Of a stretch of 64,000 bases of DNA, positions 1-64,000 are shown piece by piece. The position numbers and the translations under genes are program-made. The stretch comes from Patescibacteria group bacterium (GTDB lineage: Bacteria; Patescibacteriota; Minisyncoccia; Phycocordibacterales; Phycocordibacteraceae): positions 41,150 through 105,149 of the forward strand of contig JBBTSV010000003.1 of the NCBI GenBank assembly GCA_038064595.1, in the 5' to 3' direction. How positions within the stretch are numbered: the first letter of the stretch is position 1; each line of letters begins with the position of its first letter. The notes beneath the pieces were generated by a model, which had not been told where the DNA came from, did no database searches, and saw only the letters and a program-made list of their open reading frames with translations.

Positions 1-457
1 AAGCGAGTGCAGTGACGCCAATTGCAATCGCGTCAAGCTCATCATCGAGCCGCTTCCTCTTGGGTAGAGTGAGAAGACGTGGGATCATGGCCCCAACCGC
101 CCCTTTAGAAGATCCACCATAACCTGTCACAGCCACCTTCACTTGTTGTGGTGAGCACTCAATAATAGGAATGCGAGCGAGTCCTGCGGCGGCAAGAATT
201 GCCCCACGCGCCTCAGCAACGCTGATTGCAGTTTTTACATTCTTACTAAAGAAGAGTGTTTCGAGGGCGAGAACGTCTGGTGAGTAGGTAGTGATTACGT
301 CAGTTATTGCACGCGAAACACAAGCAAGACGTTCTTCACGTAACCCTTTCGCGGGCATCACACACACGCTCATAAGGAGGGTGGGGCGCGACGGATCTCC
401 CTCAAGGACAGCGATACCAAGACGGTCGTAGCCCGGGTCAATCGCCAGAACTTTCAT
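1..457 (-). CDS. ruvC: crossover junction endodeoxyribonuclease RuvC (C-terminus runs off the window edge)
   Basis: Reverse-strand translation begins MKVLAIDPGYDRLGIAVLEGD, a RuvC-like N-terminus, with ATG at 457-455. It lies downstream of yebC and ruvB in the conserved order. Confidence 0.7.
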   Translation of the reverse strand, partial: MKVLAIDPGYDRLGIAVLEGDPSRPTLLMSVCVMPAKGLREERLACVSRAITDVITTYSPDVLALETLFFSKNVKTAISVAEARGAILAAAGLARIPIIECSPQQVKVAVTGYGGSSKGAVGAMIPRLLTLPKRKRLDDELDAIAIGVTALA

Positions 458-992
458 AGCCACGTGCGTTGGTGAAAACTTCCTGGACGTCTTCATGTTC
501 ATCGAGTGCTTCGAGAACTACCTCCAGCTTCTCGTCATCTTCTCTGGCGACATCAATCAACGGTTCGTTCGGGACATACGCGGCACCAGCCTTCGTAAAC
601 GCCCAACTGGCTGCGCCCGGGGCGGAGAGTTCGAGACCCTGAAGGACCAAAAGATGTTTTATTTCTTGCGTCGTACGGTTTTTATTGTCCGTGAGCGCCT
701 CAGCAATAATAGCAACCCCTCCCGGACCATACACCTCATACACCACTTGTTCGAGGCCACCAGAATCTTTTGACGCGCCCTTAGCTACAGCGCGTTCAAT
801 GTTGTCCTTCGGCATATTGGCTGCCTTGGCGCGCGCAATAGCGACAGAAAGACCAGGTGCAGAAAGAACACCATTTGCCTTCTTTGACTCCATCGCGATA
901 CGTCGCGCAAAGCGCGAGAAGACGCGACTCCGGGCGGAATCGGTCACCGCTTTCTGCCGCTTAATCTGCGACCACTTACTGTGTCCGGACAT
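438..992 (-). CDS. yebC: YebC/PmpR family DNA-binding regulator
   Basis: ORF protein starts MSGHSKWSQIKRQKA, the YebC signature N-terminus. It sits between ruvB and ruvC. Confidence 0.8.
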   Translation of the reverse strand: MSGHSKWSQIKRQKAVTDSARSRVFSRFARRIAMESKKANGVLSAPGLSVAIARAKAANMPKDNIERAVAKGASKDSGGLEQVVYEVYGPGGVAIIAEALTDNKNRTTQEIKHLLVLQGLELSAPGAASWAFTKAGAAYVPNEPLIDVAREDDEKLEVVLEALDEHEDVQEVFTNARGYESSGD

Positions 993-994
993 GA

Positions 995-1996
995 TTAAAA
1001 AATACCACCCGACACACCACCACCCAAATAGTCGCGGCCTTTTTGGGTCAGGATGCGGCCGCGCGGAGATCGCTCGATGAAGCCGAGGCGAAGGAGATAC
1101 GGCTCATAGACATGTTCGACCGTGTCGCTATTCTCGTGGAGCGCGGCTGCCAAGGCCCCCACCCCTGCCGGACCACCCCGAAAACTCTTGAGGAGGGTTT
1201 CAAGGTAACGGCGGTCATCTTTCGTGAGTCCATATATGTCGATACCAAAGAGCTCACACGCCTCGTCGCAGAGCTCGGCCGAGAGAGGGCGCTCATGTAC
1301 TTCGGAGAAGTCACGAACACGTTTAAGAAGCGCGTTTGCGACACGGGGTGTCGCTCTACTTCTCTTTGCAATACGTTCAATCACCTCCTCGGGCGCCAAA
1401 AGACCAAGAAGCTCTGCTGAACGGCGGATAATGTCGCGCAAATCGCTGTCGTTATAAAAATCGAGCTGATAGATGCCGCCACCAAAACGTGAACGGAGTG
1501 GCCCGGAGAGCTCCGCAACACGAGTTGTGGCGCCCACAAGAGTAAAAGAGGGGAGGGAGAGTTCAACAGTCCGTGCCGAAGGTCCTTTCCCGAGCACAAT
1601 GTCGAGGTGCCCCGACTCAAGGGCGGGGTAGAGGAGCTCTTCAATCTTGCGAGAGAGACGGTGTATCTCATCGATAAAAAGAACAGTATTGGGGTCGAGG
1701 TTAGTGAGAATCGCCGCGAGATCCCCCGCACGCTCAATAGCGACCCCTGACGTGCTCTTAAGAGGCGCTTCGAGAGTTGCGGCCACGAGGTGGGCGAGGG
1801 TTGTCTTGCCGACCCCCGGGGGTCCATAAAAGAGAATGTGTTCAGGCATTCCCCCGCGCTTTTTGGCGGCATCGATGGCGATGCGCACATTCGCTTTTAC
1901 CTGTTCTTGGCCGACATACTCATCCCAGTTCGCTGGCCGCAGCGCCGCATCAAGCGATCTGGAGAGAGGGAGCGCGACGTCAGCAAGGGTTGACAT
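995..1996 (-). CDS. ruvB: Holliday junction branch migration helicase RuvB
   Basis: Walker A GPPGVGKTTLA and the RuvB-like N-terminal region are present; 333 aa. Confidence 0.95.
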   Translation of the reverse strand: MSTLADVALPLSRSLDAALRPANWDEYVGQEQVKANVRIAIDAAKKRGGMPEHILFYGPPGVGKTTLAHLVAATLEAPLKSTSGVAIERAGDLAAILTNLDPNTVLFIDEIHRLSRKIEELLYPALESGHLDIVLGKGPSARTVELSLPSFTLVGATTRVAELSGPLRSRFGGGIYQLDFYNDSDLRDIIRRSAELLGLLAPEEVIERIAKRSRATPRVANALLKRVRDFSEVHERPLSAELCDEACELFGIDIYGLTKDDRRYLETLLKSFRGGPAGVGALAAALHENSDTVEHVYEPYLLRLGFIERSPRGRILTQKGRDYLGGGVSGGIF

Positions 1997-2283
1997 ATAA
2001 ATGGTATAATGCTAGCATTGTAGCACAGTTTGTTGATCCTGTTCATACTCCTCTAGGCAAGGCTTGACGGCTTCGGGCGTTTCCCCAAGGACTTTCTGGT
2101 CCCCAACTTCGGTTGTGCACTGGGAAAATCCTCAGGTGTCTCGTCCACCCCGCATTTATGCGGGTTTTGCCTGGGGGATTATGGACGGGATTTTGTTTTT
2201 ATATCCACCTGTCACTGTGGTGAGAAAGGAGGTACTCCTGTAGTATCGAGCCAGGCAATTTTGCCGACACCCAGGAGACGGAA

Positions 2284-2889
2284 ATGACACGCATTTTGAA
2301 GATCCTGGCGTTGGCCATGATCTTTGTGGCGACAGACGCACACGCGCAGGTCAACGACTTGGCGGCGCGCGCCGCAGCGGCGCGCGTCAATATCGGGCAG
2401 ATCGAGAGCGTTTCAACCCCAAGAATGAACCTCTCCTACAACAATTTCTGCCAGACGGTAGATGTGATGGCATTTCAATCATCACGTCACAAGGGAGGCG
2501 ACCGAAACGGAGGTCTCAACCAAGAGAACAAGGGGGTGGGGATACGGTGTAGTGCGGGGGAAAACGCAGTATCGTCTGCACTCATCGGCGGGCTTGAAAA
2601 CTCGCAGCGCGGCAGCGCATTCTTCGCAGGGTACGGATTCACCCTCCGGACCCCAGAGCTTGTGCGAGGTCTGCGGGCCTACGCGGGCATCGACGCACTC
2701 TACGTGATCTACGAGTGGCCAAGCCACCGTGAGACGGTCGTCCGCGTCCTCGATGTGCGCAACGTAGGACTCAACCACGAGTTGCCATACTCGTGGGGAA
2801 GTCTCTCGTACAACCTTGGCTGGTTGAGCAGCACAGGAATTCGGATCAGGTCGTTTGTATGGCGGGTGCCGACCAGATTCTTTCAGTGA
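2284..2889 (+). CDS. secreted hypothetical protein
   Basis: N-terminal signal peptide MTRILKILALAMIFVATDAHAQ. No recognisable family. Confidence 0.45.
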   Translation: MTRILKILALAMIFVATDAHAQVNDLAARAAAARVNIGQIESVSTPRMNLSYNNFCQTVDVMAFQSSRHKGGDRNGGLNQENKGVGIRCSAGENAVSSALIGGLENSQRGSAFFAGYGFTLRTPELVRGLRAYAGIDALYVIYEWPSHRETVVRVLDVRNVGLNHELPYSWGSLSYNLGWLSSTGIRIRSFVWRVPTRFFQ

Positions 2890-2918
2890 AGAACGCCGCC
2901 TCCGGGCGGTGTTCGTGT

Positions 2919-4586
2919 TTAACGCGGAAGATCAACAGTGGCGATAACCTCAGAGAGGGAGGTGACGCCAGCAAGTGCTTTGATAATCCCGTCCTGTGCC
3001 ATGGTGGGGTAGCCCTGCTTTGCCGCGACCTTTACAATCTCATTTTCTGGCGGGTTGTCGCGGAGGAACTCAGCAAGCTCATCGTCCATAAAGATCGTCT
3101 CATAGAGCCCAACGCGACCTCTATACCCCGGCTGATCGTCAGTGGAGACCGGCTCCCACACCGTTTCAATCTTTTCGGGGATGAGTGAGCGATCGGTGAG
3201 GGTTGAGAATATTTTTGTTACCAACTCCTTTTCTTCAGGAGTGAGTGGGCGCTCTTTTTTATGCTCCGGGTCGAGCTTGCGTACCAGCCGCTGTGCCATC
3301 GAGACCGTGACGGCCGAGCCAAAAGACTTTGGGTCGACCCCAAGATCGACGAGACGAGGGAAGGTGCCGGCGGCGTTATTGGTGTGGAGCGTCGAGAAGA
3401 CAAAGTGTCCGGTGAGTGCGGCTTGGATGGCAATCCCCGCCGTCTCGCCATCACGAATTTCGCCGACCATGATGATGTCAGGGTCTTGTCGCACAATAGA
3501 CCGGAGCCCTTCGGCGAAGGTGTACTTCTCGCCCGCAACCTGTGTTTGGACAATACCATCAAGGTGATACTCAATCGGATCTTCAATCGTGATGATCTTA
3601 ATCTCTGGGGTGTGTATCTCACGGAGGAAGGAGTAGAGCGTGGTCGTTTTACCGCTCCCCGTTGGACCTGTGGTGAGTAGCATGCCGTTTGGGCGGCGGA
3701 TCTCGGTCTCAAGACGCGCGAGGAGTTTTGCGGGGATGCCGAGGTCTTTATAGGAGACCTTCGTCGCTTCAGGGTCGAGGATACGCATCACGATTGATTC
3801 ACCGTAGTTACCAGGGATGAGGGAGACACGCATCTCGATCTGCTTATCCCCCTTCATCACACTGAAGCGTCCATCCTGGGCCTCTTTGGTGACATTGAGC
3901 TTTACTCCGGCGAGGAGCTTAAAACGTGAGTTGATTTGGCGATAGAGCGCCGGCTCAAAGGAGTCGATAGGGGTCAGCTGACCGTCGATGCGAAGCCGGA
4001 GTGTCGTCGTTGTCTCACTCGGCTCAAAATGGAGGTCGGAGGCGCGTAGCGCAAAGGCTCCCGCCATCACGAGCTCGATGATGCGCGAGACTCTCTCAAG
4101 CGAATTAAGAGCAGTTGCTTTATCAAGCTCCTCTTTCAGTTTTGTTTTACTGGCCCCACCAGCGGTTAGAAGCTCGAGTGTTTCAGTAGTGACGATGAGG
4201 ATCCCGGGCTTGGAGACGGTGGCGAGCGAGAGTTCACGGTACCGTTCGAGCGCCCTCTCGATACTTTTCCTCGATGCGAGCGCGATGGTGGTGGTGTACT
4301 CACGAGCAGCAAGGCTGCTCGTGAGTCTTGTGAGGGCTGGGTTGTTGGGGTTATGGACAGCGAGCGAGAGTTCTTTAGCATTCTTTTCATACGCTACTGC
4401 TTCCGCAGCGCGCGCCTCTTCCTCGGGGATTACGCGGAGCGCATCGCTATCAATCGCTTTGAGCGAGAGATCGACATACGGTATCCCATATTTTTCAGAG
4501 AGGATACGCGCAAGATCCTCCTCCTCGCGTTCGCGGATATGTGCGAGCTTGTCGCCCTCTTTGGTGGTGTCAAACGGTAAATCCAT
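2919..4586 (-). CDS. pilB: type IV pilus / type II secretion assembly ATPase (PilB/GspE family)
   Basis: Walker A GPTGSGKTTTLY and the GspE-like core. The start is chosen at the internal Met MDLPFD (4586) rather than the ORF-track start. Confidence 0.85.
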   Translation of the reverse strand: MDLPFDTTKEGDKLAHIREREEEDLARILSEKYGIPYVDLSLKAIDSDALRVIPEEEARAAEAVAYEKNAKELSLAVHNPNNPALTRLTSSLAAREYTTTIALASRKSIERALERYRELSLATVSKPGILIVTTETLELLTAGGASKTKLKEELDKATALNSLERVSRIIELVMAGAFALRASDLHFEPSETTTTLRLRIDGQLTPIDSFEPALYRQINSRFKLLAGVKLNVTKEAQDGRFSVMKGDKQIEMRVSLIPGNYGESIVMRILDPEATKVSYKDLGIPAKLLARLETEIRRPNGMLLTTGPTGSGKTTTLYSFLREIHTPEIKIITIEDPIEYHLDGIVQTQVAGEKYTFAEGLRSIVRQDPDIIMVGEIRDGETAGIAIQAALTGHFVFSTLHTNNAAGTFPRLVDLGVDPKSFGSAVTVSMAQRLVRKLDPEHKKERPLTPEEKELVTKIFSTLTDRSLIPEKIETVWEPVSTDDQPGYRGRVGLYETIFMDDELAEFLRDNPPENEIVKVAAKQGYPTMAQDGIIKALAGVTSLSEVIATVDLPR

Positions 4587-4687
4587 AACGGCATCATACC
4601 ACCCTCGAAAAGGGGAGGGGCGGGTGGCTTGACAAGCAGGCCATTTTGATAGTATAATAAATATGTTCAAACTCACAGGAGAATCCC

Positions 4688-5068
4688 ATGAGGACTCTCA
4701 TCGTTCTTTTGATCGCCGCCTTCACGGCGGCCTGCGCGCAGATGCCCAGCTACACGCCGGGGCGCGACGCCCCGGCGCAAGTGAACGCCGGGAAGACCTG
4801 CGTCTTCCCGCTCCAGTGGCAGTGGCTTGCCACGGAGAAACAGTGGGTCTGCGGACCCATTGTCACCGTGGCCCTGCCGCACCTCAGAAATACGTGCACG
4901 AGCGCGGATTTCTGGGGCCCTGGCTTTAGCGGCTCCAGCACCACCTGCCGCGACCACAATGGTGTGGTCGTACTCGAGCGGACGTGCTTTAACCACGCCA
5001 TCGCATGGCGGCGAGGCTTCTCGAGCAGCCACTCGAGCTGCGAGGTCACGGTGCCCAAAAAGCCGTGA
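4688..5068 (+). CDS. putative Cys-rich lipoprotein
   Basis: Signal peptide with lipobox-like TAAC. Small and cysteine-rich. Confidence 0.35.
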   Translation: MRTLIVLLIAAFTAACAQMPSYTPGRDAPAQVNAGKTCVFPLQWQWLATEKQWVCGPIVTVALPHLRNTCTSADFWGPGFSGSSTTCRDHNGVVVLERTCFNHAIAWRRGFSSSHSSCEVTVPKKP

Positions 5069-5138
5069 CCTCGCGAACGTGCGCTCGTTCCCCCCGGGAA
5101 CGAGCGCACTGTTGTTTTCAGCGGTACAATACAGGCCT

Positions 5139-5576
5139 ATGGTGGTGACGATTCATACCCTCGATGAGCTCGCCGCCGAGGCGGCGCGTTTTGTTGCGAC
5201 GCTCTCTCCGGGAGCCGGCGCGACCCTCGTCACCCTCTCAGGCGAGCTCGGGACCGGCAAGACCGCCTTCACCAAGGCGGTCGCCAAAGTGTTGGGCATT
5301 GAAGATATCGTCAACAGCCCCACCTTCGTCCTCGAAAAGATCTACCTACTTGGGGGTCCAACCCCCAAGTACGCGCGACTGGTGCATATTGATGCGTATC
5401 GGCTCGAGAAAGGGAGTGATCTCGCGCCCCTCGGTTTTGACGAGCTCATGCAGGAGCCGAACAACCTCATTTTTCTTGAGTGGCCGGAGCGCGTTACTGA
5501 CGCACTTCCTGTGCCAGCGGCAAAGCTCCTTCTAAAGTTACTTCCCGACGGCTCACGCACCATTTCTTATGACTAA
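5139..5576 (+). CDS. tsaE: tRNA threonylcarbamoyladenosine biosynthesis ATPase TsaE
   Basis: P-loop GELGTGKTAFTKAV and the YjeE-like N-terminus MVVTIHTLDEL. The internal ATG at 5139 is in frame. Confidence 0.7.
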   Translation: MVVTIHTLDELAAEAARFVATLSPGAGATLVTLSGELGTGKTAFTKAVAKVLGIEDIVNSPTFVLEKIYLLGGPTPKYARLVHIDAYRLEKGSDLAPLGFDELMQEPNNLIFLEWPERVTDALPVPAAKLLLKLLPDGSRTISYD

Positions 5577-7965
5577 AAAATCTGACAAGAAGCGGATTGT
5601 ACTTCTCGATAGTCACGCGATTATTCATCGCGCCTATCACGCACTCTTTGCCGCTGAATTGACGGGACCAGACGGCGCTCCTACCGGCGCACTCTACGGA
5701 CTCGTCTCAATGCTCCTGAAGATTGTGACTGACTTGAAGCCTGACTACATCGCGGCCTGCTTCGACCTCGCGGGCCCCACCATCCGCCACGAGGCGTATG
5801 CCGACTACAAGGGCACCCGCGCCAAGACCGACGACGCGCTCTCGCAGCAGATTGATGCGTCACGCAAAGTCTTTGAAGCGTTCTCGATCCCACTCTACGA
5901 GAAAGAGGGGTATGAGGCCGACGACCTTCTCGGTACTATTGCGCATGAGGTGAAGAAGAGTGCCGACGTGATCATCGCCTCCGGCGACATGGACACTCTG
6001 CAGCTCGTCGACGACGCGCGAGTGAGAGTCTATATGCCCAAGAAGAGCATTAACGACACGATGCTCTACGATGAAAAGGCGGTGATTGAGCGCTTTGGCT
6101 TTGGCCCCGCGCTCATCCCAGACTATAAGGGGCTCCGCGGCGACCCCTCCGACAACATCAAAGGCGTGCCCGGCATTGGAGAGAAGACGGCGACCGAACT
6201 CATCACCGCCTTCGGCTCTCTTGAGAAAATCTACGCCACCTTGAAAAAGAAAAACGGTGAGGATGTGTTTCTTGAGAAGGGGATCAAAGCCCGTATAATT
6301 GGGCTCCTTAAGGAGTATGAAGAGGATGCGCGCTTCTCGAAGGCGCTTGCCACTATCCGTCTCGACGCTCCTATCGCGTTCTCGCTTCCTGAAAAACCGT
6401 GGGGAGAAAATGTTGACGCGAGCCGGGTGCTCGCCCTGTGTGACGATCTCGGCTTTCGCACCTTGCGCGAGCGAGTTAAGACGGTACTCAAAAAAGAAAC
6501 CCCGTTTTTCAATGACGCTGATTTTGAAGGCGAACCAGAGCCTGCTCCTGAAGACGTTGACCCGCAACTCTTTGCCGAAGCACAGGTGATGCTCTGGCTC
6601 ATCTCGTCAGAATTTACCAACCCCTCCCTCGATGATGTCCTCGCCTTTACTAAAGAGCGCGCCCTCCCGGCAGCACACACCGTGCTTGTTGCTGAAATCA
6701 AAAAACTCGGACGGGTCGAGGAAGTGTACGAGAACATAGAGAAGCCACTGATACCGATCGTGCGCGAGATGGGCGCCCATGGCGTGAAGATTGATAAAGA
6801 AGTGCTCGCCGATCTTGCAAAGAAATACAATGCCGAGCTCCACGAGATAGAACAGAAGATATACAAAGCGGCGGGACGCGAATTCAACGTCAGCTCGCCG
6901 AAGCAGCTCGGCGAGGTGCTCTTCGACGAACTGAAGATTATTCCTGATAAACAAAAAAAGACCGCAGGTGGCCAGCGATCCACGCGCGAGAGCGAGCTCG
7001 AGAAGATTAAAGACGAGCACCCCATTGTCGCCGACATTCTTGAGTACCGCGAGCTGAAGAAGCTCCTCGGCACCTATATCGAGAACCTCCCCCTGATGCT
7101 CGATAGCGACGACCGGCTCCACGCGGAGTTTCTCCAGACGGGCGCCGTCACCGGGCGCATGGCGTCACAGAATCCGGGGATGCAGAATATTCCACTGCGC
7201 ACTGAACGCGGACGCGCGATTCGTCACGCGTTTATCGCGAGCGAGGGCTACACCCTACTAGGCCTCGACTATTCACAGATCGAGCTGCGCATCGCTGCTA
7301 TTCTCTCCGGCGACGAAAAGCTCTGTGCGATATTTAAAAATGGGCGCGACGTGCACCAAGAAGTGGCGGCACAGGTGTTTGGGGTCGTGCCAGAACAGGT
7401 GTACGCCGAGATGCGCCGGCGCGCCAAGATTATCAACTTCGGCATCCTCTACGGGATGGGCGTCAACGCGCTGCGCTCTCAGCTCGGCTCCACCACCGCC
7501 GAGGCGCACCAATTCCTCGATGACTACTTCGCCACGTTCAAGACACTCGCGGAATACCTGGAGAGTACTAAAGGCTTTGCACGCAAGCACGGTTACACCG
7601 AGACCTTGTTTGGCCGCCGCCGTCAGTTCCCCGAGATGAAGTCGAGTCTCCCGTATGTGCGGGCGCAGGCAGAGCGGATGGCGATTAATGCGCCGATTCA
7701 GGGCACCCAAGCTGACATCATCAAGCTCGCGATGGTGCGGATCGACGATCTCTTGAGAAAAGAAGGGAAGCAGGATGACGCGCATCTGCTGCTGCAAGTG
7801 CACGATGAGCTCGTGTATGAGATCCGCACTGAAGAAGTGGCAGAACTGGGTGCGAAGATAAAACAGATTATGGAGTCGGTGTTGCCCATGAGCGAGACGC
7901 GCGGGGTGCCTATTACCGCAACGATGAAAGCAGGGAAGGATTGGGGAAGCATGCAGCCACTATGA
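5569..7965 (+). CDS. polA: DNA polymerase I
   Basis: 5'-3' exonuclease N-terminal domain and the family A polymerase motifs DYSQIELR and QVHDELV. Confidence 0.95.
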   Translation: MTKKSDKKRIVLLDSHAIIHRAYHALFAAELTGPDGAPTGALYGLVSMLLKIVTDLKPDYIAACFDLAGPTIRHEAYADYKGTRAKTDDALSQQIDASRKVFEAFSIPLYEKEGYEADDLLGTIAHEVKKSADVIIASGDMDTLQLVDDARVRVYMPKKSINDTMLYDEKAVIERFGFGPALIPDYKGLRGDPSDNIKGVPGIGEKTATELITAFGSLEKIYATLKKKNGEDVFLEKGIKARIIGLLKEYEEDARFSKALATIRLDAPIAFSLPEKPWGENVDASRVLALCDDLGFRTLRERVKTVLKKETPFFNDADFEGEPEPAPEDVDPQLFAEAQVMLWLISSEFTNPSLDDVLAFTKERALPAAHTVLVAEIKKLGRVEEVYENIEKPLIPIVREMGAHGVKIDKEVLADLAKKYNAELHEIEQKIYKAAGREFNVSSPKQLGEVLFDELKIIPDKQKKTAGGQRSTRESELEKIKDEHPIVADILEYRELKKLLGTYIENLPLMLDSDDRLHAEFLQTGAVTGRMASQNPGMQNIPLRTERGRAIRHAFIASEGYTLLGLDYSQIELRIAAILSGDEKLCAIFKNGRDVHQEVAAQVFGVVPEQVYAEMRRRAKIINFGILYGMGVNALRSQLGSTTAEAHQFLDDYFATFKTLAEYLESTKGFARKHGYTETLFGRRRQFPEMKSSLPYVRAQAERMAINAPIQGTQADIIKLAMVRIDDLLRKEGKQDDAHLLLQVHDELVYEIRTEEVAELGAKIKQIMESVLPMSETRGVPITATMKAGKDWGSMQPL

Positions 7966-8648
7966 TCTACCTCTTTCACGGGTCTGATATCGAGAAAACG
8001 CGGCGCAAGGCCTTCGAGTGGGTCGAGGCCGCTCGCGCGAAGGAGCCAAACCTAGTGTACGTGCGTCTTGCGCGTGAGGAGCTCACCGCGGCAGCTCTTC
8101 TCGACGTGGCGAGCGCGGGCGGGCTCTTCGTCTCGCGGCTTCTTGTCCTCCTCGACGACCCGTTCCCGAGCGCACGTGTTGCGAGCGACGATGACGAAGA
8201 AGAGACCGTGAGCGCAAGTGTTCTTGAAGACGCACTCGAGAGCCTCGCCGCCTCTAACAACGTCATCCTCATCCTCGCGCCCAAGCTCGCGACAGCAAAA
8301 GTGAAGAAGATAAGCGCACTCGCGAAGCATGTCTATGTATATGAAAAAGCTGCCGCGCGCGAAGACGCGCGCGGATTTAACTCTGGTCTCGTGAACGCGC
8401 TTGCCGCGCGAGCGAGCGAGAAGCTCTGGCTCGAGATTATGCGCGCAACGCGCGCGGGCGACGCTCCCGAAATGCTCCACGGACTCCTGCACTGGAAGGC
8501 GCGCGATCTTATGGAGAAGGGCGGACGCGCATGGAAGCCAGAAGAGTCACGCCGGCTCTCACTGGATCTCATCGAGCTCCTTCAATCTTCGCGTCGTGGC
8601 GGCCTCCCGCTCGACCTCGCGCTCGAGAAATTCGCTCTCTCATTGTAA
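7962..8648 (+). CDS. holA: DNA polymerase III delta subunit-like protein
   Basis: N-terminus MIYLFHGSD resembles HolA. The start overlaps the polA stop in an ATGA arrangement. Confidence 0.45.
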   Translation: MIYLFHGSDIEKTRRKAFEWVEAARAKEPNLVYVRLAREELTAAALLDVASAGGLFVSRLLVLLDDPFPSARVASDDDEEETVSASVLEDALESLAASNNVILILAPKLATAKVKKISALAKHVYVYEKAAAREDARGFNSGLVNALAARASEKLWLEIMRATRAGDAPEMLHGLLHWKARDLMEKGGRAWKPEESRRLSLDLIELLQSSRRGGLPLDLALEKFALSL

Positions 8649-8657
8649 TATCTACGT

Positions 8658-9047
8658 ATGAAAGAATTTGAAGATAAGATACGAGAGCATCTTGTAGAAA
8701 GAAAATGGGATAAGTTGCGTCCCGCAGATCTTGCCAAATCGGTATCAATAGAAGCAGCAGAGTTGCTTGAAATTTTTCAATGGACAAGCCAGACACTCGA
8801 TGAAGTAAAAGCAGATACTGCAAAAATAGACGCAATTAAAAAAGAGCTCGCTGATGTGCTCATTTACTGCTTTGATATTAGCGTACTTCTGGAGTTAGAT
8901 ACTGAAAAAATTCTTCTTGAAAAACTTGAGAAGGTAAAGCAAAAATACCCCGCACACCTCTTCAACATCAGAGATGACAACGCCGACGCAGGCTCAGAAG
9001 AAATTTATTGGAAAATCAAAAAGGAACACCGAATGAAGGGGGAATAA
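8658..9047 (+). CDS. MazG-like nucleotide pyrophosphohydrolase
   Basis: EELLE...ELADVLIY helical NTP-PPase motif pattern. The gene lies in an AT-rich segment. Confidence 0.55.
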   Translation: MKEFEDKIREHLVERKWDKLRPADLAKSVSIEAAELLEIFQWTSQTLDEVKADTAKIDAIKKELADVLIYCFDISVLLELDTEKILLEKLEKVKQKYPAHLFNIRDDNADAGSEEIYWKIKKEHRMKGE

Positions 9048-9141
9048 CTGCAGGCCGTCTAATCCTGAACCTGGGTGTGGTAGTATATTAAGGGAGTCGT
9101 CGAAAAACAGAACAGATGGTACTGTGCGGTTAGAAAATAAC

Positions 9142-9213
9142 GCGCCCGTAGCTCAGCGGTAGAGCAGCAGACTTTTAATCTGTTGGTCGATGGTTCGATC
9201 CCATCCGGGCGCA
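9142..9213 (+). tRNA. tRNA-Lys (anticodon TTT)
   Basis: Cloverleaf with acceptor GCGCCCG/CGGGCGC, anticodon loop CTTTTAA and T-loop GGTTCGATCC. Confidence 0.85.
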
Positions 9214-9214
9214 C

Positions 9215-10045
9215 ATGATGAATTTCAAAGAGCGCTGCCTTGCTTTACGGAAGAAGGGGTACAGCATCACTGAAATCATGAGAGTGACTGGCAGGGCAAA
9301 AAGCTCCATCTATCTGCACGTAAAAGATATTCCACTCAGTGCAAAACGTATACAACAATATCGAATCGATTCAGGCAAAAGAATTAGAAAATATGCACTT
9401 GCTCGAAAAGGGAGAAGTGTTCGACCCGTCCGCCCGTTCACTGCATGGTCTGCCGACAGAGTGCTGCTTATCGCACACTTTCTTTTTGATGGAGAAATTT
9501 CAAGAGTGAGGTGCGCGTATAACAATCGTAGTGAAGCGCTTATTACACGCGTCGAAAGGCTGATGCGGGCAGAGTATGATTTCGAACCAAAACGATACCA
9601 AAACCCCCTCACAGGGGTATTCCGGATCAGTTATCACAATGTAGTTCTTGGTGCCTATATACAGAAAAAGTCCATAGAATTACTAAGGAGCATTAAGGGA
9701 ATGCCGCTCGATTTCAAGCGAGAGTTTGTGCGAGCATTTTTTGATGACGAGGGTTGTATGGATTTCCGGCCTAAAACAAACCACCGAAGGGTCCGAGGGT
9801 ACCAAAAAGAAGTTCACGTTCTGAAGATTGTTCGCGAACTGCTCGAGGAGTTTTCTATTGATTCGCATATTGAAATGCCAAATGAGGTCGTGATAGTAGG
9901 AAAAGATAATCTCCAACGCTTTGAACAGGAGATCAACTTTTCACCAGGGGTGTATATGAACGGTAATCGCTCAAATAGCCGATGGAAAAAGCATATGGAA
10001 AAAAGAGTACTGCTCAGGAGGGCTATAGAGTCCTTTAAGAGTTAG
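9215..10045 (+). CDS. LAGLIDADG-family homing endonuclease (double motif)
   Basis: Motifs LLIAHFLFDGEI and FVRAFFDDEGCM. AT-rich. The ATG lies 2 nt after the tRNA-Lys 3' end. Confidence 0.7.
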   Translation: MMNFKERCLALRKKGYSITEIMRVTGRAKSSIYLHVKDIPLSAKRIQQYRIDSGKRIRKYALARKGRSVRPVRPFTAWSADRVLLIAHFLFDGEISRVRCAYNNRSEALITRVERLMRAEYDFEPKRYQNPLTGVFRISYHNVVLGAYIQKKSIELLRSIKGMPLDFKREFVRAFFDDEGCMDFRPKTNHRRVRGYQKEVHVLKIVRELLEEFSIDSHIEMPNEVVIVGKDNLQRFEQEINFSPGVYMNGNRSNSRWKKHMEKRVLLRRAIESFKS

Positions 10046-11022
10046 TAGCTAAACGCATCTACCGTCCTGCCCTTGCTATCGAGCAGCTTCACCACCTCGT
10101 GGGTGGAGCGCCAGAGGGGGGCGGTGCGTCCGAGGTATACCCGCCATGTATTCCCTCTGAAGTCCACATCGCTACGGTGGGTCTCGACACAGCCATTGTA
10201 GTTCAGATATTTGATTGCAAAACTCTGACAGGCGCCAGAAATAGTGGTCGGGGGAGAAAGGACGACCTGGCAACGCGGGAGCGTATTGATGTAGTCAATG
10301 CAGTTTGGATCGCGGATATACCCACCCCCATAAAACGTGGTGAGCTCGGTAGACGGCAGGGGGCAGTTGTACGGGAGGCTTGGGGAGAATTTTTGGAACG
10401 TAGCATAGTACCCAATACACTTGTTTTCTCGGAAGGAGGCGCCGATTGGCGAATACCCTGAAATAATGATCGCACGTTCTCCGGGGGAGAGTACAATATC
10501 TTGAATCGCGTTCACTACTCCTGAAGAGGGGATGTCCGTCCCCTGGGGGATCGGTGCAGACTTACCGGTCGCCTCACTCAAGAGAGTCCATCCCGTTATA
10601 TCAACCGGTACCCCAGCGCCGGCCCCAACTGAAATCCAGGTAGACTCGTTTCGAGGATCTACAGAACCAGCGCCGGAGATCCCGTGGTTTATTGATACAA
10701 CACCTCGATAAGGAGACACTTCACCAAACGGAATACCACCAGTGAGGATCGGTACGGGCGCAGAACCACTCCCACTTCCCCCACTTCCCCCACTTCCTCC
10801 ACCAGAGTAGTTTCCGATACCCCCGCCTGAAGAGATATACGATCCACCCCCGACCGCTAAGGGTGCGCGCGGGAACCGGAGGTAGTTACCGCCACCAAGC
10901 TCCTCAGGGAGTGCGAGACGAGGTCCGGTGAAGGAAAGAGAGTTGAAAGGGCCGCCCGTGGCTGCCCAGATAAGGAAGATGAATACGAACACACCGATGA
11001 AAAACCATGCGTCATGCTGCAT
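10042..11022 (-). CDS. membrane-anchored Gly/Ser-rich hypothetical protein
   Basis: N-terminal TM helix, then a GGGSGGSGGSGSGS low-complexity linker and a Cys-containing C-terminal domain. Confidence 0.4.
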   Translation of the reverse strand: MQHDAWFFIGVFVFIFLIWAATGGPFNSLSFTGPRLALPEELGGGNYLRFPRAPLAVGGGSYISSGGGIGNYSGGGSGGSGGSGSGSAPVPILTGGIPFGEVSPYRGVVSINHGISGAGSVDPRNESTWISVGAGAGVPVDITGWTLLSEATGKSAPIPQGTDIPSSGVVNAIQDIVLSPGERAIIISGYSPIGASFRENKCIGYYATFQKFSPSLPYNCPLPSTELTTFYGGGYIRDPNCIDYINTLPRCQVVLSPPTTISGACQSFAIKYLNYNGCVETHRSDVDFRGNTWRVYLGRTAPLWRSTHEVVKLLDSKGRTVDAFSY

Positions 11023-11040
11023 AGAGAGATTGTAGCAAAT

Positions 11041-11583
11041 CTATCCAGATGAAAGGGCAGCTTTCAGACGACCATCTTTACCCACCACATTTTCAGGAAT
11101 AGCCTGAAGCGCTTTGCGCGCCTCGCGCTCGGTGTAGCCGAGGGCCACGAGGGTGTCGAAGACGTCGCCGTCGGCATCATCGTGCGCACGCGGACCAACC
11201 TTATCCGCGAGCTCCACCAGCATCTTCTCGGCGCTCTTCTTGCCGAGCCCCACCACCTTGGTGAGGTAGTTCAAATCGCGTTTGCCAATTGCTCCTTCGA
11301 GCGCCTCGCGCGACGCGCGACGGAGAACCCCCAAAGCGGTTTTAGTGCCCACCCCAGAGACCGAGAGCAGGAGCTCAAAGAAATCACGATCTGCGATGTC
11401 AGTAAAACCGTAGAGCTCGAGACCATCTTGTTTGAGCGCGAGGTGGGTCGCGAGCGACGCCTCTGTACCCACCGTAAGTGTCGCAGGGGAGCTCATATAG
11501 ACGACGATGCCGAAGCCAGCAATCTCAACAACGGCGCTTATGGGGCCGACGGAGAGAACCTCTCCACGAATTTGGCGGATCAT
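11041..11583 (-). CDS. ruvA: Holliday junction DNA helicase RuvA
   Basis: MIRQIRGEV N-terminus and LLSVSGVGTKTALGVL helix-hairpin-helix. Confidence 0.9.
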   Translation of the reverse strand: MIRQIRGEVLSVGPISAVVEIAGFGIVVYMSSPATLTVGTEASLATHLALKQDGLELYGFTDIADRDFFELLLSVSGVGTKTALGVLRRASREALEGAIGKRDLNYLTKVVGLGKKSAEKMLVELADKVGPRAHDDADGDVFDTLVALGYTEREARKALQAIPENVVGKDGRLKAALSSG

Positions 11584-11638
11584 AGGAGTATCGTACCATC
11601 CTTGCGCTTCTTCGCTCTATACATTAGATTACGCGTAC

Positions 11639-11905
11639 ATGGCTATCACCAGCTCAGCAAAGAAGGCAGCTCGCGCAGCAGCGCGCAAGCACGTCTTTAA
11701 CCTGCGTCGCAAAGACGCACTCCGCGACACCACAAAGCTCCTCGTGAAGGCGCTTGCCGCCAAGGATGTCTCGGGAGCAGAAAAGCTCCTCCCGGCTGCC
11801 TATAAGGCTATCGACAAGGCTAAGAAGCGCGGAGTGATCAAGGCCAACACGGCCGACCGCAAGAAGGCCCGCCTTGCCGCCGCGCTCAAGCGCGCGCAAG
11901 GCTAA
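11639..11905 (+). CDS. rpsT: 30S ribosomal protein S20
   Basis: MAITSSAKKAARAAARKH... a basic 88-aa S20 profile. Internal ATG at 11639. Confidence 0.85.
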   Translation: MAITSSAKKAARAAARKHVFNLRRKDALRDTTKLLVKALAAKDVSGAEKLLPAAYKAIDKAKKRGVIKANTADRKKARLAAALKRAQG

Positions 11906-11972
11906 ACGAAAAGCGCCCGAGAGGGCGCTTTTCGTTGGGGCTGACCATTTCAAGTTTTTCTTTGGCGGCAAA

Positions 11973-12782
11973 TCATTCTGATTTTTCTTTTTGTTTCCGA
12001 ATCTGGTCTTTGAGTTCAAGCGCTCTCAACTCAACTTGTGCTCTTAGCCACGATGCAAAATTAAAGAGGGGAATTTCTTTAAGCCGCTCGACATACTCTA
12101 ACGCCTCCTCGTAATCCTCCGCCTTAATATGCTCATCAAGGGGTTTATTTAACCAATTTCTCACGTCATTATATCTTTTCAATTCTTCCCAACCCAAATA
12201 TCTCATCTCTCCCTGAAAGTCTTTAAGCAATTCACCATATTGAAGACGCGCTTCGGCTTCCTCTCGTGCGCGCTCTCTAACTCGAGAAGCTTCTTTAAGG
12301 GCCTCAGGTTCGCTCAATGGTTCCTGTTTGGCACGTCGCAGATAAGTTCTTTTGTAATCCTCCGCTTTCTGTATTCCAGTAGGAATCGGTCCCTCAATCC
12401 ATTCTTTACGCCTTTGTGCCTCATTAATCCAACGTTGATCAACAAGATTTCTTGTTTCTTGAACTAGCACGTCAAGTTGCTCATCGCTTATACCCAACTC
12501 TCTTCCAAAGCGTCGTTGGAAGCGTTCGCGTATTTGTTGCCGCTTGGTCTCAGTATGCTTTTCAAGTCTTTCTTCAGTGTCTTGATTTTCGATGTGCCGA
12601 CGCTCCTCACGATATTCATCGGAGTGTACATAATCGTGTCCCCGTTGCGCTTCTTGAGCTCTGCGGATAGATTCATCGCGATAAGGTTTTTCTGCATTGG
12701 CCATCCCCTCGGCCAATATCGGGTCGTCAACGCGCTCTTTGTCGCTCCCCTTTGGGTTGAAGTGTTCTGGCGATGTAGGCAT
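11973..12782 (-). CDS. highly charged (Glu/Arg/Lys-rich) hypothetical protein
   Basis: The ORF is trimmed to the ATG at 12782, which has a GGGGGAAG RBS. The longer ORF would overlap tRNA-Arg. AT-rich. Confidence 0.4.
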   Translation of the reverse strand: MPTSPEHFNPKGSDKERVDDPILAEGMANAEKPYRDESIRRAQEAQRGHDYVHSDEYREERRHIENQDTEERLEKHTETKRQQIRERFQRRFGRELGISDEQLDVLVQETRNLVDQRWINEAQRRKEWIEGPIPTGIQKAEDYKRTYLRRAKQEPLSEPEALKEASRVRERAREEAEARLQYGELLKDFQGEMRYLGWEELKRYNDVRNWLNKPLDEHIKAEDYEEALEYVERLKEIPLFNFASWLRAQVELRALELKDQIRKQKEKSE

Positions 12783-12962
12783 ATGATTAAAAAAATTTCT
12801 TCCCCCAAAATTAAAATATGGTTCGAGCCGATGTTTTTCTCTGGGTTCTTTTGCGGCGGGGAGTATCTGTATTGTACCAAGCTCGAACCTACTTTCAAAA
12901 CAGATGACGTGCCACACACTTCCCACTATATGGCCTTGGGAAAGCCATGGAGTTTGTTGTTG

Positions 12963-13034
12963 TGCTCTCGGACGGAATCGAACCGTCATCGGCCCCTTCG
13001 GAGGGGGCTATCCTATCCGTTGAACGACGAGAGC
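12963..13034 (-). tRNA. tRNA-Arg (anticodon CCG)
   Basis: Reverse complement folds with acceptor GCTCTCG/CGAGAGC, anticodon loop CTCCGAA and T-loop TTCGATT. Confidence 0.8.
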
Positions 13035-13168
13035 GACGTACCTATCCTAGCGCATTTTGTGGTCACGAATAATTTTCTCGACCCCGGCTCGCGGTTTTGC
13101 CTGCTGGCAAAACATCGCTGCGCCCGGCACCAAAGCATAAAACCTGCAGCAGTGCAGGTTTTATGCTT

Positions 13169-13243
13169 TGGTGCTCTCGGCAGGAATCGAACCTGCATCG
13201 TCAGCTCCGCAAGCTGATGTCCTATCCATTGAACGACGAGAGC
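13169..13243 (-). tRNA. tRNA-Arg (anticodon reads GCG; CCA encoded)
   Basis: Reverse complement has the same acceptor stem as the neighbouring tRNA-Arg. Anticodon loop TTGCGGA gives GCG with G37. Confidence 0.65.
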
Positions 13244-13274
13244 GAAGTAGGGGAGCGCCCCCATTGAATGTATA

Positions 13275-13751
13275 TCAGAATCCGAGCCAGCTTGCTACCA
13301 GGTCGGTGAAGGAGTGCGTGTGCGCGCTCTCATCGACGTGGTGGAGAAAGTAGGCATATATCGCGTCTACGTCGACCCCGACGAGCGGGATGATTAAATG
13401 TGGTGAGAGCCAATTCTCTGTTTTAATCGAGAGCATGGGGGGGTATTCGTCCTCGATATCCTCAAGGACCGAAAAAGAAATCATCCGATCAAAGGGATGA
13501 AGCTCGTCGCCGATCATAAGACCTTGCTCAACAAGCTGGAAACGATGGATCGGTGGCTCCTTTGCCGCGTGGAGCGCGAGCGCCCCTGCGGCGACGATGA
13601 TTAAGAACGCAAGAAGAAGATTACCAAATAGGATCGCGGCAATAGTCGCCGCAGTTGCGACAATCCCTACGACCCAATACCAATCGGCATCCTTAGGATT
13701 ATGGTCGTACTCTCGCCCTTCCCACTCGAGGAGTGCTGCGCGTTCTGCCAT
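13275..13751 (-). CDS. hypothetical membrane protein
   Basis: Two predicted TM helices. Start set at Met MAERAALLEW. Confidence 0.35.
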   Translation of the reverse strand: MAERAALLEWEGREYDHNPKDADWYWVVGIVATAATIAAILFGNLLLAFLIIVAAGALALHAAKEPPIHRFQLVEQGLMIGDELHPFDRMISFSVLEDIEDEYPPMLSIKTENWLSPHLIIPLVGVDVDAIYAYFLHHVDESAHTHSFTDLVASWLGF

Positions 13752-13821
13752 AGTCCTATGATAGCAGACGCCGCGTTGGCACCTCGCCCGTATGCACAAT
13801 GGAGATCAGTTAGCTTCAGTG

Positions 13822-13906
13822 CGGAGAGGGTGAGATTCGAACTCACGGTACCTTTCAGTACGCTTGTTTTCAAGACAAGTGCCATAGACCACTCGGCCAC
13901 CTCTCC
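13822..13906 (-). tRNA. tRNA-Ser (anticodon TGA)
   Basis: Reverse complement GGAGAGGTGGCCGAGTGG..., a long variable arm and anticodon loop CTTGAAA. Confidence 0.8.
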
Positions 13907-13943
13907 TTGGCGCACTCGTGCTTTATAGCATACACTTTATTCT

Positions 13944-14360
13944 ATGCGCTATCTCGGTATCGATTATGGGAGTTCGAAGGTCGGTCTCGCGCTCTCTGAC
14001 GAGGGCGGCATGATGGGGTTCCCGCACTCTATCCTCACCAACACCCCGAGTCTTCTTGAGGAGCTCTGTGCGCTCATTGTGAGGGAGCAGGTGGGCGCGG
14101 TGGTTATGGGGGAGTCGCGCACACTTGCCGGTGGGGAGAACCCGATTATGCAGGCGGCGCGCGAGCTCGGTGACGCGCTCACGGTGCGCGCAGGCGTGCC
14201 GGTCTACTATGAGTCAGAGGTCTTCACGAGTGCCGAGGCGCGCCGCGCGCCAGCCAAAGAGAAGAAGACCCGCGCGCCCTTGGCGCGCGGGGCAGTGGAC
14301 GCCTCGGCTGCCGCACTCATCCTTACCAGCTATCTCTCCCGCACCCATGGACCCCATTAA
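13944..14360 (+). CDS. ruvX: Holliday junction resolvase-like protein YqgF/RuvX
   Basis: MRYLGIDYGSSKVGLALSD N-terminus. Confidence 0.8.
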   Translation: MRYLGIDYGSSKVGLALSDEGGMMGFPHSILTNTPSLLEELCALIVREQVGAVVMGESRTLAGGENPIMQAARELGDALTVRAGVPVYYESEVFTSAEARRAPAKEKKTRAPLARGAVDASAAALILTSYLSRTHGPH

Positions 14361-14721
14361 AAATACAGACAGTTCTAATGGGGCAGGTAAGCCCCGTATT
14401 TCAATTGATGAGTTTAGCAAAATTGAGGTTCGGGTCGGGACGGTGGTGAGCGCCGAGCGTGTCCCTGAGACCGACAAGCTTTTGCGACTCATGGTTGAGT
14501 TTGGTGAAGCGAGCGGCCCTCGCCAGATTGTGTCGGGCATCGCGGCGTACACCACGCCGGAGGCGCTTCCTGGGCGCCAGCTCGCCTTTGTGACCAACCT
14601 CGAGCCACGCGTAATTCGCGGACTTGAGAGTAACGGTATGCTCTTTGCCGTTGGATCAGATGATACGTTTGCGTTTCTCACGCCTGACCGGAATGTGCCG
14701 CCAGGCACCAGTGCACACTAA
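14347..14721 (+). CDS. tRNA-binding protein (CsaA/EMAP-like OB-fold domain)
   Basis: IDEFSKIEVRVGTVVSAERVPETDKLLRLMVEFG matches the MetRS C-terminal-like tRNA-binding domain. Internal ATG at 14347. Confidence 0.65.
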   Translation: MDPIKNTDSSNGAGKPRISIDEFSKIEVRVGTVVSAERVPETDKLLRLMVEFGEASGPRQIVSGIAAYTTPEALPGRQLAFVTNLEPRVIRGLESNGMLFAVGSDDTFAFLTPDRNVPPGTSAH

Positions 14722-14761
14722 GAGGCACTAAGAGACGTTGCGCGCACGCTATACTGTGTGC

Positions 14762-15862
14762 ATGGCATCTGTTTTGAGTGAGCGACTCCGTATCGCTTTT
14801 GCGCCGCCGCGCTATCTCGCACTTCCCTATGCGGGCATCGACCTCTCTGCAAGCGGCGTAAAGGCTGTCCGCCTCCACCGGAGACCAGAAGGACTTGTTC
14901 TCGCGGGTTATACAGCAGAAACGCGATTCGCCCCCGGGGCTTTTGTAGATGGCGAGATCATTGACCGTGCTGCGGTAGTTGAAGCGCTAGGAACCGCAGC
15001 ACACATGACAGGAATTACTGCTACCAACGCAGCACTTCCGGAGTCAAAATCATATTTGTTTGAGACGGTCGTACCTGGGGCACGCCGATCAGAGTGGCGC
15101 GTTGCAGTCGAACAGCAGCTCGATGAGCTTGTCCCCTTGCCCCCAACCGAAGCGGCGTTTGATATTATCGGAGTACGAACAGTAGAGCAGGGCGGGATGC
15201 AGATCGCCGGTGTCGGATTTGCGCGTCGTATTGTAGACAACACCATCGCAGCATTTGATGAGGCGGGAGTAGAAGTTCGGGCTCTTGAAGGGGAGCCGTT
15301 TGCAATGGCGCGCGCACTCCTCCCCACGGGAGATACTTCCACCACACTCATCATCGATATTGGGAAGACGACCACCAAGCTCACTATTGTGGTGAATCGA
15401 ATCCCGCGATATGCCGCCACGATTGGCATCGGAGGTCACGCACTCACGCTTGCGGTACAGAAACACTTTGGAGTGACTGAAACTGAAGCACGAAAAGTAA
15501 AGGCGGATCGGGGCATTGTCCCCTCGCCCGGGAATGAAGATTATCTTGCAGCGATGCTTTCAACCGTCTCTGCTATTCGTGACGAGATCGCTCGCCGCTT
15601 GCAGTTTTGGCAAGATCACGCAACCACTGAAGGGAAGCACGAACCGGTTATCCAAGCGATTATTGCGGGAGGGAATGGGTCGGTGCGGGGTCTCCCTGAA
15701 TACCTCGAAGGGTCACTTCATGTACCCGTGATGACCGGTGACGTATTCACCAACCTCGCATCACGCAATGACTGGATCCCTGAACTCGATTACCGCGAGT
15801 CGCTCGCCTACGCCACAGCCATCGGCCTCGCGCTCCGTGACGCTACCAATACCTATGAATGA
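14762..15862 (+). CDS. pilM: type IV pilus assembly protein PilM
   Basis: Actin-like ATPase fold pattern and position upstream of pilN/pilO. ATG at 14762 follows a TATACT box. Confidence 0.75.
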   Translation: MASVLSERLRIAFAPPRYLALPYAGIDLSASGVKAVRLHRRPEGLVLAGYTAETRFAPGAFVDGEIIDRAAVVEALGTAAHMTGITATNAALPESKSYLFETVVPGARRSEWRVAVEQQLDELVPLPPTEAAFDIIGVRTVEQGGMQIAGVGFARRIVDNTIAAFDEAGVEVRALEGEPFAMARALLPTGDTSTTLIIDIGKTTTKLTIVVNRIPRYAATIGIGGHALTLAVQKHFGVTETEARKVKADRGIVPSPGNEDYLAAMLSTVSAIRDEIARRLQFWQDHATTEGKHEPVIQAIIAGGNGSVRGLPEYLEGSLHVPVMTGDVFTNLASRNDWIPELDYRESLAYATAIGLALRDATNTYE

Positions 15863-16418
15863 CGAGTTGACCAACCTCCTTCCGCTCGAGCGCCAGAAGG
15901 CCCTTCGGCGCAACTATTTTCTTCGCTTTTTTGTTGTCAGCGCATGGATGACGACCATTCTCGTTATGGTAGCAGGGATTCTTCTGATACCCACCTACGT
16001 CTTCCTCACCCGAAGTTTTGGGGCGAAACAGGCCCACCTCGCGTCTCTTACGTCAGCTGTCTTCTCTGCAGATGAAAAAAACCTCTCAGACCAGATTGCG
16101 TCTCTGACACAAGATGCAGCAGCACTGACGACATTTAATACAGCGGTATCGATGGGAACGCTCGTTGCCAGTCTCCTGAACGTAACACGCCCAGGCATCG
16201 TCCTGAGCGGGATTAGTTACACACCGGCAAGCGCCACAAAGAAGAACATGGCAACCACCATGACACTCTCGGGTACGGCGGCTACGCGCGAAGCACTCCG
16301 GAGTTATCAACTCGCTCTACAAGGAGCGCCGGGGGTAAGTACGGTTGTGCTCCCCGTGTCAGCGTATGCGCAAAGTAGTGATATAGCTTTTTCAATCACA
16401 CTCACTCTCGCGCCATGA
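15855..16418 (+). CDS. pilN: PilN-like pilus assembly protein
   Basis: N-terminal TM helix and an ATGAATGA overlap with the pilM stop. Confidence 0.55.
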   Translation: MNDELTNLLPLERQKALRRNYFLRFFVVSAWMTTILVMVAGILLIPTYVFLTRSFGAKQAHLASLTSAVFSADEKNLSDQIASLTQDAAALTTFNTAVSMGTLVASLLNVTRPGIVLSGISYTPASATKKNMATTMTLSGTAATREALRSYQLALQGAPGVSTVVLPVSAYAQSSDIAFSITLTLAP

Positions 16419-16945
16419 GACCTCCTCTCACCAATGCCGTGCTCACCCTCCTCCTATTTCTCGCGGTGGGTACGGGATATCACTTCTGGTATGGCGCTAT
16501 AGAGGACAAGAGCGCCTCGGTTGCAGAGCTCGAGCGTCTCATTGTCTCCAGTACAGAGACTGAAGCGCGTATCGCTGCCGCACGAGCATCGCTCGCGGGA
16601 GTAGCAGGCGCAGAAGGGAACGTTCAAGACTACTTTGTAACTGATTCACGCGTTGTTTCTTTTATTAACGCCCTCGAATCAAGAGGCACCACACTCGGCA
16701 CGACGGTTAAGGTGCTCTCGGTTGCCAAGGGCACCACCGGAGGACGTCCAATGTTCACTTTTTCACTGGCGATCAATGGAACCTTTGACGCCGTGATGCG
16801 GACGGTGGGCGCAATTGAGAACGCTCCGTATGCAGTAATGGTCACCAACTTTGGCATCAGGCACCAAGAGCAAACACAATGGGGCGCTGACCTCACCCTC
16901 TCGGTCGGCTCAACAGCCTCGATAACCGCTACCAGTACGCCATGA
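16415..16945 (+). CDS. pilO: PilO-like pilus assembly protein
   Basis: N-terminal TM helix followed by a coiled region. ATGA overlap with pilN. Confidence 0.5.
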   Translation: MRPPLTNAVLTLLLFLAVGTGYHFWYGAIEDKSASVAELERLIVSSTETEARIAAARASLAGVAGAEGNVQDYFVTDSRVVSFINALESRGTTLGTTVKVLSVAKGTTGGRPMFTFSLAINGTFDAVMRTVGAIENAPYAVMVTNFGIRHQEQTQWGADLTLSVGSTASITATSTP

Positions 16946-17253
16946 ATACCACCACACACCGCATCGTAGCCTCGCTCAAGCGACTCCGTCGAAGCTCGTA
17001 CGAGGACCCAGAACGGGGGTGGGTGATTCTTATCACGCTCGCCGCCATTGTACTCGCGGGAATTATCATTTGGGATATCTGGGCGTTTGACACGGTTGCA
17101 AAAGGCGGGGTGATTGGTAGAAGGGTAGCGAGCACCACCCCGGCATTTGACAGTGCCGTGATAGATAAGATTCAGGGTATTTTTGACACGCGCGCTGCAG
17201 AGGAGGCGAAATATATAACCGGCGCATACCACTTTACTGACCCTTCGCAATAG
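16942..17253 (+). CDS. small membrane protein in the pilus operon
   Basis: Single TM helix. ATGA overlap with pilO. Confidence 0.35.
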   Translation: MNTTTHRIVASLKRLRRSSYEDPERGWVILITLAAIVLAGIIIWDIWAFDTVAKGGVIGRRVASTTPAFDSAVIDKIQGIFDTRAAEEAKYITGAYHFTDPSQ

Positions 17254-17280
17254 GGGAGAAGTGGAGTAGGGTAGAAGGAG

Positions 17281-17355
17281 GCCCCCATAGCTCAATGGAT
17301 AGAGCAGCGGACTTCTAAGCCGTTGATGTTGGTTCGATTCCAGCTGGAGGCACCA
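17281..17355 (+). tRNA. tRNA-Arg (anticodon TCT)
   Basis: D-arm GCTCAATGGATAGAGC, anticodon loop CTTCTAA, T-loop TTCGATT and an encoded CCA. Confidence 0.75.
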
Positions 17356-17371
17356 GGAGTATACTAGCAGT

Positions 17372-18469
17372 ATGCACACCCCCCGTTTTTATCACTCCAA
17401 GGCCGCGCTTCCCAAGGGCGCGCGCGTGAGAGATACGTTTGATGGCGCAGTTGATGAGCTCTTTTTTATCGAGCATCCAGCAGTGAGTAAACAAGATTCA
17501 CGTGCACCAGAACTTCTTAAGAAGTTTCGTGCACGCAGAAAAGTCTCCAGTCTCTGGGTCTACTATCCATGGCTCCATACTGCGGTGCGGATCCCATCAC
17601 AAACATTCTATGAGCATTTGCGGACAGCACGGAACCGCAATCTGATTCGTCCCGAAGAGCAGAAAAAATTTCGCCAGTCTATTGTGGGTGTGGCAGGACT
17701 TTCAGTCGGGTCAGCAGTGGTTGCCTCGCTTGTCGCGACAGGCGGACCACGTCGGTTGAAGATTGCTGACCCAGATACGATTGAGATCACCAACCTCAAT
17801 CGTATGCGCGCCACACTCGCCGATGTGGGAGAAAACAAGGCAGTGGTTGCGGCGCAAAACGCATGGGAAATTGATCCGTTTGCACAGATCGAGGTGTGGG
17901 ATAAGGGCATCCAAACAGAGACGGTAAAAAAGTTCATCACTGCCAAACCAACTCTTGATGTGTTTGTTGACGAGATGGACGATATTCGTATGAAAGTAGA
18001 AGCACGCCTCGTATGTAAAAAAGCACGTATCCCGGTGGTGATGGCGACCGACAATGGCGACAGTATCATTGTTGACGTCGAGCGTTTTGATCAAGAGCCA
18101 AGCCGCCCGCTCTTTCATGGACGGGTGACACTCACGCGAGCGGAGATGGCGACGATGACCCGGAGCCAATTCGTCGCACTTTCAACGAGGATTATCGATC
18201 CTGCACACCTCACCACTCGCCAACAAGAATCGATACGCGCTATTGGTTCTGAACTCGCGGGCATTGCACAGCTCGGGACGGCGGCCGCCCTTGCTGGGGC
18301 CGCAGTGAGTTATGTGGTACGGCGCATTGTATGCGGTGAGCCGCTCCCGTCGGGGCGCTACTCGATGGGATGTGAACCAACATTTATCCCTGGTTACCTG
18401 AGCGCGCGCGAAAAACAGAAACGCACACGCCACACCCGCGCATTTGTGGGAGGGCTCGGAGCACACTAG
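17372..18469 (+). CDS. ThiF/MoeB (E1-like) family adenylyltransferase with N-terminal extension
   Basis: Rossmann motif IVGVAGLSVGSAVVASLVATGG and NLNRM, inside roughly 100-aa flanking extensions. Confidence 0.7.
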   Translation: MHTPRFYHSKAALPKGARVRDTFDGAVDELFFIEHPAVSKQDSRAPELLKKFRARRKVSSLWVYYPWLHTAVRIPSQTFYEHLRTARNRNLIRPEEQKKFRQSIVGVAGLSVGSAVVASLVATGGPRRLKIADPDTIEITNLNRMRATLADVGENKAVVAAQNAWEIDPFAQIEVWDKGIQTETVKKFITAKPTLDVFVDEMDDIRMKVEARLVCKKARIPVVMATDNGDSIIVDVERFDQEPSRPLFHGRVTLTRAEMATMTRSQFVALSTRIIDPAHLTTRQQESIRAIGSELAGIAQLGTAAALAGAAVSYVVRRIVCGEPLPSGRYSMGCEPTFIPGYLSAREKQKRTRHTRAFVGGLGAH

Positions 18470-19944
18470 CGCTGTGTCGGTTGTACCCAACGGTGTTTTT
18501 TGCCGCGCACCGTCTGGATCTCGCCGTAGGGGACGAGAGTGAGATGTGGTTGCGCACGCTTCCCGACAGCTGAGCAGAGCTTTGCGTACTCACTGTTCAC
18601 CACCCTGATGTTTTTAGCGATCTCATCGGTTAGCGCAAGACGGAGCGCACTGGTTGGACGCGTCCCAGGCGATAGCTCGATGATAATTTTGAAACGCTGG
18701 TCCATTTGTTTCGTGTGAACGACACTCATAGTGAAGAGTCCGGACACCCGTGCGTAATAGCGTGAGTGCTCGAGTGCGTACTTTACATTTTCATTATAAA
18801 TAATCAGCGCGTAGAGTGATATGGAAAGATCTTTTCGACCATAGAGATACACAAAAGGGAGTCGCCACTCGGTAAGGGGGACAGCATGTTCGCGCGCGAG
18901 AGTAAGAAGGTGATCGTGTATTGAGGCGGGTAATGTGTTCTGCCACAAGACCCCGCCATTATCACGGGTGCTATAGCGAATGAGGGGGAGGCCGGCATTG
19001 GCGGTGAGGACGAGTGAGTCGCGATCCACCACTTCAAAATATCGTGCGCGTGGGTAGAACTGATAGAGCCCCGTTACCCGCGTGGCCGCAGGGAGCTCGG
19101 GGGAGGTGAGGGAAGAAAGGGAGCGACGAACAAGTTGTGAAAGCGGCGTCTCGTGCGCGACCACCCCCGACTCGGCCATCCCGTAAATGTTGGCAGTGAG
19201 GGTGAGGTCGTTTGGGTTCTTGCCAATCATTTTGAGCACCCACGACCGCCACGTCTCACTCACCGCTTCGCCGGCAAAGAGGAGGCGGACATCAAGCTGG
19301 TCCCAGTCGATACCGCACTCAATTCCGTACTCGAGAATGTCTTTGATAAAAGGGGGATATCCGGCAAGAATAATGCGTGAGAAAAGCGGAGAAAGTTTCT
19401 TAATCTGGCGCACGGTCTCGTGCTTATCAATACCAGGTGTGATGATGGTGAGCGGGGTGCCGTGTTCGGCAGACCAGCGTGCCGCGTTAAAGAACTCGAT
19501 TCCGGCAATCCAGGTGCCGAGTGAGAATGAATTCACAAAGAGTGTTGGCCCTGTCTGTGCGTCAAATATGCGGGTATACAAATGCTGGGCTTTTTGTCCC
19601 ACCACACGATCCTGTTCTTCGCCCCGTGGCCAAAAGAAAGGAATACCTGTTGAACCCGAGCTGGTTGAAATGTACTTTGAGCGCTCGAGAGAGCCGTCCC
19701 AACTGAGTTCAGCGAGATTATAGGCCGAGAAGTAATGTGGCTTGTCGGTGAGGGGGACGTGTGCGAAGTCTTCTTCAGTTTCAATACTACTCGGGCGCAC
19801 GCGTGCCTTCTTTAAAAAATCTTTATACGCAGGAACCCGCTCCGCCGCTTCACGAAAGAGGCGGAGCGCCCGCGTGAATGCACGTCGTCGGGAGTTGAGG
19901 GTCGTTGAGGAGGGGTCGAGATCCTCTATACGAGGGGGAGTCAT
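18466..19944 (-). CDS. adenylate-forming enzyme (PaaK / coenzyme F390 synthetase-like)
   Basis: AMP-binding motif TSSGSTGIPFFWPR. Start chosen at the ATG at 19944 (MTPPRIED); the ORF track's upstream extension is unsupported. Confidence 0.6.
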   Translation of the reverse strand: MTPPRIEDLDPSSTTLNSRRRAFTRALRLFREAAERVPAYKDFLKKARVRPSSIETEEDFAHVPLTDKPHYFSAYNLAELSWDGSLERSKYISTSSGSTGIPFFWPRGEEQDRVVGQKAQHLYTRIFDAQTGPTLFVNSFSLGTWIAGIEFFNAARWSAEHGTPLTIITPGIDKHETVRQIKKLSPLFSRIILAGYPPFIKDILEYGIECGIDWDQLDVRLLFAGEAVSETWRSWVLKMIGKNPNDLTLTANIYGMAESGVVAHETPLSQLVRRSLSSLTSPELPAATRVTGLYQFYPRARYFEVVDRDSLVLTANAGLPLIRYSTRDNGGVLWQNTLPASIHDHLLTLAREHAVPLTEWRLPFVYLYGRKDLSISLYALIIYNENVKYALEHSRYYARVSGLFTMSVVHTKQMDQRFKIIIELSPGTRPTSALRLALTDEIAKNIRVVNSEYAKLCSAVGKRAQPHLTLVPYGEIQTVRGKKHRWVQPTQR

Positions 19945-19984
19945 GGGTCGCAGGTAGTATACTATATGTATCACACGTTTTTCT

Positions 19985-21076
19985 ATGACGGACTTCTCAA
20001 CACCAACATCTAGAGCTACGCCAACGCAAGCAGAAATCACGGAGTGGCTCACCCGTGCGGTCCAGGCCCCCTCGGGCGATAACTCGCAGCCCTGGCGATT
20101 TCGATTTGAGGGAGACACGCTTTTTCTACTCAACCATGCCGAGGCGGACGCCACACAATATAATTTCAGACAACGCGGTTCACTCTTCGCGCACGGGGCA
20201 CTGATTGAAAACCTCTCACTCATAGCAGCTGAACAGGGGTATCAACTCGAATGTGCACTCTTCCCGCCGGTGCAGGGAGCGACTGCACGGCTCACGTTCG
20301 TACCCACCATACCAGTCTCCTCACCGCTTTTGGCCGCACTCCCAATACGTTCCACCAATCGGAAGCCATACGGGTCGCGCCCATTGACGACCGATGATCG
20401 GCGCACGCTTACCGAGGCCGTTGCTACCATACCCACAGTAAGAGTCCAGTTTGTTGGAGAGGCTACAGAGCGAGATCGACTCGCGCAGACATTGAGCGCC
20501 AATGAACAGCTGATCATGGAAAATCAAACACTCCACGACTTTCTCTTCAGCATCATTCGTTGGTCACCAGACGAAGAGAGGGCTGCACCCGGGCTCTCGG
20601 TCAAAACAATGGAACTCCCGCCGCCCGTGTATGTCTTGTTCCGTTTCGTGCTCAACTCATGGAGACGCGTGCAATTTCTCAATCGCTTTGGTTTCTCGAA
20701 GTTCATAAGGACCCAAATCACCACGGCGTATCGCGCTTCAGCAGCATTCGGAGCGATCGTTGTGCCTCACGACACAGATACAGATTTTGTTATCGCAGGA
20801 CGTGCGTTTGAGCGCCTCTGGTTGGCCGCGACACTCCGCGGCATCAGCCTACAGCCAACGGCGGCATTGCCGTACCTTGCGGCACGTGTCGCTCAAGGGG
20901 CAGCAGCTGCCTTTTCGCTTGATCAGCAACGTACGATACAGGAAGCATATAGCGCAATTGCCGCTACCTTTGAGGTGAGTGAGCACGAGACGATTCCGAT
21001 GTTATTTCGCTTGGGATATGGTGACCCTCCATCAGGCATTTCACATAAAGAAGTGCCCATCATCCTCGGCGCGTAA
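19985..21076 (+). CDS. nitroreductase-family oxidoreductase (two-lobed)
   Basis: APSGDNSQPWRF nitroreductase signature. 363 aa. Confidence 0.7.
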   Translation: MTDFSTPTSRATPTQAEITEWLTRAVQAPSGDNSQPWRFRFEGDTLFLLNHAEADATQYNFRQRGSLFAHGALIENLSLIAAEQGYQLECALFPPVQGATARLTFVPTIPVSSPLLAALPIRSTNRKPYGSRPLTTDDRRTLTEAVATIPTVRVQFVGEATERDRLAQTLSANEQLIMENQTLHDFLFSIIRWSPDEERAAPGLSVKTMELPPPVYVLFRFVLNSWRRVQFLNRFGFSKFIRTQITTAYRASAAFGAIVVPHDTDTDFVIAGRAFERLWLAATLRGISLQPTAALPYLAARVAQGAAAAFSLDQQRTIQEAYSAIAATFEVSEHETIPMLFRLGYGDPPSGISHKEVPIILGA

Positions 21077-21084
21077 ATACAGTC

Positions 21085-22713
21085 ATGGACATTCTCACCA
21101 CCCTCATCTACAGCCCTTCGCTCGACAGCATTATGCTGGTGGTGGCAGCGGTGGCCGACATCTTTCTTGCGGGCGCGGTACTCATGAGTAATCCGCGCAG
21201 CGCGACAAACCGCATCTTTTCGCTCCTTACCCTCTTCACAATGCTGTGGCTAGTCACCACCTATATCGTACGCCTTCCAGACTTTCTCCTCGTCTCGCTT
21301 GAACTGCACCGGTTTGGTATTTTTTGTGCCGCGGCGATGAGCGGACTCTTCTTCCTCTTGGCGCACACGATGCCTGCCTCTACGATCCAGCTCAAGCGCT
21401 CAACGTACGTGGTGGTGATTGGGTCAATCCTCCTCATGATGGGCGTCAATCTCTCGCCATATGCATTTACTGGAATCTTGATTGCGAATGGCACCAGTTC
21501 GCCGCTTCCAGGACCGGGCCTGGTAGTGTTTAGCATTCTCTCGACGCTCTACAGCGCGCTCACGGTCTATTGGTTGTTGCGCAAGTACAAACACTCAACT
21601 GGAGATGTGCGGCGCCAGTTCGGACTCGTGCTCTCGGGTATTGTGATCATGCTGGCACTTATTATTGGGACGATTCTCATCCCAATCATCATCTTCAATT
21701 CAATACAGTTCCTTACTTTCACGCCACTCTACACCCTGGTGTTTCTCGGGATGACTGCCTACGCGATAACGAAGTATCAACTTTTCAATATCAAAGTTTT
21801 GCTCACTCAAGCGTTGACGCTGGTGCTCTGTCTCATCCTCTTTGCGCGCATCTTTGGAGAAGAGAGTGTCAACGGACAGGTTATTGATGGAGTCGTACTG
21901 GTGTGTATGGCAGTTTTCGGCTATTTCTTGGTACAGAGCGTAAAAAAGGAAGTGCAGCAACGCGAGCGGATCCAGCTTCTGGCGAGCGAGCTCGAGAAAT
22001 CAAATGAACAACTTTCTGAGTTTATGTCGCTCGCGACCCACGAGATCCGCAATCCGGCCACCTTTATTAAGGGCTATGCCGCAGGGGCGCTCGAGGGCGA
22101 TCTCGGCGAGCTCACTCCTATTATTAAAGATGGAATGCAGAAGTTGTATGTGCGCGCAAACGACATCATTCACCTCGGCAATCAGTATCTCGATAAGTCA
22201 AAGCTTGAGCTCAACCAGCTTAAATACGAGTTCGCCCCACTCGATGTGCGCAAACTCATTGAAGATTTGGTGCATGAGTTTGAGCCCGCGGCTATTCAGC
22301 AGGGGATTACACTCTCTGCTAAAACAGACTCGGCGGGAACGTATACTATCGAAGCCGATGCCGGGAAGATTAAAGAGGTGGTCGCCAATCTGATCGATAA
22401 TTCAATCAAATATACTCCCAAGGGGTCGGTGACGGTGACACTCTCCCAGAAGAGCTCGGTCGTGAGGGTGGAGATCGCCGATACGGGTGTCGGCATCTCC
22501 GACGACGTGATCCCCAAACTCTTCAAGAAGTTCTCTCGCGCAGATGCACAGAAGGCAAATATTCTCGGCACCGGACTTGGCCTGTATATCGCTAAAGTCT
22601 TCATCGATGCGCACCACGGGAGCGTGCGCGTCGAGTCGACAGGCAAAGACAAGGGTTCGACTTTCATAGTTGAGTTGCCGATCACGCAACCGACTGGCGT
22701 GCCTGTTCGCTAG
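21085..22713 (+). CDS. membrane sensor histidine kinase
   Basis: Six or more TM helices, an H-box SLATHEIRNP and the HATPase_c motifs DTGVGI and GTGLGLYIAK. Confidence 0.85.
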   Translation: MDILTTLIYSPSLDSIMLVVAAVADIFLAGAVLMSNPRSATNRIFSLLTLFTMLWLVTTYIVRLPDFLLVSLELHRFGIFCAAAMSGLFFLLAHTMPASTIQLKRSTYVVVIGSILLMMGVNLSPYAFTGILIANGTSSPLPGPGLVVFSILSTLYSALTVYWLLRKYKHSTGDVRRQFGLVLSGIVIMLALIIGTILIPIIIFNSIQFLTFTPLYTLVFLGMTAYAITKYQLFNIKVLLTQALTLVLCLILFARIFGEESVNGQVIDGVVLVCMAVFGYFLVQSVKKEVQQRERIQLLASELEKSNEQLSEFMSLATHEIRNPATFIKGYAAGALEGDLGELTPIIKDGMQKLYVRANDIIHLGNQYLDKSKLELNQLKYEFAPLDVRKLIEDLVHEFEPAAIQQGITLSAKTDSAGTYTIEADAGKIKEVVANLIDNSIKYTPKGSVTVTLSQKSSVVRVEIADTGVGISDDVIPKLFKKFSRADAQKANILGTGLGLYIAKVFIDAHHGSVRVESTGKDKGSTFIVELPITQPTGVPVR

Positions 22714-22746
22714 CCGCCACAGAGAAGTCTGGTATGCTGAAACTTT

Positions 22747-22833
22747 GCCGTGGTGGCGAAATTGGTAGACGCGCTAGCTTCAGGAGCTAGTTCTCGCAAG
22801 GGATTGGGGGTTCGAGTCCCCCTCACGGCACCA
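22747..22833 (+). tRNA. tRNA-Leu (anticodon CAG)
   Basis: Class II tRNA with a long variable arm, anticodon loop TTCAGGA and an encoded CCA. Confidence 0.85.
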
Positions 22834-22834
22834 G

Positions 22835-22907
22835 GCACCCTTAGCTCAGTTGGTAGAGCAACTCATTTACACTGAGAAGGTCGGGGGTTCGAGTCCCTCA
22901 GGGTGCA
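22835..22907 (+). tRNA. tRNA-Val (anticodon TAC)
   Basis: Acceptor GCACCCT/AGGGTGC, anticodon loop TTTACAC. Starts 1 nt after tRNA-Leu. Confidence 0.8.
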
Positions 22908-22946
22908 CTTGAAACTAATATATATGGTATACCAGTTGATACGTAT

Positions 22947-23642
22947 ATGAACGAATCCTCGGGATCTACGTCAGCACCCTTGTGTGTCGGCATCATTATG
23001 GACGGCAATCGCCGCTGGGCGAGGGAGCGCGGGCTCCCGAGCTTTGAGGGACATCGTGTCGGAAGCGAGGTGCTCCGTACGATTGTAAAATCTCTTCACG
23101 GGAAGAACGTTGCCCACCTCATCCTGTATACATTCTCCACCGAGAATTGGGATCGAGAGCCCAAAGAGGTGGCATATCTCATGGATTTATTCCGCGAGTT
23201 TCTCGGGAAGCATATGGAGGAACTGAAAAAAGAGAATCTCCGTATACGCTTCGTGGGACAGCTCGCGCGCTTTCCTGACGATATACAAGCGCGCATGCGT
23301 GAGGTCGAGCACGATACGAGTGAGAAAGACGGCGGCACGTTGTGGCTCGGTATGTCCTACGGGGGGAGGGCAGAAATAGTGGCGGCCGCGCGTAGCGCGG
23401 CGGAGGCGGGAGAAGAAATTACCGAGGAGTCACTCGCACGGCATATGTGGACGGCGGGCATGCCTGACCCTGATCTCATCATCCGCACCAGTGGCGAGCA
23501 GCGCCTCTCCGGCTTTCTCACGTGGCAAGGGGTCTATAGCGAGCTCTTTTTTACCAAGACGAAATGGCCCGACTTCTCTCCTGAAGAGTTTGATGCAATT
23601 CTTGCAGAATACGCACAACGCGAGCGTCGGCGCGGAAAATGA
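22947..23642 (+). CDS. uppS: undecaprenyl diphosphate synthase
   Basis: IIMDGNRRWA, the cis-prenyltransferase signature. Confidence 0.9.
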   Translation: MNESSGSTSAPLCVGIIMDGNRRWARERGLPSFEGHRVGSEVLRTIVKSLHGKNVAHLILYTFSTENWDREPKEVAYLMDLFREFLGKHMEELKKENLRIRFVGQLARFPDDIQARMREVEHDTSEKDGGTLWLGMSYGGRAEIVAAARSAAEAGEEITEESLARHMWTAGMPDPDLIIRTSGEQRLSGFLTWQGVYSELFFTKTKWPDFSPEEFDAILAEYAQRERRRGK

Positions 23643-24310
23643 CTCTCCCCATTCTCTATGAAGATAGTGATGTCGTCGCGGTGAATAAGCCCTCGGGGCT
23701 GGTGACGCATGATGACGGTCGCACCAAGGAGCCAACCGCGGAGGACTGGTTTAAGGAGACATATCCAGAATCGACCGGAGGATATGTACACCGGCTCGAT
23801 CGCGATACGTCGGGCGTACTCGTGTTTGCTAAAAATAGCACCGCATATGAATATCTGCGCAAAGCTTTTCACGATCACACCGTTGTCAAGACGTACCTCG
23901 CGATAGTCTATGGCGTGCCGAAGGAGAGAAGGGGTGTCATTGATTTTGATATTGGTCGCTCACGCAAGGACTTCAGGCTCCGGAGCGCACAACCGAAGGC
24001 AAAGGGGCGACTCCGTGAGGCGCTCACGCGCTATGAAGTGATCGGTGAGATCCCCGGTTACGCACTTCTTAAGGTGATGCCCGAGACGGGGCGCACCCAC
24101 CAGATCCGGGTACATCTAAAGGCGATCCACCACCCGATTGCTGCTGACCCGCTCTACGCACCAAACCACCCGAAGGGGCTTGGGCTCACCCGGATCGCAC
24201 TCCATGCCGCAGAGATTGACCTACCGCTCCCCTCGGGGGAACGGGCACATATCACCGCCCCGACCCCCTCAGATCTTGAGGCAGCATTTGCCCAGTTTCT
24301 TCCCGCGTGA
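23639..24310 (+). CDS. RluA-family pseudouridine synthase
   Basis: HRLDRDTSGVLVFAK catalytic motif. Confidence 0.85.
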   Translation: MTLPILYEDSDVVAVNKPSGLVTHDDGRTKEPTAEDWFKETYPESTGGYVHRLDRDTSGVLVFAKNSTAYEYLRKAFHDHTVVKTYLAIVYGVPKERRGVIDFDIGRSRKDFRLRSAQPKAKGRLREALTRYEVIGEIPGYALLKVMPETGRTHQIRVHLKAIHHPIAADPLYAPNHPKGLGLTRIALHAAEIDLPLPSGERAHITAPTPSDLEAAFAQFLPA

Positions 24311-24325
24311 TAGAGTGCGACCCAC

Positions 24326-24820
24326 ATGCACAAGGTGATTACTCCCGTGAACGCTGAGGGGCGCGCGAAGCTTGGGCTTCGCGCGGGCGACACGGTGCGC
24401 GTGGTCCAGAACATCGTTGAGCTCAAGAAAGGTCGCGGTACCGACAAGAAGGAGAAGACGACCAAGAATGCGCGCAAGCAGACCTTTGAGGGCCTGGTGC
24501 TCTCAACCAAGCATGGTAGGGAGGCGGGCGGGATGTTCACGGTGCGCGCGACTCTCTCGGGGGTCGGGGTCGAGAAGACCTTCCCGCTCTACTCGCCGGT
24601 CATCGACTCGATCGAGATCGTGAAGCGTTCCCGCGTCCGCCGCGCCAAGCTCTACTTTATCCGTGAGAAGGCAGCAAAGGCGGTCCGTCGCCAGCTGCGC
24701 AACGCGCGCATGATGCACCTCAAGAGCGACGAGACGATCCCTGTTGAGGTTGTCGCAGACGATGTGGTGGTGGATGCTACCGCAGTTGAAGTAGCGGCAG
24801 AGGAAGTGGTCGCTGCGTAG
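24326..24820 (+). CDS. rplS: 50S ribosomal protein L19 with C-terminal extension
   Basis: L19 core GDTVRV...KRAKLYF, followed by a repetitive Val/Ala/Glu tail. Confidence 0.9.
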   Translation: MHKVITPVNAEGRAKLGLRAGDTVRVVQNIVELKKGRGTDKKEKTTKNARKQTFEGLVLSTKHGREAGGMFTVRATLSGVGVEKTFPLYSPVIDSIEIVKRSRVRRAKLYFIREKAAKAVRRQLRNARMMHLKSDETIPVEVVADDVVVDATAVEVAAEEVVAA

Positions 24821-24916
24821 TTTTCATACCGACAAAATCCGAGCCCACGTATGCTCGGATTTTGTTTTTCCACAATTGGTATACGCTACTACCTTGAGCT
24901 AGAGTATACTGGGTGC

Positions 24917-25606
24917 ATGGGGAAGAGTGGTCCAAAGCCGAAAGGGAAAGTGAAAATTACGTGGTCTGCGAACTTTGCCTATGCCCTTGGATTGATCGCC
25001 TCCGATGGCTGTCTTGCTGGAGGACGACATATCGTTCTGGTATCGAAAGACACCGAGCAGCTTGAAAACTTTATGAAGGCTCTCGCGATTACCGTCCCTA
25101 TAGGAAAGACAGCATCCGGTTACAATGGGAATATCGCATCTAAAGTCCAGTTCAGTGATGTCCTGTTCTATAATTTTCTGGAAACAATTGGTCTGATGCC
25201 TCGTAAGTCAAAAATTATTGGAGAGATACAAATTCCAGCTAAGTACTTCTTTGATTTCTTACGCGGCTCTTTTGATGGTGATGGATGCACCTACTCCTAC
25301 TGGGATCCGCGCTGGAAGTCGAGCTTTATGTTCTACACTACCTTCGTCTCCGCGAGCTACAAACACATCGAGTGGCTCCGCGACGAGATTCATGCGCAGT
25401 TAGGTATTCGTGGACACCTGACGGGGGATGGAAAAAGAGTTATCTTTCAGCTCAAATACGCCAAGGCAGACTCACTGAAACTATTGCGTAAAATGTATTA
25501 CTCAAAAAAGGTGCTCTGCCTTTCTCGCAAACGATTGAAAATTGAGAAGATGTTAGGTATAGTGGGTGAGTTGCTAGTGAAAAAGAGCAAGAAATTGACA
25601 AGATAA
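24917..25606 (+). CDS. LAGLIDADG-family homing endonuclease (double motif)
   Basis: LGLIASDGCL and LRGSFDGDGCT motifs. AT-rich. ATG at 24917 after a TATACT box. The stop codon ends 2 nt before tRNA-Leu(GAG). Confidence 0.65.
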   Translation: MGKSGPKPKGKVKITWSANFAYALGLIASDGCLAGGRHIVLVSKDTEQLENFMKALAITVPIGKTASGYNGNIASKVQFSDVLFYNFLETIGLMPRKSKIIGEIQIPAKYFFDFLRGSFDGDGCTYSYWDPRWKSSFMFYTTFVSASYKHIEWLRDEIHAQLGIRGHLTGDGKRVIFQLKYAKADSLKLLRKMYYSKKVLCLSRKRLKIEKMLGIVGELLVKKSKKLTR

Positions 25607-25607
25607 T

Positions 25608-25689
25608 GCCCAGGTGGAGAAATTGGTAGACTTACCGCCTTGAGGTGGCGGCGCCGTAAGGCATGGAGGTTCGAATCCTCTCCTGGGCA
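25608..25689 (+). tRNA. tRNA-Leu (anticodon GAG)
   Basis: Class II tRNA with anticodon stem CCGCC/GGCGG and loop TTGAGGT. Followed by a hairpin terminator at 25749-25770. Confidence 0.8.
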
Positions 25690-25820
25690 CACAAACACAA
25701 AGCCAAAAAATTCCCCAAACAAGGAATCCTTTACAAAGCATCAACATCGGCCACCAGGCAACTGGTGGCCCGACCTCTTTATTTTTATAAAAAAGAGCAG
25801 CAGTACGGTACACTTTACCC

Positions 25821-26351
25821 ATGCTCTACACCCGCAAAGGAGATACCGGGACGACGACCGCATTTGGCTGTAATCAGCAGCGGATCTCTAAGTCGTCAGA
25901 ACTTCCCGAGGCGCTCGGCTCTCTCGACGAGCTCAATGCGTTCATTGGCTTCGTGAAGATGAAGAGCAGCGAGCCGCGGATCGCCACCACGCTGCGCGAT
26001 GTGCAAGAAAAACTTTTCATCATCCAGGCCGAGACGGCGGGAGCGCAGAAGAAGACAGAGGAGGGGAGTGTGCTCGCTCTCGAGGAGCTGGTGAATGCGA
26101 TTGAGAAAGAGATTCCGCCACTGAAGGGCTTCTCGATAGCGGGCGGGACCGAGCTCTCAGCGATGCTCGACGTGGCGCGAACGCTCGCGCGCCGCGCTGA
26201 GCGCCGCCTCACGGCGGTGAACGAGCTCAAGATCCGCGAGCTCTCTCCGGAGACGCTTGCGTATATGAACCGCCTCTCCTCGCTCCTCTTCGCGCTCGCG
26301 CGGCTCGCCAACCACCTCGCGGGCGTCCCCGAGGAGAACCCGAAATATTAA
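25821..26351 (+). CDS. PduO-type ATP:cob(I)alamin adenosyltransferase
   Basis: MLYTRKGDTGTT N-terminal signature. Confidence 0.8.
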   Translation: MLYTRKGDTGTTTAFGCNQQRISKSSELPEALGSLDELNAFIGFVKMKSSEPRIATTLRDVQEKLFIIQAETAGAQKKTEEGSVLALEELVNAIEKEIPPLKGFSIAGGTELSAMLDVARTLARRAERRLTAVNELKIRELSPETLAYMNRLSSLLFALARLANHLAGVPEENPKY

Positions 26352-26396
26352 AGTTGCTTCAAAGCCTTCGTTTTAAACTCGATTTTATGTCATACT

Positions 26397-28487
26397 TTGC
26401 TCATGAATCGCTCCGAGAGCTATGCCGCCGTTAAGCCCTCTAAACCTAACGATCTTGAGGCTAAACCAGGTATCGTTGACGACCAGGAACAGATTCTTGC
26501 AGGATTTTCTCCCGAAGAGCGAAAGATCATCCGCGAAAGAATGCGTCTCCTCTCGCTCATTCCAAATCACATTGGTAAAGACTTCGAGATGGCAGTCGAG
26601 CTGAATACATCGGGCGAAGGATGGCACTGGAACTTCGCTATCAACCACGTCCGTGTTGACCCGAAAGATCTGCTCGAAAAACCCCTCGACTGGTGCCGCC
26701 AAACAATGGTGCATGAGGGTGGTCATCGACGCGTGTCACGTGTTGATTTCATTCCGAAAGATATTTGGGAACAGCCGGGTTTTTCTTCGATGATGAACGC
26801 GATCGAGGATCCACGCATGGAGAACTTCATTTCTGAAGCGTATCCTCCATATCGCAAGCTCCAGAAGACAGCGTACGAGCACGATCTTGAGTCAGAAAAA
26901 CGCATGAAAGAATCCGCCGATGGAAAGCTTGGGCGACAGCCACGCTTCATGCAAGCTGGATTTGAATATATCAAGCAATGGTTCAAGCAGACCCAAGGTA
27001 AGCCATTCGAGCTCTCCGCAGATTTGCCCGACGACGTACGAGTGGTCGTTAATAAAACTCTCAAGGCAGCCGAGGATTCGTGGCTCCGTTATCCGACCAG
27101 AAACGAGGCTGACAAAAGCGAGGAGGTCATTAAAGCGTATGCGGAAAAATCATACGAAATCAATCGTGATCGAGTGTGGCCAGACTTTAAGAAGCTTGTC
27201 GAACAAGATATTAAGGATCAAGAAATTCCGGAGTTCCTTAAAGACCTTATGCAAGGAAAGGGCGAAGGAAAACCAGAGGCAGGACAAGGAGAAGGACAGA
27301 GTGAAGGCCTTTCGCCACAGGACATCCAAGATATTAAAGATGCAGTTAAAGCGGCACTTGGCGAAAAGGGTGAAGGCAAGCCCATACCTCCTGGCGCGTT
27401 GTCGGAAGAACTTAAACAGAAAATCCAAGCCGCGTTTGACGCGCTCCCCGAGGATAAAAAGCGCGAGATTATGGAAGCGGCACGCGCTGAAATAAAGGAA
27501 TTGGCAGACGAGTTCGCCGCTCAATTTGAGGGTGAATATATTAAAGCCGGAGAACCACAGGGCGAACCAGAATCGGGGACGCTCGAATCCGAAGGTCGTG
27601 CATGGAGCGAGGCGGAGCGAGCGGCTGATGACACGCGACACGAGATGCGGCGGCGCATGGAAGAGTCACTTGGGCGTAGCGAAGGCGATCCATATCGAGA
27701 GGCACTTACAGAAATGGCCTCATACATCGATGCTCTCACTGGTGATCTGCGTGATGTGTTGGTGAAGCGCAAAATGACCACGACGGAGGCAGGGTATCGT
27801 TCAGGAAGGCGCTGGAATATTCGTACCCGCATTAAAGAGCGTATTGCGGATATCCCGCTTATCAAAACCCAGAGTCGAGAACAGCCAGAATCATCTAGCG
27901 AAGAAACCGACTACGCGGTCCTACTTCAAATCGATCTCTCCGGTTCGATGAGCCGTGGTAACAAAATCGAAGAGGCGTTTAAAGCGATTGTGCTATTGAG
28001 CGAAACATTGAACAATCTCAATATCCACTTCGAGATTGATGGCTTCCAAGACCTCCTTCTCGAATTCAAACGTTTCGAGGAACAGCTCGATGAATCGATG
28101 CGGCTTAAACTGAATCAATTGTTGCTTGAAGTTGAAAATGAAAATCCAGATGGACACAATAACGCGGGTGATAACGACGATGGTGCCTGCCTACGAGAAG
28201 CATCACAGCATCTGGCTAACCAAACAGCACGGGAGAAGATTTTGATCGTCCTCTCCGATGGCCAACCCGCCATGGATTCAGGGCGCAAGAGTCAGGGACA
28301 GCTCGATCGAGAACTCAAGGCGGTTATCCGTGAGATTCGTGAGAATACTGACCAAAAACTCATCGGCATAGGCATCAATTCGAGTGCTGTTTCTAGCTAT
28401 TACGAAAACAATCTCCCGAATGTCGATGCGAAAGAGCTTGCCGAAACCCTCGGTGAGTTACTGCGTAGCGTGATTGAACGCAACTGA
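26397..28487 (+). CDS. VWA-domain protein with N-terminal putative zinc-metallopeptidase motif (MoxR partner-type)
   Basis: HExxH (MVHEGGH) near the N-terminus, a long acidic low-complexity middle region, and a C-terminal VWA MIDAS (DLSGSM ... LSDGQP). Confidence 0.7.
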   Translation: MLMNRSESYAAVKPSKPNDLEAKPGIVDDQEQILAGFSPEERKIIRERMRLLSLIPNHIGKDFEMAVELNTSGEGWHWNFAINHVRVDPKDLLEKPLDWCRQTMVHEGGHRRVSRVDFIPKDIWEQPGFSSMMNAIEDPRMENFISEAYPPYRKLQKTAYEHDLESEKRMKESADGKLGRQPRFMQAGFEYIKQWFKQTQGKPFELSADLPDDVRVVVNKTLKAAEDSWLRYPTRNEADKSEEVIKAYAEKSYEINRDRVWPDFKKLVEQDIKDQEIPEFLKDLMQGKGEGKPEAGQGEGQSEGLSPQDIQDIKDAVKAALGEKGEGKPIPPGALSEELKQKIQAAFDALPEDKKREIMEAARAEIKELADEFAAQFEGEYIKAGEPQGEPESGTLESEGRAWSEAERAADDTRHEMRRRMEESLGRSEGDPYREALTEMASYIDALTGDLRDVLVKRKMTTTEAGYRSGRRWNIRTRIKERIADIPLIKTQSREQPESSSEETDYAVLLQIDLSGSMSRGNKIEEAFKAIVLLSETLNNLNIHFEIDGFQDLLLEFKRFEEQLDESMRLKLNQLLLEVENENPDGHNNAGDNDDGACLREASQHLANQTAREKILIVLSDGQPAMDSGRKSQGQLDRELKAVIREIRENTDQKLIGIGINSSAVSSYYENNLPNVDAKELAETLGELLRSVIERN

Positions 28488-28509
28488 CACACCCTGATAT
28501 ACTTCTCTC

Positions 28510-29502
28510 ATGCCCGAAGGCCCTCCCAAAACGGCACCCAAGATACTCGAACAACAGCTCATAGACTTGAGAGAGATTCAGCGCGCACTCGCCGAGGCGA
28601 GAGAGGCCGGGGATGTGGCGGCCGCAGAGGCACTTATGGAGCAGCATCGAGATGCAGTCGAGCCGATGGAAGCCTCAACATCTCCAGGAGAGTCGCCAGA
28701 AGGTGCCACATTAGCAGATGCCGAACGCATCCTCGGCAAAGAATCGATACTTGGTCCCAAAGCTGTGGAGCAGGTGTTCGGAGTCAAACTAGACCGCATA
28801 CCAGCCATCCCGTTTTCACAGCAGGAATTGCAACGCGCCAAAGAGCTCGGTCAACAACTCATTTTCTACACCGACGCTCTTTCACCCACTACGCTAGGAG
28901 AAAAAGTCAAACCACTTACTCTCGCGAATTTGAAACAGAAATTCACAAAAGCCCACGACGACGGCAAAGTTTTCTACGAACAAGATTGGTACAAGAATGA
29001 AGATTTCTTCAAAAAAGAGAAACCGCGCGTTGGTTGGCGACTCACCTCAAAAGATCTACTCCCAGAGTCAACCTCGAAAAACTATCTCGAACAGACCGAT
29101 GTGCTGATCGAGTATTTACAAAAACAAGTCTTCAAGGGAGCAAAACTTCCGAAACCATATGAAGACGCGATCGCAGAGTGGAAGCGTGAACGAGAAAAGA
29201 TCGAGCCACTGGCGACAAGCTCGACAGACACCGAATGGAAATGTGGTTCCCAAATGCTTACCGATCTTGCGATCACTAAGCTCACACGAGAATTACCAAT
29301 CGAAGTCATGTATCGATTTATCCTTAACGATCAGATAAACAAAGATAAACCCCTCCCCTCAGCCTACACATGGACAGCGAGTCGTTCGTCTGGCGGCTAC
29401 CTCGTGCATGTCGGCGGCTTCGGCGACGCGGGTGCGCTTGTGAGCAGGGGCGACCCCGGCGCTCGCCACGACAATCTCGGCGTCTCGTTCTCCCGCAGTT
29501 GA
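28510..29502 (+). CDS. DGR target protein 1 (variable repeat at its C-terminus; paralogous to the C-terminal 265 aa of target 2)
   Basis: The last 41 codons form VR1. Its C-terminal motif ...NLGVSFSRS resembles a CLec-fold DGR variable region. Confidence 0.75.
   Translation: MPEGPPKTAPKILEQQLIDLREIQRALAEAREAGDVAAAEALMEQHRDAVEPMEASTSPGESPEGATLADAERILGKESILGPKAVEQVFGVKLDRIPAIPFSQQELQRAKELGQQLIFYTDALSPTTLGEKVKPLTLANLKQKFTKAHDDGKVFYEQDWYKNEDFFKKEKPRVGWRLTSKDLLPESTSKNYLEQTDVLIEYLQKQVFKGAKLPKPYEDAIAEWKREREKIEPLATSSTDTEWKCGSQMLTDLAITKLTRELPIEVMYRFILNDQINKDKPLPSAYTWTASRSSGGYLVHVGGFGDAGALVSRGDPGARHDNLGVSFSRS
29378..29499 (+). repeat. DGR variable repeat VR1
   Basis: 122-nt alignment to the template repeat gives 19 mismatches, all at template adenines, and 0 of 91 non-A positions differ. 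Confidence 0.9.
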
Positions 29503-29536
29503 TTTTTGAATAGTGAAGAATGAATCTTTGAATCCT

Positions 29537-29559
29537 CTCCGACCCGTTTAGGGTCGGAG
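29537..29559 (+). other. GC-rich hairpin downstream of VR1 (DGR homing-associated stem-loop / terminator)
   Basis: CTCCGACCC-GTTTA-GGGTCGGAG lies 35 nt after VR1. An analogous hairpin follows VR2. Confidence 0.5.
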
Positions 29560-29593
29560 ACTCTCGAAAAATTATTCTGATATACTTCACCAT

Positions 29594-30001
29594 ATGACAC
29601 AAACCTCAGTTGCCCCATCTGCCCTCATAAGCCAATCTATAGGCCTTCCGAATTTGGTCATTGTTGAAAGCTCTAAAACTCTTGAGGGGGCCGAGGCACG
29701 CGTCCGACAAGATCTAGCGGGCTTTATGAAAGCGTCTGACGCCACCTCGGTGCTTGACCACTTAGAGAAAGGCATAAGCGTCCTCTATATAGAACGAGGT
29801 GAGAAGCTCGATCCTCGCGTAGAAACAATTGTGACCACCTATGCGGCTGGTATGGCGAGCTTCGCTTCACCCAGCGGTCTTGTATCTGCCAGCTTCGATC
29901 CGATGCACACAGCCCTCACCATCGTTATTTCCCGTGACGCTCTTGAAAAGAGCTACCCACAGCTTCTCACTTACGCCGGTGCTGTCACTTCTATTTCATA
30001 A
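29594..30001 (+). CDS. hypothetical protein
   Basis: ORF between the two DGR targets with no recognisable motifs. Confidence 0.35.
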   Translation: MTQTSVAPSALISQSIGLPNLVIVESSKTLEGAEARVRQDLAGFMKASDATSVLDHLEKGISVLYIERGEKLDPRVETIVTTYAAGMASFASPSGLVSASFDPMHTALTIVISRDALEKSYPQLLTYAGAVTSIS

Positions 30002-30006
30002 ATCAT

Positions 30007-32073
30007 ATGTCTGAACGCCGACCAACTGCAAAGAGAGAGAAACCAGGACGCGAACCGTTCATCGTAGAGAAGGACGAGTCGGTGTCGTACCTTGGAGTCG
30101 AAGTGCCTAAAGGCGAAGGCGGTCCACTCGTCCCAGGTCGTCAGGAATCAGAAAATTATTTTTATACGGAAGAGGATTACCTGTTGCGCCGAGAGATGGC
30201 GACGTCAATCGCGCTCAATAAACCAATTCTCTTTGAAGGCGGCACCGGCATAGGCAAAACTTCAGCCGTTGCCGCGATGTGTGCCGAGCTCAACCTCAAT
30301 TTCTGCAAGGTGTCCTTCGCGCGCGATATGGCGATTGAGGACGTAATCGGCGGTAAGACTATTGTTAAAGAGGGTGACGCAGAAGTCGTGAAATGGTACG
30401 ACGGCAACTTGATGGTCGCGATTCGCCACGGCGGTATCGCCCTTCTCGACGAATACAACTTTCAAGGCAGCAAAGTCGGCTCGCGTGTGAACCCAGTCAT
30501 TGATGCAATTTTGAACGGGAGAAAAGAAATATCGCTGCCCGAAAATGACAACGAGCGTGTGATGGTGCATCCCAACTTCCGCCTTGTCGCTGCGCAGAAT
30601 CCTCCAGGCACCGAAGAGGGCCAAGAATTTACCGGACGTGAACAGATGTCCGCCGAGACATTCGGACGATGGACGTTTAATAAACTTCCCCTTGAAATGA
30701 GTCGAGACATGCGCGACAAACGTCTCGCAGGCATGATGGGAGAATCTGTTGATATCAAATTGCCTCCTGAAGCCTTCCGCAAGCTCGGCGAGGGCGTTCC
30801 GTTCCACGAACTCAAAGACATTCCTGGAATGACGCATTGGCGTCGTGCTGCCCTCGATGTGCTTGACCAGCTCAAAGCCAAGTCTACCGGTGCAGATCGC
30901 GATATGGCCAAGACACAGCGCCAGCGCCTCTACTTCAACCCGCGCCTTGAGCAAGGACTTCTGAACTACGTCTCTCGCTTCTATCGGGGAGACGTAAACC
31001 AGGTATGGGGCGAAGCATTCGAGCACCTTATCGTCGGCATGTACAAAGATGAGGCTGATCGCCAGGCGGTGCGTGAATTGCTCACGCTAAACGCCTACGA
31101 GCCACAGACCGACACGAAACGCAGGCCACTCGGCGATGCTGAGCGAGCTGAACAAGAAGGGGCAGAAGAAACATGGGCAAAAGTTGCTGAATTTGAAGAC
31201 AAACTTGCTACTAAGATTTCTGCCCTCGAACAGGAGCTTGGCGTTTCATCTGGTGAGAGTAAAGAAATATCGCTTGCCGACGCAGAAAAGATTCTTGGAA
31301 AGGAGTCCGTGCTCGGAGCGAAAGATGTGGAACAAGTGTTCGGAGTCAAACTAGATCGCATACCAGCCATCCCATTTTCACAGCAGGAATTGCAACGCGC
31401 TAAAGAACTCGGTCAGCAACTCATTCTCCAAGTTGATTCAATGACTCACAAGGGGGGACTGATGTCTCGTGAGAAGAGTGCTCCGCTCACGCTTGAGAAT
31501 CTGAAACAGAAATTCACAAAGTCCCACGACGATGGCAAAGTTTTCTACGAACAAGATTGGTACAAGAATGAAGATTTCTTCAAAAAAGAGAAGCCGCGCA
31601 CCGGCTGGAGGCTCACATCAAAAGACCTCGTTCCTGACTCCACGAGTAAGAGCTATCTCGAGCAAACTGATGTACTCGTCGAGCATTTGGAGAAACAGAT
31701 TTTCAAAGGTGTCGAGGTACCAAAACAATATAAGGATGCCATTGCCGAATTCAAGCGCAAGAGAGCAGAGATTGAACCGCTCGCAAAAAGTGGAACAGAT
31801 GCGGAATGGAAAAAAGGTTCCCAGATGCTCGCTGATCTCGCGATTACCAAACTTGCCCGCGAACTGCCGGTCGAGGCCATGTACCGCCTCATTTTGAACG
31901 ACCAAACTCGAAAGGATAAACCGCTCCCCTTAACCTACACATGGACAGCGTGTCGTGCGTCTGGCGGCAGCCTCGTGGATGTCGGCTGCTTCGGCGACGC
32001 GGGTGCGGCTGTGGACGGGGGCAGCCCCGACGTTCGCTACGACCGTCTCGGCGTCTCGTTCTCCCGCAGTTGA
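30007..32073 (+). CDS. MoxR-like AAA+ ATPase fused to a DGR-diversified C-terminal domain (DGR target 2)
   Basis: Walker A EGGTGIGKTS and Walker B ALLDEYN of the AAA_5/MoxR type. The C-terminal ~265 aa are paralogous to target 1 and end in VR2. Confidence 0.8.
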   Translation: MSERRPTAKREKPGREPFIVEKDESVSYLGVEVPKGEGGPLVPGRQESENYFYTEEDYLLRREMATSIALNKPILFEGGTGIGKTSAVAAMCAELNLNFCKVSFARDMAIEDVIGGKTIVKEGDAEVVKWYDGNLMVAIRHGGIALLDEYNFQGSKVGSRVNPVIDAILNGRKEISLPENDNERVMVHPNFRLVAAQNPPGTEEGQEFTGREQMSAETFGRWTFNKLPLEMSRDMRDKRLAGMMGESVDIKLPPEAFRKLGEGVPFHELKDIPGMTHWRRAALDVLDQLKAKSTGADRDMAKTQRQRLYFNPRLEQGLLNYVSRFYRGDVNQVWGEAFEHLIVGMYKDEADRQAVRELLTLNAYEPQTDTKRRPLGDAERAEQEGAEETWAKVAEFEDKLATKISALEQELGVSSGESKEISLADAEKILGKESVLGAKDVEQVFGVKLDRIPAIPFSQQELQRAKELGQQLILQVDSMTHKGGLMSREKSAPLTLENLKQKFTKSHDDGKVFYEQDWYKNEDFFKKEKPRTGWRLTSKDLVPDSTSKSYLEQTDVLVEHLEKQIFKGVEVPKQYKDAIAEFKRKRAEIEPLAKSGTDAEWKKGSQMLADLAITKLARELPVEAMYRLILNDQTRKDKPLPLTYTWTACRASGGSLVDVGCFGDAGAAVDGGSPDVRYDRLGVSFSRS
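31949..32070 (+). repeat. DGR variable repeat VR2
   Basis: 22 mismatches to the template repeat, all at template adenines. VR2 also differs from VR1. Confidence 0.9.
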
Positions 32074-32108
32074 TTTTTGAATACCGAATAATGAAGTCTT
32101 GAGTCCAT

Positions 32109-32129
32109 GCTGACCCGTTCAGGGTCAGC
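32109..32129 (+). other. hairpin downstream of VR2
   Basis: GCTGACCC-GTTC-AGGGTCAGC, followed by a T-run. Confidence 0.5.
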
Positions 32130-32333
32130 ATCCGCGCAAATTTTTTGCTAGTATGGACATACGGCTAATGAAGCGTCATTTACGGATGTCGCTCGCCGAA
32201 AAACACTGCTTGTCCGCCATTAGCGCAAACGGTTGAAGTAATGGGACAGTGCGCACATCCTATAACCCGAAACAGCTCACGCCTTTCGCGCATGCGAAAC
32301 GCTGGGGCGAAGCCACGGACGATGGCGGACAAA

Positions 32334-32455
32334 ACGAGTCGTACGTCTGACGGCAACCTCGTGAATGTCGGCAACTTCGACGACACGGGTGCGAATGTGA
32401 ACAGGAACAACCCCGACAATCGCAACGACAATCTCGGCGTCTCGTTCTCCCGAAG
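32334..32455 (+). repeat. DGR template repeat (TR)
   Basis: 31 adenines, AAC/AAT-rich (7 AAC). It is the invariant copy relative to VR1 and VR2 and sits in a degenerate remnant of the target C-terminus, upstream of the RT. Confidence 0.9.
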
Positions 32456-32459
32456 TGTT

Positions 32460-32487
32460 TCCAACACCACTCAGATGAGTGGTGTTG
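32460..32487 (+). other. 13-bp-stem hairpin immediately after TR
   Basis: CCAACACCACTCA-GAT-GAGTGGTGTTGG followed by ATTTTT. It may be a DGR spacer RNA structure or a terminator. Confidence 0.4.
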
Positions 32488-32851
32488 GATTTTTCGTATA
32501 CTTGATCCATCCGCCGACCATGCTACCGATCTCGATTATTTTCTCAGAGAGCGAGGCGAATCCGGCATCGTTGATGCTCCCCGTTTTATACGCAAGGCGC
32601 AGATGGGTCGTGAGCATCTTGAGTGTTACGTCCGCTTTATTAAGTATCAAAAGCCGAGACGCTCCCTGCTTGCTTTGTGCAAGGTAGAGAAGCTCGATGA
32701 TTTCGAGTATGGTATTTTCTATTCTCACACCGAGCGTGTACCGTTCCGGTTTTTTGAATTTCAAGACTCGCTTGTGCGCAGCAAGGTACAATTGGCTCAC
32801 TTTATGGAAAACGATCGGCTCGGTGTACGTCTCGACAGTGGATTGGGTCAT
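32471..32851 (-). CDS. avd: Avd-like accessory variability determinant (four-helix-bundle protein)
   Basis: 126 aa. The C-terminus IIEIGSMVGGWIKYTKN and the helix pattern match Bordetella bAvd (IAEVGRILGSWIARVNRK). It is encoded antisense between TR and RT. Confidence 0.65.
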   Translation of the reverse strand: MTQSTVETYTEPIVFHKVSQLYLAAHKRVLKFKKPERYTLGVRIENTILEIIELLYLAQSKQGASRLLILNKADVTLKMLTTHLRLAYKTGSINDAGFASLSEKIIEIGSMVGGWIKYTKNPTPLI

Positions 32852-33889
32852 AAGGATTTATTTAAGCTCATAATCTCCAAGGAGAACATTTTCGCCGCGT
32901 GGCGGGAGTTCCAGAAGTGGAAGATGAGCAAACAGGACGTGCTCGCATTTTCAGAACATTTTGAAGAGCATCTCTTGCAATTGCACTACGACCTTGCAAA
33001 TGGGCGATACCGACATGGACCCTATATACGCTTCCTCATTCAGGATCCGAAACAGCGTAGTATCGCCAAAGCAAGCGTCCGCGATCGCGTCCTGCATCAC
33101 GCCATCTGTCGCGTGATCACGCCGAGCTTTGATAATGCATTTGTATTTGATACGTACTCGAGCCGCAAGACCAAGGGCGTCCATCGAGCGATCGAACGGC
33201 TCGTACGTTTGGCGTGGCGACTATCCCGAAACAACACACAGACCGTCTGGATGCTTAAGTGCGATATACGAAAGTTTTTCGAGAGTGTTGGCCATGACAG
33301 ATTGCTTGAGTTATGTACGAGACGCATTGATGACAGTCGTGTTATGGCCCTACTCAAGAATATTCTCGGTAGTTTTGAAGCGGAACCTAGAACTAGAAAG
33401 AGTATCCCTCTCGGCAACCTCACTTCACAGCTCTTTGCTAACATCTATCTCGACCGATTTGATCAGTATGTGAAGCGCGAATTGCGTTTCAAGAATTATC
33501 TCCGCTATACCGACGACTTCATACTGCTCTCCACTGATCGCGAAGAACTTGAACGCACCTTACCGCTCATACGGGATTTTCTCTTACGTGACCTCAATCT
33601 CGATTTGCACCCAACAAAAGTCACATTTCGGAAGTGGCATCAAGGCGTCGACTTTCTTGGCTATGTGCATTTTCCGCATCACCGAGTTATCCGTACGAAG
33701 ACAAAGAAACGTATGATTCGAAAACTGCGCAATCGAAAAGAAACTTTTGAAGCTAGAGACATCGACGAAGATGAGTTGCGCCAAACGGTAGCATCGTATC
33801 TCGGTGTTCTCTCGCACTCTCAAAACAGAGGATTGGCGAGACGCATTCGTCGTGATTTTCTCCCTAAGGGTAAGGCTCTTACCGAGTAA
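32804..33889 (+). CDS. DGR reverse transcriptase
   Basis: Bordetella Brt-like motifs: KENIFAAWREF, GPYIRFLIQDPKQRSI, the DGR-specific LGNLTSQLFANIY and YTDDFILL. Start set at the ATG at 32804; the upstream part of the ORF is unsupported. Confidence 0.9.
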   Translation: MENDRLGVRLDSGLGHKDLFKLIISKENIFAAWREFQKWKMSKQDVLAFSEHFEEHLLQLHYDLANGRYRHGPYIRFLIQDPKQRSIAKASVRDRVLHHAICRVITPSFDNAFVFDTYSSRKTKGVHRAIERLVRLAWRLSRNNTQTVWMLKCDIRKFFESVGHDRLLELCTRRIDDSRVMALLKNILGSFEAEPRTRKSIPLGNLTSQLFANIYLDRFDQYVKRELRFKNYLRYTDDFILLSTDREELERTLPLIRDFLLRDLNLDLHPTKVTFRKWHQGVDFLGYVHFPHHRVIRTKTKKRMIRKLRNRKETFEARDIDEDELRQTVASYLGVLSHSQNRGLARRIRRDFLPKGKALTE

Positions 33890-33971
33890 CTTATCAGCGC
33901 GTTGCTTGGGGCATCTTTTCAAGATTCGTGGTATAAAAATCTGGTGCGCCCGCCTGCGGCTAGGCGGACAT

Positions 33972-34045
33972 GGTGGTCGTAGCTCAATTGGTAGAGCATC
34001 TGCTTGTGGAGCAGAAGGTTGTGGGATCGTGACCCATCGACCACC
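33972..34045 (+). tRNA. tRNA-His (anticodon GTG) with G-1
   Basis: G-1 plus acceptor GTGGTCG/CGACCAC, anticodon loop TTGTGGA, C73. Confidence 0.75.
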
Positions 34046-34072
34046 CAAAAAAGATTGTGCTACCATCTCCAC

Positions 34073-34720
34073 ATGAAAACTCTCTTTGGCGGCATTGCCC
34101 TTATCATAGTCCTCGGGATCGGCGGTTTTATTTACCGTAATGCGCTTGAGCACCCATCTCGGACGATCGCGTGCCCGCTCGACGCACAACTGTGCCCCGA
34201 CGGCACGGCGGTGACGCGCACCGGCCTCTCCTGTACCTTCCCCGCATGCCCGCCACCCAACGTAACGCTCGCCGACCTCGGTATATCCTTTGCGCTCCCT
34301 GCTACACTCCAAGATGCTCCGCTCGCCGACTCAAGCGCGCAGTTCAATTATGACCTGGTGACGAACGCGTCATCGACGGCGTCGGGGAGTGTCTATATCT
34401 ACCGGTACCCGATCGCCGCTTCTTCGACCGCGCTCGCGACGATACAACAGACAGCGATAACGACTCCATCGGGGCTCCCGGCGCGTGCTACGGCGCTCAC
34501 CTCAACGGCGCTCGGGAACTATCGCTTTACGGTGGTCGGGATCGAGCGCAACGAGGGCGTCCTCATCACCGCCTACTACCTCGCCCGAGCCACCGACGTG
34601 CTACGTTTTGACGCAGTTGATACCGATGTTCGTAATTGGACGGATCCCCAGCTCGACCCGACGACGCTCCCGGCGCACCAGGCGCTCCGTGCACTCCTCT
34701 CGACACTCCAAGGACAGTAG
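34073..34720 (+). CDS. membrane-anchored hypothetical protein
   Basis: N-terminal TM helix and a Cys-rich segment. Internal ATG at 34073. Confidence 0.4.
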   Translation: MKTLFGGIALIIVLGIGGFIYRNALEHPSRTIACPLDAQLCPDGTAVTRTGLSCTFPACPPPNVTLADLGISFALPATLQDAPLADSSAQFNYDLVTNASSTASGSVYIYRYPIAASSTALATIQQTAITTPSGLPARATALTSTALGNYRFTVVGIERNEGVLITAYYLARATDVLRFDAVDTDVRNWTDPQLDPTTLPAHQALRALLSTLQGQ

Positions 34721-34755
34721 CCTCGTGCTACACTAGAAACATAATTATTACCACT

Positions 34756-35565
34756 ATGAACAATACTCTTTCTGAATTACTCGAGAATAGCGGGATACGA
34801 ATCGCGATGATTGGTGCACTCTCGATCCTCGCGCTCTACCTCCTTGCCCAAACCATCACACTCGCGGCAGACTTCGGTCGCTCGGGCGTGCCCGCGACCG
34901 ATACCATCACCGTGCAGGGAAGTGGCGAGGTCTCAATTGTCCCTGATGTCGCAAAGATCTCGTTTAGTGTCGAGAACGTCGCGGCGACCGTCGCAGTAGC
35001 GCAAGCGGCGACTACCAAACAGACCGACGCGGCACTCGCCGCGATGAAGGCGGCGGGTATTGCTGACAAGGACATCAAGACGACCTCCTACTCAATCTCA
35101 CCGCAATATGCCTACCCGACCCCATGCTATGGGATCACGTGCCCGGTGCCCGTTGACGGCTACACCAGTGGTTCACCAAAGATCACCGGCTACCAGGTGT
35201 CGCAGAGTGTGCAGGTGACGGTGCGCGAGCTCGATGGCGTCGGTGCGGTTCTCGAGAGTCTCGGCAAGCTCGGTGTTCAGAATGTATACGGCCCCAACTT
35301 CGCCCTCGACGACTCGACGGCAGCCTATGCCGCCGCACGTGCCGACGCGATCATGAAGGCGAAGCAGCAGGCCACCGTTCTCGCGAAGCAGCTTGGCGTT
35401 CGTCTCGGGAAGGTCGTGAACTTCTCCGAGTCGAGTGGTGGCTACCCGTATCCGGTGATGTACGACATGGGGATGGGAGGAGCCAGCAAGGTCTCAGCTC
35501 CCAATATCCCGGCAGGTGAGAACACCTACAACGCCTCAGTCTCCATCACCTACGAGATCCGCTAG
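34756..35565 (+). CDS. SIMPL-domain (DUF541) protein
   Basis: N-terminal TM helix, then a SIMPL-like pattern (VSIVPD ... ITGYQVSQSVQVTV). Confidence 0.6.
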   Translation: MNNTLSELLENSGIRIAMIGALSILALYLLAQTITLAADFGRSGVPATDTITVQGSGEVSIVPDVAKISFSVENVAATVAVAQAATTKQTDAALAAMKAAGIADKDIKTTSYSISPQYAYPTPCYGITCPVPVDGYTSGSPKITGYQVSQSVQVTVRELDGVGAVLESLGKLGVQNVYGPNFALDDSTAAYAAARADAIMKAKQQATVLAKQLGVRLGKVVNFSESSGGYPYPVMYDMGMGGASKVSAPNIPAGENTYNASVSITYEIR

Positions 35566-35644
35566 TTGACGCCTTGGGCGACGTGCGGTATGCTCTCAAT
35601 ATCAGAGAGCCCGCAGGGCTTTTTTATTTACTAGCCACCTTCGC

Positions 35645-35830
35645 ATGACCTCACTATTTACCTATCTGAAACATGTGCGCGAGGAGTTTGCGCATATTGT
35701 TTGGCCGAGTAATCATACCGCGCTCGCGCACACGCTTGTGGTGATCGTCATTGCGCTCGTGATCGCGCTCTTTGTGAGCGTGCTCGACTACTTCTTTGGG
35801 CTGGGCGTGAGCTACATCACTGGCGTCTAA
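35645..35830 (+). CDS. secE: preprotein translocase subunit SecE
   Basis: 61 aa with a single TM helix, immediately upstream of nusG. Confidence 0.75.
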   Translation: MTSLFTYLKHVREEFAHIVWPSNHTALAHTLVVIVIALVIALFVSVLDYFFGLGVSYITGV

Positions 35831-35840
35831 CTGCAGCACC

Positions 35841-36470
35841 ATGGACACGACTGAACACCACTACGACGGAGAGGGAGATGCAGGGATGGCAGACATCGCA
35901 CCAGCGATGCGTAAGGAAGTGCGTGACGAGGTGACGCCGCGCGAGGAGGATGCGCGCTGGTACACCATCCACACCTACGCGGGCTATGAGAATGCGGTCG
36001 AGCGCAACCTCAAGCAGCGCATCGAGTCTTTGGGTATGGAGGGGAAAATCTTTAAGGTGATCGTCCCAACCGAGAAGAAGATCCGGGTGAAGAGTGGCAA
36101 GCGCATCGTTGAAGAGGAGAAGATCTACCCGGGCTATATCCTGGTGCGCATGATTGTGGACGACGATTCCTGGTTTGTGGTCCGCAACACCCCACGGGTC
36201 ACCGGCTTTGTGGGCAGCGGCAACACGCCAGTGCCGATGGAGGAGGCCGAGGTCGCAACACTGATGAAGCGGATGACCGCAGAGGCGCCTAAGCATCGCA
36301 TTGACCTCGTGAAGGAGGATCCAATCGTGATTACCGACGGTCCCTTCAAAGACTTGGAGGGCAAGGTGGGTGAGATCGATGAAGATCGCGGCAAGGTGAA
36401 GGTGATGGTCTCGATGTTCGGCCGCGAGACGCCGGTCGAGCTCGACTTTTTGCAAATTCGTAAACTCTAA
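35841..36470 (+). CDS. nusG: transcription antitermination factor NusG (N-terminal extension)
   Basis: NGN domain WYTIHTYAGYEN and a KOW domain at the C-terminus. Confidence 0.9.
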   Translation: MDTTEHHYDGEGDAGMADIAPAMRKEVRDEVTPREEDARWYTIHTYAGYENAVERNLKQRIESLGMEGKIFKVIVPTEKKIRVKSGKRIVEEEKIYPGYILVRMIVDDDSWFVVRNTPRVTGFVGSGNTPVPMEEAEVATLMKRMTAEAPKHRIDLVKEDPIVITDGPFKDLEGKVGEIDEDRGKVKVMVSMFGRETPVELDFLQIRKL

Positions 36471-36488
36471 GGTACTCTCATCACACCT

Positions 36489-36911
36489 ATGGCAACTATT
36501 GTAAAAAAGATAAAGCTCCAGATCCCCGGCGGGGCGGCGACGCCCGCGCCCCCGGTGGGCACCGCGCTCGGCCCTGCGGGCGTGAACATTGGGCAGTTCG
36601 TGACCCAGTTTAACGCCGCGACCGCGGAGAAGCGCGGCACGATCATCCCGATCGAGCTCTCGGTCTATGACGACCGGACCTTCACCTTTATCATGAAGAA
36701 TCCGCCGGCCTCGCGCCTCATCCTCAAAGCCTTGGGGATCGAGAAGGGCTCGGGTAAGGCTAAGGAGAAGAAGGCGGGTACCATCACCATGACGCAGATC
36801 GCGACCATCGTCGCGGAGAAGATCCCCGACATGAACGCCACCTCTCACGAGGCCGCCGCCCGCACCATCGCTGGCACCGCAAGGTCAATGGGCATCGATG
36901 TGACCAAATAG
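36489..36911 (+). CDS. rplK: 50S ribosomal protein L11
   Basis: [17 protein letters not shown]... L11 signature. Confidence 0.95.
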
Positions 36912-36993
36912 GGAACATCGATGAACCTTGTGAGGTAGTTTTAGAGCGTAGCGAAGAAAAATAGCCACAAGGTGTACAGCTCCTGTAGTGAAT

Positions 36994-37890
36994 TAGCACT
37001 CTGATTGCACCACCCCGCTAATATCGGAGTATGAAATACCAGCGTCTGAGCGTGGAGGGAACGTGAAGAAATACAGCAGGGACCGATTTCAGAGAAGTGT
37101 CTGATGAGGAGATTGCGAAAGTAGAGTACAGACCATTGATTTTTGAGCATATCTACTCTATAATTAACAATGCTGTTAATTCTTACATCTAAATTTTAAA
37201 AAAATAGTATGGCTATGCGCCTATTGAGATCCGTTCTGATTGTAGTAGTACTTTCAATTATAAGTTGGGTTTCGTATACAGAATACTACGTAGCATTTAG
37301 AGACCCTTACCCGCATTATCCCTCAGGCATAATTCTTTATATGCTCATTTTAACGATTTTTTTAATTTCTTATTACTTCTTCAATTTTATTGTTTGTAGA
37401 AATGAGAAAATTTTATCAAATTATTTTCGCCCCACTTGGCCAAAGCGACCCCGAGCCCTTTTAGTTCTCGCACTAACGCCCATAGGAAATTTTTTCACGA
37501 TTCCGGTCCCCTTCTTTCTAACGTGTCTGCTTATGGTTCTGTCTTTATTTGAGTCGGGACTAAAAGCAATTAATGCTTTTGTTTTTTCGGCTCACTTCGT
37601 GGTCTTTTGCACAGCAATAGTAGGGGCGTACATCTTTGAGTGTATTGCCATGGATCAAGGTTGGAAGAGAATGTCCTATGCAGGAAGACTCATAATTTAT
37701 TTGTTAGGTATGTATCTTTTTGCTAGTGTTCTGACAGGAATGTCTTATATCTAACTTCGTCCCATTCGAATACTGTGTCCCGCTCGTAGCATACGAGATG
37801 TCACCAACCATACCCCGTTCCAATCTGGGTATGTGCCATATGTACCGGAGTATGGAAGCCCCACGGGGGGTGGTGCAATCAGAGTGCTAA
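36994..37890. mobile_element. AT-rich insertion bounded by about 23-nt inverted repeats (putative small mobile/foreign segment)
   Basis: TAGCACTCTGATTGCACCACCCC at 36994-37016 is the reverse complement of 37867-37890. The interior is strongly AT-rich and carries one membrane-protein ORF. Confidence 0.35.
37209..37754 (+). CDS. multi-pass membrane protein (within the AT-rich insertion)
   Basis: About 5 predicted TM helices. Low GC. Confidence 0.4.
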   Translation: MAMRLLRSVLIVVVLSIISWVSYTEYYVAFRDPYPHYPSGIILYMLILTIFLISYYFFNFIVCRNEKILSNYFRPTWPKRPRALLVLALTPIGNFFTIPVPFFLTCLLMVLSLFESGLKAINAFVFSAHFVVFCTAIVGAYIFECIAMDQGWKRMSYAGRLIIYLLGMYLFASVLTGMSYI

Positions 37891-38104
37891 TGCACCTGTA
37901 AGGAGTTGATGTGTCTCATTTTCGTTCTAGAGTTATGAATCGATACGTAAAGCCGGAGGACTCGTGTGGCTCGTCTGAAATAATTTTTGTGAACTCGTTT
38001 TCATAGGGAGGAAAGAATGTATCGGCGCCTCTGGCGCCGGTTTGCTTTTTAACCTCCCCATCTATAGAGTAGGCCTGTGTTCAACCAGTTCTTTGGAGGG
38101 CCAA

Positions 38105-38929
38105 ATGGCCACCTCGTTCAATGAAATCAGTGTTCATGTTCTCGCGCGGACGGTTGTCGACCGTGAAGTGGTACGCGCATGGCTCGACGAGATGGGAGCT
38201 GACGAATTCGAGATCCCCTCGGAGGAAGCAGTAACCGACCCGGCACTCCTGGTGGCGCTTGCGGCTAAGCAGTGCTACATGGCGTTCCAGCCGGGGCTCA
38301 ACCCCAACGTCAACAAAGTGCGCAGTGACATGGTCGACTACCTCGACAACGTCCTGAAGCAGCGGCACGGCTCGGTGCTCGAGCACGCCGTCTTCACCCT
38401 CGGCATCAACGGCTGTTCGCGCGTCTTCACGGGCGAGATGAATCGACACCGCGCAGGCGTCGGCATCTCGGAGCGGAGCATGCGTTACATCCGCTACACC
38501 AACATCCGCTTCTGGATGCCGGAGTGCTTTCGCGCGGTCGAGAGCGACTCACCCGAGATCGCCGACAAGAAGACGCGCAGCCGTACGCTTCTGGCCGAGC
38601 AATTCGCGAGTCAGGAGCGCATGATGAGCACCTTTGCGCACATCTGGCAGGAAGAGCTCGCGCCGACGAGCACCTTCCACGCCAAGAAGGTGCTCACCTC
38701 GGCGTTCCGGCGCGGCATCGGGATGGGGATCGCCACCGGCGGCGTATGGTCGCTCAACCTGCGCGCGCTCCGGCACGTCGTCGCTCTCCGCACAGATGCC
38801 GGTGCCGAAGAAGAGATCGCGCATGTCCTGCGGAAGGTGGGCGAGATCATGATCGCGCAGGTACCCGAACTGTTCCAGGACTTCAAGCTGGTCAACGGCT
38901 CGATGGTTCCCGAGTACGAGAAGGTCTGA
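38105..38929 (+). CDS. thyX: FAD-dependent thymidylate synthase ThyX
   Basis: ThyX motif SVLEHAVFT...NRHRAGVGISERS (RHR-x-S). GGAGG RBS before the ATG at 38105. Confidence 0.85.
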   Translation: MATSFNEISVHVLARTVVDREVVRAWLDEMGADEFEIPSEEAVTDPALLVALAAKQCYMAFQPGLNPNVNKVRSDMVDYLDNVLKQRHGSVLEHAVFTLGINGCSRVFTGEMNRHRAGVGISERSMRYIRYTNIRFWMPECFRAVESDSPEIADKKTRSRTLLAEQFASQERMMSTFAHIWQEELAPTSTFHAKKVLTSAFRRGIGMGIATGGVWSLNLRALRHVVALRTDAGAEEEIAHVLRKVGEIMIAQVPELFQDFKLVNGSMVPEYEKV

Positions 38930-38973
38930 CCTTCGAGGGGCGTCAGTTAGCGGCGGGACGTGTCCCGCCGCTT

Positions 38974-39651
38974 TCATTTTTTCTTCGCGTCGCGGTCAGT
39001 CCAGAGCCGTGGGATCATCGCCTGGGGCGTCCAGCTTTTCTTCAACTTTTTTATATCGTGCGAGTTCGCGTACTTACCGGTCGAGGTGTAATCGCGAGCG
39101 AGAATCGGCCCGGTCTCAAAGAAGACAATCTGCGCAATGCGTCGCCCCACCACGAGCGGGATGATGTAGTTTTTAGAGTTATTGGTGATCTCCATCGTCC
39201 AACGGTTGACGTAGCCTACGTCGCCCCAGCCGGCACACTTGCACACCTCGATAAAATTGCGCCCCATCGAGGAGCGCGCCTTCATCATCGTCGTGATCGA
39301 GTCACGGCCGCCGATAAATTCGTTGGTGTGTCCAAGTACCGTCTCACCCGGCCGGAGCATAATAACCTTGTCGTTTGGTTTAATGCCGTCCCATTCAAAA
39401 TGATATTTCTTGAATGCCTCTTTGGCCCTGATAGCGCGTTCAGGCTTATCTGCTCCCCACACATGGCGTGTGTGCTCCTCGCTCCAGATGTTATAGAGGG
39501 AGTGGTTATAGTTTGGTGGCTGCTCGCGAAAGAACCATTCGCCAAGCGTTACATCGTAGCTTGAGGTCGCTAAGTGCGCACGCTTAAAGGGCTCGATCAT
39601 AATCGTCCCCGCCTTCTTATGCTCAAGTATTTTCCGGTCAGATAAGGCCAT
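38974..39651 (-). CDS. dcd: dCTP deaminase family protein
   Basis: MALSDRKILEHKKAGTIMIEP N-terminus, typical of Dcd. Confidence 0.75.
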   Translation of the reverse strand: MALSDRKILEHKKAGTIMIEPFKRAHLATSSYDVTLGEWFFREQPPNYNHSLYNIWSEEHTRHVWGADKPERAIRAKEAFKKYHFEWDGIKPNDKVIMLRPGETVLGHTNEFIGGRDSITTMMKARSSMGRNFIEVCKCAGWGDVGYVNRWTMEITNNSKNYIIPLVVGRRIAQIVFFETGPILARDYTSTGKYANSHDIKKLKKSWTPQAMIPRLWTDRDAKKK

Positions 39652-39710
39652 TGTGGCGATTATACTCCTTTCCCTGTACCATTGCTCGCGGGTCAACAAA
39701 AGGAGATCCC

Positions 39711-40346
39711 ATGGGCCAGTACATTGTGTTTGACGGAATGGATGGGTCGGGCAAGGGCACCCAGATGAAGCTCTTGCAGGAACGGTTCGGTGCCACGGCT
39801 GTGTTCACCCGAGAACCGGGTGGAACGCCGTTCGCCGAGGAAATCCGGAGAGTCGTCCGCGACAACCCGCTCGCGGCTACCTCGACGGGGCTCAACAACT
39901 TCCTCTTGTTCTGGGCGGCACGCGAGGAGCTACAGCAGAATCTCGTGGCACCGGCGCTTCAGGCAGAGAGGCACGTGTTCTCTGACCGGGGCGACTCGTC
40001 GACCTACGCGTTTCAGCTGTGGGGCGAACAACATCGCGAGTTGCTGGGTCTGTTCAAGCTCTTGCGTTACTTCGTGTTCGAGAAGTCGCGCGAGCGTCGC
40101 GCGCCCGATCTCTACATCATCTTCGACTTGCACCCGCGAATCGCGCGCGAGCGGGTGATGGCAGACAGCGCGCGCGAGCAGAACCACTTCGACATGCGCG
40201 ATCTCGAGTACTACCAGCGGGTTCGTGAGGGGTTCCACAGCTTCGCGAGCCAGTGGCCAGCGGTATTTCTCGATGCGACGCGGCCTCCTGCCGAGGTTCA
40301 CCAGGACGTTCTCGATCTGCTCGCGTCTCGGGGGATCGTTCCTTGA
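39711..40346 (+). CDS. tmk: thymidylate kinase
   Basis: P-loop FDGMDGSGKGTQ. AGGAG RBS. Confidence 0.85.
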   Translation: MGQYIVFDGMDGSGKGTQMKLLQERFGATAVFTREPGGTPFAEEIRRVVRDNPLAATSTGLNNFLLFWAAREELQQNLVAPALQAERHVFSDRGDSSTYAFQLWGEQHRELLGLFKLLRYFVFEKSRERRAPDLYIIFDLHPRIARERVMADSAREQNHFDMRDLEYYQRVREGFHSFASQWPAVFLDATRPPAEVHQDVLDLLASRGIVP

Positions 40347-40409
40347 ACACAACACCGGCGCGCCTTGGCGCGCCGGCACATTTTTAGATAGTAAGGTAGG
40401 ATAGAAATC

Positions 40410-41672
40410 ATGCAGTTTTCGAACATCAAGAAACAGGATAAGGCGGTCTATGAGGCCATTGTCGGCGAGGAGAAACGACAGAAGGAGGGGCTCGAGCTCA
40501 TCCCGAGTGAGAATTATGTGAGCCGAGCGGTGAAGGAGGCGATGGCCTCCTCCCTCACCAATAAATACTCGGAGGGGTATCCGGGTCGCCGCTACTACGG
40601 CGGCCAGGAGTATACCGATCAGGTAGAGCTGCTCGCTATCGAGCGCGCCAAGAAGCTCTTTGGTGCTAAGTATGCCAACGTACAGGCCCTGGGCGGCGCC
40701 AATGCCAACATCGCCATGTACTTCGCCCTCCTTAACCCCGGCGACACGATCCTCGGGATGGACCTCTCGCACGGCGGGCACCTCACGCACGGCCACCCCG
40801 TGACGTATCTCACCAAGATCTTCAACTTCCAGAGGTACAAGATGAAGAATATCGAGACGGGTGAAATAGACTATGCCGAGATGCGCCGCACGGCAAAAAA
40901 GATTAAGCCCAAGATTATCCTCGCCGGCTTCTCGGCCTATCCGCGCGAGCTCGACTATAAAAAGTTCGTCTCGATCGCACGCGAGGTCGGTGCAATAGCG
41001 GTGATGGATATCGCACACATTGCTGGCCTCATCGCAGGGAAGGCAGTTAAGAATCCTTTCGACTACGGCTTTGACATCATGACGAGCACGACCCACAAGA
41101 CGCTCCGGGGCCCGCGTGGCGGCTTGATTCTCGTGCGCGAAAGCGAAGAACTCGCGAAGTCGATTGATAAGGCGATATTCCCTGGCCTTCAGGGCGGCCC
41201 GCACATGCACCAGATTGCCGCCAAGGCCGTCGCCTTCGGCGAGGCGCTGAAGCCGTCGTTTAAGAAGTATGCGAAGCAGATATTGAAAAACACCAAGGCG
41301 ATGGAGCAGGCCTTCAAGAAGCATAAGGCGCGCATGATCACGGGCGGGTCTGACAATCACCTGATTCTTCTCGATGTGTGGACCTCGTTCGGGATCTCGG
41401 GCGGGGAAGCAGAGGCGCTGCTCGACAGAGCTGGCATCACGCTCAATAAAAACGCGATCGCTGACGACACGCGCAAGCCGATGGACCCCTCCGGGATCCG
41501 CTTCGGCACACCGGCGATGACGACGCGCGGCTTTAAAGAAAAGGACGCCAAGCGTGTCGCCGAGATAATGATCGAGGTGCTTACGAAGCGTGACGACGTG
41601 GCCGTGAAGCGCTCTCGGCAGGAGATCAAGAAGCTCGCGCTCACTCACCCGATCCCCGAATCATTTTCCTAG
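40410..41672 (+). CDS. glyA: serine hydroxymethyltransferase
   Basis: SHMT motifs LIPSENY and TTHKTLRGPRGG. Confidence 0.95.
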   Translation: MQFSNIKKQDKAVYEAIVGEEKRQKEGLELIPSENYVSRAVKEAMASSLTNKYSEGYPGRRYYGGQEYTDQVELLAIERAKKLFGAKYANVQALGGANANIAMYFALLNPGDTILGMDLSHGGHLTHGHPVTYLTKIFNFQRYKMKNIETGEIDYAEMRRTAKKIKPKIILAGFSAYPRELDYKKFVSIAREVGAIAVMDIAHIAGLIAGKAVKNPFDYGFDIMTSTTHKTLRGPRGGLILVRESEELAKSIDKAIFPGLQGGPHMHQIAAKAVAFGEALKPSFKKYAKQILKNTKAMEQAFKKHKARMITGGSDNHLILLDVWTSFGISGGEAEALLDRAGITLNKNAIADDTRKPMDPSGIRFGTPAMTTRGFKEKDAKRVAEIMIEVLTKRDDVAVKRSRQEIKKLALTHPIPESFS

Positions 41673-41696
41673 CACGCCCCATTGGGACGACGAGGT

Positions 41697-41714
41697 GGTA
41701 TGATATATCATACC
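41697..41714. repeat. 18-nt perfect palindrome GGTATGATATATCATACC, copy A (glyA/yerC intergenic, followed by TTT)
   Basis: Exact match to copies B-D. Confidence 0.9.
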
Positions 41715-41729
41715 TTTAGCGTTTTACCC

Positions 41730-42158
41730 ATGACTCACATTTCCAAGAAAAGGATCAAGAAAGAAGTCGCGACAGAGCTCGCAGATCAGTTTCTGACTTT
41801 TCTATCACTCGCAACGAGTAAAAAGGAGGCACGCATTCTTGCCAACGAACTCCTTTCACAGACGGAGCGTGTGATGCTCGCGAAGCGTCTCGCGGTGGTC
41901 GTGCTCCTGGTGCGCGGGTACTCGTTTGGACAAATCGAAGAGGCGCTCGGGGTCACGCGCCAGACAGCTATACGAGTGTGGAAAGACGTAAAGCTCGGGA
42001 AGTATGACCACATAGCGCGCTATGCACGAAAACATACCAATCACTTCAAAAAAGAAGCATTTATAGAAAAACTCATCCGCACCATTCATCTTGGCATGCC
42101 TCCACGCGCGGGGAAGGGTCGTTGGAAATTTCTCGACAAATCCCTCTCGGGCTCATGA
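41730..42158 (+). CDS. TrpR-like YerC/YecD family DNA-binding protein
   Basis: LAKRLAVVVLLVRGYSFGQIEEALGVTRQTAIRV HTH resembles YerC. Start set at MTHISKK. Confidence 0.6.
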   Translation: MTHISKKRIKKEVATELADQFLTFLSLATSKKEARILANELLSQTERVMLAKRLAVVVLLVRGYSFGQIEEALGVTRQTAIRVWKDVKLGKYDHIARYARKHTNHFKKEAFIEKLIRTIHLGMPPRAGKGRWKFLDKSLSGS

Positions 42159-42160
42159 GT

Positions 42161-42186
42161 AAAAGGTATGATATATCATACCTTTT
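42161..42186. repeat. palindrome copy B, extended to AAAAGGTATGATATATCATACCTTTT (likely bidirectional terminator)
   Basis: 26-nt perfect palindrome between the yerC-like gene and argS. Confidence 0.85.
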
Positions 42187-42230
42187 GTCCCGACCGTAAA
42201 CCGTAAGGGGGGTTTGCTATACTCAAACAT

Positions 42231-43913
42231 ATGGAGGAGAAGATACAGAAGGCAGTACAGGGGGCGCTTGCGGATATGGGCGCAGGCGACGTTGCGTTTG
42301 CGATTGGGCGGCCGAACGGGGTGAGCTTCGGCGATTACGCGACCAACGCGGCACTGGTAGCAGCAAAGCAGCTGGGTAAGAATCCGCGCGAGCTCGCCGA
42401 ACAGCTCGCAGACACACTCAGGTCCTCGACTACGCTCGGACCGACCTCGATTGCTGCAATCGAGGTCGCGGGGCCTGGATTTGTGAATATTACGCTCGCG
42501 CGCGAGGCAGTGGCGCTTGCGGTGGCCGAGGCCGAGGTGCAGGGGAGTGAGTGGGGGAAGGGGACCGCGAGCTCCGGCGTGCGCACGATTGTCGAGTACG
42601 GGAACCCCAACGCTTTTAAAGAGATGCACATCGGGCATTTGGTGGGGACGGTAGTCGGCGAGTCTGTGGCGCGACTTATTGAGAATGCTGGCGCGACCTT
42701 GGCGCGCGACACCTTCGGCGGCGACATCGGCCCAAACGTCGCGAAGGCGCTCTGGGGGCTGCAGAAAGCGGGTGTCACGGAGCCGAGCGCGACTGATCTT
42801 GGTACCGCGTATGCCGCTGGCTCAAACGCGTATGACACCGATGAGACCGCGAAGGTAGAGATAGACGCGCTCAATCAGGCGATCTATGCGGGGAGCGACG
42901 CGGCGCTGATGGATCTTTGGCGCCGCGGGCGCGAGGTCTCGATGGAGGAGTTCCGTCGTATTTGGAAATTGCTCGGCACGCACTTTGACTTTGAATTTTT
43001 CGACAGCGACACGACCGAGACGGGACTGCGAGTAGTGAAGGACGGCCTCGAGAAGGGCGTGTTCGAGATGAGTGACGGCGCAGTTATCTATAACGGAGAG
43101 AAAAAGGGTGTGCACACAATGGTTTTCATCACCTCACATAACACGCCTACCTATGAGGCTAAAGATATCGGTCTCGCGTTTCTTAAAGAGGAGCGATGGC
43201 CCTCGGACAAGGTAATTATCGTCACTGGCAATGAACAGACCGGCCGTTTCAGAACCGTTCTTTCGGCGCTCGCAGAGCTCGCGCCGAACCTCGCAGCCAA
43301 GATGGAGCACCTCGCGACCGGTTTTCTCAAACTCACTTCAGGCAAGATGTCTTCGCGAGAGGGAAATGTCGTCACTGCTGCAGACTTCATTACGAGTGTT
43401 GTCGAGAAGACGAGTGAGAAGAATGCTGACCCACTCGTCGCAGAGCAGGTGGCGGTGGGCGCGATCAAGTATATGATTCTGCGTCAAGCGCCAGGATCCG
43501 ACATTATTTTTGACGAAGCAAAGTCACTCTCACTTGAGGGCGACTCGGGGCCATATCTGCAGTACGCGCTGGTGCGCGCTAAGTCAGTCGTCGCAAAAAC
43601 AGACGAGACGAACTCGTCAAAAGGTATGATATATCATACCAGTAGCACCAAACACTCGGATGAAGCATATGTGCTGGAGCGAATCACGCTGCACTTCCCG
43701 GAGGTGGCGGCGCGCGCCGCGAGCTCGCGTGCGCCCAATCTCTTGGTGAACTACCTCACCGAGCTCGCGGGGGAGTGGAATGCGTTTTATGCCAAAGAAA
43801 GAATCATTGGTGGCGAGCACGAGGCGCACAAGCTCTTGGTCGCGCGTGCGTTCATCAATACGATGACCAACGGACTCACTTTGCTCGGTATCCCCACCCC
43901 AGAGAGGATGTAG
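42231..43913 (+). CDS. argS: arginine--tRNA ligase
   Basis: HIGH (MHIGHLVG) and KMSK-like (KMSSREGNV) motifs. Contains palindrome copy C in frame. Confidence 0.95.
   Translation: MEEKIQKAVQGALADMGAGDVAFAIGRPNGVSFGDYATNAALVAAKQLGKNPRELAEQLADTLRSSTTLGPTSIAAIEVAGPGFVNITLAREAVALAVAEAEVQGSEWGKGTASSGVRTIVEYGNPNAFKEMHIGHLVGTVVGESVARLIENAGATLARDTFGGDIGPNVAKALWGLQKAGVTEPSATDLGTAYAAGSNAYDTDETAKVEIDALNQAIYAGSDAALMDLWRRGREVSMEEFRRIWKLLGTHFDFEFFDSDTTETGLRVVKDGLEKGVFEMSDGAVIYNGEKKGVHTMVFITSHNTPTYEAKDIGLAFLKEERWPSDKVIIVTGNEQTGRFRTVLSALAELAPNLAAKMEHLATGFLKLTSGKMSSREGNVVTAADFITSVVEKTSEKNADPLVAEQVAVGAIKYMILRQAPGSDIIFDEAKSLSLEGDSGPYLQYALVRAKSVVAKTDETNSSKGMIYHTSSTKHSDEAYVLERITLHFPEVAARAASSRAPNLLVNYLTELAGEWNAFYAKERIIGGEHEAHKLLVARAFINTMTNGLTLLGIPTPERM
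43621..43640. repeat. palindrome copy C inside argS (in-frame, encodes KGMIYHTS)
   Basis: AAGGTATGATATATCATACC within the coding sequence. Confidence 0.85.
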
Positions 43914-44269
43914 CTTGCGTGAAGTGAGACTTCACGGTAAATTCACGCGCACAGGCCGTTCACTCCCGGACGGACCTGCAACCAAGGAGTTCTCGATGAC
44001 GACAGCACAGAAGCGGCGCCACGCGCTGCATCGCATCCTTCGTTCCGGCGATACCCCGGAGCCCGTCAATCCGACGGACAAGAAAGAGGCGATGATCGAT
44101 GCGCTGGGCAGCGAGTCCACGAAGGACGTGAAGCCGCAAATGACCCGGCCGCCGGCCCACTCGGGCTACCACGCCGGCGCTCGGCGCTGAAGCGCCACTT
44201 CCAGGAAGTACGACAGCCGCCCCGCGCGGCTGTTCCCTTTTTAGCCTGTAAACGCTACGATACGCAGAT

Positions 44270-47648
<3,379 letters not shown>

Positions 47649-47659
<11 letters not shown>

Positions 47660-48209
47660 ATACCATACGCGCGGAATCATACTTACCCGCACTTCTGTGG
47701 GCGAGGCAAACGCCCTCATTACGGTGCTCGCCGCTGAGCTTGGACTGGTGCGTGCACGTGCGCAAGGCGTCCGCCGCTCGGGAGCAAAGCTCGCGCCGGC
47801 ACTCACCACATTTGCCGAGAGTACCCTTGTTGTGGTGCGGGGAAGGGAGGGGTGGAGGATTGCCGGCGCGGTACTCGAGACGCCGTGGTTCGCTCGGTTT
47901 ACCACCCGGGAGACGCGTGATACTGCTGCCCGTGTCGTTGGACTCGTTATCCGTCTTGCACCAGGTGAGGGTGAAAACACCGAGCTGTTTTCGATTCTCG
48001 AGAGTTTTTTTACTGCGCTCGCGACCTGCTCACCTGAAATGTATGAAGCGATCGAAATTCTTGCCGCACTTCGTATTCTTGCTGTACTCGGTTTTGATGC
48101 CGGAGGAATACCCACAGGATTTTCTCTGAAGGTACTCAAGAAAGTAATGAGTGAACGTCTCGTCTATATCGCACGGGTGAATCGGGGTATCGAAGCGTCG
48201 GGACTCTAA
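47649..48209 (+). CDS. recO: DNA repair protein RecO (short form)
   Basis: N-terminal OB-fold pattern [21 protein letters not shown]. Confidence 0.65.
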
Positions 48210-48230
48210 GGACTTGCTATACTAGGGGAT

Positions 48231-50138
48231 ATGCCTTCGCCGTCTGATGATGATTTGAGTTCACTCGAGCGCGCTCGAGAACGTCTCTACCAGCCTGTTG
48301 CGCCCACTCCCGTGCGCCGTTCCCTCGAGGCCGAACATTTTGGAGGTACCCCGCATGTGTGGGAGGACGATCCGTTGCAGAAAGTTGCAGCACAAGTTGC
48401 ATCTCAGCAACTCTCTGGAGGGAAAAAGCATGTGCGCCTTGCCAGTATCTTTTTTGTCGGCGCGTTTCTCTTTTTCCTCGTATCGCTCGCCGCAACCATT
48501 TTTGTATTTTTTGTGGGTGGAAACTCGGTCTCCGTCGACAAGGTTTCTCTTACTTTCGAAGGGCCAACCACAATCACGGGTGGTGACACCGCCTCCCTCG
48601 TTGTGACCATTACGAATACCAACGCGGTACCGATCAACGATGCGACAATCGAGATAACGTTCCCTTCAAGCACACGCAGTGCCGATGATGCCACTAAGCC
48701 GTATCCGCGTTATACCGAAAACCTCGGGACGCTTGCGAGCGGTGCGACTGTGACACGATCTCTCAAGGCGCGGTTCTTTGGCGGGCAGGGTGATGCGCTC
48801 AAGACATCAGCCTCTCTCTCTTATGCCGCTACGGGCTCTAATGCCGTATTTGTAAAAGAGACAACGTATGCGCTCACCGTGTCTACGACGCCGCTCGCGC
48901 TCACGGTCGAGACCGTTTCTGAAGTTGTGTCAGGCCAGCTTCTGACACTCGCAATCACAGCACGCTCAAATGCGAGTGTGCCACTCACCAACGTTGTCGT
49001 GAATAGTGTCATGCCATTTGGTTTTACGGTGCAGGACTCTTCGCTCCCGCTCAGCAATGGAAGCTTCCTTATCGGGACACTCGCGCCGGGTGCGACAAAG
49101 CGCATCACGCTCTCTGGCACGCTCAGTGGGCAGCAGAATGATCAGCGAGCGTTCCATTTTTCTATTGGGACCGCAAAGACAGCCAATGATCAGGCCCTCG
49201 CCGTTAACTACATGACCCAGAACATTTCTGTGGGCATTGTCGCTCCGTTTATTAACACCACTCTAGCGATCAATGGTGACACGGGAGCCACGGGCGTACT
49301 CACGGCCGGAGCGCAACAAAACATCACCGTTTCGTACACGAATACGCTCACCACTACTGTCACAAATGCAAATATTGCCGTGGCGATCACTGGCGCAGCG
49401 GTTGATTATGAGAGTCTTCGTACCGAGAATGGCTTCTATCGCTCGAGCGACCACACAATCGTTTTCAGTCGTGACACTGACCCGGCTCTTGCAGTGCTCG
49501 CTCCGGGTGCTTCAGGTCTGGGGACCTTCTCCTTCTCAACACTGCCGGTGAACGCGCTCTCTGCGTCACCGAGTGTCACCCTCACCACCTCGGTGTCAGG
49601 GACGCGCGTCGGACAGACAAATGTCCCCGAACAGGTGACCGCGTCAGCGATGCGTGTCGCGAAGGTGACCACGCTGCCGACCTTGAGTGCAGCATCGCTT
49701 CGCATGGGTGGGCCGCTTACCTCAAGTGGGCCGATCCCACCGCGCGTGGGACAGGCCACGACCTACACAGTTTTGTGGAGCATACGTACCCACGGAGGCG
49801 CGCTTGCGGGCAACACACTCTCAGCCACACTCCCAAGCTATGTCACCTACACGGGAGCAACTTCAGGTGCGGGCAGTTTCTCATATAATCCAGGTGCTCG
49901 TACGGTTACCTGGGGTGTTGGTGACCTTGGTGCCAACTCAAGCGCGCAAGGATACTTCCAGGTTTCGATTACGCCCTCAACCTCACAGCGAGGAACCTCG
50001 CCGGCGCTTACGGGCGGCGTAACCTATAGCGGCTATGATCGCTTTGCGGGGGTACAAGCCAATGCGACGACCGAGGCGGTGACCACTGAAACGCCGACCG
50101 ACCTAGGGTATGTCGCGGGGAAGGGAGTTGTGCAATAA
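48231..50138 (+). CDS. large membrane-anchored surface protein with repeated beta-rich (Ig/DUF11-like) domains
   Basis: N-terminal TM helix followed by Thr/Ser/Val/Ala-rich repetitive modules. Confidence 0.5.
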   Translation: MPSPSDDDLSSLERARERLYQPVAPTPVRRSLEAEHFGGTPHVWEDDPLQKVAAQVASQQLSGGKKHVRLASIFFVGAFLFFLVSLAATIFVFFVGGNSVSVDKVSLTFEGPTTITGGDTASLVVTITNTNAVPINDATIEITFPSSTRSADDATKPYPRYTENLGTLASGATVTRSLKARFFGGQGDALKTSASLSYAATGSNAVFVKETTYALTVSTTPLALTVETVSEVVSGQLLTLAITARSNASVPLTNVVVNSVMPFGFTVQDSSLPLSNGSFLIGTLAPGATKRITLSGTLSGQQNDQRAFHFSIGTAKTANDQALAVNYMTQNISVGIVAPFINTTLAINGDTGATGVLTAGAQQNITVSYTNTLTTTVTNANIAVAITGAAVDYESLRTENGFYRSSDHTIVFSRDTDPALAVLAPGASGLGTFSFSTLPVNALSASPSVTLTTSVSGTRVGQTNVPEQVTASAMRVAKVTTLPTLSAASLRMGGPLTSSGPIPPRVGQATTYTVLWSIRTHGGALAGNTLSATLPSYVTYTGATSGAGSFSYNPGARTVTWGVGDLGANSSAQGYFQVSITPSTSQRGTSPALTGGVTYSGYDRFAGVQANATTEAVTTETPTDLGYVAGKGVVQ

Positions 50139-50147
50139 TCCAGGTCT

Positions 50148-51473
50148 ATGACAGATCAGAACCTCATGGAGAAGATCGTCTCGCTCTGTAAGCGCCGGGG
50201 CTTTGTTTTCCCGGGCTCCGAGATCTACGGCGGTCTCGCCGGCACGTATGATTATGGGCCCATGGGTGTGGTGCTGAAAGAAAATGTCGAGCGTCTCTGG
50301 CTCCAGATGTTTCGTGACAGTCGAGACGATATGTACGGTGTCGATGCCTCGATTTTAATGAATCCAAAAGTATGGGAATCATCAGGTCATGTCGCCGGAT
50401 TCTCTGATCCGCTAGTGGAATGCGAGAAATGTCACCATCGCTTCCGCGCTGATCAACTAGACGACCCAACAAAATGCACGGACTGTGGAGGAAAACTTGG
50501 TGGGGCGCGCCAATTTAATATGATGTTCGCGACGAAGGCAGGAGCGTCAGAAGATGATTCTGCGACCGTATATCTTCGACCCGAAACAGCCGGTGGCATC
50601 TTCACGAACTTCAAGAACGTAGTCGACGCACTTCACCCGAAGTTGCCTTTCGGTATTGCGCAGATAGGGAAGGCGTTCCGCAATGAGATTGCGCCGCGTG
50701 ATTTCATCTTTCGCTTGCGCGAGCTGGTTGCGATGGAAGTCGAGTATTTCGTAAGGCCCGACCAATGGGAGCTTGCGTTCGAGGAATGGCGCAACATTAT
50801 GCATGCCTATGCAGATGCGGTAGGAATCCCGAGTGGCATGGTACATGAGCTCGAAGTGTCGGACAGCGATCGTGCCCACTACTCGAAGCGTACTATCGAT
50901 TTTGAATTCGACTACCCATTCGGCAGAAAAGAACTGTGGGGACTCGCGTACCGCACGGATTTCGATCTCTCGGCCCATCAGACGGGCTCGAGCGTGAATC
51001 TCGAATATCAGGACGAAGAAACGAAGAGCAAATTTATTCCACACGTGATTGAACCAGCTCTTGGTGTTGATCGCACTATTCTCGCAATCCTGACAAGCGC
51101 CTATCGCGAAGATGAGCTCGGCGGTGAGGTGCGCACCTATCTCGCACTCGCGCCCAAGATCGCACCGGTCAAAGCGATGGTCTCGCCACTTCTTAAGAAC
51201 AAGCCCGAGCTCGTTGAGAAGGCGCGCGAAGTGAGGAAGGAGTTACAAAAAGTGCATCCGGCGATAGCGTGGGACGACAACGGCAACATCGGCAAACGCT
51301 ACCGTCGTCAAGACGAGATCGGCACACCCTTCTGTATCACCGTCGACTTCGACACTCTTGGCGAATCTCCTGATCTTAAGGACACCATCACCCTACGTCA
51401 TCGCGATACGGGTGAACAGGAACGTCTCACGATCGTCGAAGTAGCTGACCGACTCCGCTCCGCCCTCGCGTAA
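50148..51473 (+). CDS. glyQS: glycine--tRNA ligase (alpha2 type)
   Basis: FVFPGSEIYGGLAGTYDYGP class II motif set. Confidence 0.95.
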   Translation: MTDQNLMEKIVSLCKRRGFVFPGSEIYGGLAGTYDYGPMGVVLKENVERLWLQMFRDSRDDMYGVDASILMNPKVWESSGHVAGFSDPLVECEKCHHRFRADQLDDPTKCTDCGGKLGGARQFNMMFATKAGASEDDSATVYLRPETAGGIFTNFKNVVDALHPKLPFGIAQIGKAFRNEIAPRDFIFRLRELVAMEVEYFVRPDQWELAFEEWRNIMHAYADAVGIPSGMVHELEVSDSDRAHYSKRTIDFEFDYPFGRKELWGLAYRTDFDLSAHQTGSSVNLEYQDEETKSKFIPHVIEPALGVDRTILAILTSAYREDELGGEVRTYLALAPKIAPVKAMVSPLLKNKPELVEKAREVRKELQKVHPAIAWDDNGNIGKRYRRQDEIGTPFCITVDFDTLGESPDLKDTITLRHRDTGEQERLTIVEVADRLRSALA

Positions 51474-51514
51474 GCGTCTGCCCCTGGCCCGGGCAGATAT
51501 GTTAGGATGCCCCT

Positions 51515-52558
51515 ATGGGAAAGGAGATTAGGATTTCTATCACATCAGGCACCCTCCTGACCGCGCTTGCTGTCGGGGTGGGGGCCTACCTCTTCTGGCT
51601 TCTGCGCGACCTCGTGCTCTTGGTGCTTACCGCGATCATCATCGCTTCAGCGATCGAGCCGTGGATTGCCTTTTTTATCCGTTACCGCATCCCGCGTTTT
51701 GTGAGCGCACTCTTGGTCTACGGGATACTGTTTGGGTTCGTGTTTGGGATGCTGTACGTTTTCTTCCCGCCCGTCGTGGCTGATGCTACCGACTTCTTTT
51801 CGGCGATGCCGACGTATCTCGATACGCTCAATCTCCCCCCGACCATCACCAACTCGACCAGTTTTGTGAATACAACACAGGGCGACCAGTCATTCCTGCA
51901 TACGCTGTTATCGTTACAGTCCGTCTTTACGGCGACCTCTGAGGGGGTCGTACAGCTCATGGTGCTCTTCTTTGGTGGGCTTTTCTCCCTCCTTCTCATC
52001 ATCGTGCTCTCGTTCTACTTTGCTCTCCAGGATACGGGGGTCGACGACTTTCTGCGTCTTGTCTTGCCTGTGTCATATGAGAATTATGCAGTTGATTTGT
52101 GGCGCCGCTCACAGAAGAAGATCGGGCTCTGGATGCAGGGGCAGGTGGTGCTCTCGGTGATCGTTGGGGTTCTCGTCTACCTCGGTCTTCTCATTATTGG
52201 GGTTCCCTACGCGCTTTTGCTCGCCGTCTTTACTGCCGTTGCTGAAATCATTCCGGTGTTCGGGTCGCTTATCGCAGGCGCTCTTGCGGTGATTATCGCG
52301 TTCTCAAGTGGCGGAGTCCCTCTCGGGTTAGTTGTTGCGGGGCTCTACGTCGTCGTCAACCAGTTTGAGTCGAATCTCATCTATCCGCTTATCGTGAAGA
52401 AGATCGTGGGTATTCCCCCGCTTCTCGTCATCGTGGCACTTATCGCAGGGTACACGCTTGCGGGTCCTTTGGGTGTGGTGCTCTCGGTACCAGTGGCGGC
52501 TGTCGTGCTTGAATTTATTACTGATTTCGACAAGCGCAAGCGCAAAGCAGCAGCGTAA
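51515..52558 (+). CDS. AI-2E family transporter (PerM/UPF0118)
   Basis: 8 TM helices and the AI-2E C-terminal pattern. Confidence 0.8.
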   Translation: MGKEIRISITSGTLLTALAVGVGAYLFWLLRDLVLLVLTAIIIASAIEPWIAFFIRYRIPRFVSALLVYGILFGFVFGMLYVFFPPVVADATDFFSAMPTYLDTLNLPPTITNSTSFVNTTQGDQSFLHTLLSLQSVFTATSEGVVQLMVLFFGGLFSLLLIIVLSFYFALQDTGVDDFLRLVLPVSYENYAVDLWRRSQKKIGLWMQGQVVLSVIVGVLVYLGLLIIGVPYALLLAVFTAVAEIIPVFGSLIAGALAVIIAFSSGGVPLGLVVAGLYVVVNQFESNLIYPLIVKKIVGIPPLLVIVALIAGYTLAGPLGVVLSVPVAAVVLEFITDFDKRKRKAAA

Positions 52559-52562
52559 CATC

Positions 52563-53996
52563 ATGAGTGCTCGCTATCTCACCACCACGCTCCCGTATGT
52601 GAACGCCGATCCGCATATCGGCTTTGCGCTTGAGACGGTGCAGGCTGACGCGCTCGCACGCAGCTGGCGCCTCGCTGGAGAGGAGGTCTTTTTCTCCATG
52701 GGGACCGATGAGCACGGACAGAAGATATTTGATGCGTCGGTCAAAGCAGGACAAGACGTGCAGGCCTACGTCGATCACTATGCAGAAGAGGTGCACAAGC
52801 TCACCGGCGCGCTCAATCTCGAGATCGACGGCTTCATCCGCACCACCAGCCCCGAGCACAAAGCGGCAGCCCAGGAGATGTGGCGCCGCTGTGCCGATGC
52901 GGGAGATATTTATAAAAAGACGTATACCGGCACCTACTGCGTCGGCTGCGAGTCATTTAAGACCGAGAGAGATCTTGTGGAGGGGAAGTGCCCCTTGCAC
53001 CCTTCGCTCACGCCCGAGACAGTCTCCGAAGAGAATCACTTCTTCAAATTCGCAAAGTATCAGGATCGCTTGCTTGAGTATCTCACGCGGAGGGACAGCA
53101 TCATCCCCGAGTGGCGTCGTGAAGAGGCGATCGCTTTTGTGAAGAGCGGCCTTGAAGATTTCAGTATCTCGCGGGAGAAGAAGCGTCTCACGTGGGGCGT
53201 GCCGGTGCCCGGGGACGACGAACAGGTTATGTACGTTTGGTTTGATGCACTCACGAGCTACCTCTCCACGCTTGGGTGGCCTACCGATGCAGAAGGAAAG
53301 TTTAAAAAGTTTTGGGAAGAGGGCGCGACGCTCCAGATGGCGGGGAAGGACCAAGTGCGCTTCCAATCCCTCATGTGGCAGGCCATGCTTTTCTCGGCAG
53401 GCATTAAGAATACCGACCACGTGTTTTATCACGGGTTCATCAACTCGGGCGGACAGCGGATGAGCAAATCTTTGGGGAACGTCATCAGCCCGTATGACCT
53501 AGTGAAGAAATATGGTACTGATGCCACCCGCTATATCCTCCTGCGTCACGTGCACCCAGTCGAAGATTCTGACGTTACGTGGGAGCGTCTCGACGAGTGG
53601 TATACCGCCAACCTTGTGAATGGGCTCGGCAACCTCGTCGCTCGCGTGATGCAGCTCGCGGAGACGAATTTAACCAAGCCAGTTGCGCGCCTAGAGGAGT
53701 CGCCCTTTGCCGAGGAGTACTGGAGTGCGCTCGGCGCATTTGAGTTCAGTCGTGTTATGGACTCGATCTGGGCACGGATACAGAAGCTCGACGAGCGTAT
53801 CACAAGCGAGAAGCCGTTCGCGCTGGTGAAAGAAGATGCCGAGAAAGGTCGAGCCCTCATTGCTGACATGGTCGTTGAGGTCTACCAGATCGCACGGCTC
53901 CTCAGCCCCTTCATGCCCGCAACAAACGAGATTATTAAAAAAGCGGTTCTTGAGAACAAAAAGCCCGAGAATCTTTTTCCACGTTTGACTGTATGA
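52563..53996 (+). CDS. metG: methionine--tRNA ligase
   Basis: PYVNADPHIGF (HIGH) and KMSKSLGN motifs. ATG at 52563. Confidence 0.9.
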   Translation: MSARYLTTTLPYVNADPHIGFALETVQADALARSWRLAGEEVFFSMGTDEHGQKIFDASVKAGQDVQAYVDHYAEEVHKLTGALNLEIDGFIRTTSPEHKAAAQEMWRRCADAGDIYKKTYTGTYCVGCESFKTERDLVEGKCPLHPSLTPETVSEENHFFKFAKYQDRLLEYLTRRDSIIPEWRREEAIAFVKSGLEDFSISREKKRLTWGVPVPGDDEQVMYVWFDALTSYLSTLGWPTDAEGKFKKFWEEGATLQMAGKDQVRFQSLMWQAMLFSAGIKNTDHVFYHGFINSGGQRMSKSLGNVISPYDLVKKYGTDATRYILLRHVHPVEDSDVTWERLDEWYTANLVNGLGNLVARVMQLAETNLTKPVARLEESPFAEEYWSALGAFEFSRVMDSIWARIQKLDERITSEKPFALVKEDAEKGRALIADMVVEVYQIARLLSPFMPATNEIIKKAVLENKKPENLFPRLTV

Positions 53997-54793
53997 ACGT
54001 GAAGTATGTGGATGCGCACTGTCACATCCAATTTGATCAGTATCAAGAAGATCAAACAGAGCTCATCGAGCGGATGAAGGAAGAGGGCGTGCAGGGCATT
54101 GTTGTGGGCTGCAATCGGGAGAGCTCCGAGCGCGCTCTTGCGCTCGCTGAAAAACATGAGCACCTCTATGCGTCAGCTGGCCTACACCCCAACCGCGAGA
54201 ACGATGAAAGGTATGATATATCATACCAGCGAGAACTTGCGATGAATCCACTCGTGGTGGCGATAGGGGAGTGTGGCCTCGATTATTTTCGCCCCACGGA
54301 AGTGAATGATGCGGTAAAAGAGAGTCAAAAAGAATTATTGAAACAGCAGATTGCGCTCGCCGCCGAGCTCGATAAGCCGCTTATCATCCACTCTCGCCCA
54401 AGCAAGGGCACCCAAGATGCGTATCACGATTTGATTGAGATATTGACTGAAGCGAAGCAACAGCACCCCAACGTGCGCGGCGATATCCACTTCTTTGTGG
54501 GAGGCATTACTGAAGCGCAGGCGCTCATCGCGCTCGGTTTTACCCTCTCCTTCACCGCGGTGATAACCTTCACCCGCGACTATGACGAGGTAATCCGCTC
54601 GGTCCCGCTCGCCTCTATCCTCTCCGAGACAGACGCGCCCTATGTCGCACCGCTCGCGCGGCGCGGGCAGCGTAACGACCCCCTCGCCGTCATCGACGTC
54701 GTCGCCCAGATCGCCGCTATCCGCGGTGAAGACCCTGAAACCGTCCGTCAAACCCTCGCCGAGAACTCCAAACGCCTGTTTTTGCTCGGATAA
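53993..54793 (+). CDS. tatD: TatD family hydrolase
   Basis: HCHIQ, AIGECGLDY and HSR motifs. Contains palindrome copy D in frame. Confidence 0.85.
   Translation: MNVKYVDAHCHIQFDQYQEDQTELIERMKEEGVQGIVVGCNRESSERALALAEKHEHLYASAGLHPNRENDERYDISYQRELAMNPLVVAIGECGLDYFRPTEVNDAVKESQKELLKQQIALAAELDKPLIIHSRPSKGTQDAYHDLIEILTEAKQQHPNVRGDIHFFVGGITEAQALIALGFTLSFTAVITFTRDYDEVIRSVPLASILSETDAPYVAPLARRGQRNDPLAVIDVVAQIAAIRGEDPETVRQTLAENSKRLFLLG
54210..54227. repeat. palindrome copy D inside tatD (in-frame, encodes ERYDISYQ)
   Basis: AAAGGTATGATATATCATACC within the coding sequence. Confidence 0.85.
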
Positions 54794-54838
54794 GGGGCTC
54801 TTGCTATGGGGTAAATCGCGTGGTAGGATGTCGCTATT

Positions 54839-55333
54839 ATGGCTAAAAATAAGGATGCAGAGGTGAGTATGGACGATGTTGATGCGATCGGGAGTGATCC
54901 GCGTGTCTACGAGCTCGGCTTTCATCTTGATCCGGAGCTCCCGAGCGAGGAGGTTAAAAAGGCCTATCAGGCCGTGCGTGGGATGATCGCTGATGCGGGC
55001 ACCGTGGTCGCTGAGGGCGAGCCACACAAGATCCAACTCGCCTACACGATCTCCCGCCAAGAAGTAGGAGGGCGCCGCGACTTTGATAGCGCCCACTTCT
55101 CCTGGATCGCCTACGAGACGACTCCCGATAAGCATGCCGAGGTGATCGCTGCTGCGGGAGCGAATAAGCAGATCATTCGCTTCATCGATCTCATCACAAC
55201 CAAAGATGCGGCGCGTCACGCGGTCGAGATGCAGGAGATCGCGCTCACGATGCCGGAGCAGATCGAGGAGGAGCCGGATGCTCCTGCTGCGGGAGCTGAA
55301 CTCGATGCAGTCCTTGAGAAGGTCACCCTCTAA
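54839..55333 (+). CDS. rpsF: 30S ribosomal protein S6 (N- and C-terminal extensions)
   Basis: RVYELGFHLDPEL core. Lies upstream of ssb and rpsR in the conserved order. Confidence 0.8.
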   Translation: MAKNKDAEVSMDDVDAIGSDPRVYELGFHLDPELPSEEVKKAYQAVRGMIADAGTVVAEGEPHKIQLAYTISRQEVGGRRDFDSAHFSWIAYETTPDKHAEVIAAAGANKQIIRFIDLITTKDAARHAVEMQEIALTMPEQIEEEPDAPAAGAELDAVLEKVTL

Positions 55334-55336
55334 AAT

Positions 55337-55792
55337 ATGTACCTCAACAAAGCATTTCTCTACGGCAATCTCACTCGCGACCCAGAATTAAAGGCGCTCC
55401 CATCAGGTGGGCAGGTCGCCAGCTTCGGTATCGCGACCAACCGCACCTATAAGGACAAGAATGGTGCCAAGCAGGAAGCGACCGAGTTCCATAATATCGT
55501 TGCGTTCGGTCGCACGGCTGAAGTTATCGCGCAGTATATGAAGAAAGGTCGCCCGATCTTTGTTGAAGGTCGGATCCAGACCCGCTCATGGGATGACAAA
55601 GAGACGGGTAAGAAGAACTACCGCACCGAGATCGTCGTCGACAACTTCCAGTTTGGCGCCGATGCCAAGGGCGGTCCCTCGACAGGCTCTGGGCAAGCAG
55701 CCGGTACATCAGATGAACACTCGGCGCCGAGCGAGGGCGAGACGATCAAGTATCCAGACGAGGAGATCAACCCAGAAGACATTCCTTTTTAA
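55337..55792 (+). CDS. ssb: single-stranded DNA-binding protein
   Basis: OB fold NKAFLYGNLTRDPEL and an acidic C-terminal tail ending DIPF. Confidence 0.9.
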   Translation: MYLNKAFLYGNLTRDPELKALPSGGQVASFGIATNRTYKDKNGAKQEATEFHNIVAFGRTAEVIAQYMKKGRPIFVEGRIQTRSWDDKETGKKNYRTEIVVDNFQFGADAKGGPSTGSGQAAGTSDEHSAPSEGETIKYPDEEINPEDIPF

Positions 55793-55801
55793 TTTATTAC
55801 C

Positions 55802-56008
55802 ATGGCCTACCAAGCAGAGCGCGAAGAGATTGAGATTAAGAAGTTTATCGACTACAAAGACGTTGCGTATCTACGCCAGTTCACCAATGCACACGCCAAG
55901 ATGCTCGCGAAGAAGCGTACCGGAATCCCGGCGCTGAAGCAGCGTGAGATTATGCAAGCCGTGAAGCACGCTCGCTACATGGCGCTCCTCCCCTACGTCG
56001 CTGCGTAA
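55802..56008 (+). CDS. rpsR: 30S ribosomal protein S18
   Basis: IDYKDVAYLRQF S18 signature. Confidence 0.9.
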   Translation: MAYQAEREEIEIKKFIDYKDVAYLRQFTNAHAKMLAKKRTGIPALKQREIMQAVKHARYMALLPYVAA

Positions 56009-56010
56009 GT

Positions 56011-56050
56011 AAAAAACAAAAGCCGCTCGGAGAGAGCGGCTTTTGTTTGT
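56011..56050. terminator. bidirectional intrinsic terminator
   Basis: A-run, then the GCCGCTC-GGAGAGA-GCGGC hairpin, then a T-run, between convergent rpsR and efp. Confidence 0.8.
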
Positions 56051-56625
56051 TATGCTTTCTCGACGCGCTCGGTGTACTCGCCCGTGTCGGTATTGATGCG
56101 GATGATGTCGCCCGGATTGATGAAGAGGGGAACGTTCACCTTGGCTCCAGTGACGAGCTCGGCGAGCTTGGTCCCGCCAGAGACCGTGTTGCCCTTCACC
56201 GCGGGCGGCGCATCTTTGACCTCAAGCTCCACCTTGATAGGGATTTTGATCGTCATAGGCTTTTCTTCGTAGGTGAGGACCTCGACCACGTCATTTTGTT
56301 TAAGCCACTGGACCTGATCGTGTACCTGGTCGAGCTGGAAGGAGAAACGATTCTTCGGGTTTCCCTCCTCGGCAAACCAACTTTCCTTACTATTAGAATA
56401 GAGGTAGACGGCATTCATCCGCTCTGTGTCGGCCTCCTCTGCCGTCTCGTTTGAGTGAAAGGAGATCTCCAAGACGCTGCCGGTGACCATGTTGCGCAAC
56501 CGCGTCTGATTGACCGGCTTGCGCTTCTGCATGCGGAAGATATGGGCCGAAAGTACCTCGTAGGGGGCGCCGTTATAGGTGATTATTTTCTTCGGGAGGA
56601 TTTCGTTGTAGGAGAGTACGGCCAT
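56050..56625 (-). CDS. efp: elongation factor P
   Basis: EF-P three-domain pattern. Confidence 0.9.
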   Translation of the reverse strand: MAVLSYNEILPKKIITYNGAPYEVLSAHIFRMQKRKPVNQTRLRNMVTGSVLEISFHSNETAEEADTERMNAVYLYSNSKESWFAEEGNPKNRFSFQLDQVHDQVQWLKQNDVVEVLTYEEKPMTIKIPIKVELEVKDAPPAVKGNTVSGGTKLAELVTGAKVNVPLFINPGDIIRINTDTGEYTERVEKA

Positions 56626-56721
56626 AGGGCTGAAACTAGGGGCGAATAAAAGAGGTTATAAAAAGTACCCGCCTCCGCGGAGCTCCGGCGAGGCGGGCCA
56701 CACAAAACGGATAATTCCTGT

Positions 56722-57315
56722 ATGCTAGCAGACACCATGAGTTTTTCAACCACCGAGCTTGCGACCCTCTCTGACGCCGAGATTCTCGCGCGCTCACAGA
56801 AGGAGCCAGACCTCTTTGCCATCCTCGTTCGCCGCTATGAGGCGCCGCTGCTGCGCCGCGCCCGCACCATCCTCAAGAGCCCCGAGGATGCTGAAGAGGT
56901 CGTCCAGGACGCCTTTACCAAGATGTATCTCTATGCCGATAAATACCAGCCCCAAGAGGGCGCGACGTTTTCATCCTGGGCGTATACGATTCTCAACCGG
57001 GTCGCCTATACGAAGTATCGCTCCAAAAGCCAAGAGTGGGGCAAGCGTGCAGAACTCTTGCCCGAGCACTACGAGTCACTTCCAGACGCTCGTGCGGAGT
57101 TTCTTGAAGATCTCTCGATTAGAAATGAGGTGATCGCGGCACTCGCTAAATTGCCCGAGGCTGCGGCGAAGATTTTAAGACTTCAGTTTATAGAAGGGAA
57201 GACTCAAGAGGAGATTGCGCGTGTCGAGGATCTCTCGATACCAGCGGTGAAGACGCGCGTGCATCGCGCCAAGAAATTATTTAAAGAAGCGTATGATGAA
57301 CAACACCATGACTGA
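56722..57315 (+). CDS. ECF-type RNA polymerase sigma-70 family factor
   Basis: Region 2 (EEVVQDAF) and a region 4 HTH. Confidence 0.85.
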   Translation: MLADTMSFSTTELATLSDAEILARSQKEPDLFAILVRRYEAPLLRRARTILKSPEDAEEVVQDAFTKMYLYADKYQPQEGATFSSWAYTILNRVAYTKYRSKSQEWGKRAELLPEHYESLPDARAEFLEDLSIRNEVIAALAKLPEAAAKILRLQFIEGKTQEEIARVEDLSIPAVKTRVHRAKKLFKEAYDEQHHD

Positions 57316-57637
57316 ACAGCGATCAGAGATTGAGCGTATCGTGATGCAGCGCGTCCACCTTATTCGTGCGCTGCGCGTCGCGATCTCCGGCGGGGTACTC
57401 TCCACCCTTGTCTCCTTCCTCGCAATCTGGGGGATCGGGAAGCAGGTGTGGGTCGCTCGTGTGCTTGAGAACGCGCCCAAGGATCCCCTCGCACTTCCGC
57501 ACTTCTACTGGGCAGCCTTTGACCACACCACGCTCGCGGTGCAGGCTCTCGTGGTTGTTATGGCGATCTGCTTTCTCATCATCGCGCGCGAGATCGCCCG
57601 CGCCATCACGATCGTCACTAACCCCGAGAGTATCTAG
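57293..57637 (+). CDS. membrane protein, possible anti-sigma factor
   Basis: Two TM helices. Overlaps the 3' end of the sigma gene. Confidence 0.35.
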   Translation: MMNNTMTEQRSEIERIVMQRVHLIRALRVAISGGVLSTLVSFLAIWGIGKQVWVARVLENAPKDPLALPHFYWAAFDHTTLAVQALVVVMAICFLIIAREIARAITIVTNPESI

Positions 57638-57677
57638 TGCAGTGTCGGACATAATTTTCCACAATCGTTCATAACGT

Positions 57678-57719
57678 CATGTACCTTCCTTTACGCTATA
57701 GCGTAGAATAAGGTACATG
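57678..57719. promoter_or_regulatory. 42-nt palindromic site CATGTACCTT..TACGCTATAGCGTA..AAGGTACATG overlapping the PaaX-like start codon
   Basis: Near-perfect dyad. A second copy lies at 58386-58425. Confidence 0.5.
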
Positions 57720-58367
57720 AGAGTTGGTAAGACAAATACAAAAGATGAACGTACCCCAACGCATAGGAATATTGGAAAAGTTATTGCGCGCGGGCGCGGG
57801 AATCGGCGCGTGCCGCTCCAAACGATTATCCTTGGAACAGTAGCGGTGACTGGTGTTCTTGCGGTCGGACTCGTTGCGCCAAGCACACTGCGTCTTTTTG
57901 AATACCTCATTCCCACATCTCGCAAAAATACGATTCGATTCAATCAGCGCATTACCCAGGCGCTCCTTCGACTTGAGCGACGTGGGCTGATCCAGATAAC
58001 TGGAGAGGGAAGAAAGCGAGAAGTACACCTGACCTCGCAGGGCGAAAGTATCATTGATGCGCTGTATGCAGGGGCATACGTCATCCCTCTGCCTCTTCGT
58101 TGGGACGGGAAATGGCGGCTCGTGATGTTCGATGTGCCCGAGCAACGAAAAAAAGTCCGCGACACGCTCCGCCTCCTCTTACGGAGCGCCGGGTTTATCC
58201 GTTTTCAAGACAGTGCGTGGATACAGCCGTATCCGTGTGATGAGCTTGTAACCCTCCTGCGCTCGCATCTTGGGAGTGGAAAAGGGGAGATACGATATCT
58301 CGTCGCCTCCTTTGCCGATGAGAGTGACTTTGCTTTTCGCAAGCACTTCGACCTTGTCGTGGGCTAA
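57717..58367 (+). CDS. PaaX-family transcriptional regulator (short form)
   Basis: A winged-HTH, then WDGKWRLVMFDVPE ... GFIRFQDSAWIQP, which matches the PaaX core. Confidence 0.7.
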   Translation: MRVGKTNTKDERTPTHRNIGKVIARGRGNRRVPLQTIILGTVAVTGVLAVGLVAPSTLRLFEYLIPTSRKNTIRFNQRITQALLRLERRGLIQITGEGRKREVHLTSQGESIIDALYAGAYVIPLPLRWDGKWRLVMFDVPEQRKKVRDTLRLLLRSAGFIRFQDSAWIQPYPCDELVTLLRSHLGSGKGEIRYLVASFADESDFAFRKHFDLVVG

Positions 58368-58385
58368 CAGCGCGGAGATATTTGA

Positions 58386-58425
58386 ATGTACCTTATTTCA
58401 CGCTATAGCGTAGAAGATGGTACAT
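58386..58425. terminator. second copy of the palindrome, followed by a T-run (likely terminator between convergent genes)
   Basis: ATGTACCTTATTTCACGCTATAGCGTAGAAGATGGTACAT followed by ATTTTTAT. Confidence 0.45.
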
Positions 58426-58440
58426 ATTTTTATCGAATGT

Positions 58441-59121
58441 CTATGGACCGTAGAGCTCGAGGAACTTTGACTTCGATATTGAGGCAAGCGCCTTGTGTTT
58501 AGACGGATTTCTGTCGCTTACGGTAAAGCCAAATCTTTCCGCCAGTTTTGGTTGTTCAAAAATGATCCACGAATGGCCGCTCAATTCTTGAACACTCTGT
58601 AATGTCGGATCGGTAACCAAGCATCGTGCGAGTTCCTGAAGTCCGTGCCTGAACAGAGCAGACCACTCAAGGGGACGTTTTGTAAATGTTGCCGGTATAT
58701 GCAGATTGATATGCGTTTCATTCTCAAGTTCATATGATAACGCTTCATTTATAGGTATCCAGCCGCTTCGTTCTGCGTTGTGAATGCGCAATTTCTTTTC
58801 GAATTCTTCCGGAGAATTAGATCGGAGCGCAAACGTGGCGAATCGTTGTGCTACCTCATTGGTCAAATCAGCATCAGTTTCAAACTGCGTTTCGAGCACG
58901 CTTGTGATGAAGTCAGCATACTCTTCTTGTATATCGGGGAATAAACTCTGGCCCACCTCTGCGAGACGAGCAACCATGACTTTCTTTTGCGTCTCTCGGT
59001 CAGTGTCTGGCGGCATTTCGCGCACGTAGCGATCGAGCATCGATTGGAGTCGTTTCGCGAGAGTCGTAGTTGCGCGTTCCTTATCGTCTTGGGGCCCTTG
59101 TGACGGAAATTCTTCAGACAT
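58441..59121 (-). CDS. hypothetical protein
   Basis: 226-aa ORF with no recognisable motifs. Lower GC than its neighbours. Confidence 0.4.
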   Translation of the reverse strand: MSEEFPSQGPQDDKERATTTLAKRLQSMLDRYVREMPPDTDRETQKKVMVARLAEVGQSLFPDIQEEYADFITSVLETQFETDADLTNEVAQRFATFALRSNSPEEFEKKLRIHNAERSGWIPINEALSYELENETHINLHIPATFTKRPLEWSALFRHGLQELARCLVTDPTLQSVQELSGHSWIIFEQPKLAERFGFTVSDRNPSKHKALASISKSKFLELYGP

Positions 59122-59136
59122 TCTGTTTTCCTGACA

Positions 59137-60183
59137 TTACGCCTCCGCGAGCTTGGCTTTGATTTGCTTCAGGAGTTCTTTGGCGATGTCTTTGTTGTCG
59201 CGAAGGAAGGTGCGCGTTGCATCGTACCCGACACCGAGCTTGGTCTCACCCATGCGATAGGTCGCTCCTGACTTGGTCACGAGATCAAACTTCTCACCGA
59301 GCGCAATAAGCTCGCCCTCGCGGCTGATGCCCTCGTTATAGAGGAGATCAAACTCAGTCGTTTTAAATGGTGCCGCCACCTTATTCTTTACCACCTTCAC
59401 TCGCACGCGCCCGCCCACGACCTCTTCACCCTTCTTGATTGAAGCAATACGGCGAATATCGAGTCGTACGCTGGTATAGAACTTGAGTGCTTTACCGCCG
59501 GGCGTGGTCTCCGGGTTGCCAAACATCACCCCAATCTGCATCCGGATCTGGTTGATGAAGATGACGATGGTCTTAGAGCGCGCGGTGATAGCGGTCAATT
59601 TCCGCAGCGCTTGGCTCATGAGCCGGGCCTGCTTACCCATGTGCTGCTGACCCATCTCACCCTCGATCTCGTCTTTGGGGGTGAGTGCTGCGACTGAGTC
59701 CACCACAATGACGTCGACGTTTCCGCTTCTGACAAGACTCTCAACGATGTCGAGCGCCTGCTCGCCCGTGTCCGGCTGTGAGATAAGGAGCTCCTGGAGC
59801 TTTACTCCAATACGACGTGCGTACTCTGGATCGAGCGCGTGCTCCGCGTCGACAAAAGCAGCGATGCCGCCCGCTCTCTGCGCCTCGGCTATGACATGGA
59901 GCGCAAGTGTTGTTTTGCCCGAAGATTCTGGACCAAATATCTCAATGATGCGCCCGCAGGGGAGACCGCCGACTCCAAGCGCGGCATCCAGCCCGATCGA
60001 GCCAGTCGAGATGGCAGGAACTTTCTGTGGCGTACCAGCGCCATAGGTGGTGATCGCTTCGTCGCCGAACTTCGTGCGAATTTCCTTCAGCGCCTGGTCG
60101 ATCGATTTCTGGCGTTCGGTCTTATCTGAGCTTGCAGCGGCGAGTGTTTTGGCGACCTTTTCTTTCTTTGGCTTAATAGGCAT
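59137..60183 (-). CDS. recA: recombinase RecA
   Basis: Walker [10 protein letters not shown] and the RecA core. ATG at 60183; the ORF-track upstream extension begins with TTG. Confidence 0.9.
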
Positions 60184-60514
60184 ACGGGACGAAAATGGTG
60201 CGGGTAAGGGTAACCGATCTTCCGAAGCGGTCTTCTGCTTCAACGGTAAGTATAGACCCTCCCTGTGGGAAGGTCAGCGTTGACGAAAAGTATCCCTGCT
60301 GGTCATATCCCAACGGGAGTCCGTTGAGCGCGAGGCGAGTAATGCGCGCGGCTACCCCGCTCACTGTTACGATACTACCGGTCACTTCCGCAAATTCTTC
60401 AGGGGTGGAGATGGAGAGGGAGGGACCCGCAAGAAGTGGCCACGCCTTAAACACGCCGTACCCTCCACTGATAAGGAGTATGACACCAATGAGGTATTTG
60501 GTCATACTAGCGTA

Positions 60515-62761
60515 TCAGAACTCGTTGTCGGTTTCCACGTCTGGCGTTCGATTGCTCGCATTTCCCGTACGTACCTCGCGCGGCTTTGAGCCATCGGCCG
60601 GACCAATGACCCCCTTTGCCTCAAGGACGTCCATAAGCCGAGCGGCACGCGAGTACCCGATTTTCAGTTTCCGTTGAAGATAGGAGGTCGATGCCCGCCC
60701 CACCTCTTCGACTGCAGCCTGCGCGTCCTCATAGAGGTCGTCGTCAATATCGTCGTCGAAGGTGCCGTTTACCAGACCAATCACGTCGCTTGGTTCTACA
60801 GCGATGTTCGTTCCGTTCCCACCAAAATCGATACTGGAGAGATCACCAGCATTATGACTCTTGATATAGTGCACCACCTTCTTTACCTCATTTTCACTAA
60901 TGTATGCGGTTTGGAGGCGGATTGGTTTTTGCATATCGCTTGCTAGATAGAGCATGTCGCCTGCGCCGAGGAGTGACTCGGCCCCCGACCCGTCGAGAAT
61001 CGTACGCGAGTCGATCTGTGAGGCGACCTGGAGTGCCATGCGTGCAGGAACGTTTGCCTTAATGAGACCAGTAATGACGTTTACTGAAGGACGTTGTGTG
61101 GAGAGAATAAGGTGGATACCCACCGCGCGTGACATCTGGGCAAGACGGACGATCGATGCTTCAAGCTCGCGTGGGTAGCTGTGCATGATATCCGCAAGTT
61201 CGTCGATGACGATTACGATATACGGCATTGCTTCGGGGAGCTCACGAGTATCATCGGCAGAAGATCCACGGAGGACCGATTTTTTGGCTGGTTCGTAAAT
61301 CGTCGTGTGGTAGGAGTCAATATCTCGGACTCGTTCAGTTTCAAGCACGTTGTAGCGGCGCTCCATTTCTTTGATAGCCCACTTGAGCGAGAGGATCGTC
61401 TTCTTCGGGTCGGTGATGACCGGAGTCAAAAGGTGGGGGATGCCGTTGTAGGCAGTGAGTTCGACCCGCTTTGGATCAATCATGATAAAACGCAGCTGGT
61501 TGGGACCATTACGATAGAGGAGAGAGGTGACGAGCGCGTGAATTGCCACCGATTTCCCGGAGCCCGTTGCCCCCGCAACAAGTCCGTGGGGCATTTTCGC
61601 AATATTGACGTAGTGTGGCGTACCGCTAATATCGCGCCCAAGGGCCGCAAGGAGCGGCTTGGTGCTCTGCTCCCACTCGTGACTGATGAGCAGGCCACCG
61701 AGACCAACCATTGCTTTGATTGTGTTAGGCACCTCGATACCCACGAGCGACTTGCCCGGGATCGGTGCCTCGATGCGTACCGGGTGAGCCGCGAGAGCGA
61801 GCTCTAGATTATTTGCCAGAGAAACAATCTTTGAGAGGCGCACACCCTCGGCGGGTTTTACCGCGTAGCGCGTGACGGTGGGGCCCACCGAGACCTCGTC
61901 CATCTCTAGGTTGATACCAAAGTTCTGGAAGGTGCGTTTGATAATGTTGGCGTTCGCTTTAATATCGCCAACCCCGGGCTTTCCTTTATCGGTGCCGAGA
62001 AGCGAGAGAGGAGGGGGTTCGTACTCGCCGTCAAAGTTGGCAATACCCACTCCGGTACCAAGCTCACCTGTGGGGCGATTAAACACCGTCACCACGGGCT
62101 CTCGTTCTTCATCGGGGAGAGGCGGAGGCAGGGGATCCTCTTCAAAGTTTTCTTCAGACGACGGATCGGGGACGCCGACGACCCCCTCCTCGGTTTCTTC
62201 AAACATCTCGTTCTCACGTGTGCGGCGCATACGTTGCCAGAGGGTCATCACGTTTTGACCGAGAAAGATAGCGATCGCCTCAATGTCAGTAAGAATAGCG
62301 AGCCCGATAGTTATCGTGGCACAGAGGAGGACGAGGGATCCCCAGAATCCGAAGAATTGTTTCAGCATATCCCCGCTCCACGTTCCCACGACTCCCCCGA
62401 AGTCGGTTCCCGGGAAGAGGCCGGCGAACGCGAGAATAGAGGCCGCGATAACGAGCACCCCTGACGTCGCTAGGGGTGCGAGCGCAGGGCGACCAAAGCC
62501 TGCATAGAGTCCGATAGCGATCAGTATGAATGGGAGTAGGAAAGCGCCGATACCGAGTGCGGCATAGCTTGCGGAGAAAATTGCATTACCCACGGGGCCT
62601 GACCCATGAAAGATGGAGAGAATAAGGAGCACACCTGCCGTACAGAGGAGGATTGCCGACGCATATCGGACAACCACATCATACTCGCGCACCGCTTCGT
62701 CACGACGATCGCGCGCGCGCCCGCGATCATTACCGCGCTGCTTTCCGTTGCTTCGACTCAT
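60515..62761 (-). CDS. ftsK: DNA translocase FtsK/SpoIIIE
   Basis: N-terminal TM helices, a motor domain with GATGSGKS, and a C-terminal gamma-like domain. Confidence 0.9.
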   Translation of the reverse strand: MSRSNGKQRGNDRGRARDRRDEAVREYDVVVRYASAILLCTAGVLLILSIFHGSGPVGNAIFSASYAALGIGAFLLPFILIAIGLYAGFGRPALAPLATSGVLVIAASILAFAGLFPGTDFGGVVGTWSGDMLKQFFGFWGSLVLLCATITIGLAILTDIEAIAIFLGQNVMTLWQRMRRTRENEMFEETEEGVVGVPDPSSEENFEEDPLPPPLPDEEREPVVTVFNRPTGELGTGVGIANFDGEYEPPPLSLLGTDKGKPGVGDIKANANIIKRTFQNFGINLEMDEVSVGPTVTRYAVKPAEGVRLSKIVSLANNLELALAAHPVRIEAPIPGKSLVGIEVPNTIKAMVGLGGLLISHEWEQSTKPLLAALGRDISGTPHYVNIAKMPHGLVAGATGSGKSVAIHALVTSLLYRNGPNQLRFIMIDPKRVELTAYNGIPHLLTPVITDPKKTILSLKWAIKEMERRYNVLETERVRDIDSYHTTIYEPAKKSVLRGSSADDTRELPEAMPYIVIVIDELADIMHSYPRELEASIVRLAQMSRAVGIHLILSTQRPSVNVITGLIKANVPARMALQVASQIDSRTILDGSGAESLLGAGDMLYLASDMQKPIRLQTAYISENEVKKVVHYIKSHNAGDLSSIDFGGNGTNIAVEPSDVIGLVNGTFDDDIDDDLYEDAQAAVEEVGRASTSYLQRKLKIGYSRAARLMDVLEAKGVIGPADGSKPREVRTGNASNRTPDVETDNEF

Positions 62762-62848
62762 GGTACATATATTGTATCACCCCGCGCCGTCTGCGTGAGA
62801 CCGGAAGCTTGCAAGGACTCGTCAAGGACGTATACTGTCCCATAACAT

Positions 62849-63643
62849 ATGGGACAAGAGATATCGTCTATCAGACAAGAGTCAGACATGTCTAATAAGA
62901 CACGTGGCGGTAAGGACACGCAAGTAAATGATTTCGTCCTAGAAAAAAGCATATTTAATAACGTATTTGAAAAGGACATACGTAGAGTATTTGTGTATAA
63001 AAAGGCAGAGCGTCTCGCAAAGGCGATCCACCTCATCACCCCCGCATTTACAGAGTCACCGGCACTTCGTGATCGAATTGACACGATCGCTATTGCTCTG
63101 ATAGACGCCGCTATAGAGCCAACTGCCGGTGCCCGACGCACACTGTCACGTGAGCTTCTCGCGCTCTCAAGCCTTCTTTCTATAGCGCGTATCGGCGGCC
63201 TTCTTTCGGCAATGAATGTCGAGCTCATTGCCCACGAAGCGCGAGCGCTACTTCACGAAGTTGCTGGGTATGAAGAGCCTCGCGTATTTCTCGATACAGC
63301 TCCCAGTCTTGCTGATATGGCAAAACAAATGGTGAGACAAGATTATCAGAGGGCGTCCGAACGGAGCACATCACGAGGTATCAATCATAATTCGTTATCT
63401 CCTGAAACGCAGAAGCAGACGATAAAGGACACAGGAAGTATAAAGGACAAAAGGACGCATAACCGGCGGGATACTATATTGTCCGTTATAAAAAATAAGC
63501 GAAAGGCCAGTATCAAGGACGTTTCTACTCTCATCCGGGACGTTTCTGAAAAAACTATCCAGCGAGAACTCCTCGCTCTGGTGGCAGAAGGCATCCTAAT
63601 AAAGGAAGGGGAGCGTCGCTGGAGCACGTACACTCTCGCATAA
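62849..63643 (+). CDS. hypothetical protein with C-terminal winged-HTH
   Basis: C-terminal DVSTLIRDVSEKTIQRELLALVAEGILIK is DeoR/wHTH-like. Confidence 0.4.
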   Translation: MGQEISSIRQESDMSNKTRGGKDTQVNDFVLEKSIFNNVFEKDIRRVFVYKKAERLAKAIHLITPAFTESPALRDRIDTIAIALIDAAIEPTAGARRTLSRELLALSSLLSIARIGGLLSAMNVELIAHEARALLHEVAGYEEPRVFLDTAPSLADMAKQMVRQDYQRASERSTSRGINHNSLSPETQKQTIKDTGSIKDKRTHNRRDTILSVIKNKRKASIKDVSTLIRDVSEKTIQRELLALVAEGILIKEGERRWSTYTLA

Positions 63644-64000
63644 GCTCTAGGCTGGATTTTGACTCACCGCCCTCGATCTGCTATCATAGTCTTGTGGTAG
63701 CAGCTCTGACATAGGGCGAAGAAAAGGTCGGAAACGACCTTATTTTGCGTGCTCTGTTGGGCAATGTTATCCACACGTTTTCTTCGGGATATAGTGGTTT
63801 CCGCTATATACTGGCTACTAGTCCTTGCGGGGACAACTGTTCCCCGAAGGGCGTACTTTGATAACTGAATAGTCCTCGAGAGAGGACATCAACCCTTGCC
63901 AACTAACCCATGGCGTACTGGTCGATACCGTACGCTGTGGGGTAGTGTGAAATGTGCAGTGCTCACACGAACTCAACTTGATTATTATGTGCGCTATAAA

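Follow-up and report, generated by a model that had tools for sequence, protein, structure and literature searches.

Gene content of the locus

The window analyzed here is a 64,000-nucleotide stretch from the genome of an ultrasmall bacterium of the Patescibacteria. It contains three genuine and intact ORFs encoding a ThiF-like protein, an adenylate-forming ligase, and a nitroreductase-fold protein (Table 1). A first-pass annotation had placed all three, including the 363-aa nitroreductase-fold protein, after tRNA-Arg, and we recover them at the same coordinates. That annotation overlooked the conserved sensor kinase encoded directly downstream of the oxidase. It had also described the ligase gene as divergent, which holds with respect to the oxidase gene only (40-nt gap); relative to the ThiF gene it is convergent, and the tails of the two genes overlap by 4 nt. 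The longest ligase ORF extends to 20223. This form is over-extended: the source annotation gives a protein of 492 aa (18466-19944), in agreement with more than 100 homologues, so that ligase and nitroreductase genes do not overlap.

Table 1. Features of the locus, in coordinates of the window.
Feature	Coordinates	Strand	Basis or remark
tRNA-Arg(TCT)	17281-17355	+	ARAGORN; upstream boundary of the module, no functional part in it
Palindromic -10-like element AGTATACT	17358-17365		Ends 6 nt before the ThiF ATG
Predicted TrzS/OxzB-type ThiF-like ATP-dependent cyclase, stand-alone, 365 aa	17372-18469	+	Profile models, alignment
PaaK-fold adenylate-forming ligase, uncurated subfamily, 492 aa	18466-19944	-	
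Divergent intergenic region, 40 nt	19945-19984		Between ligase and oxidase genes
Palindrome AGTATACT	19956-19963		Within the 40-nt ligase/oxidase intergenic region
Flavin-dependent oxidase, nitroreductase fold, 363 aa	19985-21076	+	Profile models, AF2
HisKA_7TM sensor histidine kinase, 542 aa	21085-22713	+	Pfam HisKA_7TM, HisKA, HATPase_c
tRNA-Leu(CAG) and tRNA-Val(TAC)	22747-22908	+	ARAGORN; downstream boundary of the module

The ThiF gene starts 16 nt after the end of tRNA-Arg and lies 1.5 kb away from the oxidase gene, while only 8 nt separate the oxidase stop from the kinase start (in one related locus, L002, these two genes overlap by 4 nt). Intergenic gaps across the module are 16, 40, 8, and 33 nt, and the genes that flank it in the window are housekeeping genes. 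Positions 17372-22713 form a single functional cluster, larger than the three genes first noted.

The palindrome AGTATACT occurs three times in 64 kb, against 0.32 expected, and all three copies sit 6-21 nt ahead of start codons. The copy at 17358-17365 is probably the promoter of a ThiF transcript with little or no leader. That at 19956-19963 probably serves as a bidirectional -10 element, shared by the ligase gene and the oxidase-kinase operon. In related loci, its intergenic position is occupied by TAGTATAAT or TAGTATACT.

The ThiF protein and the oxidase resemble the two halves of TrzS

TrzS (Rv1355c) is a fused ThiF-cyclase and flavin-dependent oxidase that, as shown between 2021 and 2025, makes oxazolones from N-acyl amino acids. 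For TrzS, TyzB/TyzC, and OxzB, it has been demonstrated experimentally that an ATP-dependent cyclase and an O2-dependent desaturase make N-acyl oxazolones (PMC12856293, PMC10404671, bioRxiv 10.1101/2020.06.11.147165).

The ThiF protein matches Pfam ThiF (E 1.5e-22) and the NCBIfam model of the Rv1355c family, NF005901 (E 4e-84, 283 bits, model positions 60-338 of 722); the runner-up NCBIfam family scores 69 bits. Over 286 aa, residues 45-329 are 40% identical to the ThiF half of an Rv1355c family protein annotated by PGAP. The long N- and C-terminal extensions previously ascribed to the protein are not additions. Among 42 ThiF homologues, GxGxxG, DPD, NLNR, and DEMD are invariant. The last of these contains D203 and is matched in alignments by ECD in the Rv1355c family protein and by IDAID in TcdA. 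In TrzS, the aspartate of the adenylation motif, D217, is required for cyclization (PMC12856293); by alignment, its equivalent is kept as the invariant D203.

The oxidase matches the other half of the same model (positions 368-710 of 722, E 3e-49, 168 bits), and it scores PRK14851 equally (E 3e-49), followed by the Acg family (E 4e-41). Each protein spans only half of NF005901, and neither reaches its equivalog cut-off of 476 bits (283 for ThiF, 168 for the oxidase). The oxidase is colinear with the PGAP-annotated Rv1355c family protein (25% identity over 280 aa). Its AF2 model (pLDDT 96.2) has as its top PDB match 2YMV (E 3.7e-14), a monomeric Acg homologue that is also the reference used for the TrzS oxidase domain. 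This match is full length (TM 0.69/0.76), whereas ordinary nitroreductases span only about half of the model, which agrees with the earlier description of the protein as two-lobed. APSGxNxQPW, R122/R126, and R342-x-G344 are invariant among 66 oxidase homologues; equivalents of TrzS R540 and Q651 are not mappable onto the protein. Judged by these matches, the ThiF protein belongs to the TrzS/OxzB/TyzB cyclase clade, and the ThiF protein and oxidase correspond to the N- and C-halves of Rv1355c/TrzS, split into two genes.

Three other origins for this pair were weighed. ThiF-like and nitroreductase-fold proteins are both known from TOMM systems (PMC12596934), and the first-pass annotation had likened the cluster to TOMM/azoline-forming or other peptide modification systems. 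The ThiF protein would then be a docking or cyclodehydratase partner, and a precursor peptide would be the substrate of the nitroreductase, working as an azoline dehydrogenase of the SagB type. We consider this very improbable. The ocin_ThiF_like, SagB-type dehydrogenase, and YcaO NCBIfam models are unmatched at E <= 0.01, and the lack of a YcaO gene and of a visible precursor, already remarked upon in that annotation, is confirmed. The intergenic gaps are too small for a precursor gene and yielded no small ORF, and a conserved small ORF is absent in approximately 30 related loci. The 283 bits that the ThiF protein scores on the small-molecule TrzS family likewise argue against peptide modification.

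A housekeeping E1, activating a sulfur carrier (MoeB/ThiF) or acting in tRNA ct6A synthesis (TcdA), would make the clustering with a nitroreductase and a CoA ligase coincidental. The closest solved structures to the ThiF protein by sequence are indeed TcdA and ThiF, homologues are labeled MoeB or TcdA in some sources, and tRNA genes flank the locus. Yet the protein scores only 47-59 bits with MoeB/ThiF sulfur-carrier models (cut-offs 152-275) and 44 bits with the TcdA model NF011696 (cut-off 304), although TcdA is its nearest solved relative. Its cysteines (215, 321, and 334 only) include no CxxC pair and no conserved residue, and in the 64-kb window, none of the ORFs of 50-130 aa has the Gly-Gly end expected of a ThiS/MoaD-like partner. 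Furthermore, linkage to, and fusion with, the ligase are conserved, while the tRNA adjacency is not kept in related loci. MoeB/ThiF chemistry, the housekeeping explanation that the first-pass annotation had raised against itself, is thus not supported, and we regard this origin as very unlikely. Both the TOMM/RiPP and the housekeeping MoeB/ThiF readings were rejected; the ThiF/nitroreductase pair instead matches the small-molecule oxazolone synthetases OxzB, TrzS, and TyzBC.

Weak PADLOC E1-E2 matches (best E 3e-10) and a match to NCBIfam 6A-MBL cap2_3 (E 1e-5) could point to E1-like protein conjugation or an anti-phage system of the Cap2/Bil/6A-MBL type. However, these matches span the generic Rossmann core only, the ligase and oxidase have no PADLOC matches, and genes for E2, JAB, ubiquitin-like, or effector proteins are absent, making such a system extremely improbable.

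A PaaK-fold ligase in the place of an N-acyltransferase

The ligase carries TSSGSTGIPFFWPR and has a confident PaaK fold with a complete ANL motif set. Its structural neighbors include ClxA, EhpF, and 6siw, and they include CoA-independent ester/amide ligases. With the phenylacetate-CoA ligase equivalog TIGR02155, it reaches 35 bits, far below the cut-off of 646, and paa catabolic genes are absent from every locus examined. NatL2 and ClxA are PaaK-family enzymes that move acyl-AMP onto O or N nucleophiles without CoA (PMC7204872, PMC12519233). By analogy, the ligase probably fills the place of the missing OxzA/TyzA/TrzA N-acyltransferase. A jackhmmer search with candidates from actinobacterial Rv1355c/ThiF loci found no acyltransferase of this type in the window or in module loci, although the type has no Pfam model, so that a very divergent member could escape.

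Alternatively, the pathway may be of oxazolone type with the PaaK-like enzyme acting as an ordinary acyl-CoA ligase, its acyl-CoA being made for an unlinked N-acyltransferase. We regard this as distinctly unlikely in light of the acyltransferase search and because related loci contain no conserved neighbor families beyond the module's own. It is also at odds with the direct fusion of ligase to ThiF in natural proteins and with an insertion of ~18 aa at the A7-A8 hinge relative to BT_0428. In addition, Patescibacteria generally lack fatty-acid and CoA-centered metabolism.

The four genes form a conserved unit

We find that the ligase, ThiF, oxidase, and kinase genes are a conserved unit. Among 30 distinct ligase-anchored loci, mostly from Patescibacteria, ThiF lies within 5 kb of the ligase in 26, the 7TM kinase in 25, and the oxidase in 19; several of the loci missing partners run into contig ends. 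None of the three partners is found in 54 other ligase loci, mainly from non-Patescibacteria genomes (cyanobacteria, methanotrophs, and actinomycetes). At least nine different arrangements of the four genes were seen, and look-ups anchored on ThiF or oxidase homologues return the same module. Natural fusions join ThiF-ligase (880 aa), ligase-ThiF (863 aa), dehydrogenase-ligase (847 aa), and dehydrogenase-ligase-ThiF (1242 aa). The last is an unbroken ORF in two assemblies, where it lies between the oxidase and the 7TM kinase.

Related loci also carry accessory enzymes. A class I/II aminotransferase lies beside the ligase in five distinct of seven fetched loci, a ScyB-like (Trp/Leu/Phe-type) dehydrogenase in five loci in addition to the fusions, and an MIO enzyme (lyase/mutase) in L096. 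L096 and L098 have different accessory enzymes in the same syntenic slot. No amino-acid-deaminating enzyme is encoded at the window locus. Some related modules carry Acg-family oxidases instead, the oxidase is missing in L007, L015, and L040, and ThiF is missing in L008 and L060. As the type and presence of the oxidase and the presence of ThiF vary among modules, the product is probably not uniform. The ligase-kinase pair is kept where all other enzymes vary (L008 and L060).

The sensor kinase and its possible roles

The kinase has approximately 8-9 transmembrane helices joined by loops of at most 21 aa, followed by HisKA and HATPase_c domains (hydropathy scan, Pfam), and its sensor domain consists of membrane helices only. 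No response regulator is encoded within the 64-kb window; in L004, L007, L014-L017, L023, L027, L028, and L031, receiver-only response regulators are encoded next to the module.

Substrate-induced catabolic operons just as typically pair a kinase with enzymes, and kinases are common beside enzymes under their control. The 7TM kinase might accordingly sense an aromatic or 2-oxo acid from outside the cell, for example from a host, and induce the enzymes for its conversion or salvage, with a product that is a metabolite, detoxification product, or antimicrobial rather than a signal for the kinase. Patescibacteria rely on host metabolites, and PaaK relatives work in aromatic acid catabolism. Furthermore, N-acyl tyrosine derivatives can be antimicrobial (PMC12856293, discussion). 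We nevertheless judge a salvage role unlikely, since no locus contains paa, beta-oxidation, or ring-cleavage genes, ThiF plus oxidase chemistry is biosynthetic in every characterized case, and the ligase-kinase pair persists in L008 and L060.

With modest confidence, we lean toward the genes at 17372-22713 being a four-gene module that makes, and probably senses, a small amino-acid-derived heterocycle. In such a pathway, the ligase would adenylate a carboxylic acid, which in related loci would be supplied by an adjacent or fused deaminating enzyme (an aminotransferase, ScyB-like dehydrogenase, or MIO enzyme). It would most likely hand the acyl group straight to an amino acid's amine, with no CoA involved, yielding an N-acyl amino acid, a step that in known systems is the job of the acyl-CoA-dependent OxzA/TyzA/TrzA. 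The TrzS-like ThiF protein would adenylate the amino-acid carboxylate, the amide oxygen would close an oxazol-5(4H)-one ring, and the flavin-dependent oxidase would desaturate C-alpha/C-beta. Finally, the co-transcribed polytopic kinase would sense the product or a precursor in the membrane and relay this to a response regulator encoded elsewhere. The homologies, folds, linkage across rearrangements, and natural fusions of the module are observed. All of its chemistry is assigned by analogy; the substrates, the amide-forming step at the ligase, an oxazolone as product, and the kinase ligand are inferred.

A tentative extension, possible if rather doubtful, is that the module is a self-contained cell-cell signaling circuit of Patescibacteria, in which a CoA/ACP-free amino-acid-derived heterocycle is perceived by a dedicated 7TM kinase. 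Following two ATP-dependent activations, the ring may be an aryl- or 2-oxoacyl-amino-acid-derived oxazolone, or a morpholinedione/dehydro-heterocycle. The physiological role of bacterial oxazolones has been stated to be unresolved, with signaling a speculation based on resemblance in structure and on c-di-GMP genes nearby (PMC12856293). A cyclase and oxidase tied to a membrane kinase through many rearrangements would offer a direct test of this idea. If such a circuit exists, it would give oxazolones a physiological role and would be the first autoinducer-type system described for the Patescibacteria radiation; in the literature searched, we found no mention of a dedicated small-molecule synthesis/sensing system in this group. 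The wider ligase family would then be signal synthases, coupled in other phyla to other receptor kinases (Ser/Thr kinases in the case of cyanobacteria). Patescibacteria genomes are very small. A conserved unit of four to six genes of this kind is relevant to how these epibionts sense their hosts or one another. The replacement of an acyl-CoA transferase by an adenylate-forming ligase, together with the fused dehydrogenase-ligase-cyclase, also suggests a possible CoA-free route to N-acyl amino acids and azlactones, with possible use in biocatalysis.

Comparison with known systems

The combination of ligase, ThiF, oxidase, and kinase was not found in the searchable literature. Of the earlier suggestion of an undescribed modification pathway, peptide modification is not supported.

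In CqsA/CqsS, LqsA/LqsS, and LuxM/LuxN, an autoinducer synthase gene lies beside a sensor kinase whose sensor is made of membrane helices only. The module similarly places a biosynthetic gene beside a polytopic kinase, but this likeness is in architecture only, as there is no sequence relationship to the synthases or sensor domains of those pairs. NatL2 and ClxA, the CoA-independent PaaK-family ligases of benzoxazole biosynthesis (PMC7204872, PMC9400959, PMC12519233), act on hydroxy-anthranilate-type acids; the CoA independence of the ligase here is putative. NatL2, ClxA, and EhpF share only 12-22% identity with it and are partnered by an amidohydrolase instead of ThiF and a flavin-dependent oxidase (FDO).

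In Pseudoalteromonas rubra, the oxazolone synthetase OxzAB (de Rond et al., bioRxiv 10.1101/2020.06.11.147165) has the same ThiF plus nitroreductase chemistry, turning an N-acyl aromatic amino acid into an oxazolone. However, OxzB is fused and paired with the N-acyltransferase OxzA, and that study mentions no ligase or kinase partner. TyzACB (Rv2336-Rv2338c), the tyrazolone pathway (Grigg et al. 2023, PMC10404671), shares a stand-alone ThiF (TyzB), a stand-alone monomeric FDO of ~370 aa (TyzC), and a third gene on the opposite strand. That third gene encodes an AHL-synthase-like acyl-CoA acyltransferase (TyzA) where the module has an adenylate-forming ligase, and the tyz locus has no kinase.

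Mycobacteria and Rhodococcus make N-acyl tryptazolones by the TrzAS pathway (Rv1356c/Rv1355c; Kleetz et al. 2025, PMC12856293). The module differs from it in that the counterpart of TrzS is encoded by two genes, with a ligase gene of opposite orientation between them, in having a PaaK-fold ATP-dependent ligase and no TrzA-type acyl-CoA N-acyltransferase, in its tightly linked 7TM histidine kinase, and in its Patescibacteria rather than actinomycete host. With TrzAS it shares, by homology, a ThiF cyclase of the same clade with the adenylation aspartate kept, an oxidase of the same FDO fold that is colinear with the C-half of TrzS, and the character of a small-molecule, not a peptide, system.

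Layout and setting of the module

The tRNA-Arg(TCT) gene directly precedes the ThiF gene, as the first-pass annotation had placed it, and tRNA genes bound the four-gene module on both sides. The layout is compact, with no room for an additional gene: intergenic gaps at the module are 16, 40, 8 and 33 nt, and the ThiF and ligase genes overlap tail-to-tail by 4 nt. A 585-aa ORF for the ligase was rejected as over-extended; the 492-aa Met start is that of the source annotation and of more than 100 homologues. The flanks are housekeeping (RuvX, a tRNA-binding protein, PilM and pilus genes, UppS, a pseudouridine synthase and L19). Recent acquisition as an island was rejected, since the GC content of the module is that of its flanks. 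A free-standing LAGLIDADG-like ORF with a weak Pfam match lies between the L19 gene and tRNA-Leu(GAG).

The window derives from a metagenome-assembled genome of Patescibacteria (CPR). Ligase and ThiF have NCBI matches at 100% identity, named 'MAG: ... [Patescibacteria group bacterium]'. Unlike these, the nitroreductase-fold oxidase (FDO) has a best homologue match of 56% and none at 100%, with an ORF that is intact and full length. The source annotation may have called the gene differently or left it uncalled.

The window contains three copies of the palindromic octamer AGTATACT, with 0.32 expected. The octamer resembles a -10 box of leaderless or short-leader transcripts, and the copy in the 40-nt divergent gap could serve both directions. 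A role as an operator was set aside: related loci carry TAGTATAAT at the same position, and AGTATACT is therefore read as an ordinary -10 box.

Features of the module, its surroundings and related loci (L handles denote loci gathered through ligase, ThiF or oxidase homologues; positions without a handle are those of the window)
Feature	Position	Strand	Length	Remark
tRNA-Arg(TCT)	17281-17355			5' boundary of four-gene block
ThiF	17372-18469	+	365 aa	
PaaK-like ligase	18466-19944	-	492 aa	
Nitroreductase-fold protein (FDO)	19985-21076	+	363 aa	
Histidine kinase (HisKA_7TM)	21085-22713	+	542 aa	
tRNA-Leu/tRNA-Val	22747-22908			3' boundary of four-gene block
Palindromic octamer AGTATACT	17358-17365, 19956-19963, 24903-24910			6-21 nt before start codons
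LAGLIDADG-like ORF	24917-25606	+		
ThiF-ligase natural fusion			880 aa	among ligase family representatives
Ligase-ThiF natural fusion			863 aa	among ligase family representatives
ScyB-like dehydrogenase-ligase natural fusion			847 aa	among ligase family representatives
Dehydrogenase-ligase-ThiF natural fusion	L098:5001-8729, L099:819-4547		1242 aa	among ligase family representatives
Ser/Thr kinase/ligase-homologue neighbourhood	L034:8058-9749, L034:5845-7962	both -		
Streptomyces plasmid ThiF and GNAT	L091:5866-7664, L092:5710-7484			
Rhodococcus plasmid Rv1355c family locus	L093:1705-5953			
Wolfebacteria oxidase-kinase locus	L095:7077-11819			
Protein in ligase slot, Yanofskybacteria	L097:7110-8189		359 aa	

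ThiF and the oxidase

Rv1355c is TrzS, a fusion that makes N-acyl tryptazolone: its ThiF domain uses ATP to cyclise N-acyl tryptophan, and its FDO domain follows with an O2-dependent desaturation (PMC12856293). Pfam gives our ThiF protein a generic ThiF domain alone. Among NCBIfam models, by contrast with 44-59 bits for MoeB, ThiF and TcdA and 69 bits for the next family, 'Rv1355c family protein' is matched at 283 bits (E 4e-84, model positions 60-338 of 722). Residues 45-329 are 40% identical to residues 51-324 of a 718-aa Rv1355c family protein, and tblastn against plasmids leads to PGAP-annotated 'Rv1355c family proteins' of Mycobacterium and Rhodococcus. The first-pass annotation was right to call the protein ThiF, but the long N- and C-terminal extensions that it noted belong to the Rv1355c family. 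The GxGxxG, DPD and NLNR motifs are invariant in 42 homologues, as is D203, the counterpart of the TrzS adenylation-motif Asp (D217A mutant). The ThiF protein has no CxxC pair and no conserved Cys, and no small ORF ending in Gly-Gly occurs in the whole 64 kb window, which argues against sulfur-carrier or ubiquitin-like chemistry. A housekeeping role of the MoeB, ThiF or TcdA kind (the first-pass annotation had raised MoeB as an alternative) was rejected on the model scores, the absent Gly-Gly partner and the lack of a conserved Cys. An anti-phage E1 system was also rejected, as matches were confined to the generic Rossmann core.

The FDO has a sub-threshold match to Pfam nitroreductase. It matches the Acg family of FMN oxidoreductases in NCBIfam and positions 368-710 of the Rv1355c family model (E 3e-49); residues 25-293 are 25% identical to residues 370-638 of the 718-aa protein. 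ThiF and FDO align with successive parts of the Rv1355c fusion and are therefore a split version of it. The AF2 model of the FDO (pLDDT 96.2) is matched over its full length by the Acg homologue 2YMV, whereas classical nitroreductases span only about half of it. At the level of the predicted structure, this confirms a monomeric FDO architecture with the two lobes first proposed for this 363-aa protein. The usual flavin-site motifs do not vary among 66 homologues.

The ligase and the sensor kinase

The ligase has no Pfam match, and against the 646-bit cut-off of the PaaK equivalog model it scores only 35 bits. The ANL core motifs are all conserved, including the C-terminal Lys (K483). Compared with BT_0428, the ligase carries an insertion of ~18 residues at the domain hinge, between motifs A7 and A8. 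The family is of modest size: at 50% identity and E <= 1e-30 it comprises 458 clusters in a set of 1.84 billion representatives. In the PDB, a profile built from 103 homologues matches PaaK entries at E 6e-11. Two PaaK-family enzymes, NatL2 (PMC7204872; probably PDB entry 6siw) and ClxA (PMC12519233), use an O or N nucleophile rather than CoA as acceptor for the acyl adenylate.

The kinase gene starts 8 nt past the FDO stop, and in related modules it is almost always the final gene. Its N-terminal 285 residues form ~8-9 hydrophobic helices with loops of at most 21 residues, followed directly by HisKA and HATPase_c, with no PAS or HAMP domain. No response regulator was found in the window; receiver-only response regulators border many related modules.

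Outside Patescibacteria, ligase homologues (35-38% identity) adjoin, divergently, one or two single-pass receptor-type Ser/Thr protein kinases at 28 cyanobacterial loci and one Sorangium locus (e.g., L034, L046, L059 and L044). The cyanobacterial kinases, being single-pass, do not have the 7TM sensor. In Methylomicrobium (L076), a ligase homologue has an SBP_bac_3-GGDEF protein beside it. Overall, the ligase family seems to be associated with signalling proteins.

Conservation and variation of the module

Ligase, ThiF, nitroreductase and HisKA_7TM kinase occur together, in varying order and orientation, at the loci of three ligase homologues that are 60%, 52% and 43% identical. A scan of one genome per species found at least 598 relatives, of which the best 80 loci, together with look-ups, were analyzed by our own ORF calling and HMM searches and underlie the locus statistics (jackhmmer E-values relate to small databases; taxonomic labels are those of the MAG records, e.g., Gammaproteobacteria for L015). 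Within 5 kb of the ligase, among 30 distinct loci, mostly from Patescibacteria, ThiF was present in 26, the 7TM kinase in 25 and the FDO in 19; several loci missing a partner stop at contig edges. None of the three occurred in the 54 other ligase loci (mainly cyanobacteria, Methylococcaceae and actinomycetes). Module loci show at least nine gene orders, and reverse look-ups from oxidase or ThiF homologues lead to the same neighbourhood.

Fusions join the same enzymes; on the Rv1355c model, their ThiF portions reach 257-302 bits. The longest, of ScyB-like dehydrogenase, PaaK-like ligase and TrzS-like ThiF, is an unbroken ORF in two independent assemblies, with an oxidase gene on one side and, following it on the other, alpha/beta-hydrolase and 7TM kinase genes. 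Unfused ligase genes lie directly beside a class I/II aminotransferase at seven fetched loci (five distinct) and beside a ScyB-like dehydrogenase of the Trp/Leu/Phe type at five. At L096 the neighbour is an MIO enzyme, which scores as either tyrosine 2,3-aminomutase or histidine ammonia-lyase; L096 and the triple-fusion locus L098 share one syntenic position, with ArgRS upstream and with bactofilin and DAGK downstream, but differ in their accessory enzymes. Each of the three accessory types takes the alpha-amino group off an amino acid or moves it, leaving a carboxylic acid, and we infer that the ligase uses an acid of this kind as its substrate. No aminotransferase, ScyB-like dehydrogenase or MIO gene is present at the window locus.

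In a Yanofskybacteria locus (L097), the ligase slot (ThiF > ? > oxidase > kinase) holds a 359-aa protein without Pfam, NCBIfam or PDB match, which could be a non-homologous ligase replacement, e.g., an acyltransferase. In a Wolfebacteria locus (L095), the genes run oxidase, 303-aa unknown protein, 7TM kinase, 271-aa unknown protein; the 303-aa protein recurs in L024 and L060. Next come a gene for an MvdD-like ATP-grasp protein and an ORF of 46 aa, which may be an adjacent microviridin-like RiPP.

Proposed pathway and comparison with known systems

The first-pass annotation had likened the cluster to TOMM/azoline-forming or other peptide or small-molecule modification systems, with precursor peptides to be sought in the flanks. 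The TOMM/RiPP reading was rejected: TOMM models were unmatched, the intergenic gaps are too small for a precursor gene, and related loci share no conserved small ORF.

We propose instead that the ligase would adenylate an acid whose probable source is an aromatic or hydrophobic amino acid, and that the acyl group would move onto the amine of an amino acid to give an N-acyl amino acid. Such a transfer is suggested by the lack of an OxzA/TyzA/TrzA-like gene, by the ligase-ThiF fusions and by the NatL2 and ClxA precedents. By homology with characterised enzymes, ThiF would then adenylate the amino-acid carboxylate, with closure of the oxazolone ring, and the FDO would desaturate the ring substituent. 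Gene linkage and the all-membrane sensor suggest that the kinase senses the product or a precursor. Some modules are without oxidase or ThiF and others have Acg-family oxidases, so products probably differ between lineages.

On Streptomyces plasmids (L091 and L092), a stand-alone TrzS-like ThiF gene overlaps a GNAT gene, and the annotated features include no oxidase; this pair may represent a saturated-oxazolone or other variant. On a Rhodococcus plasmid (L093), the neighbours of an Rv1355c family gene are a GGDEF-domain gene and, divergently oriented, a gene for a 260-aa hypothetical protein; the GGDEF neighbour agrees with the published proximity of trzAS and c-di-GMP genes (PMC12856293).

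The ThiF/FDO chemistry was already known from work of 2021-2025: besides TrzS, the separate proteins TyzB and TyzC (PMC10404671) and the fused OxzB (bioRxiv 10.1101/2020.06.11.147165) act likewise on tyrosine and phenylalanine. Acid and methanol hydrolyse oxazolones (PMC12856293). Neither a ligase partner nor a histidine kinase is mentioned in those papers or in a 2025 review on ThiF-like enzymes, and full-text searches returned nothing relevant on oxazolone/ThiF, histidine kinase and Patescibacteria together. An acyltransferase is one of the defining features of OxzAB, TrzAS and TyzACB. Putative TrzA-like and GNAT queries from actinobacterial plasmid loci, including a 260-aa Rhodococcus putative TrzA homologue without a Pfam model, found no acyltransferase in the window or in any module locus. 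The module is thus best not counted as an ordinary member of these systems.

Follow-up and report, generated by a model that had tools for sequence, protein, structure and literature searches.

Does a 122-nt repeat present in three copies beside a reverse transcriptase (RT) gene in a groundwater bacterium amount to a complete diversity-generating retroelement (DGR), and where does its template RNA carry the signals for cDNA synthesis? The window analyzed here is the whole 64,000-nt stretch of DNA, which belongs to a genome of the Patescibacteria (CPR) from Hainich groundwater. The element is chromosomal, and housekeeping genes flank it. We found that the element is a genuine, intact, and complete DGR, ordinary as a DGR, and its template RNA appears from comparison of related loci to bear priming and stop structures upstream of the template repeat (TR), unlike the Bordetella phage BPP-1 model. 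The explanation that we favor overall, and consider quite probable, is a chromosomal CPR DGR of architecture B3 with an upstream priming RNA. The initial annotation had proposed a DGR here; that interpretation is supported with three corrections, concerning the register of the TR, the strand of avd, and the claim of activity.

The TR and its two variable repeats (VRs) are located as follows.

32335-32456, + strand: TR, 122 nt, with 31 A and 91 non-A positions
29378-29499, + strand: VR1, 19 differences from the TR, all at template A
31949-32070, + strand: VR2, 22 differences from the TR, all at template A

With the TR in this register, the mismatch and base counts of the initial annotation were all reproduced; the placement given there (32334-32455) was one base out of register and yields 96 to 97 mismatches. 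Tabulating the alignment by template base put 19/19 VR1 and 22/22 VR2 mismatches at adenines. None of the 91 non-A positions differed in either base-for-base alignment (0/182 together), and the substantial non-adenine mismatches that had been named as evidence against a DGR were therefore absent. This confirms the observation that TR/VR differences are restricted to adenines, for which the probability of chance placement is ∼1.7e-14 for VR1 and 2e-17 for VR2. VR1 and VR2 also differ from each other, as had been reported, at 18 sites, every one a template-A site. No further VR copy was detected on either strand of the window. By codon position, 15 template adenines fall at position 1, 15 at position 2, and 1 at position 3; mutagenesis of adenines can alter 20 codons without ever producing a stop codon, giving room for ∼4.5e17 protein variants. 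The TR lies in no gene found here, and the sole ORF across it is without a Pfam match.

The VRs belong to two target genes within a cluster of four.

26397-28487, + strand: gene for a CobT-like vWA protein, 696 aa
28510-29502, + strand: target gene 1, 330 aa; residues 69-330 are a C-type-lectin/FGE-like variable module
29594-30001, + strand: small conserved ORF between the vWA and AAA-target genes, 135 aa
30007-32073, + strand: target gene 2, 688 aa; N-terminal MoxR/midasin-like AAA+ ATPase; the variable module found in target 1 spans residues 424-688

Each VR encodes the last 40 residues of its target, and in target 1 the stop codon comes directly after. Modeling of the target C-terminal domain bore out the CLec/FGE fold that had been suspected: the high-confidence model of the variable module (pLDDT 96.6) most resembled TvpA, a DGR variable protein, and other FGE/C-type-lectin folds, with a long helical insertion (helices across model residues 124-209). 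Both VRs thus sit at the 3' end of a target, within a domain modeled as a C-type-lectin fold. The sequence of the module matched no PDB chain and no Pfam family, and Foldseek returned no significant match for the model; sequence identity was 12-15% to TvpA of Treponema denticola (PDB 2y3c), Mtd (1yu0), and TaqVP (5vf4). Target 2, annotated by NCBI as "MoxR family ATPase," matched Pfam AAA_5 (1e-11) and, in the PDB, CbbQ/NorQ/CobS (∼1e-10) and the AAA modules of midasin (2.2e-49). AAA-linked targets of CPR DGRs are already known, as UVR4 or category g1 targets with AAA/midasin, P-loop NTPase (Wu et al., PMC5758913); our comparison with that class covers the AAA domain of target 2, through its midasin match. 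No signal peptide was evident by eye in target 1, and both target proteins appear to be cytoplasmic. The vWA protein (Pfam CobT_C, 7.8e-18, and a weak VWA match; PDB CobT, 7.9e-13) combines an N-terminal HEGGH (HExxH) motif with a C-terminal vWA/MIDAS domain. It is not itself diversified and is likely a partner of the AAA+ target.

The enzymatic part of the element follows the TR.

32471-32851, - strand: avd (accessory variability determinant), 126 aa, antisense to the TR and RT
32843-33889, + strand: DGR reverse transcriptase, starting at TTG 32843 or, alternatively, at ATG 32804

The RT carries the motifs IPLGNLTSQLF and YTDD, both of which had been recognized (the former as LGNLTSQLF), as had the end of the ORF at 33889. 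The previously assigned start at 32804 is possible as an ATG, and the TTG at 32843 aligns with Met1 of the Bordetella phage RT (bRT); with either start, the RT and avd overlap head to head at their 5' ends. The protein matches Pfam RVT_1, is 100% identical to an NCBI Patescibacteria protein, and has residues N192, T194, S195, and Q196, which are invariant in 20 relatives. Its best solved relative is bRT (PDB 8ub7, E 2.6e-44), compared with ∼1e-21 for group II intron and retron RTs (5e-22 for the group II intron RT), a lead of more than 20 orders of magnitude in E-value. In these matches it does not side with intron or retron RTs, the other outcome named beforehand as counting against a DGR, and its best PDB match and motifs place it with bRT, in what is probably the DGR clade. 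The Avd-like gene annotated between the TR and RT is real, scoring 54.1 bits with the Pfam model bAvd (gathering cut-off, 40), and only its location on the minus strand had been missed. The NCBIfam model DivGenRetAVD scored 63.6 bits, under its cut-off of 80. The element therefore has the accessory protein Avd, which is found in most DGRs.

DGRs of this type are common in ultra-small groundwater bacteria, and those of CPR bacteria have been catalogued by the thousands. Here, the order of elements is targets, TR (+), avd (-), and RT (+), which is architecture B3, TR-(avd)-RT with avd reversed. This architecture accounts for 90% of CPR DGRs (Wu et al. 2018, NAR, PMC5758913), and the CPR B3 DGRs correspond to DGR clade 2 of Roux et al. 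2021 (PMC8144416). In ∼95 related loci, avd lies on the minus strand beside the RT; an A-biased TR was detected in 73/105 loci, almost always on the plus strand and just before the 3' end of avd, and ∼70 related loci share the TR/avd/RT layout seen here. Because this layout is B3 of Wu et al., the DGR is of a known type. It resembles other CPR B3 DGRs in gene order, strands, host group, and chromosomal site, as well as in having several targets, no Pfam domain over the VR, and an AAA/midasin-like N terminus on one target, and we found no essential difference from them. A search of 185,579 species representatives, among which the window genome is not included, gave a best RT match of 52% identity; the nearest RT relatives (70-85% identity) are on unbinned metagenome contigs.

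Each VR ends in, and is followed by, elements resembling known DGR target sites.

29476-29499, + strand: IMH-like 3' end of VR1, an A-free GC-rich 20-mer CTCGGCGTCTCGTTCTCCCG, then CAGT
32047-32070, + strand: IMH-like 3' end of VR2, the same element as at VR1
29537-29559, + strand: hairpin/cruciform after VR1, CTCCGACCC-GTTTA-GGGTCGGAG, 37 nt past VR1
32108-32130, + strand: hairpin/cruciform after VR2, TGCTGACCC-GTTCA-GGGTCAGCA, 37 nt past VR2

The 20-mer occurs three times in the window. Where the VRs carry CAGT the TR carries AAGT, and TR position 119, an A in the TR, is C in 9/9 VRs from the window and five close relative loci. By analogy with BPP-1, the VR 3' element may function as an IMH. 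The hairpins, previously placed about 35 nt past each VR, are GC-rich with 9-bp stems, and among relatives the stems show compensatory changes around a constant GTTYA loop. The target sites thus appear to combine an IMH differing from the IMH* in the TR with a GC-rich downstream inverted repeat.

As a DGR, the element matches published CPR descriptions; the feature beyond them is a structured leader upstream of the TR, of which we found no description in the literature searched, Wu et al. (PMC5758913) and Roux et al. (PMC8144416) included. Its predicted parts are as follows.

32146-32154, + strand: extended -10-like promoter, TGCTAGTAT, read by eye; predicted start ∼32161
32161-32334, + strand: structured leader RNA, the proposed Sp equivalent, 174 nt, directly 5' of the TR (RNAalifold and covariance model)
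32162-32198, + strand: SL1 of the leader
32202-32207, + strand: primer strand of the leader, AACACU
32208-32209, + strand: GC dinucleotide of the leader, between the primer and stop strands
32210-32221, + strand: stop-duplex 5' strand, 12 nt, pairing with 32321-32332
32223-32254, + strand: SL2 of the leader
32255-32274, + strand: single-stranded linker of the leader
32275-32308, + strand: SL3 of the leader, variable
32321-32332, + strand: stop-duplex 3' strand, abutting the TR 5' end
32454-32459, + strand: AGUGUU, 3' strand of the proposed template:primer helix, pairing with 32202-32207
32460-32494, + strand: stem-loop after the TR, 13 bp with an AGAU loop, then UUUUU; terminator-like, overlapping the avd stop codon

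The promoter sequence TGnTAnnnT occupies the same position in related loci L082, L084, L085, L098, and L088, and L087 has TGT-TATAAT; a simple sigma-70 scan did not call it because a -35 match is absent. RNAalifold, run on eight sequences, predicted the primer helix, the stop helix, SL1-3, and the 3' stem-loop. In this alignment, 94.2% of cells pair, compared with 34-50% when the partners are slid, and compensatory changes occur in 34 pairs, compared with 6-10. These helices also appear in the minimum free energy structure of the full 334-nt RNA (z -3.83). With the covariance model, the leader was detected in 38 loci; every hit lay on the strand of the TR and stopped where the TR begins. For 36 distinct sequences, 94.5% of cells pair versus 37-52% when slid, with 296 double-change cells versus 44-70, counts that are inflated because this alignment is fitted to the structure. 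The primer helix covaries (GAUUUCU:AGAAAUC in L009 and GUUUCU:AGGAAC in L050), and own-locus pairing exceeds cross-locus pairing at p = 1.7e-9. A second leader subclass (ACUUG-GUG...) has a spacing of 4-6 nt, not 2, between the primer and stop strands. The structured leader upstream of the TR is shared by this group of CPR DGRs as a whole. The only Rfam matches at gathering score in the window are tRNAs, and 32090-32520 is without an Rfam match at E <= 1.

In BPP-1, Sp50-56 form the primer strand, followed by G57, C58, and the stop strand, Sp59-70 (Handa et al., bioRxiv 10.1101/2023.10.23.563531). The RNA proposed here has the same order, namely, primer strand, G, C, 12-nt stop strand, and stem-loops, and in both systems a stem-loop comes right after the TR. 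However, the Sp-like elements here lie upstream of the TR, whereas those of BPP-1 lie downstream; no primer and stop strands of the BPP-1 type were placed downstream, and their apparent equivalents are in the leader. The wider comparison with BPP-1 (mtd-VR, avd, TR, Sp, brt) shows likeness in the adenine-specific TR/VR differences, Avd, a C-type-lectin-fold target with a C-terminal VR, a homologous RT (E 2.6e-44) with common IGxxxSQ and YxDD motifs, and a GC-rich hairpin after the VR. The two differ in that the host here is a cell and BPP-1 is a phage, avd here runs antisense, U is proposed as the priming base in place of the A56 of BPP-1, and there are two apparently cytoplasmic targets where that of BPP-1 is a tail fiber. 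The post-VR hairpin also differs, having a 5-nt GTTYA loop at 37 nt, compared with a phage consensus of a 4-nt GRNA loop at 4-34 nt.

From these sequence features we infer the following mechanism, including transcript ends, priming site, and cDNA. An RNA of ∼334 nt (∼32161-32494) would be transcribed from the extended -10 promoter and would comprise the 174-nt leader, the TR, and the terminal stem-loop. The 12-bp helix 32210-32221/32321-32332 would close the leader against the TR 5' end, as the counterpart of the phage "cPRT Stop" duplex, and AACACU, separated from the stop helix by GC, would pair with AGUGUU at the TR 3' end, as the counterpart of the phage template:primer duplex. RT-Avd would then prime cDNA in cis from the leader near U32207 and, starting at about TR position 118-119, copy the template as far as the stop helix, with misincorporation at adenines. 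The cDNA would replace VR1 or VR2, with the A-free 3' segment that ends in CAGT and the DNA hairpin 37 nt past the VR as guides. Because the elements match those of the phage Sp RNA but sit upstream of the TR, they would represent a circular permutation of it, with only the stem-loop resembling the Avd-binding one remaining downstream. That stem-loop is the positional equivalent of the BPP-1 Avd-binding stem-loop, and most of 65 related loci have a hairpin at this position, their stem sequences being unrelated. Its UUUUU tract also codes for Lys/Asn at the Avd C terminus and may not act as a terminator.

Could the leader instead be a 5' UTR, a promoter-proximal stabilizing structure, or an unrelated small RNA, with the Sp equivalent located downstream of the TR, antisense to avd? 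The priming elements of BPP-1 are all downstream of its TR, and a survey of 40 nt before and 100 nt after the TR reported Avd-binding stem-loops and putative stop duplexes in many DGRs, those of CPR included (Handa et al., bioRxiv 10.1101/2023.10.23.563531). At this locus, too, the TR is followed by a stem-loop. However, in an unbiased scan, the 25 nt abutting the TR 5' end formed a helix of at least 10 bp with the upstream zone in 75% of 64 nonredundant loci, compared with 1.8% for cross-locus pairings and 4.7% for an equal-sized downstream zone, and the same scan on BPP-1 as a control recovered the known downstream Sp63-70 strand. The strong covariation of the upstream helices and that of the primer strand with the TR 3' end also argue against a downstream Sp, as does the way the leader stays with the TR in loci whose targets lie on the opposite strand, such as L088. 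By eye, third codon positions in the GGW(I/L)K stretch of avd vary freely and give no hint of constraint from an overlapping RNA. We consider a downstream Sp unlikely and favor the upstream priming RNA.

The initial annotation also held that both targets appear actively diversified, a claim that is not supported for this lineage. VR1, VR2, and the TR are identical in the metagenome-assembled genome and in the independent Hainich H41 assemblies L001, L107, and L110 (the last over 10.7 kb), as in every independent assembly from the same well, L106 included; because of this identity, current activity in the lineage is unproven. The element could then be a genuine DGR whose homing has stopped or become very slow, its VR/TR differences being records of past homing and its VRs effectively fixed alleles. 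Consistent with this, the sole polymorphism observed across the cassette, a patch of paralogue conversion in target 1, lies outside the VR. Nevertheless, all parts are intact (RT motifs, Avd, and structured RNA), and drift after silencing would add some non-A mismatches, whereas none occur in 2 x 91 positions, which argues for recent homing. Moreover, minority VR variants are invisible in consensus assemblies at 2-7x coverage. VR-only variation within one assembly is seen in a close relative whose RT is 70% identical to that of the window: its two loci (L088 and L089) show 37 differences over 12,064 bp (99.69% identity), 31 of them within the two VRs. Silence or near silence is therefore an improbable account of the element, and an intact DGR, probably with recent homing, remains our preferred reading.

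There is next to no chance that the 122-nt repeats are ordinary paralogous or recombining repeats with an accidental A bias, or that the RT comes from an unrelated group II intron or retron: the targets are indeed paralogous (76-82% nucleotide identity over the C-terminal half) and appear to exchange sequence, and the top NCBIfam model for the RT is a group II intron RT/maturase (145 bits, under the cut-off of 300), but the A-site mismatch counts (all-on-A probability, 1e-14 to 1e-17), a third copy outside any gene found here, the far better bRT match, the RT adjoining Avd in a DGR architecture conserved in related loci, and the lack of any group II intron RNA in the Rfam search refute both.

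The gene cluster also invites comparison with the vWA-MoxR (VMAP) ternary conflict systems of cyanobacteria and gammaproteobacteria, which carry DGR-diversified FGS domains (Kaur et al. 2020, eLife, PMC7159879). Both combine a MoxR-type AAA+ protein, a vWA protein, and a DGR-diversified FGE/C-lectin domain in one gene cluster. However, in those systems the vWA protein bears the variable domain, whereas here the AAA+ ATPase does. In addition, the vWA protein of this cluster has the HExxH motif, and the host is a reduced-genome CPR bacterium, a group left out of the multicellularity test of Kaur et al. (PMC7159879). No VMAP-type third component was identified: the 135-aa ORF matched nothing in Pfam, NCBIfam, or PADLOC, and no PADLOC model matched any of the non-RT proteins. 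On these grounds, we rejected membership in the vWA-MoxR (VMAP) systems. Homologues of the 135-aa ORF occupy the same position in L088/L089 and L005/L093, and the module of vWA gene, small ORF, and AAA-target gene recurs in L088/L089, L005/L093, and L084.

Tabulating the substitutions by template base supported the initial annotation of an adenine-mutagenized diversity-generating retroelement (DGR), with one correction to the repeat coordinates. The template repeat (TR) had been placed at 32334-32455, which is one base off and leaves the repeats with 96 to 97 mismatches. With the TR at 32335-32456, all earlier counts were reproduced. The genes and repeats are as follows:

26397-28487: CobT-like vWA protein, HEGGH motif present
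28510-29502, plus strand: target 1, 330 aa, final 40 residues from VR1
29378-29499, plus strand: VR1, first variable repeat
30007-32073, plus strand: target 2, 688 aa, final 40 residues from VR2
31949-32070, plus strand: VR2, second variable repeat
32335-32456, plus strand: TR
32471-32851, minus strand: avd, the sole Avd-like gene
ORF end at 33889, plus strand: reverse transcriptase (RT), motifs IPLGNLTSQLF and YTDD

Each repeat is 122 nt long, and the TR comprises 31 adenines and 91 other bases. The TR differs from VR1 at 19 positions and from VR2 at 22; 100% of these mismatches fall on template adenines and none on the 91 non-adenine positions in either comparison (chance with randomly positioned mismatches, ∼1.7e-14 for VR1 and ∼2e-17 for VR2). 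Between VR1 and VR2 there are 18 differences, every one at a template-adenine site, and the two VRs together vary at 26 such sites. Fifteen TR adenines occupy codon position 1, 15 position 2, and one position 3. Adenine mutagenesis of a VR makes 20 codons variable, cannot generate stop codons, and allows ∼4.5e17 protein variants. No additional VR was found on either strand of the window. The hairpin reported downstream of each VR is present (GC-rich, 9 bp, GTTYA loop) and lies 37 nt past the VR, close to the ∼35 nt first given; among relatives, its stem carries compensatory changes and the loop is retained. CCCGCAGT occurs in all nine window VRs and in five close relative loci, and the TR has CCCGAAGT at that place: this is a fixed difference of the IMH/IMH* type, not mutagenesis. 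A 148-aa plus-strand ORF (32241-32687) crosses the TR in the VR frame and enters the region antisense to avd. Pfam gave no match for it and phmmer matched it only via the TR-encoded peptide, and we regard it as a TR by-product rather than a gene.

The protein machinery agreed with what had been read from the sequence. The closest solved structure to the RT is Bordetella phage bRT (8ub7, E 2.6e-44), with group II intron and retron RTs at ∼1e-21. TTG 32843 aligns with bRT Met1, and ATG 32804 is the alternative start. The Avd-like gene noted between TR and RT lies on the minus strand and scored 54.1 bits against Pfam bAvd (cutoff, 40) and 63.6 bits against NCBIfam DivGenRetAVD, under the cutoff of 80; a PDB sequence search with Avd gave no real match. 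The avd ATG (32851, minus strand) and the RT start (TTG 32843 or ATG 32804) overlap head to head within 32804-32851, so that each promoter must sit within the coding sequence of the other gene. A 7-codon mini-ORF with a good GGAG lies 5' of the avd ATG and overlaps it.

For comparison, we collected 80 loci from species-representative genomes (RT identity 45-52%, mostly CPR-labeled) and 24 metagenome loci (RT identity up to 85%). In ∼95 of the collected loci avd is on the minus strand, directly adjoining the RT gene. An A-biased TR was detected in 73 of 105 loci, nearly always on the plus strand and just before the avd 3' end. Antisense avd was ruled out as a novelty, being the published B3 architecture (TR-avd-RT with avd reversed) that accounts for 90% of CPR DGRs (Wu et al., PMC5758913). 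The AAA-fused target was likewise ruled out, since CPR DGR targets with midasin/P-loop NTPase domains are already described in that work. Patescibacteria DGRs fall in a cellular clade, with targets typically lacking recognizable domains (Roux et al., PMC8144416). The DGR is therefore real and was correctly read, and as a DGR it is ordinary: a new example of a well-described CPR type and one more well-preserved example for a large CPR clade.

An NCBI protein of a "Patescibacteria group bacterium" MAG (115-kb contig) matches the RT with 100% identity, and Hainich groundwater well H41 has yielded short contigs that are identical or nearly so. Housekeeping genes flank the element (UppS, pseudouridine synthase, ribosomal protein L19, ThyX, SHMT, and scattered tRNAs), indicating that it is chromosomal. 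The cassette is bounded by tRNA-Leu(gag) (25608-25690) and tRNA-His(gtg) (33973-34046), and its GC content (0.50-0.52) is slightly below that of most of the surrounding window (0.53-0.59). Between the L19 gene and tRNA-Leu, a 251-aa ORF (24851-25606) matched LAGLIDADG_3 weakly (E 2e-4, 22.0 bits; cutoff, 22.5) and could be a degenerate homing endonuclease.

Among close relatives, conservation of the 262 nt from the target 2 stop codon to the TR equals that of coding sequence. A conserved TGnTAnnnT motif (TGCTAGTAT, 32146-32154) past the VR2 hairpin resembles, judged by its sequence, an extended -10 promoter, and a leader begins near 32161. RNAalifold, run on the leader alone and on a "mini RNA" (leader, TR ends, and 3' flank), predicted these elements:

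32162-32198: stem-loop SL1
32202-32207 (AACACU) with 32454-32459 (AGUGUU, extreme 3' end of the TR): primer helix
32208-32209: GC, two unpaired bases
32210-32221 with 32321-32332: 12-bp stop helix, finishing 2 nt short of the TR
32223-32254: stem-loop SL2
between SL2 and SL3: conserved single-stranded stretch
32275-32308: stem-loop SL3, variable
32460-32489: 13-bp stem-loop immediately 3' of the TR

The minimum free energy fold of the full 334-nt sequence contained the same helices (-121.3 kcal/mol, z -3.83). Rfam returned only tRNAs at gathering score across the window and nothing at E ≤ 1 in the TR region. The stem-loop at 32460-32489 was called terminator-like by a scan tool, and may bind Avd, terminate convergent transcripts, or both. 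We rank the terminator reading below Avd binding because the T-run doubles as code for the Avd C terminus and because, in relatives whose hairpin lies past the avd stop, a separate T-run is often absent; there the hairpin is usually a symmetric A-tract/T-tract one.

Covariation is strong and supports the predicted leader structure. In an alignment of eight sequences, 94.2% of cells pair, versus 34-50% with slid partners, and compensatory changes occur at 34 pairs versus 6-10 when slid; none of 500 shuffles reached the observed values. A covariance model built from nine sequences with one iteration detected 38 loci with the leader, in every case on the TR strand and with its end at the TR start; the window has a single match. 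Across 36 distinct leader sequences, in an alignment fitted to the model and with counts that thereby favor the structure, 94.5% of cells pair (37-52% slid) and double-change cells number 296 (44-70 slid); in the 12-bp helix, pairing reaches 98.8% and 11 of 12 pairs covary. Because of this fitting, we also ran an alignment-free scan on 64 non-redundant loci, recording the longest uninterrupted helix between the region 45-200 nt upstream of the TR and the 25 nt abutting it. Helices of at least 10 bp were found in 75% of loci, compared to 1.8% of cross-locus pairings (p = 1.5e-26), and the TR-abutting strand had a partner of at least 10 bp in an equal-sized downstream zone in only 4.7% of loci. 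For the 12 nt preceding the upstream stop strand, a helix of at least 6 bp with the TR 3' end was found in 43% of own-locus and 14% of other-locus comparisons (p = 1.7e-9).

A second leader subclass (related loci L024, L027, L032, L033, L053, L060, L062, L064, and others) carries the motif ACUUG followed by GUG and was missed by the covariance model. Its stop strand lies ∼92 nt upstream of the TR, the TR ends in CGCAACU or CGAAACU, and the primer helix is 4-6 nt ahead of the stop strand, compared to 2 nt in the main class.

A point of reference is the RNA of Bordetella phage BPP-1, in which cDNA synthesis requires 20 nt of avd, the TR, and a 140-nt downstream spacer, Sp (Handa et al., bioRxiv 10.1101/2023.10.23.563531). 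As described there, Sp3-33 forms an Avd-binding stem-loop; Sp50-56, whose last base A56 is the priming nucleotide, forms a duplex with the 3' part of the TR and is followed by G57 and C58; the 12 nt of Sp59-70 and avd369-379, just upstream of the TR, make up the "cPRT Stop" duplex; and a small stem-loop, two adenines, a "thumb ring," and a bRT-binding stem-loop follow. We located these elements on the phage sequence, in agreement with the published numbering. The window has the same order of primer strand, G, C, 12-nt stop strand, and stem-loops split by a conserved single-stranded stretch. In the phage, the transfer boundary is upstream of the cDNA start; similarly, the predicted cDNA start in the window is just downstream of the last VR-variable site, TR position 96. 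However, in the window this series precedes the TR, and the stop-duplex partner, the TR, and the post-TR stem-loop come after it. The predicted priming base also differs, U32207 in place of the A of the phage.

We lean slightly toward the hypothesis that the RT-controlling RNA, here and in at least 38 related B3 CPR DGR loci, is a circularly permuted form of the Bordetella phage DGR RNA. In the window it would run on the plus strand from ∼32161 to ∼32494. The primer strand, the G-C, the 12-nt stop strand, and the protein-binding stem-loops would all reside in the ∼170-nt leader upstream of the TR. Downstream of the TR there would be only the Avd-binding-like stem-loop, possibly serving a second time as a terminator facing convergent avd. 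Priming would occur from U32207, paired with TR A120, and the first templated base would be TR position 119 or 118 (32452-32453). Such a permuted RNA fits the B3 layout, in which reversed avd occupies the space between TR and RT. The priming, processivity, and termination elements essential in the phage have clear counterparts here on the opposite side of the template, which would explain how reversed-avd DGRs, and with them 90% of CPR DGRs, function without a TR-RT spacer. The upstream Sp-like RNA is a property of the whole CPR B3 group, not of this element alone, and is the part worth pursuing. If the permutation is correct, cis-priming operates across a different RNA topology, a covariance model is at hand for locating TRs independently of any VR, and the predicted priming site (near U32207) and specific nucleotides become testable. 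The comparative survey of Handa et al. (10.1101/2023.10.23.563531) took in no more than 40 nt before and 100 nt after the TR, so a leader reaching ∼130-170 nt upstream could not be seen. Our full-text literature searches, of incomplete coverage, returned no description of an upstream Sp-like arrangement, and one may already exist.

Both targets share a 262-aa C-terminal module that had no Pfam match and no PDB sequence match. Structural modeling of this module, as initially proposed, gave a very confident AlphaFold model (45 homologues; pLDDT 96.6, pTM 0.94), with which Foldseek returned nothing significant. Target 2 begins with a MoxR/midasin-like AAA+ ATPase that takes up its N-terminal half (midasin, 2.2e-49; CbbQ/NorQ/CobS, ∼1e-10). 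The element exemplifies a C-lectin-fold target that is joined to such an ATPase and has a vWA protein gene in its cluster; vWA protein, 135-aa ORF, and AAA-target recur together as a module in related loci L088/L089, L005/L093, and L084. By eye, neither target has a signal peptide or membrane segment, and one is fused to an AAA+ ATPase, suggesting that both are cytoplasmic, in agreement with remarks on CPR targets by Roux et al. (PMC8144416). A cytoplasmic location would suit a role in intracellular recognition or conflict better than surface adhesion. Intracellular recognition, with the AAA+/vWA pair acting on a variable-surface ligand, is a reasonable guess, no more. The combination of MoxR-type ATPase, vWA protein, and DGR-varied FGE-like domain resembles the vWA-MoxR conflict systems of Kaur et al. 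(PMC7159879), in which the variable domain is on the vWA protein and a third component, VMAP, is present. In contrast, the variable domain here sits on the ATPase, we identified no third component of this kind, and PADLOC found no defense-system match among the vWA, AAA, small ORF, target, and Avd proteins. Directly 5' of the CobT-like vWA and CobS-like AAA-target genes lies a PduO-type cobalamin adenosyltransferase gene (25821-26351); this may be coincidence or a hint at the origin of the vWA/AAA pair.

Intact components and the lack of any non-adenine mismatch across 2 × 91 positions favor an element that may still be active. Against this, VR1, VR2, and TR are identical in all independent own-lineage assemblies found (L001, L107, and L110, the last a 10.7-kb contig), and exact-protein look-ups and cluster members, searched for same-strain VR variants, yielded only Hainich H41 contigs with identical VRs. 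These assemblies all stem from the same well, and as low-coverage consensus sequences they cannot show minority VR variants. In L110 and L107, two independent H41 assemblies, a patch of ∼170 nt in target 1 (28794-28962) carries the paralogous target 2 sequence; outside it, the 10.7-kb locus, including VR1, VR2, and TR, matches the window exactly. The patch could reflect gene conversion between the target genes or assembly cross-talk. A further point in favor of activity comes from relatives: L088 and L089 (two contigs of one assembly, with the architecture of the window element and an RT 70% identical to that of the window) are 99.69% identical across 12,064 bp, and the two VRs account for 31 of the 37 differences. 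Beyond these 31, six of eight adjacent bases differ at L088 3275-3282. This cluster is not adenine specific and lies just past a GAATGCCGC-TTTC-GCGGCATTC hairpin, ∼110 nt downstream of the VR of the short target.

Follow-up and report, generated by a model that had tools for sequence, protein, structure and literature searches.

The window, by which we mean the whole 64-kb stretch of DNA that was analysed, contains a complete diversity-generating retroelement (DGR) in a candidate-phyla-radiation (CPR; Patescibacteria) bacterium (Table 1). The conserved cassette opens with a VWA/CobT-C-like gene, probably with its true start at ATG 26403, which scored 3e-13 against the NCBIfam model TIGR01651 (CobT), far under the curated cutoff; a CobT_C gene of 686–722 aa holds the same position in the related loci L001, L003, L005, L084, L085, L087, L088 and L090. 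In close relatives the small gene ORF135 is always flanked by the VWA gene on one side and the AAA gene on the other. Its alignment (13 sequences) had a mean column identity of 79%, it matched nothing in Pfam, NCBIfam or PADLOC, and its AlphaFold2 model (pLDDT 47) is unreliable. The avd gene lies between TR and RT, antisense to both, and matched NCBIfam DivGenRetAVD at 1.7e-17 (63.6 bits, under the 80-bit cutoff). The RT, listed as an ORF beginning at 32603, starts at ATG 32804 or TTG 32843 and carries a YTDD catalytic box and an LGNLTSQ motif. No PADLOC model matched any cassette protein. The sequence-only reading of this DNA had included neither the minus-strand avd nor the upstream VWA partner gene.

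Table 1. Features of the DGR locus (positions in the window)
Feature	Position	Strand	Details
VWA/CobT-C-like partner gene, first of conserved cassette	26397..28487	+	Pfam CobT_C 7.8e-18, VWA 3.6e-4
CTGATATACTTC copy 1, left rearrangement junction	28494..28505	+	extended -10-like box (TGnTATACT)
Target 1, free (stand-alone) DGR variable protein, 330 aa	28510..29502	+	
VR1	29378..29499	+	19 mismatches to TR, all at TR adenines; IMH-like invariant end 29476-29499
Hairpin 1, TCTCCGACCC-GTTTA-GGGTCGGAGA, 10-bp stem	29536..29560	.	MFE -22.8 kcal/mol, z = -4.6 vs shuffles
CTGATATACTTC copy 2, right rearrangement junction	29577..29588	+	-10-like box before ORF135
ORF135, conserved small cassette gene	29594..30001	+	22 homologues, 58-93% identity
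Target 2, AAA_5 (MoxR/CobS-like) ATPase + lectin-fold module, 688 aa	30007..32073	+	Pfam AAA_5 1e-11, AAA_3 4.5e-6
VR2	31949..32070	+	22 mismatches to TR, all at TR adenines; IMH-like invariant end 32047-32070
Hairpin 2, ATGCTGACCC-GTTCA-GGGTCAGCAT, 10-bp stem	32107..32131	.	MFE -22.7 kcal/mol, z = -3.4 vs shuffles
TR RNA gene	32146..32497	+	alignment of 23 CPR loci, RNAalifold, pair counts
TR RNA: extended -10-like box TGcTAGTAT	32146-32154		
TR RNA: conserved 5' end GGCTAATG	32163-32170		
TR RNA: helix 1	32172-32193		
TR RNA: helix 2	32202-32207 with 32454-32459		
TR RNA: helix 3	32210-32221 with 32321-32332		
TR (template repeat), 122 nt	32335..32456	+	5' edge may reach 32331
TR RNA: terminal hairpin, then T run	32460-32489		terminator-like site
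avd (accessory variability determinant), 126 aa	32471..32851	-	Pfam bAvd 2.5e-14, 54.1 bits, cutoff 40
DGR reverse transcriptase	32804..33889	+	Pfam RVT_1 1.5e-22

Target 1 consists of an N-terminal helical segment of ~55 aa followed by a lectin-fold module; target 2 joins an AAA_5 ATPase (aa 74–205) to such a module (aa 410–688) and is 100% identical to the database entry 'MoxR family ATPase [Patescibacteria group bacterium]'. An AlphaFold2 model (pLDDT 90.3) underlies the assignment to a C-type-lectin/FGE-type fold; this fold ends both proteins and contains the diversified residues. BLASTP aligned target 1 aa 54–330 with target 2 aa 410–688 at 207/280 identical residues (74%, E = 9e-146), and the DNA at 28759–29555 matched that at 31321–32126 with 78% identity over 793 aligned bases. 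Self-comparison, which the sequence-only reading had set as its refuting test, bore that reading out: the whole ~0.83-kb module and its 3' flank are shared, beyond the VRs, and each copy keeps its own VR and downstream hairpin (VR1 with hairpin 1, VR2 with hairpin 2). Its estimate of 80% nucleotide identity stands as an average (~78%) but not as a uniform value, since the copies form a mosaic of 45% to 98% per 60-nt window, with a longest perfect stretch of only ~40 nt; the figure is made up of a ~65–70% background, gene-conversion tracts and a DGR-homogenised VR. The cassette proteins look cytoplasmic, because no signal peptide or membrane segment was found when the N-termini of the target and operon proteins were read by eye.

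All 41 mismatches between the TR and the VRs fall at TR adenines; the three copies agree at every one of the 91 non-A positions, against an identity of ~76% in the module around them. The 64 kb contains exactly three copies of their 20-nt core CTCGGCGTCTCGTTCTCCCG; 0.02 would be expected by chance. TR adenines occupy codon positions 1 and 2 in 30 of 31 cases, with ten AAY codons. The VRs do not differ between separately recorded contigs of this locus, which weighs against ongoing diversification. As covariation shows, the TR is a bulge between two helices of a conserved ~340-nt non-coding RNA, which had no Rfam match at E <= 1. The earlier description of the TR as a decayed module copy is contradicted by this setting and by its agreement with the VRs at every non-A base. 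Whether the TR arose from a target C-terminus, as also suggested, is unreadable from similarity, because TR-to-VR transfer continually re-imposes the likeness, and for that reason a tree built from the three copies carries no information on it.

Published multi-target DGRs diversify their targets unequally within one locus (PMC10907252), so that only one VR might still be a live target here and the other a relic retaining mere similarity. We regard this as quite improbable: neither VR departs from the TR at any non-A position, against ~24% divergence in the DNA around them, both target ORFs are intact and conserved, and the IMH-like end, spacer and hairpin are the same at VR1 and VR2. Moreover, in the window genome, L084 and L085, each genome's two VRs repeat the lineage-specific non-A substitutions of its TR (GTCGTACGTCTG versus GTCGCGACTCTG; ACACGGG versus ACACTGG). 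These comparisons demonstrate, at the level of sequence, that TR-to-VR transfer reaches both targets, and they uphold the proposal that one RT services two targets, with and without the ATPase; one RT and one template RNA serve two related binding proteins, ATPase-fused and free. The two modules could themselves stem from a recent, lineage-private duplication of the target 2 C-terminus, with the TR as a third, decayed copy. Their 74% identity, locally 90–98%, would fit, as would a neighbour-joining (NJ) tree that places the target 1 module by the fused-type modules of the window genome, L003 and L006 and not by their free ones. This origin is nonetheless very improbable in our judgement, given the match of TR and VRs at all non-A sites and the position of the TR inside a covarying RNA. 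Target 1 is also closer to P0080, the free gene of relatives (84% aa identity over the full length, the private N-terminal ~55 residues included), than to target 2 (74%). At 256 paralogue-diagnostic sites, target 1 was of free-gene type in 154 of the 226 that could be assigned, and its fused-type sites were clustered in tracts. A free paralogue was present at 22/35 related loci with an ATPase-fused target, in many CPR lineages, and fused and free modules mostly formed separate orthologous groups in the module tree. The idea that the module had been duplicated as stand-alone target 1 gives way to these paired loci and to the 84% match. Target 1 is instead the orthologue of the relatives' free gene, and the fused and free pair is an ancient, recurrent and widespread feature in CPR, with no private duplication. 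The two paralogues of this genome have exchanged sequence by gene conversion, whose tracts account for the high local identity of the modules.

Both downstream hairpins begin 33 nt past the respective stop codon, after a TGA-rich 33-nt spacer, and their lower stem halves differ by paired, compensating changes. The stem and loop of hairpin 2 are identical to those that follow the L084 free gene. Terminator hairpins, too, would be expected where genes end. Ordinary terminators or operon punctuation, as opposed to DGR target-recognition elements, are an unlikely though far from negligible explanation of the pair: both lie at gene ends, 9–10 nt past each comes an A/T-rich run with a -10-like box that would serve the next transcription unit, and high-confidence GC-rich repeats were found in only 34% of DGRs by Wu et al. 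(PMC5758913). Strong folding (z < -2) was commoner downstream of the modules (39% of 97 windows) than at control gene ends (18% of 150; Mann-Whitney p = 5e-5), an excess that favours a DGR role, although the control share is itself a point for terminators. Against terminators, the T run is not contiguous with the stem, and a terminator scan called neither VR hairpin. The distance is kept at ~29–39 nt past the stop in related modules of many lineages, where strong stems have entirely different sequences, whereas paralogous hairpins of one genome have the loop and upper stem in common (window genome, L013, L027). A 10-bp GC-rich stem at this distance fits the 7–10 bp and 4–34 bp of DGR hairpins that experiments showed to be required (PMC3240598), and the terminator and DGR roles are not mutually exclusive. 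The order of the genes invites a different doubt, that a metagenome mis-assembly across ~0.8-kb repeated modules placed the free gene upstream of ORF135; indeed it lies 3' of the fused gene in 6/6 close relatives inspected (L084, L085, L086, L087, L088 and L090; four distinct sequences). We find mis-assembly hardly credible. It would require two hybrid junctions between copies whose perfect stretches reach at most ~40 nt, and a free-then-fused order also occurs in a distant clade (L013, L015, L027). The window's own order recurs on other 50–200 kb contigs and on a 61-kb contig (L092) of a separate ENA assembly record, and the latter tells against an artefact.

The gene order in the window is derived: the free gene, once 3' of the fused gene, has moved to a site 5' of ORF135. 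CTGATATACTTC, which flanks the free gene here, occurs once in relatives, in the VWA–ORF135 spacer. The -10-like box in copy 1 ends 6 nt upstream of the target 1 ATG, and a promoter scan called TTGAAC-18-TATACT with an upstream TG at 28474–28503. Directly after hairpin 1, CTCTCGAAAAATTATT resembles the 3' flank of the relatives' fused gene, and the rest of the right junction is the right half of the VWA–ORF135 spacer. The 3' flank at hairpin 1 is of fused-gene type (13 F-type diagnostic sites, 29536–29570), and hairpin 2 with its flank is of free-gene type (25 s-type sites, 32106–32173). These junction sequences suggest, as the likeliest route, recombination between the two DGR-homogenised VRs and re-insertion via similar -10-like spacers; excision and re-insertion is not the only path, since several rearrangements would leave the same junctions. 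We hold with high confidence that the whole is best explained as the target-bearing half of an intact DGR on the chromosome, with two targets, an old pair, gene conversion and a move of the free gene.

Much of this layout is typical of CPR DGRs. Wu et al. 2018 NAR (PMC5758913) reported TR, opposite-strand avd and RT in this order (architecture B3) in 90% of their CPR set, as in the window, and two targets per cassette in 13% of DGRs; the one-RT/two-target, fused and free layout is already catalogued. Their UVR4 proteins (category g1) likewise combine an N-terminal Midasin/AAA_5-type ATPase with a C-terminal VR, a likeness by description; the UVR4 fold was left open there, whereas the module here models as a lectin/FGE fold. 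A passage of PMC10907252 citing Paul et al. 2017 gives 'CLec fused to an AAA ATPase' as the commonest CPR target architecture, and target 2 belongs to this type of AAA-fused lectin-fold target. In the CPR DGR literature covered, with Paul et al. 2017 represented by its citation in PMC10907252, we found no mention of a regular fused and free paralogue pairing, of constant VWA/CobT-like and ORF135 partners, or of a gene-conversion mosaic and VR-mediated rearrangement.

The Bordetella phage BPP-1 DGR (mtd-avd-TR-brt) has in common with the window adenine-specific TR-to-VR transfer, Avd and RT, a GC-rich IMH-like VR end, and a GC-rich 8–10 bp stem within 4–34 bp of the VR, a hairpin/cruciform 3' of the VR that is conserved in structure rather than sequence and whose 4-nt GRNA loop is critical (Guo et al. 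2011, PMC3240598). The window differs in its 5-nt loop (GTTYA), its two targets in place of one, its inverted avd between TR and RT, and targets that look cytoplasmic and ATPase-linked where that of BPP-1 is a phage tail fibre. In the window, most of the RNA element pairing with the TR edges is located 5' of the TR, unlike in BPP-1. For DGR RNAs of Bordetella and other phyla, Handa et al. (preprint, 10.1101/2023.10.23.563531) described a 'cPRT stop' duplex that joins sequences on the two sides of the TR, with a stem-loop immediately past it; their analysis, which reports 207 DGRs, included only 40 nt 5' of the TR. The CPR RNA also has its TR looped out between paired flanks with a stem-loop directly after, but differs in a ~170-nt conserved 5' domain, its own promoter-like box, the GGCTAATG start, and one contiguous leader strand that serves both clamping helices.

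Another close parallel is offered by the MoxR-vWA 'ternary' conflict systems, in which a DGR diversifies FGS/CLec domains (Kaur et al. 2020 eLife, PMC7159879; Dore et al. 2024 PNAS, PMC10907252); their proteins were proposed as cytoplasmic antigen or ligand sensors. There too a MoxR-type AAA ATPase gene adjoins a vWA gene, and the diversified lectin/FGS domain is always C-terminal. It lies on the vWA component in those systems, whereas in the window it is on the ATPase and also free; the vWA protein here is CobT-C-like, unlike theirs, and the hosts are a CPR bacterium versus a multicellular cyanobacterium or gammaproteobacterium. A VMAP protein that carries an effector domain forms their third part; in the window cassette, searches with Pfam, NCBIfam and PADLOC found neither a VMAP nor any peptidase, TIR or other effector domain.

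In the most likely mode of action, a ~340-nt non-coding RNA would be transcribed from about 32160, its two covarying helices holding the TR out as a bulge. As expected from other family members, RT and Avd would copy the TR into cDNA, misincorporating opposite adenines, and the cDNA would then displace the homologous VR with which each of the two target genes ends, each VR possibly being marked by its GC-rich IMH-like end, spacer and 10-bp hairpin. Target 1 and the MoxR/CobS-like AAA_5-fused target 2 share a conserved operon with the VWA/CobT-like protein and ORF135. The role assigned to the ATPase, VWA and lectin parts is drawn solely from their domain content and from analogy with the published MoxR-vWA systems; most likely, the cassette would act as a variable ligand sensor, working inside the cell and linked to an ATPase-VWA machine.

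Two plus-strand genes, a free target encoding 330 residues (target 1) and an ATPase-fused target encoding 688 (target 2), carry direct repeats in their 3' parts, as seen in an ORF list and repeat scan of the 24-38 kb interval. By BLASTP, residues 54-330 of the short protein matched residues 410-688 of the long protein at 74% identity (E = 9e-146), and the DNA of this shared module was 78% identical over 793 aligned bases and alignable beyond both stop codons. Because the alignment covers the entire module, the alternative raised in the sequence-only reading, that the targets have only their VRs in common, falls away. Its figure of about 80% nucleotide identity is close to the measured 78%, but this value is a mean of a ~65-70% background, gene-conversion tracts and a VR homogenised by the DGR.

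A 122-nt segment was present three times, as TR, VR1 and VR2. With TR as the reference, VR1 differed at 19 positions and VR2 at 22, and 41/41 differences fell at TR adenines; at non-adenine positions the three copies were identical (91/91), against only ~76% in the flanking module DNA. All but one of the 31 TR adenines (30/31) were at codon positions 1 or 2, with ten AAY codons. The 20-nt GC-rich core CTCGGCGTCTCGTTCTCCCG is identical in TR, VR1 and VR2, and occurs exactly three times in the window; the next four bases are CAGT in both VRs and AAGT in TR, and beyond them VR and TR flanks are unrelated, a layout consistent with an IMH at the VR end and a non-identical IMH* at the TR end. No further VRs were detected in the window besides the three known copies.

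The reverse transcriptase gene next to TR (RVT_1, 1.5e-22) encodes a YTDD box and the motif LGNLTSQ. The [I/L]GxxxSQ motif is typical of DGR RTs, and the RT adjoining TR appears to be of the DGR type. An avd gene overlooked in the sequence-only reading was found on the minus strand, with a bAvd match (PF22296) of 54.1 bits (cutoff 40) and a DivGenRetAVD match (1.7e-17, 63.6 bits) under the 80-bit cutoff; among the plus-strand ORFs searched for Avd, ORF135 and a 148-aa ORF over TR gave no match. Lying antisense to TR and RT, avd overlaps the hairpin after TR with its 3' end and the probable RT start, by 9-48 nt, with its 5' end. The DGR is complete. Its core order, TR (+), avd (-), RT (+), matches architecture B3, TR-(avd)-RT, which accounts for 90% of CPR DGRs and occurs almost nowhere else; two targets are found in 13% of DGRs (Wu et al. 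2018, PMC5758913).

Coordinates of the DGR, its cassette and neighbouring features in the window
Feature	Position	Strand	Properties
tRNA-Leu(gag)	25608-25690
Cob_adeno_trans gene	25821-26351
-10-like box, VWA gene	26385-26402
VWA/CobT-C-like gene	26397-28487		696 aa
-10-like box, target 1	28494-28505		copy of CTGATATACTTC
Target 1 (free)	28510-29502	+	330 aa
VR1	29378-29499		122 nt
Stop-to-hairpin spacer 1	29500-29535
Hairpin 1	29536-29560		33 nt after stop; TCTCCGACCC-GTTTA-GGGTCGGAGA; perfect 10 bp; -22.8 kcal/mol; z = -4.6
-10-like box, ORF135	29577-29588		copy of CTGATATACTTC
ORF135	29594-30001		135 aa
Target 2 (ATPase-fused)	30007-32073	+	688 aa
VR2	31949-32070		122 nt
Stop-to-hairpin spacer 2	32071-32106
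Hairpin 2	32107-32131		33 nt after stop; ATGCTGACCC-GTTCA-GGGTCAGCAT; perfect 10 bp; -22.7 kcal/mol; z = -3.4
-10-like box, TR RNA	32146-32154
Conserved RNA around TR	32146-32497		~340 nt
RNA helix 1	32172-32193
RNA helix 2	32202-32207 with 32454-32459		TR 3' edge; one pair C-G (12 sequences) to G-C (10)
RNA helix 3	32210-32221 with 32321-32332		stops at TR 5' edge
TR	32335-32456	+	122 nt
Hairpin after TR	32460-32489		13 bp, then T run
avd	32471-32851	-
RT	32804-33889	+
tRNA-His(gtg)	33973-34046
SIMPL gene	34636-35565
Inverted repeat	36988-37016 / 37867-37895		29 nt, 97% complementary

Target 1 had no meaningful domain match in Pfam or NCBIfam, nor did the module of target 2 on its own in Pfam. 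As sequence profiles gave nothing, we took the module fold from structure prediction; Foldseek was insensitive for this module. In the predicted structure the VR sits on an FGE-type lectin fold that carries a large helical insertion, in keeping with the C-type-lectin or Ig folds that display variable residues in DGR proteins. Wu et al. 2018 (PMC5758913) had left it open which fold the AAA-linked VRs of CPR adopt. In that survey the CPR target combines an N-terminal Midasin/AAA-type P-loop with a C-terminal UVR4 VR; target 2 has AAA_5 (1e-11) at residues 74-205 and a C-terminal VR, a candidate for the UVR4 class. Target 2 is 100% identical to a protein named 'MoxR family ATPase' by NCBI in a Patescibacteria MAG. 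Inspection of the N-termini revealed no signal peptide or membrane segment, and the target proteins look cytoplasmic.

Besides the adenine-only pattern, three observations argue that a single TR feeds both targets. Both VRs are perfect at non-A sites. The TRs of two close relatives, L084 and L085, differ from the window TR at 4-5 non-A positions, and these lineage-specific bases recur in both VRs of each genome. The two VRs also have their 3' marks in common: an IMH-like end, a TGA-rich spacer and an equally distant hairpin. The earlier proposal that one RT is shared by two targets, each with its own VR and its own downstream hairpin, is thus borne out. Consensus VRs were identical between separately recorded contigs, and those of the window's genome, L084 and L085 differed from one another at adenine sites.

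The sequence-only reading had further proposed that target 1 arose by duplication of the target 2 module, to be examined with a phylogeny of the three copies. Such a tree is uninformative because TR overwrites the VRs, and the similarity of the three 122-nt copies is silent on the origin of TR because information runs from TR to VR. In its place we built a neighbour-joining tree from 87 modules stripped of their VRs. Fused and free modules mostly formed separate orthologous groups (L054/L059, L013/L015, L021/L032 and L001/L008), and within-genome pairs were occasionally sisters (L005 at 83%; L074). The duplication is therefore old and recurrent, with paralogues sometimes homogenised. Compared along its full length, target 1 itself shared 84% identity with the L084 free gene, at odds with a recent duplication.

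Sliding-window comparison with the L084 and L085 paralogues placed target 1 at 85-97% identity to the free gene across most of its length, but two stretches were only 69-78% identical to the free gene and 85-98% identical to target 2. When typed at 256 sites that distinguish the L084 paralogues, target 1 had 154 free-type and 72 fused-type sites, with the fused type clustered at ~28800-28842 and 28950-29045, and target 2 had 167 fused-type and 66 free-type sites. These site patterns indicate gene-conversion tracts.

The gene order of the window is derived, and its junctions suggest recombination between the targets. The order VWA-ORF135-fused-free was found in 6/6 close relatives (L084, L085, L086, L087, L088 and L090; four distinct sequences, L086 repeating L085 and L088 resembling L090), against VWA-free-ORF135-fused in the window. 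A mis-assembly could produce such a difference, but the identical order recurs in L092, a 61-kb contig from another assembly record, making this explanation unlikely. The 3' flank of target 2 is the free-gene flank of the relatives, with hairpin ATGCTGACCC-GTTCA-GGGTCAGCAT, then CGCGCAAATTTTTTGCTAG and the TR leader (25 free-type sites), and the flank of target 1 (hairpin and CTCTCGAAAAATTATT) is of the fused-gene type at 13 diagnostic sites. The relatives have a single copy of the motif CTGATATACTTC, in the VWA-ORF135 spacer, and the window has one on each side of target 1. Recombination between the two VR/IMH regions, which share a ~40-nt perfect stretch because the DGR keeps overwriting them, would excise the hairpin, spacer and free gene as a circle; the circle would then re-insert by recombination between similar TGnTATACT...CACCATG spacers. 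We infer this two-step excision and re-insertion as the simplest path, and other routes could yield the same junctions.

The hairpins downstream of the VRs admit two interpretations. Only a minority of DGRs have a GC-rich inverted repeat downstream of the VR. In the element of phage BPP-1 and its relatives, a stem of 7-10 bp located 4-34 bp from the VR is experimentally required, and its structure rather than its sequence is conserved, with a 4-nt GRNA loop (Guo et al., PMC3240598). The window hairpins fit in stem length, GC content and distance, but have a 5-nt GTTYA loop in place of GRNA. Strong stems also lie ~29-39 nt past the stop codons of related modules in many lineages, with unrelated sequences (AATCCCCGCGCT/AGCGCGGGGATT, ATCCCGCC/GGCGGGAT and AATCGACTCCC/GGGAGTCGATT), and the paralogue hairpins within one genome have their loop and upper stem in common. 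Folding z-scores were below -2 in 39% of 97 module-downstream windows, compared with 18% of 150 control gene ends (p = 5e-5). That the hairpins are terminators and nothing else seems improbable to us: the T run begins 9-10 nt past the stem, and a terminator scan passed over both VR hairpins. We favour a role in target recognition. The spacers between stop codon and hairpin are rich in TGA/TTGA repeats (for example, TTGAnnCTTTGA), and this TGA-rich sequence is recognisably conserved in distant CPR lineages though non-coding; it may be an extended target-recognition sequence.

Target 1 lacks a recognisable ribosome-binding site, the presence of which had been left to be checked; the absence of a Shine-Dalgarno-like motif means little, because such motifs are rare in the genome (6/37 long ORFs). 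Hexamers resembling -10 boxes end 6-8 nt before the start codons of target 1, ORF135 and the VWA gene, with an upstream TG in the first two. This arrangement suggests that the three mRNAs are leaderless or near-leaderless, and that leaderless translation is widespread in this genome. We infer that the expression signals of target 1 are equal to those of its neighbours.

To the 3' side of the targets, an alignment of 23 CPR loci, running from the hairpin of the last target to just beyond TR, contained a non-coding domain, conserved among these loci, with GGCTAATG at its 5' end immediately after a TGnTATAAT-like box. TR lies within a conserved RNA of ~340 nt with strong covariation. Three helices were supported by RNAalifold and by explicit pair counts: 93.9% of helix cells were paired, compared with 41-48% for slid partners, and double-sided changes were seen in 142 cells, compared with 20-29 in slid controls, values reached by 0/500 shuffles. 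TR thus forms a bulge between two helices built on one contiguous leader strand, followed by a hairpin and T run. Since TR lies in a covarying structured RNA, it is not a decayed gene fragment, contrary to the proposal that it is a third, decayed copy of the module end. Rfam returned no match in 32050-32900. In the Bordetella RNA and in predictions for other phyla, the flanks pair, TR loops out and a stem-loop follows TR (10.1101/2023.10.23.563531); the CPR RNA has the looped-out TR in common with these, whereas its 5' domain is apparently specific to this CPR group.

The targets form part of a cassette with an upstream VWA/CobT-C-like gene and ORF135, the gene between the two targets, for which an AlphaFold2 model was unreliable (pLDDT 47) and Pfam, NCBIfam and PADLOC gave no match. 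No PADLOC model matched the VWA, ATPase, ORF135, target 1 or Avd proteins. The same gene set recurs in relatives with fused-protein identity from 94% down to ~45%, in the order VWA - ORF~135 - AAA_5::module - free module (~330 aa) - TR - (avd) - RT. Scanning a single genome from each species yielded 78 loci, nearly all labelled Patescibacteria or with labels resembling mis-binned MAGs. The 97 modules typed were of three kinds: modules that stand free (~300-360 aa), those joined to an AAA_5 region of ~400 aa (~690-720 aa) and those joined to a longer one (915-1022 aa). At least one adjoining free paralogue was present in 22/35 loci with an ATPase-fused target; given the contig ends, this count is a minimum. 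Both gene orders occur (with s free, F the shorter and B the longer fused class: Fs 9, sF 4, Bs 3, sB 3, sBs 2, Bss 1).

The longer fused class (L011, L012, L016, L018, L025, L031, L033, L034, L041, L052, L073 and L074) has a different AAA_5 N-terminal region, Pfam-confirmed in 4/4 proteins tested; most of its loci have one or two flanking free paralogues, and the VWA gene often went undetected. In some relatives (L001/L008, where it is upstream and inverted, L009, L033 and L039) the avd-RT unit is on the opposite flank of the targets or reversed in orientation; a search of L001 for TR, confined to direct repeats, found none. In L003 (Parcubacteria bacterium 21-54-25), ~290-nt direct repeats, 83% identical (5090-5380 and 13020-13320), bracket the VWA-to-RT cassette, which hints that the cassette moves as a unit; repeats of this type have no counterpart in the window. 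There the cassette lies between tRNA-Leu(gag) and tRNA-His(gtg), flanked by the Cob_adeno_trans and SIMPL genes. Both of these are on one side in L003, so the position of the cassette relative to conserved neighbours differs between genomes. Elsewhere in the window, an inverted repeat encloses an 850-nt segment, unrelated to the DGR, that may be a small mobile element.

A MoxR-like AAA ATPase (AAA_5/AAA_3, in target 2) beside a CobT_C/VWA gene recalls MoxR-vWA (VMAP) systems, which carry DGR-diversified lectin domains in cyanobacteria and gammaproteobacteria; in those, the vWA protein bears the fused lectin domain and is accompanied by a VMAP effector protein (PMC7159879, PMC10907252). VMAP, the third component of those systems, has a domain of peptidase, cyclase or adaptor type, and the vWA protein is also fused to effector domains (Kaur et al. 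2020, PMC7159879). In the window the lectin domain is on the ATPase instead, and neither candidate for a third component, ORF135 or target 1, matched Pfam, NCBIfam or PADLOC. With no VMAP and no lectin on the vWA protein, we do not regard the locus as a member of this system, although it may work similarly. A role in cobalamin biosynthesis, as CobS/CobT with the adjoining adenosyltransferase, was also rejected: PD_CobS scored 34 bits against a 558-bit cutoff and CobT 49 against 759, and in L003 the cassette has the Cob_adeno_trans gene on its opposite side, which makes the linkage look incidental.

A two-target DGR is as such ordinary, and this one is a further example of a class for which CPR genomes have already been surveyed. 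Its interest lies mainly in how the targets recombined, in the recurrence of fused-plus-free pairs and in the structure of the TR RNA. Going beyond the catalogued AAA-fused CPR DGR, we tentatively offer a joint reading of these, speculative as a whole. The fused and free lectin paralogues might form an obligate, co-diversified two-part sensor, belonging to a VWA/CobT-like and MoxR/CobS-like machine kept across Patescibacteria. DGR homing, by keeping the paralogue 3' ends identical, might turn them into portable recombination sites that drive conversion and target reshuffling. The CPR TR might belong to an undescribed ~340-nt RNA family that has a promoter-like box of its own and a single leader strand pairing with both TR edges, so defining the template as a bulge.

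For specialists, the locus could be useful as a clean and compact natural case of one TR serving two paralogous targets, and as a possible model for target choice. The covarying RNA around TR provides testable template boundaries for CPR elements, which to our knowledge have never been reconstituted. The recombination history suggests a possible cost or side-effect of DGR activity, in which identical paralogue ends promote ectopic recombination among an element's own targets; we found no discussion of such a cost in the DGR literature cited here. Finally, the recurrent pairing of ATPase-fused and free lectins with a VWA partner offers a concrete hypothesis on the job of the commonest CPR DGR target.
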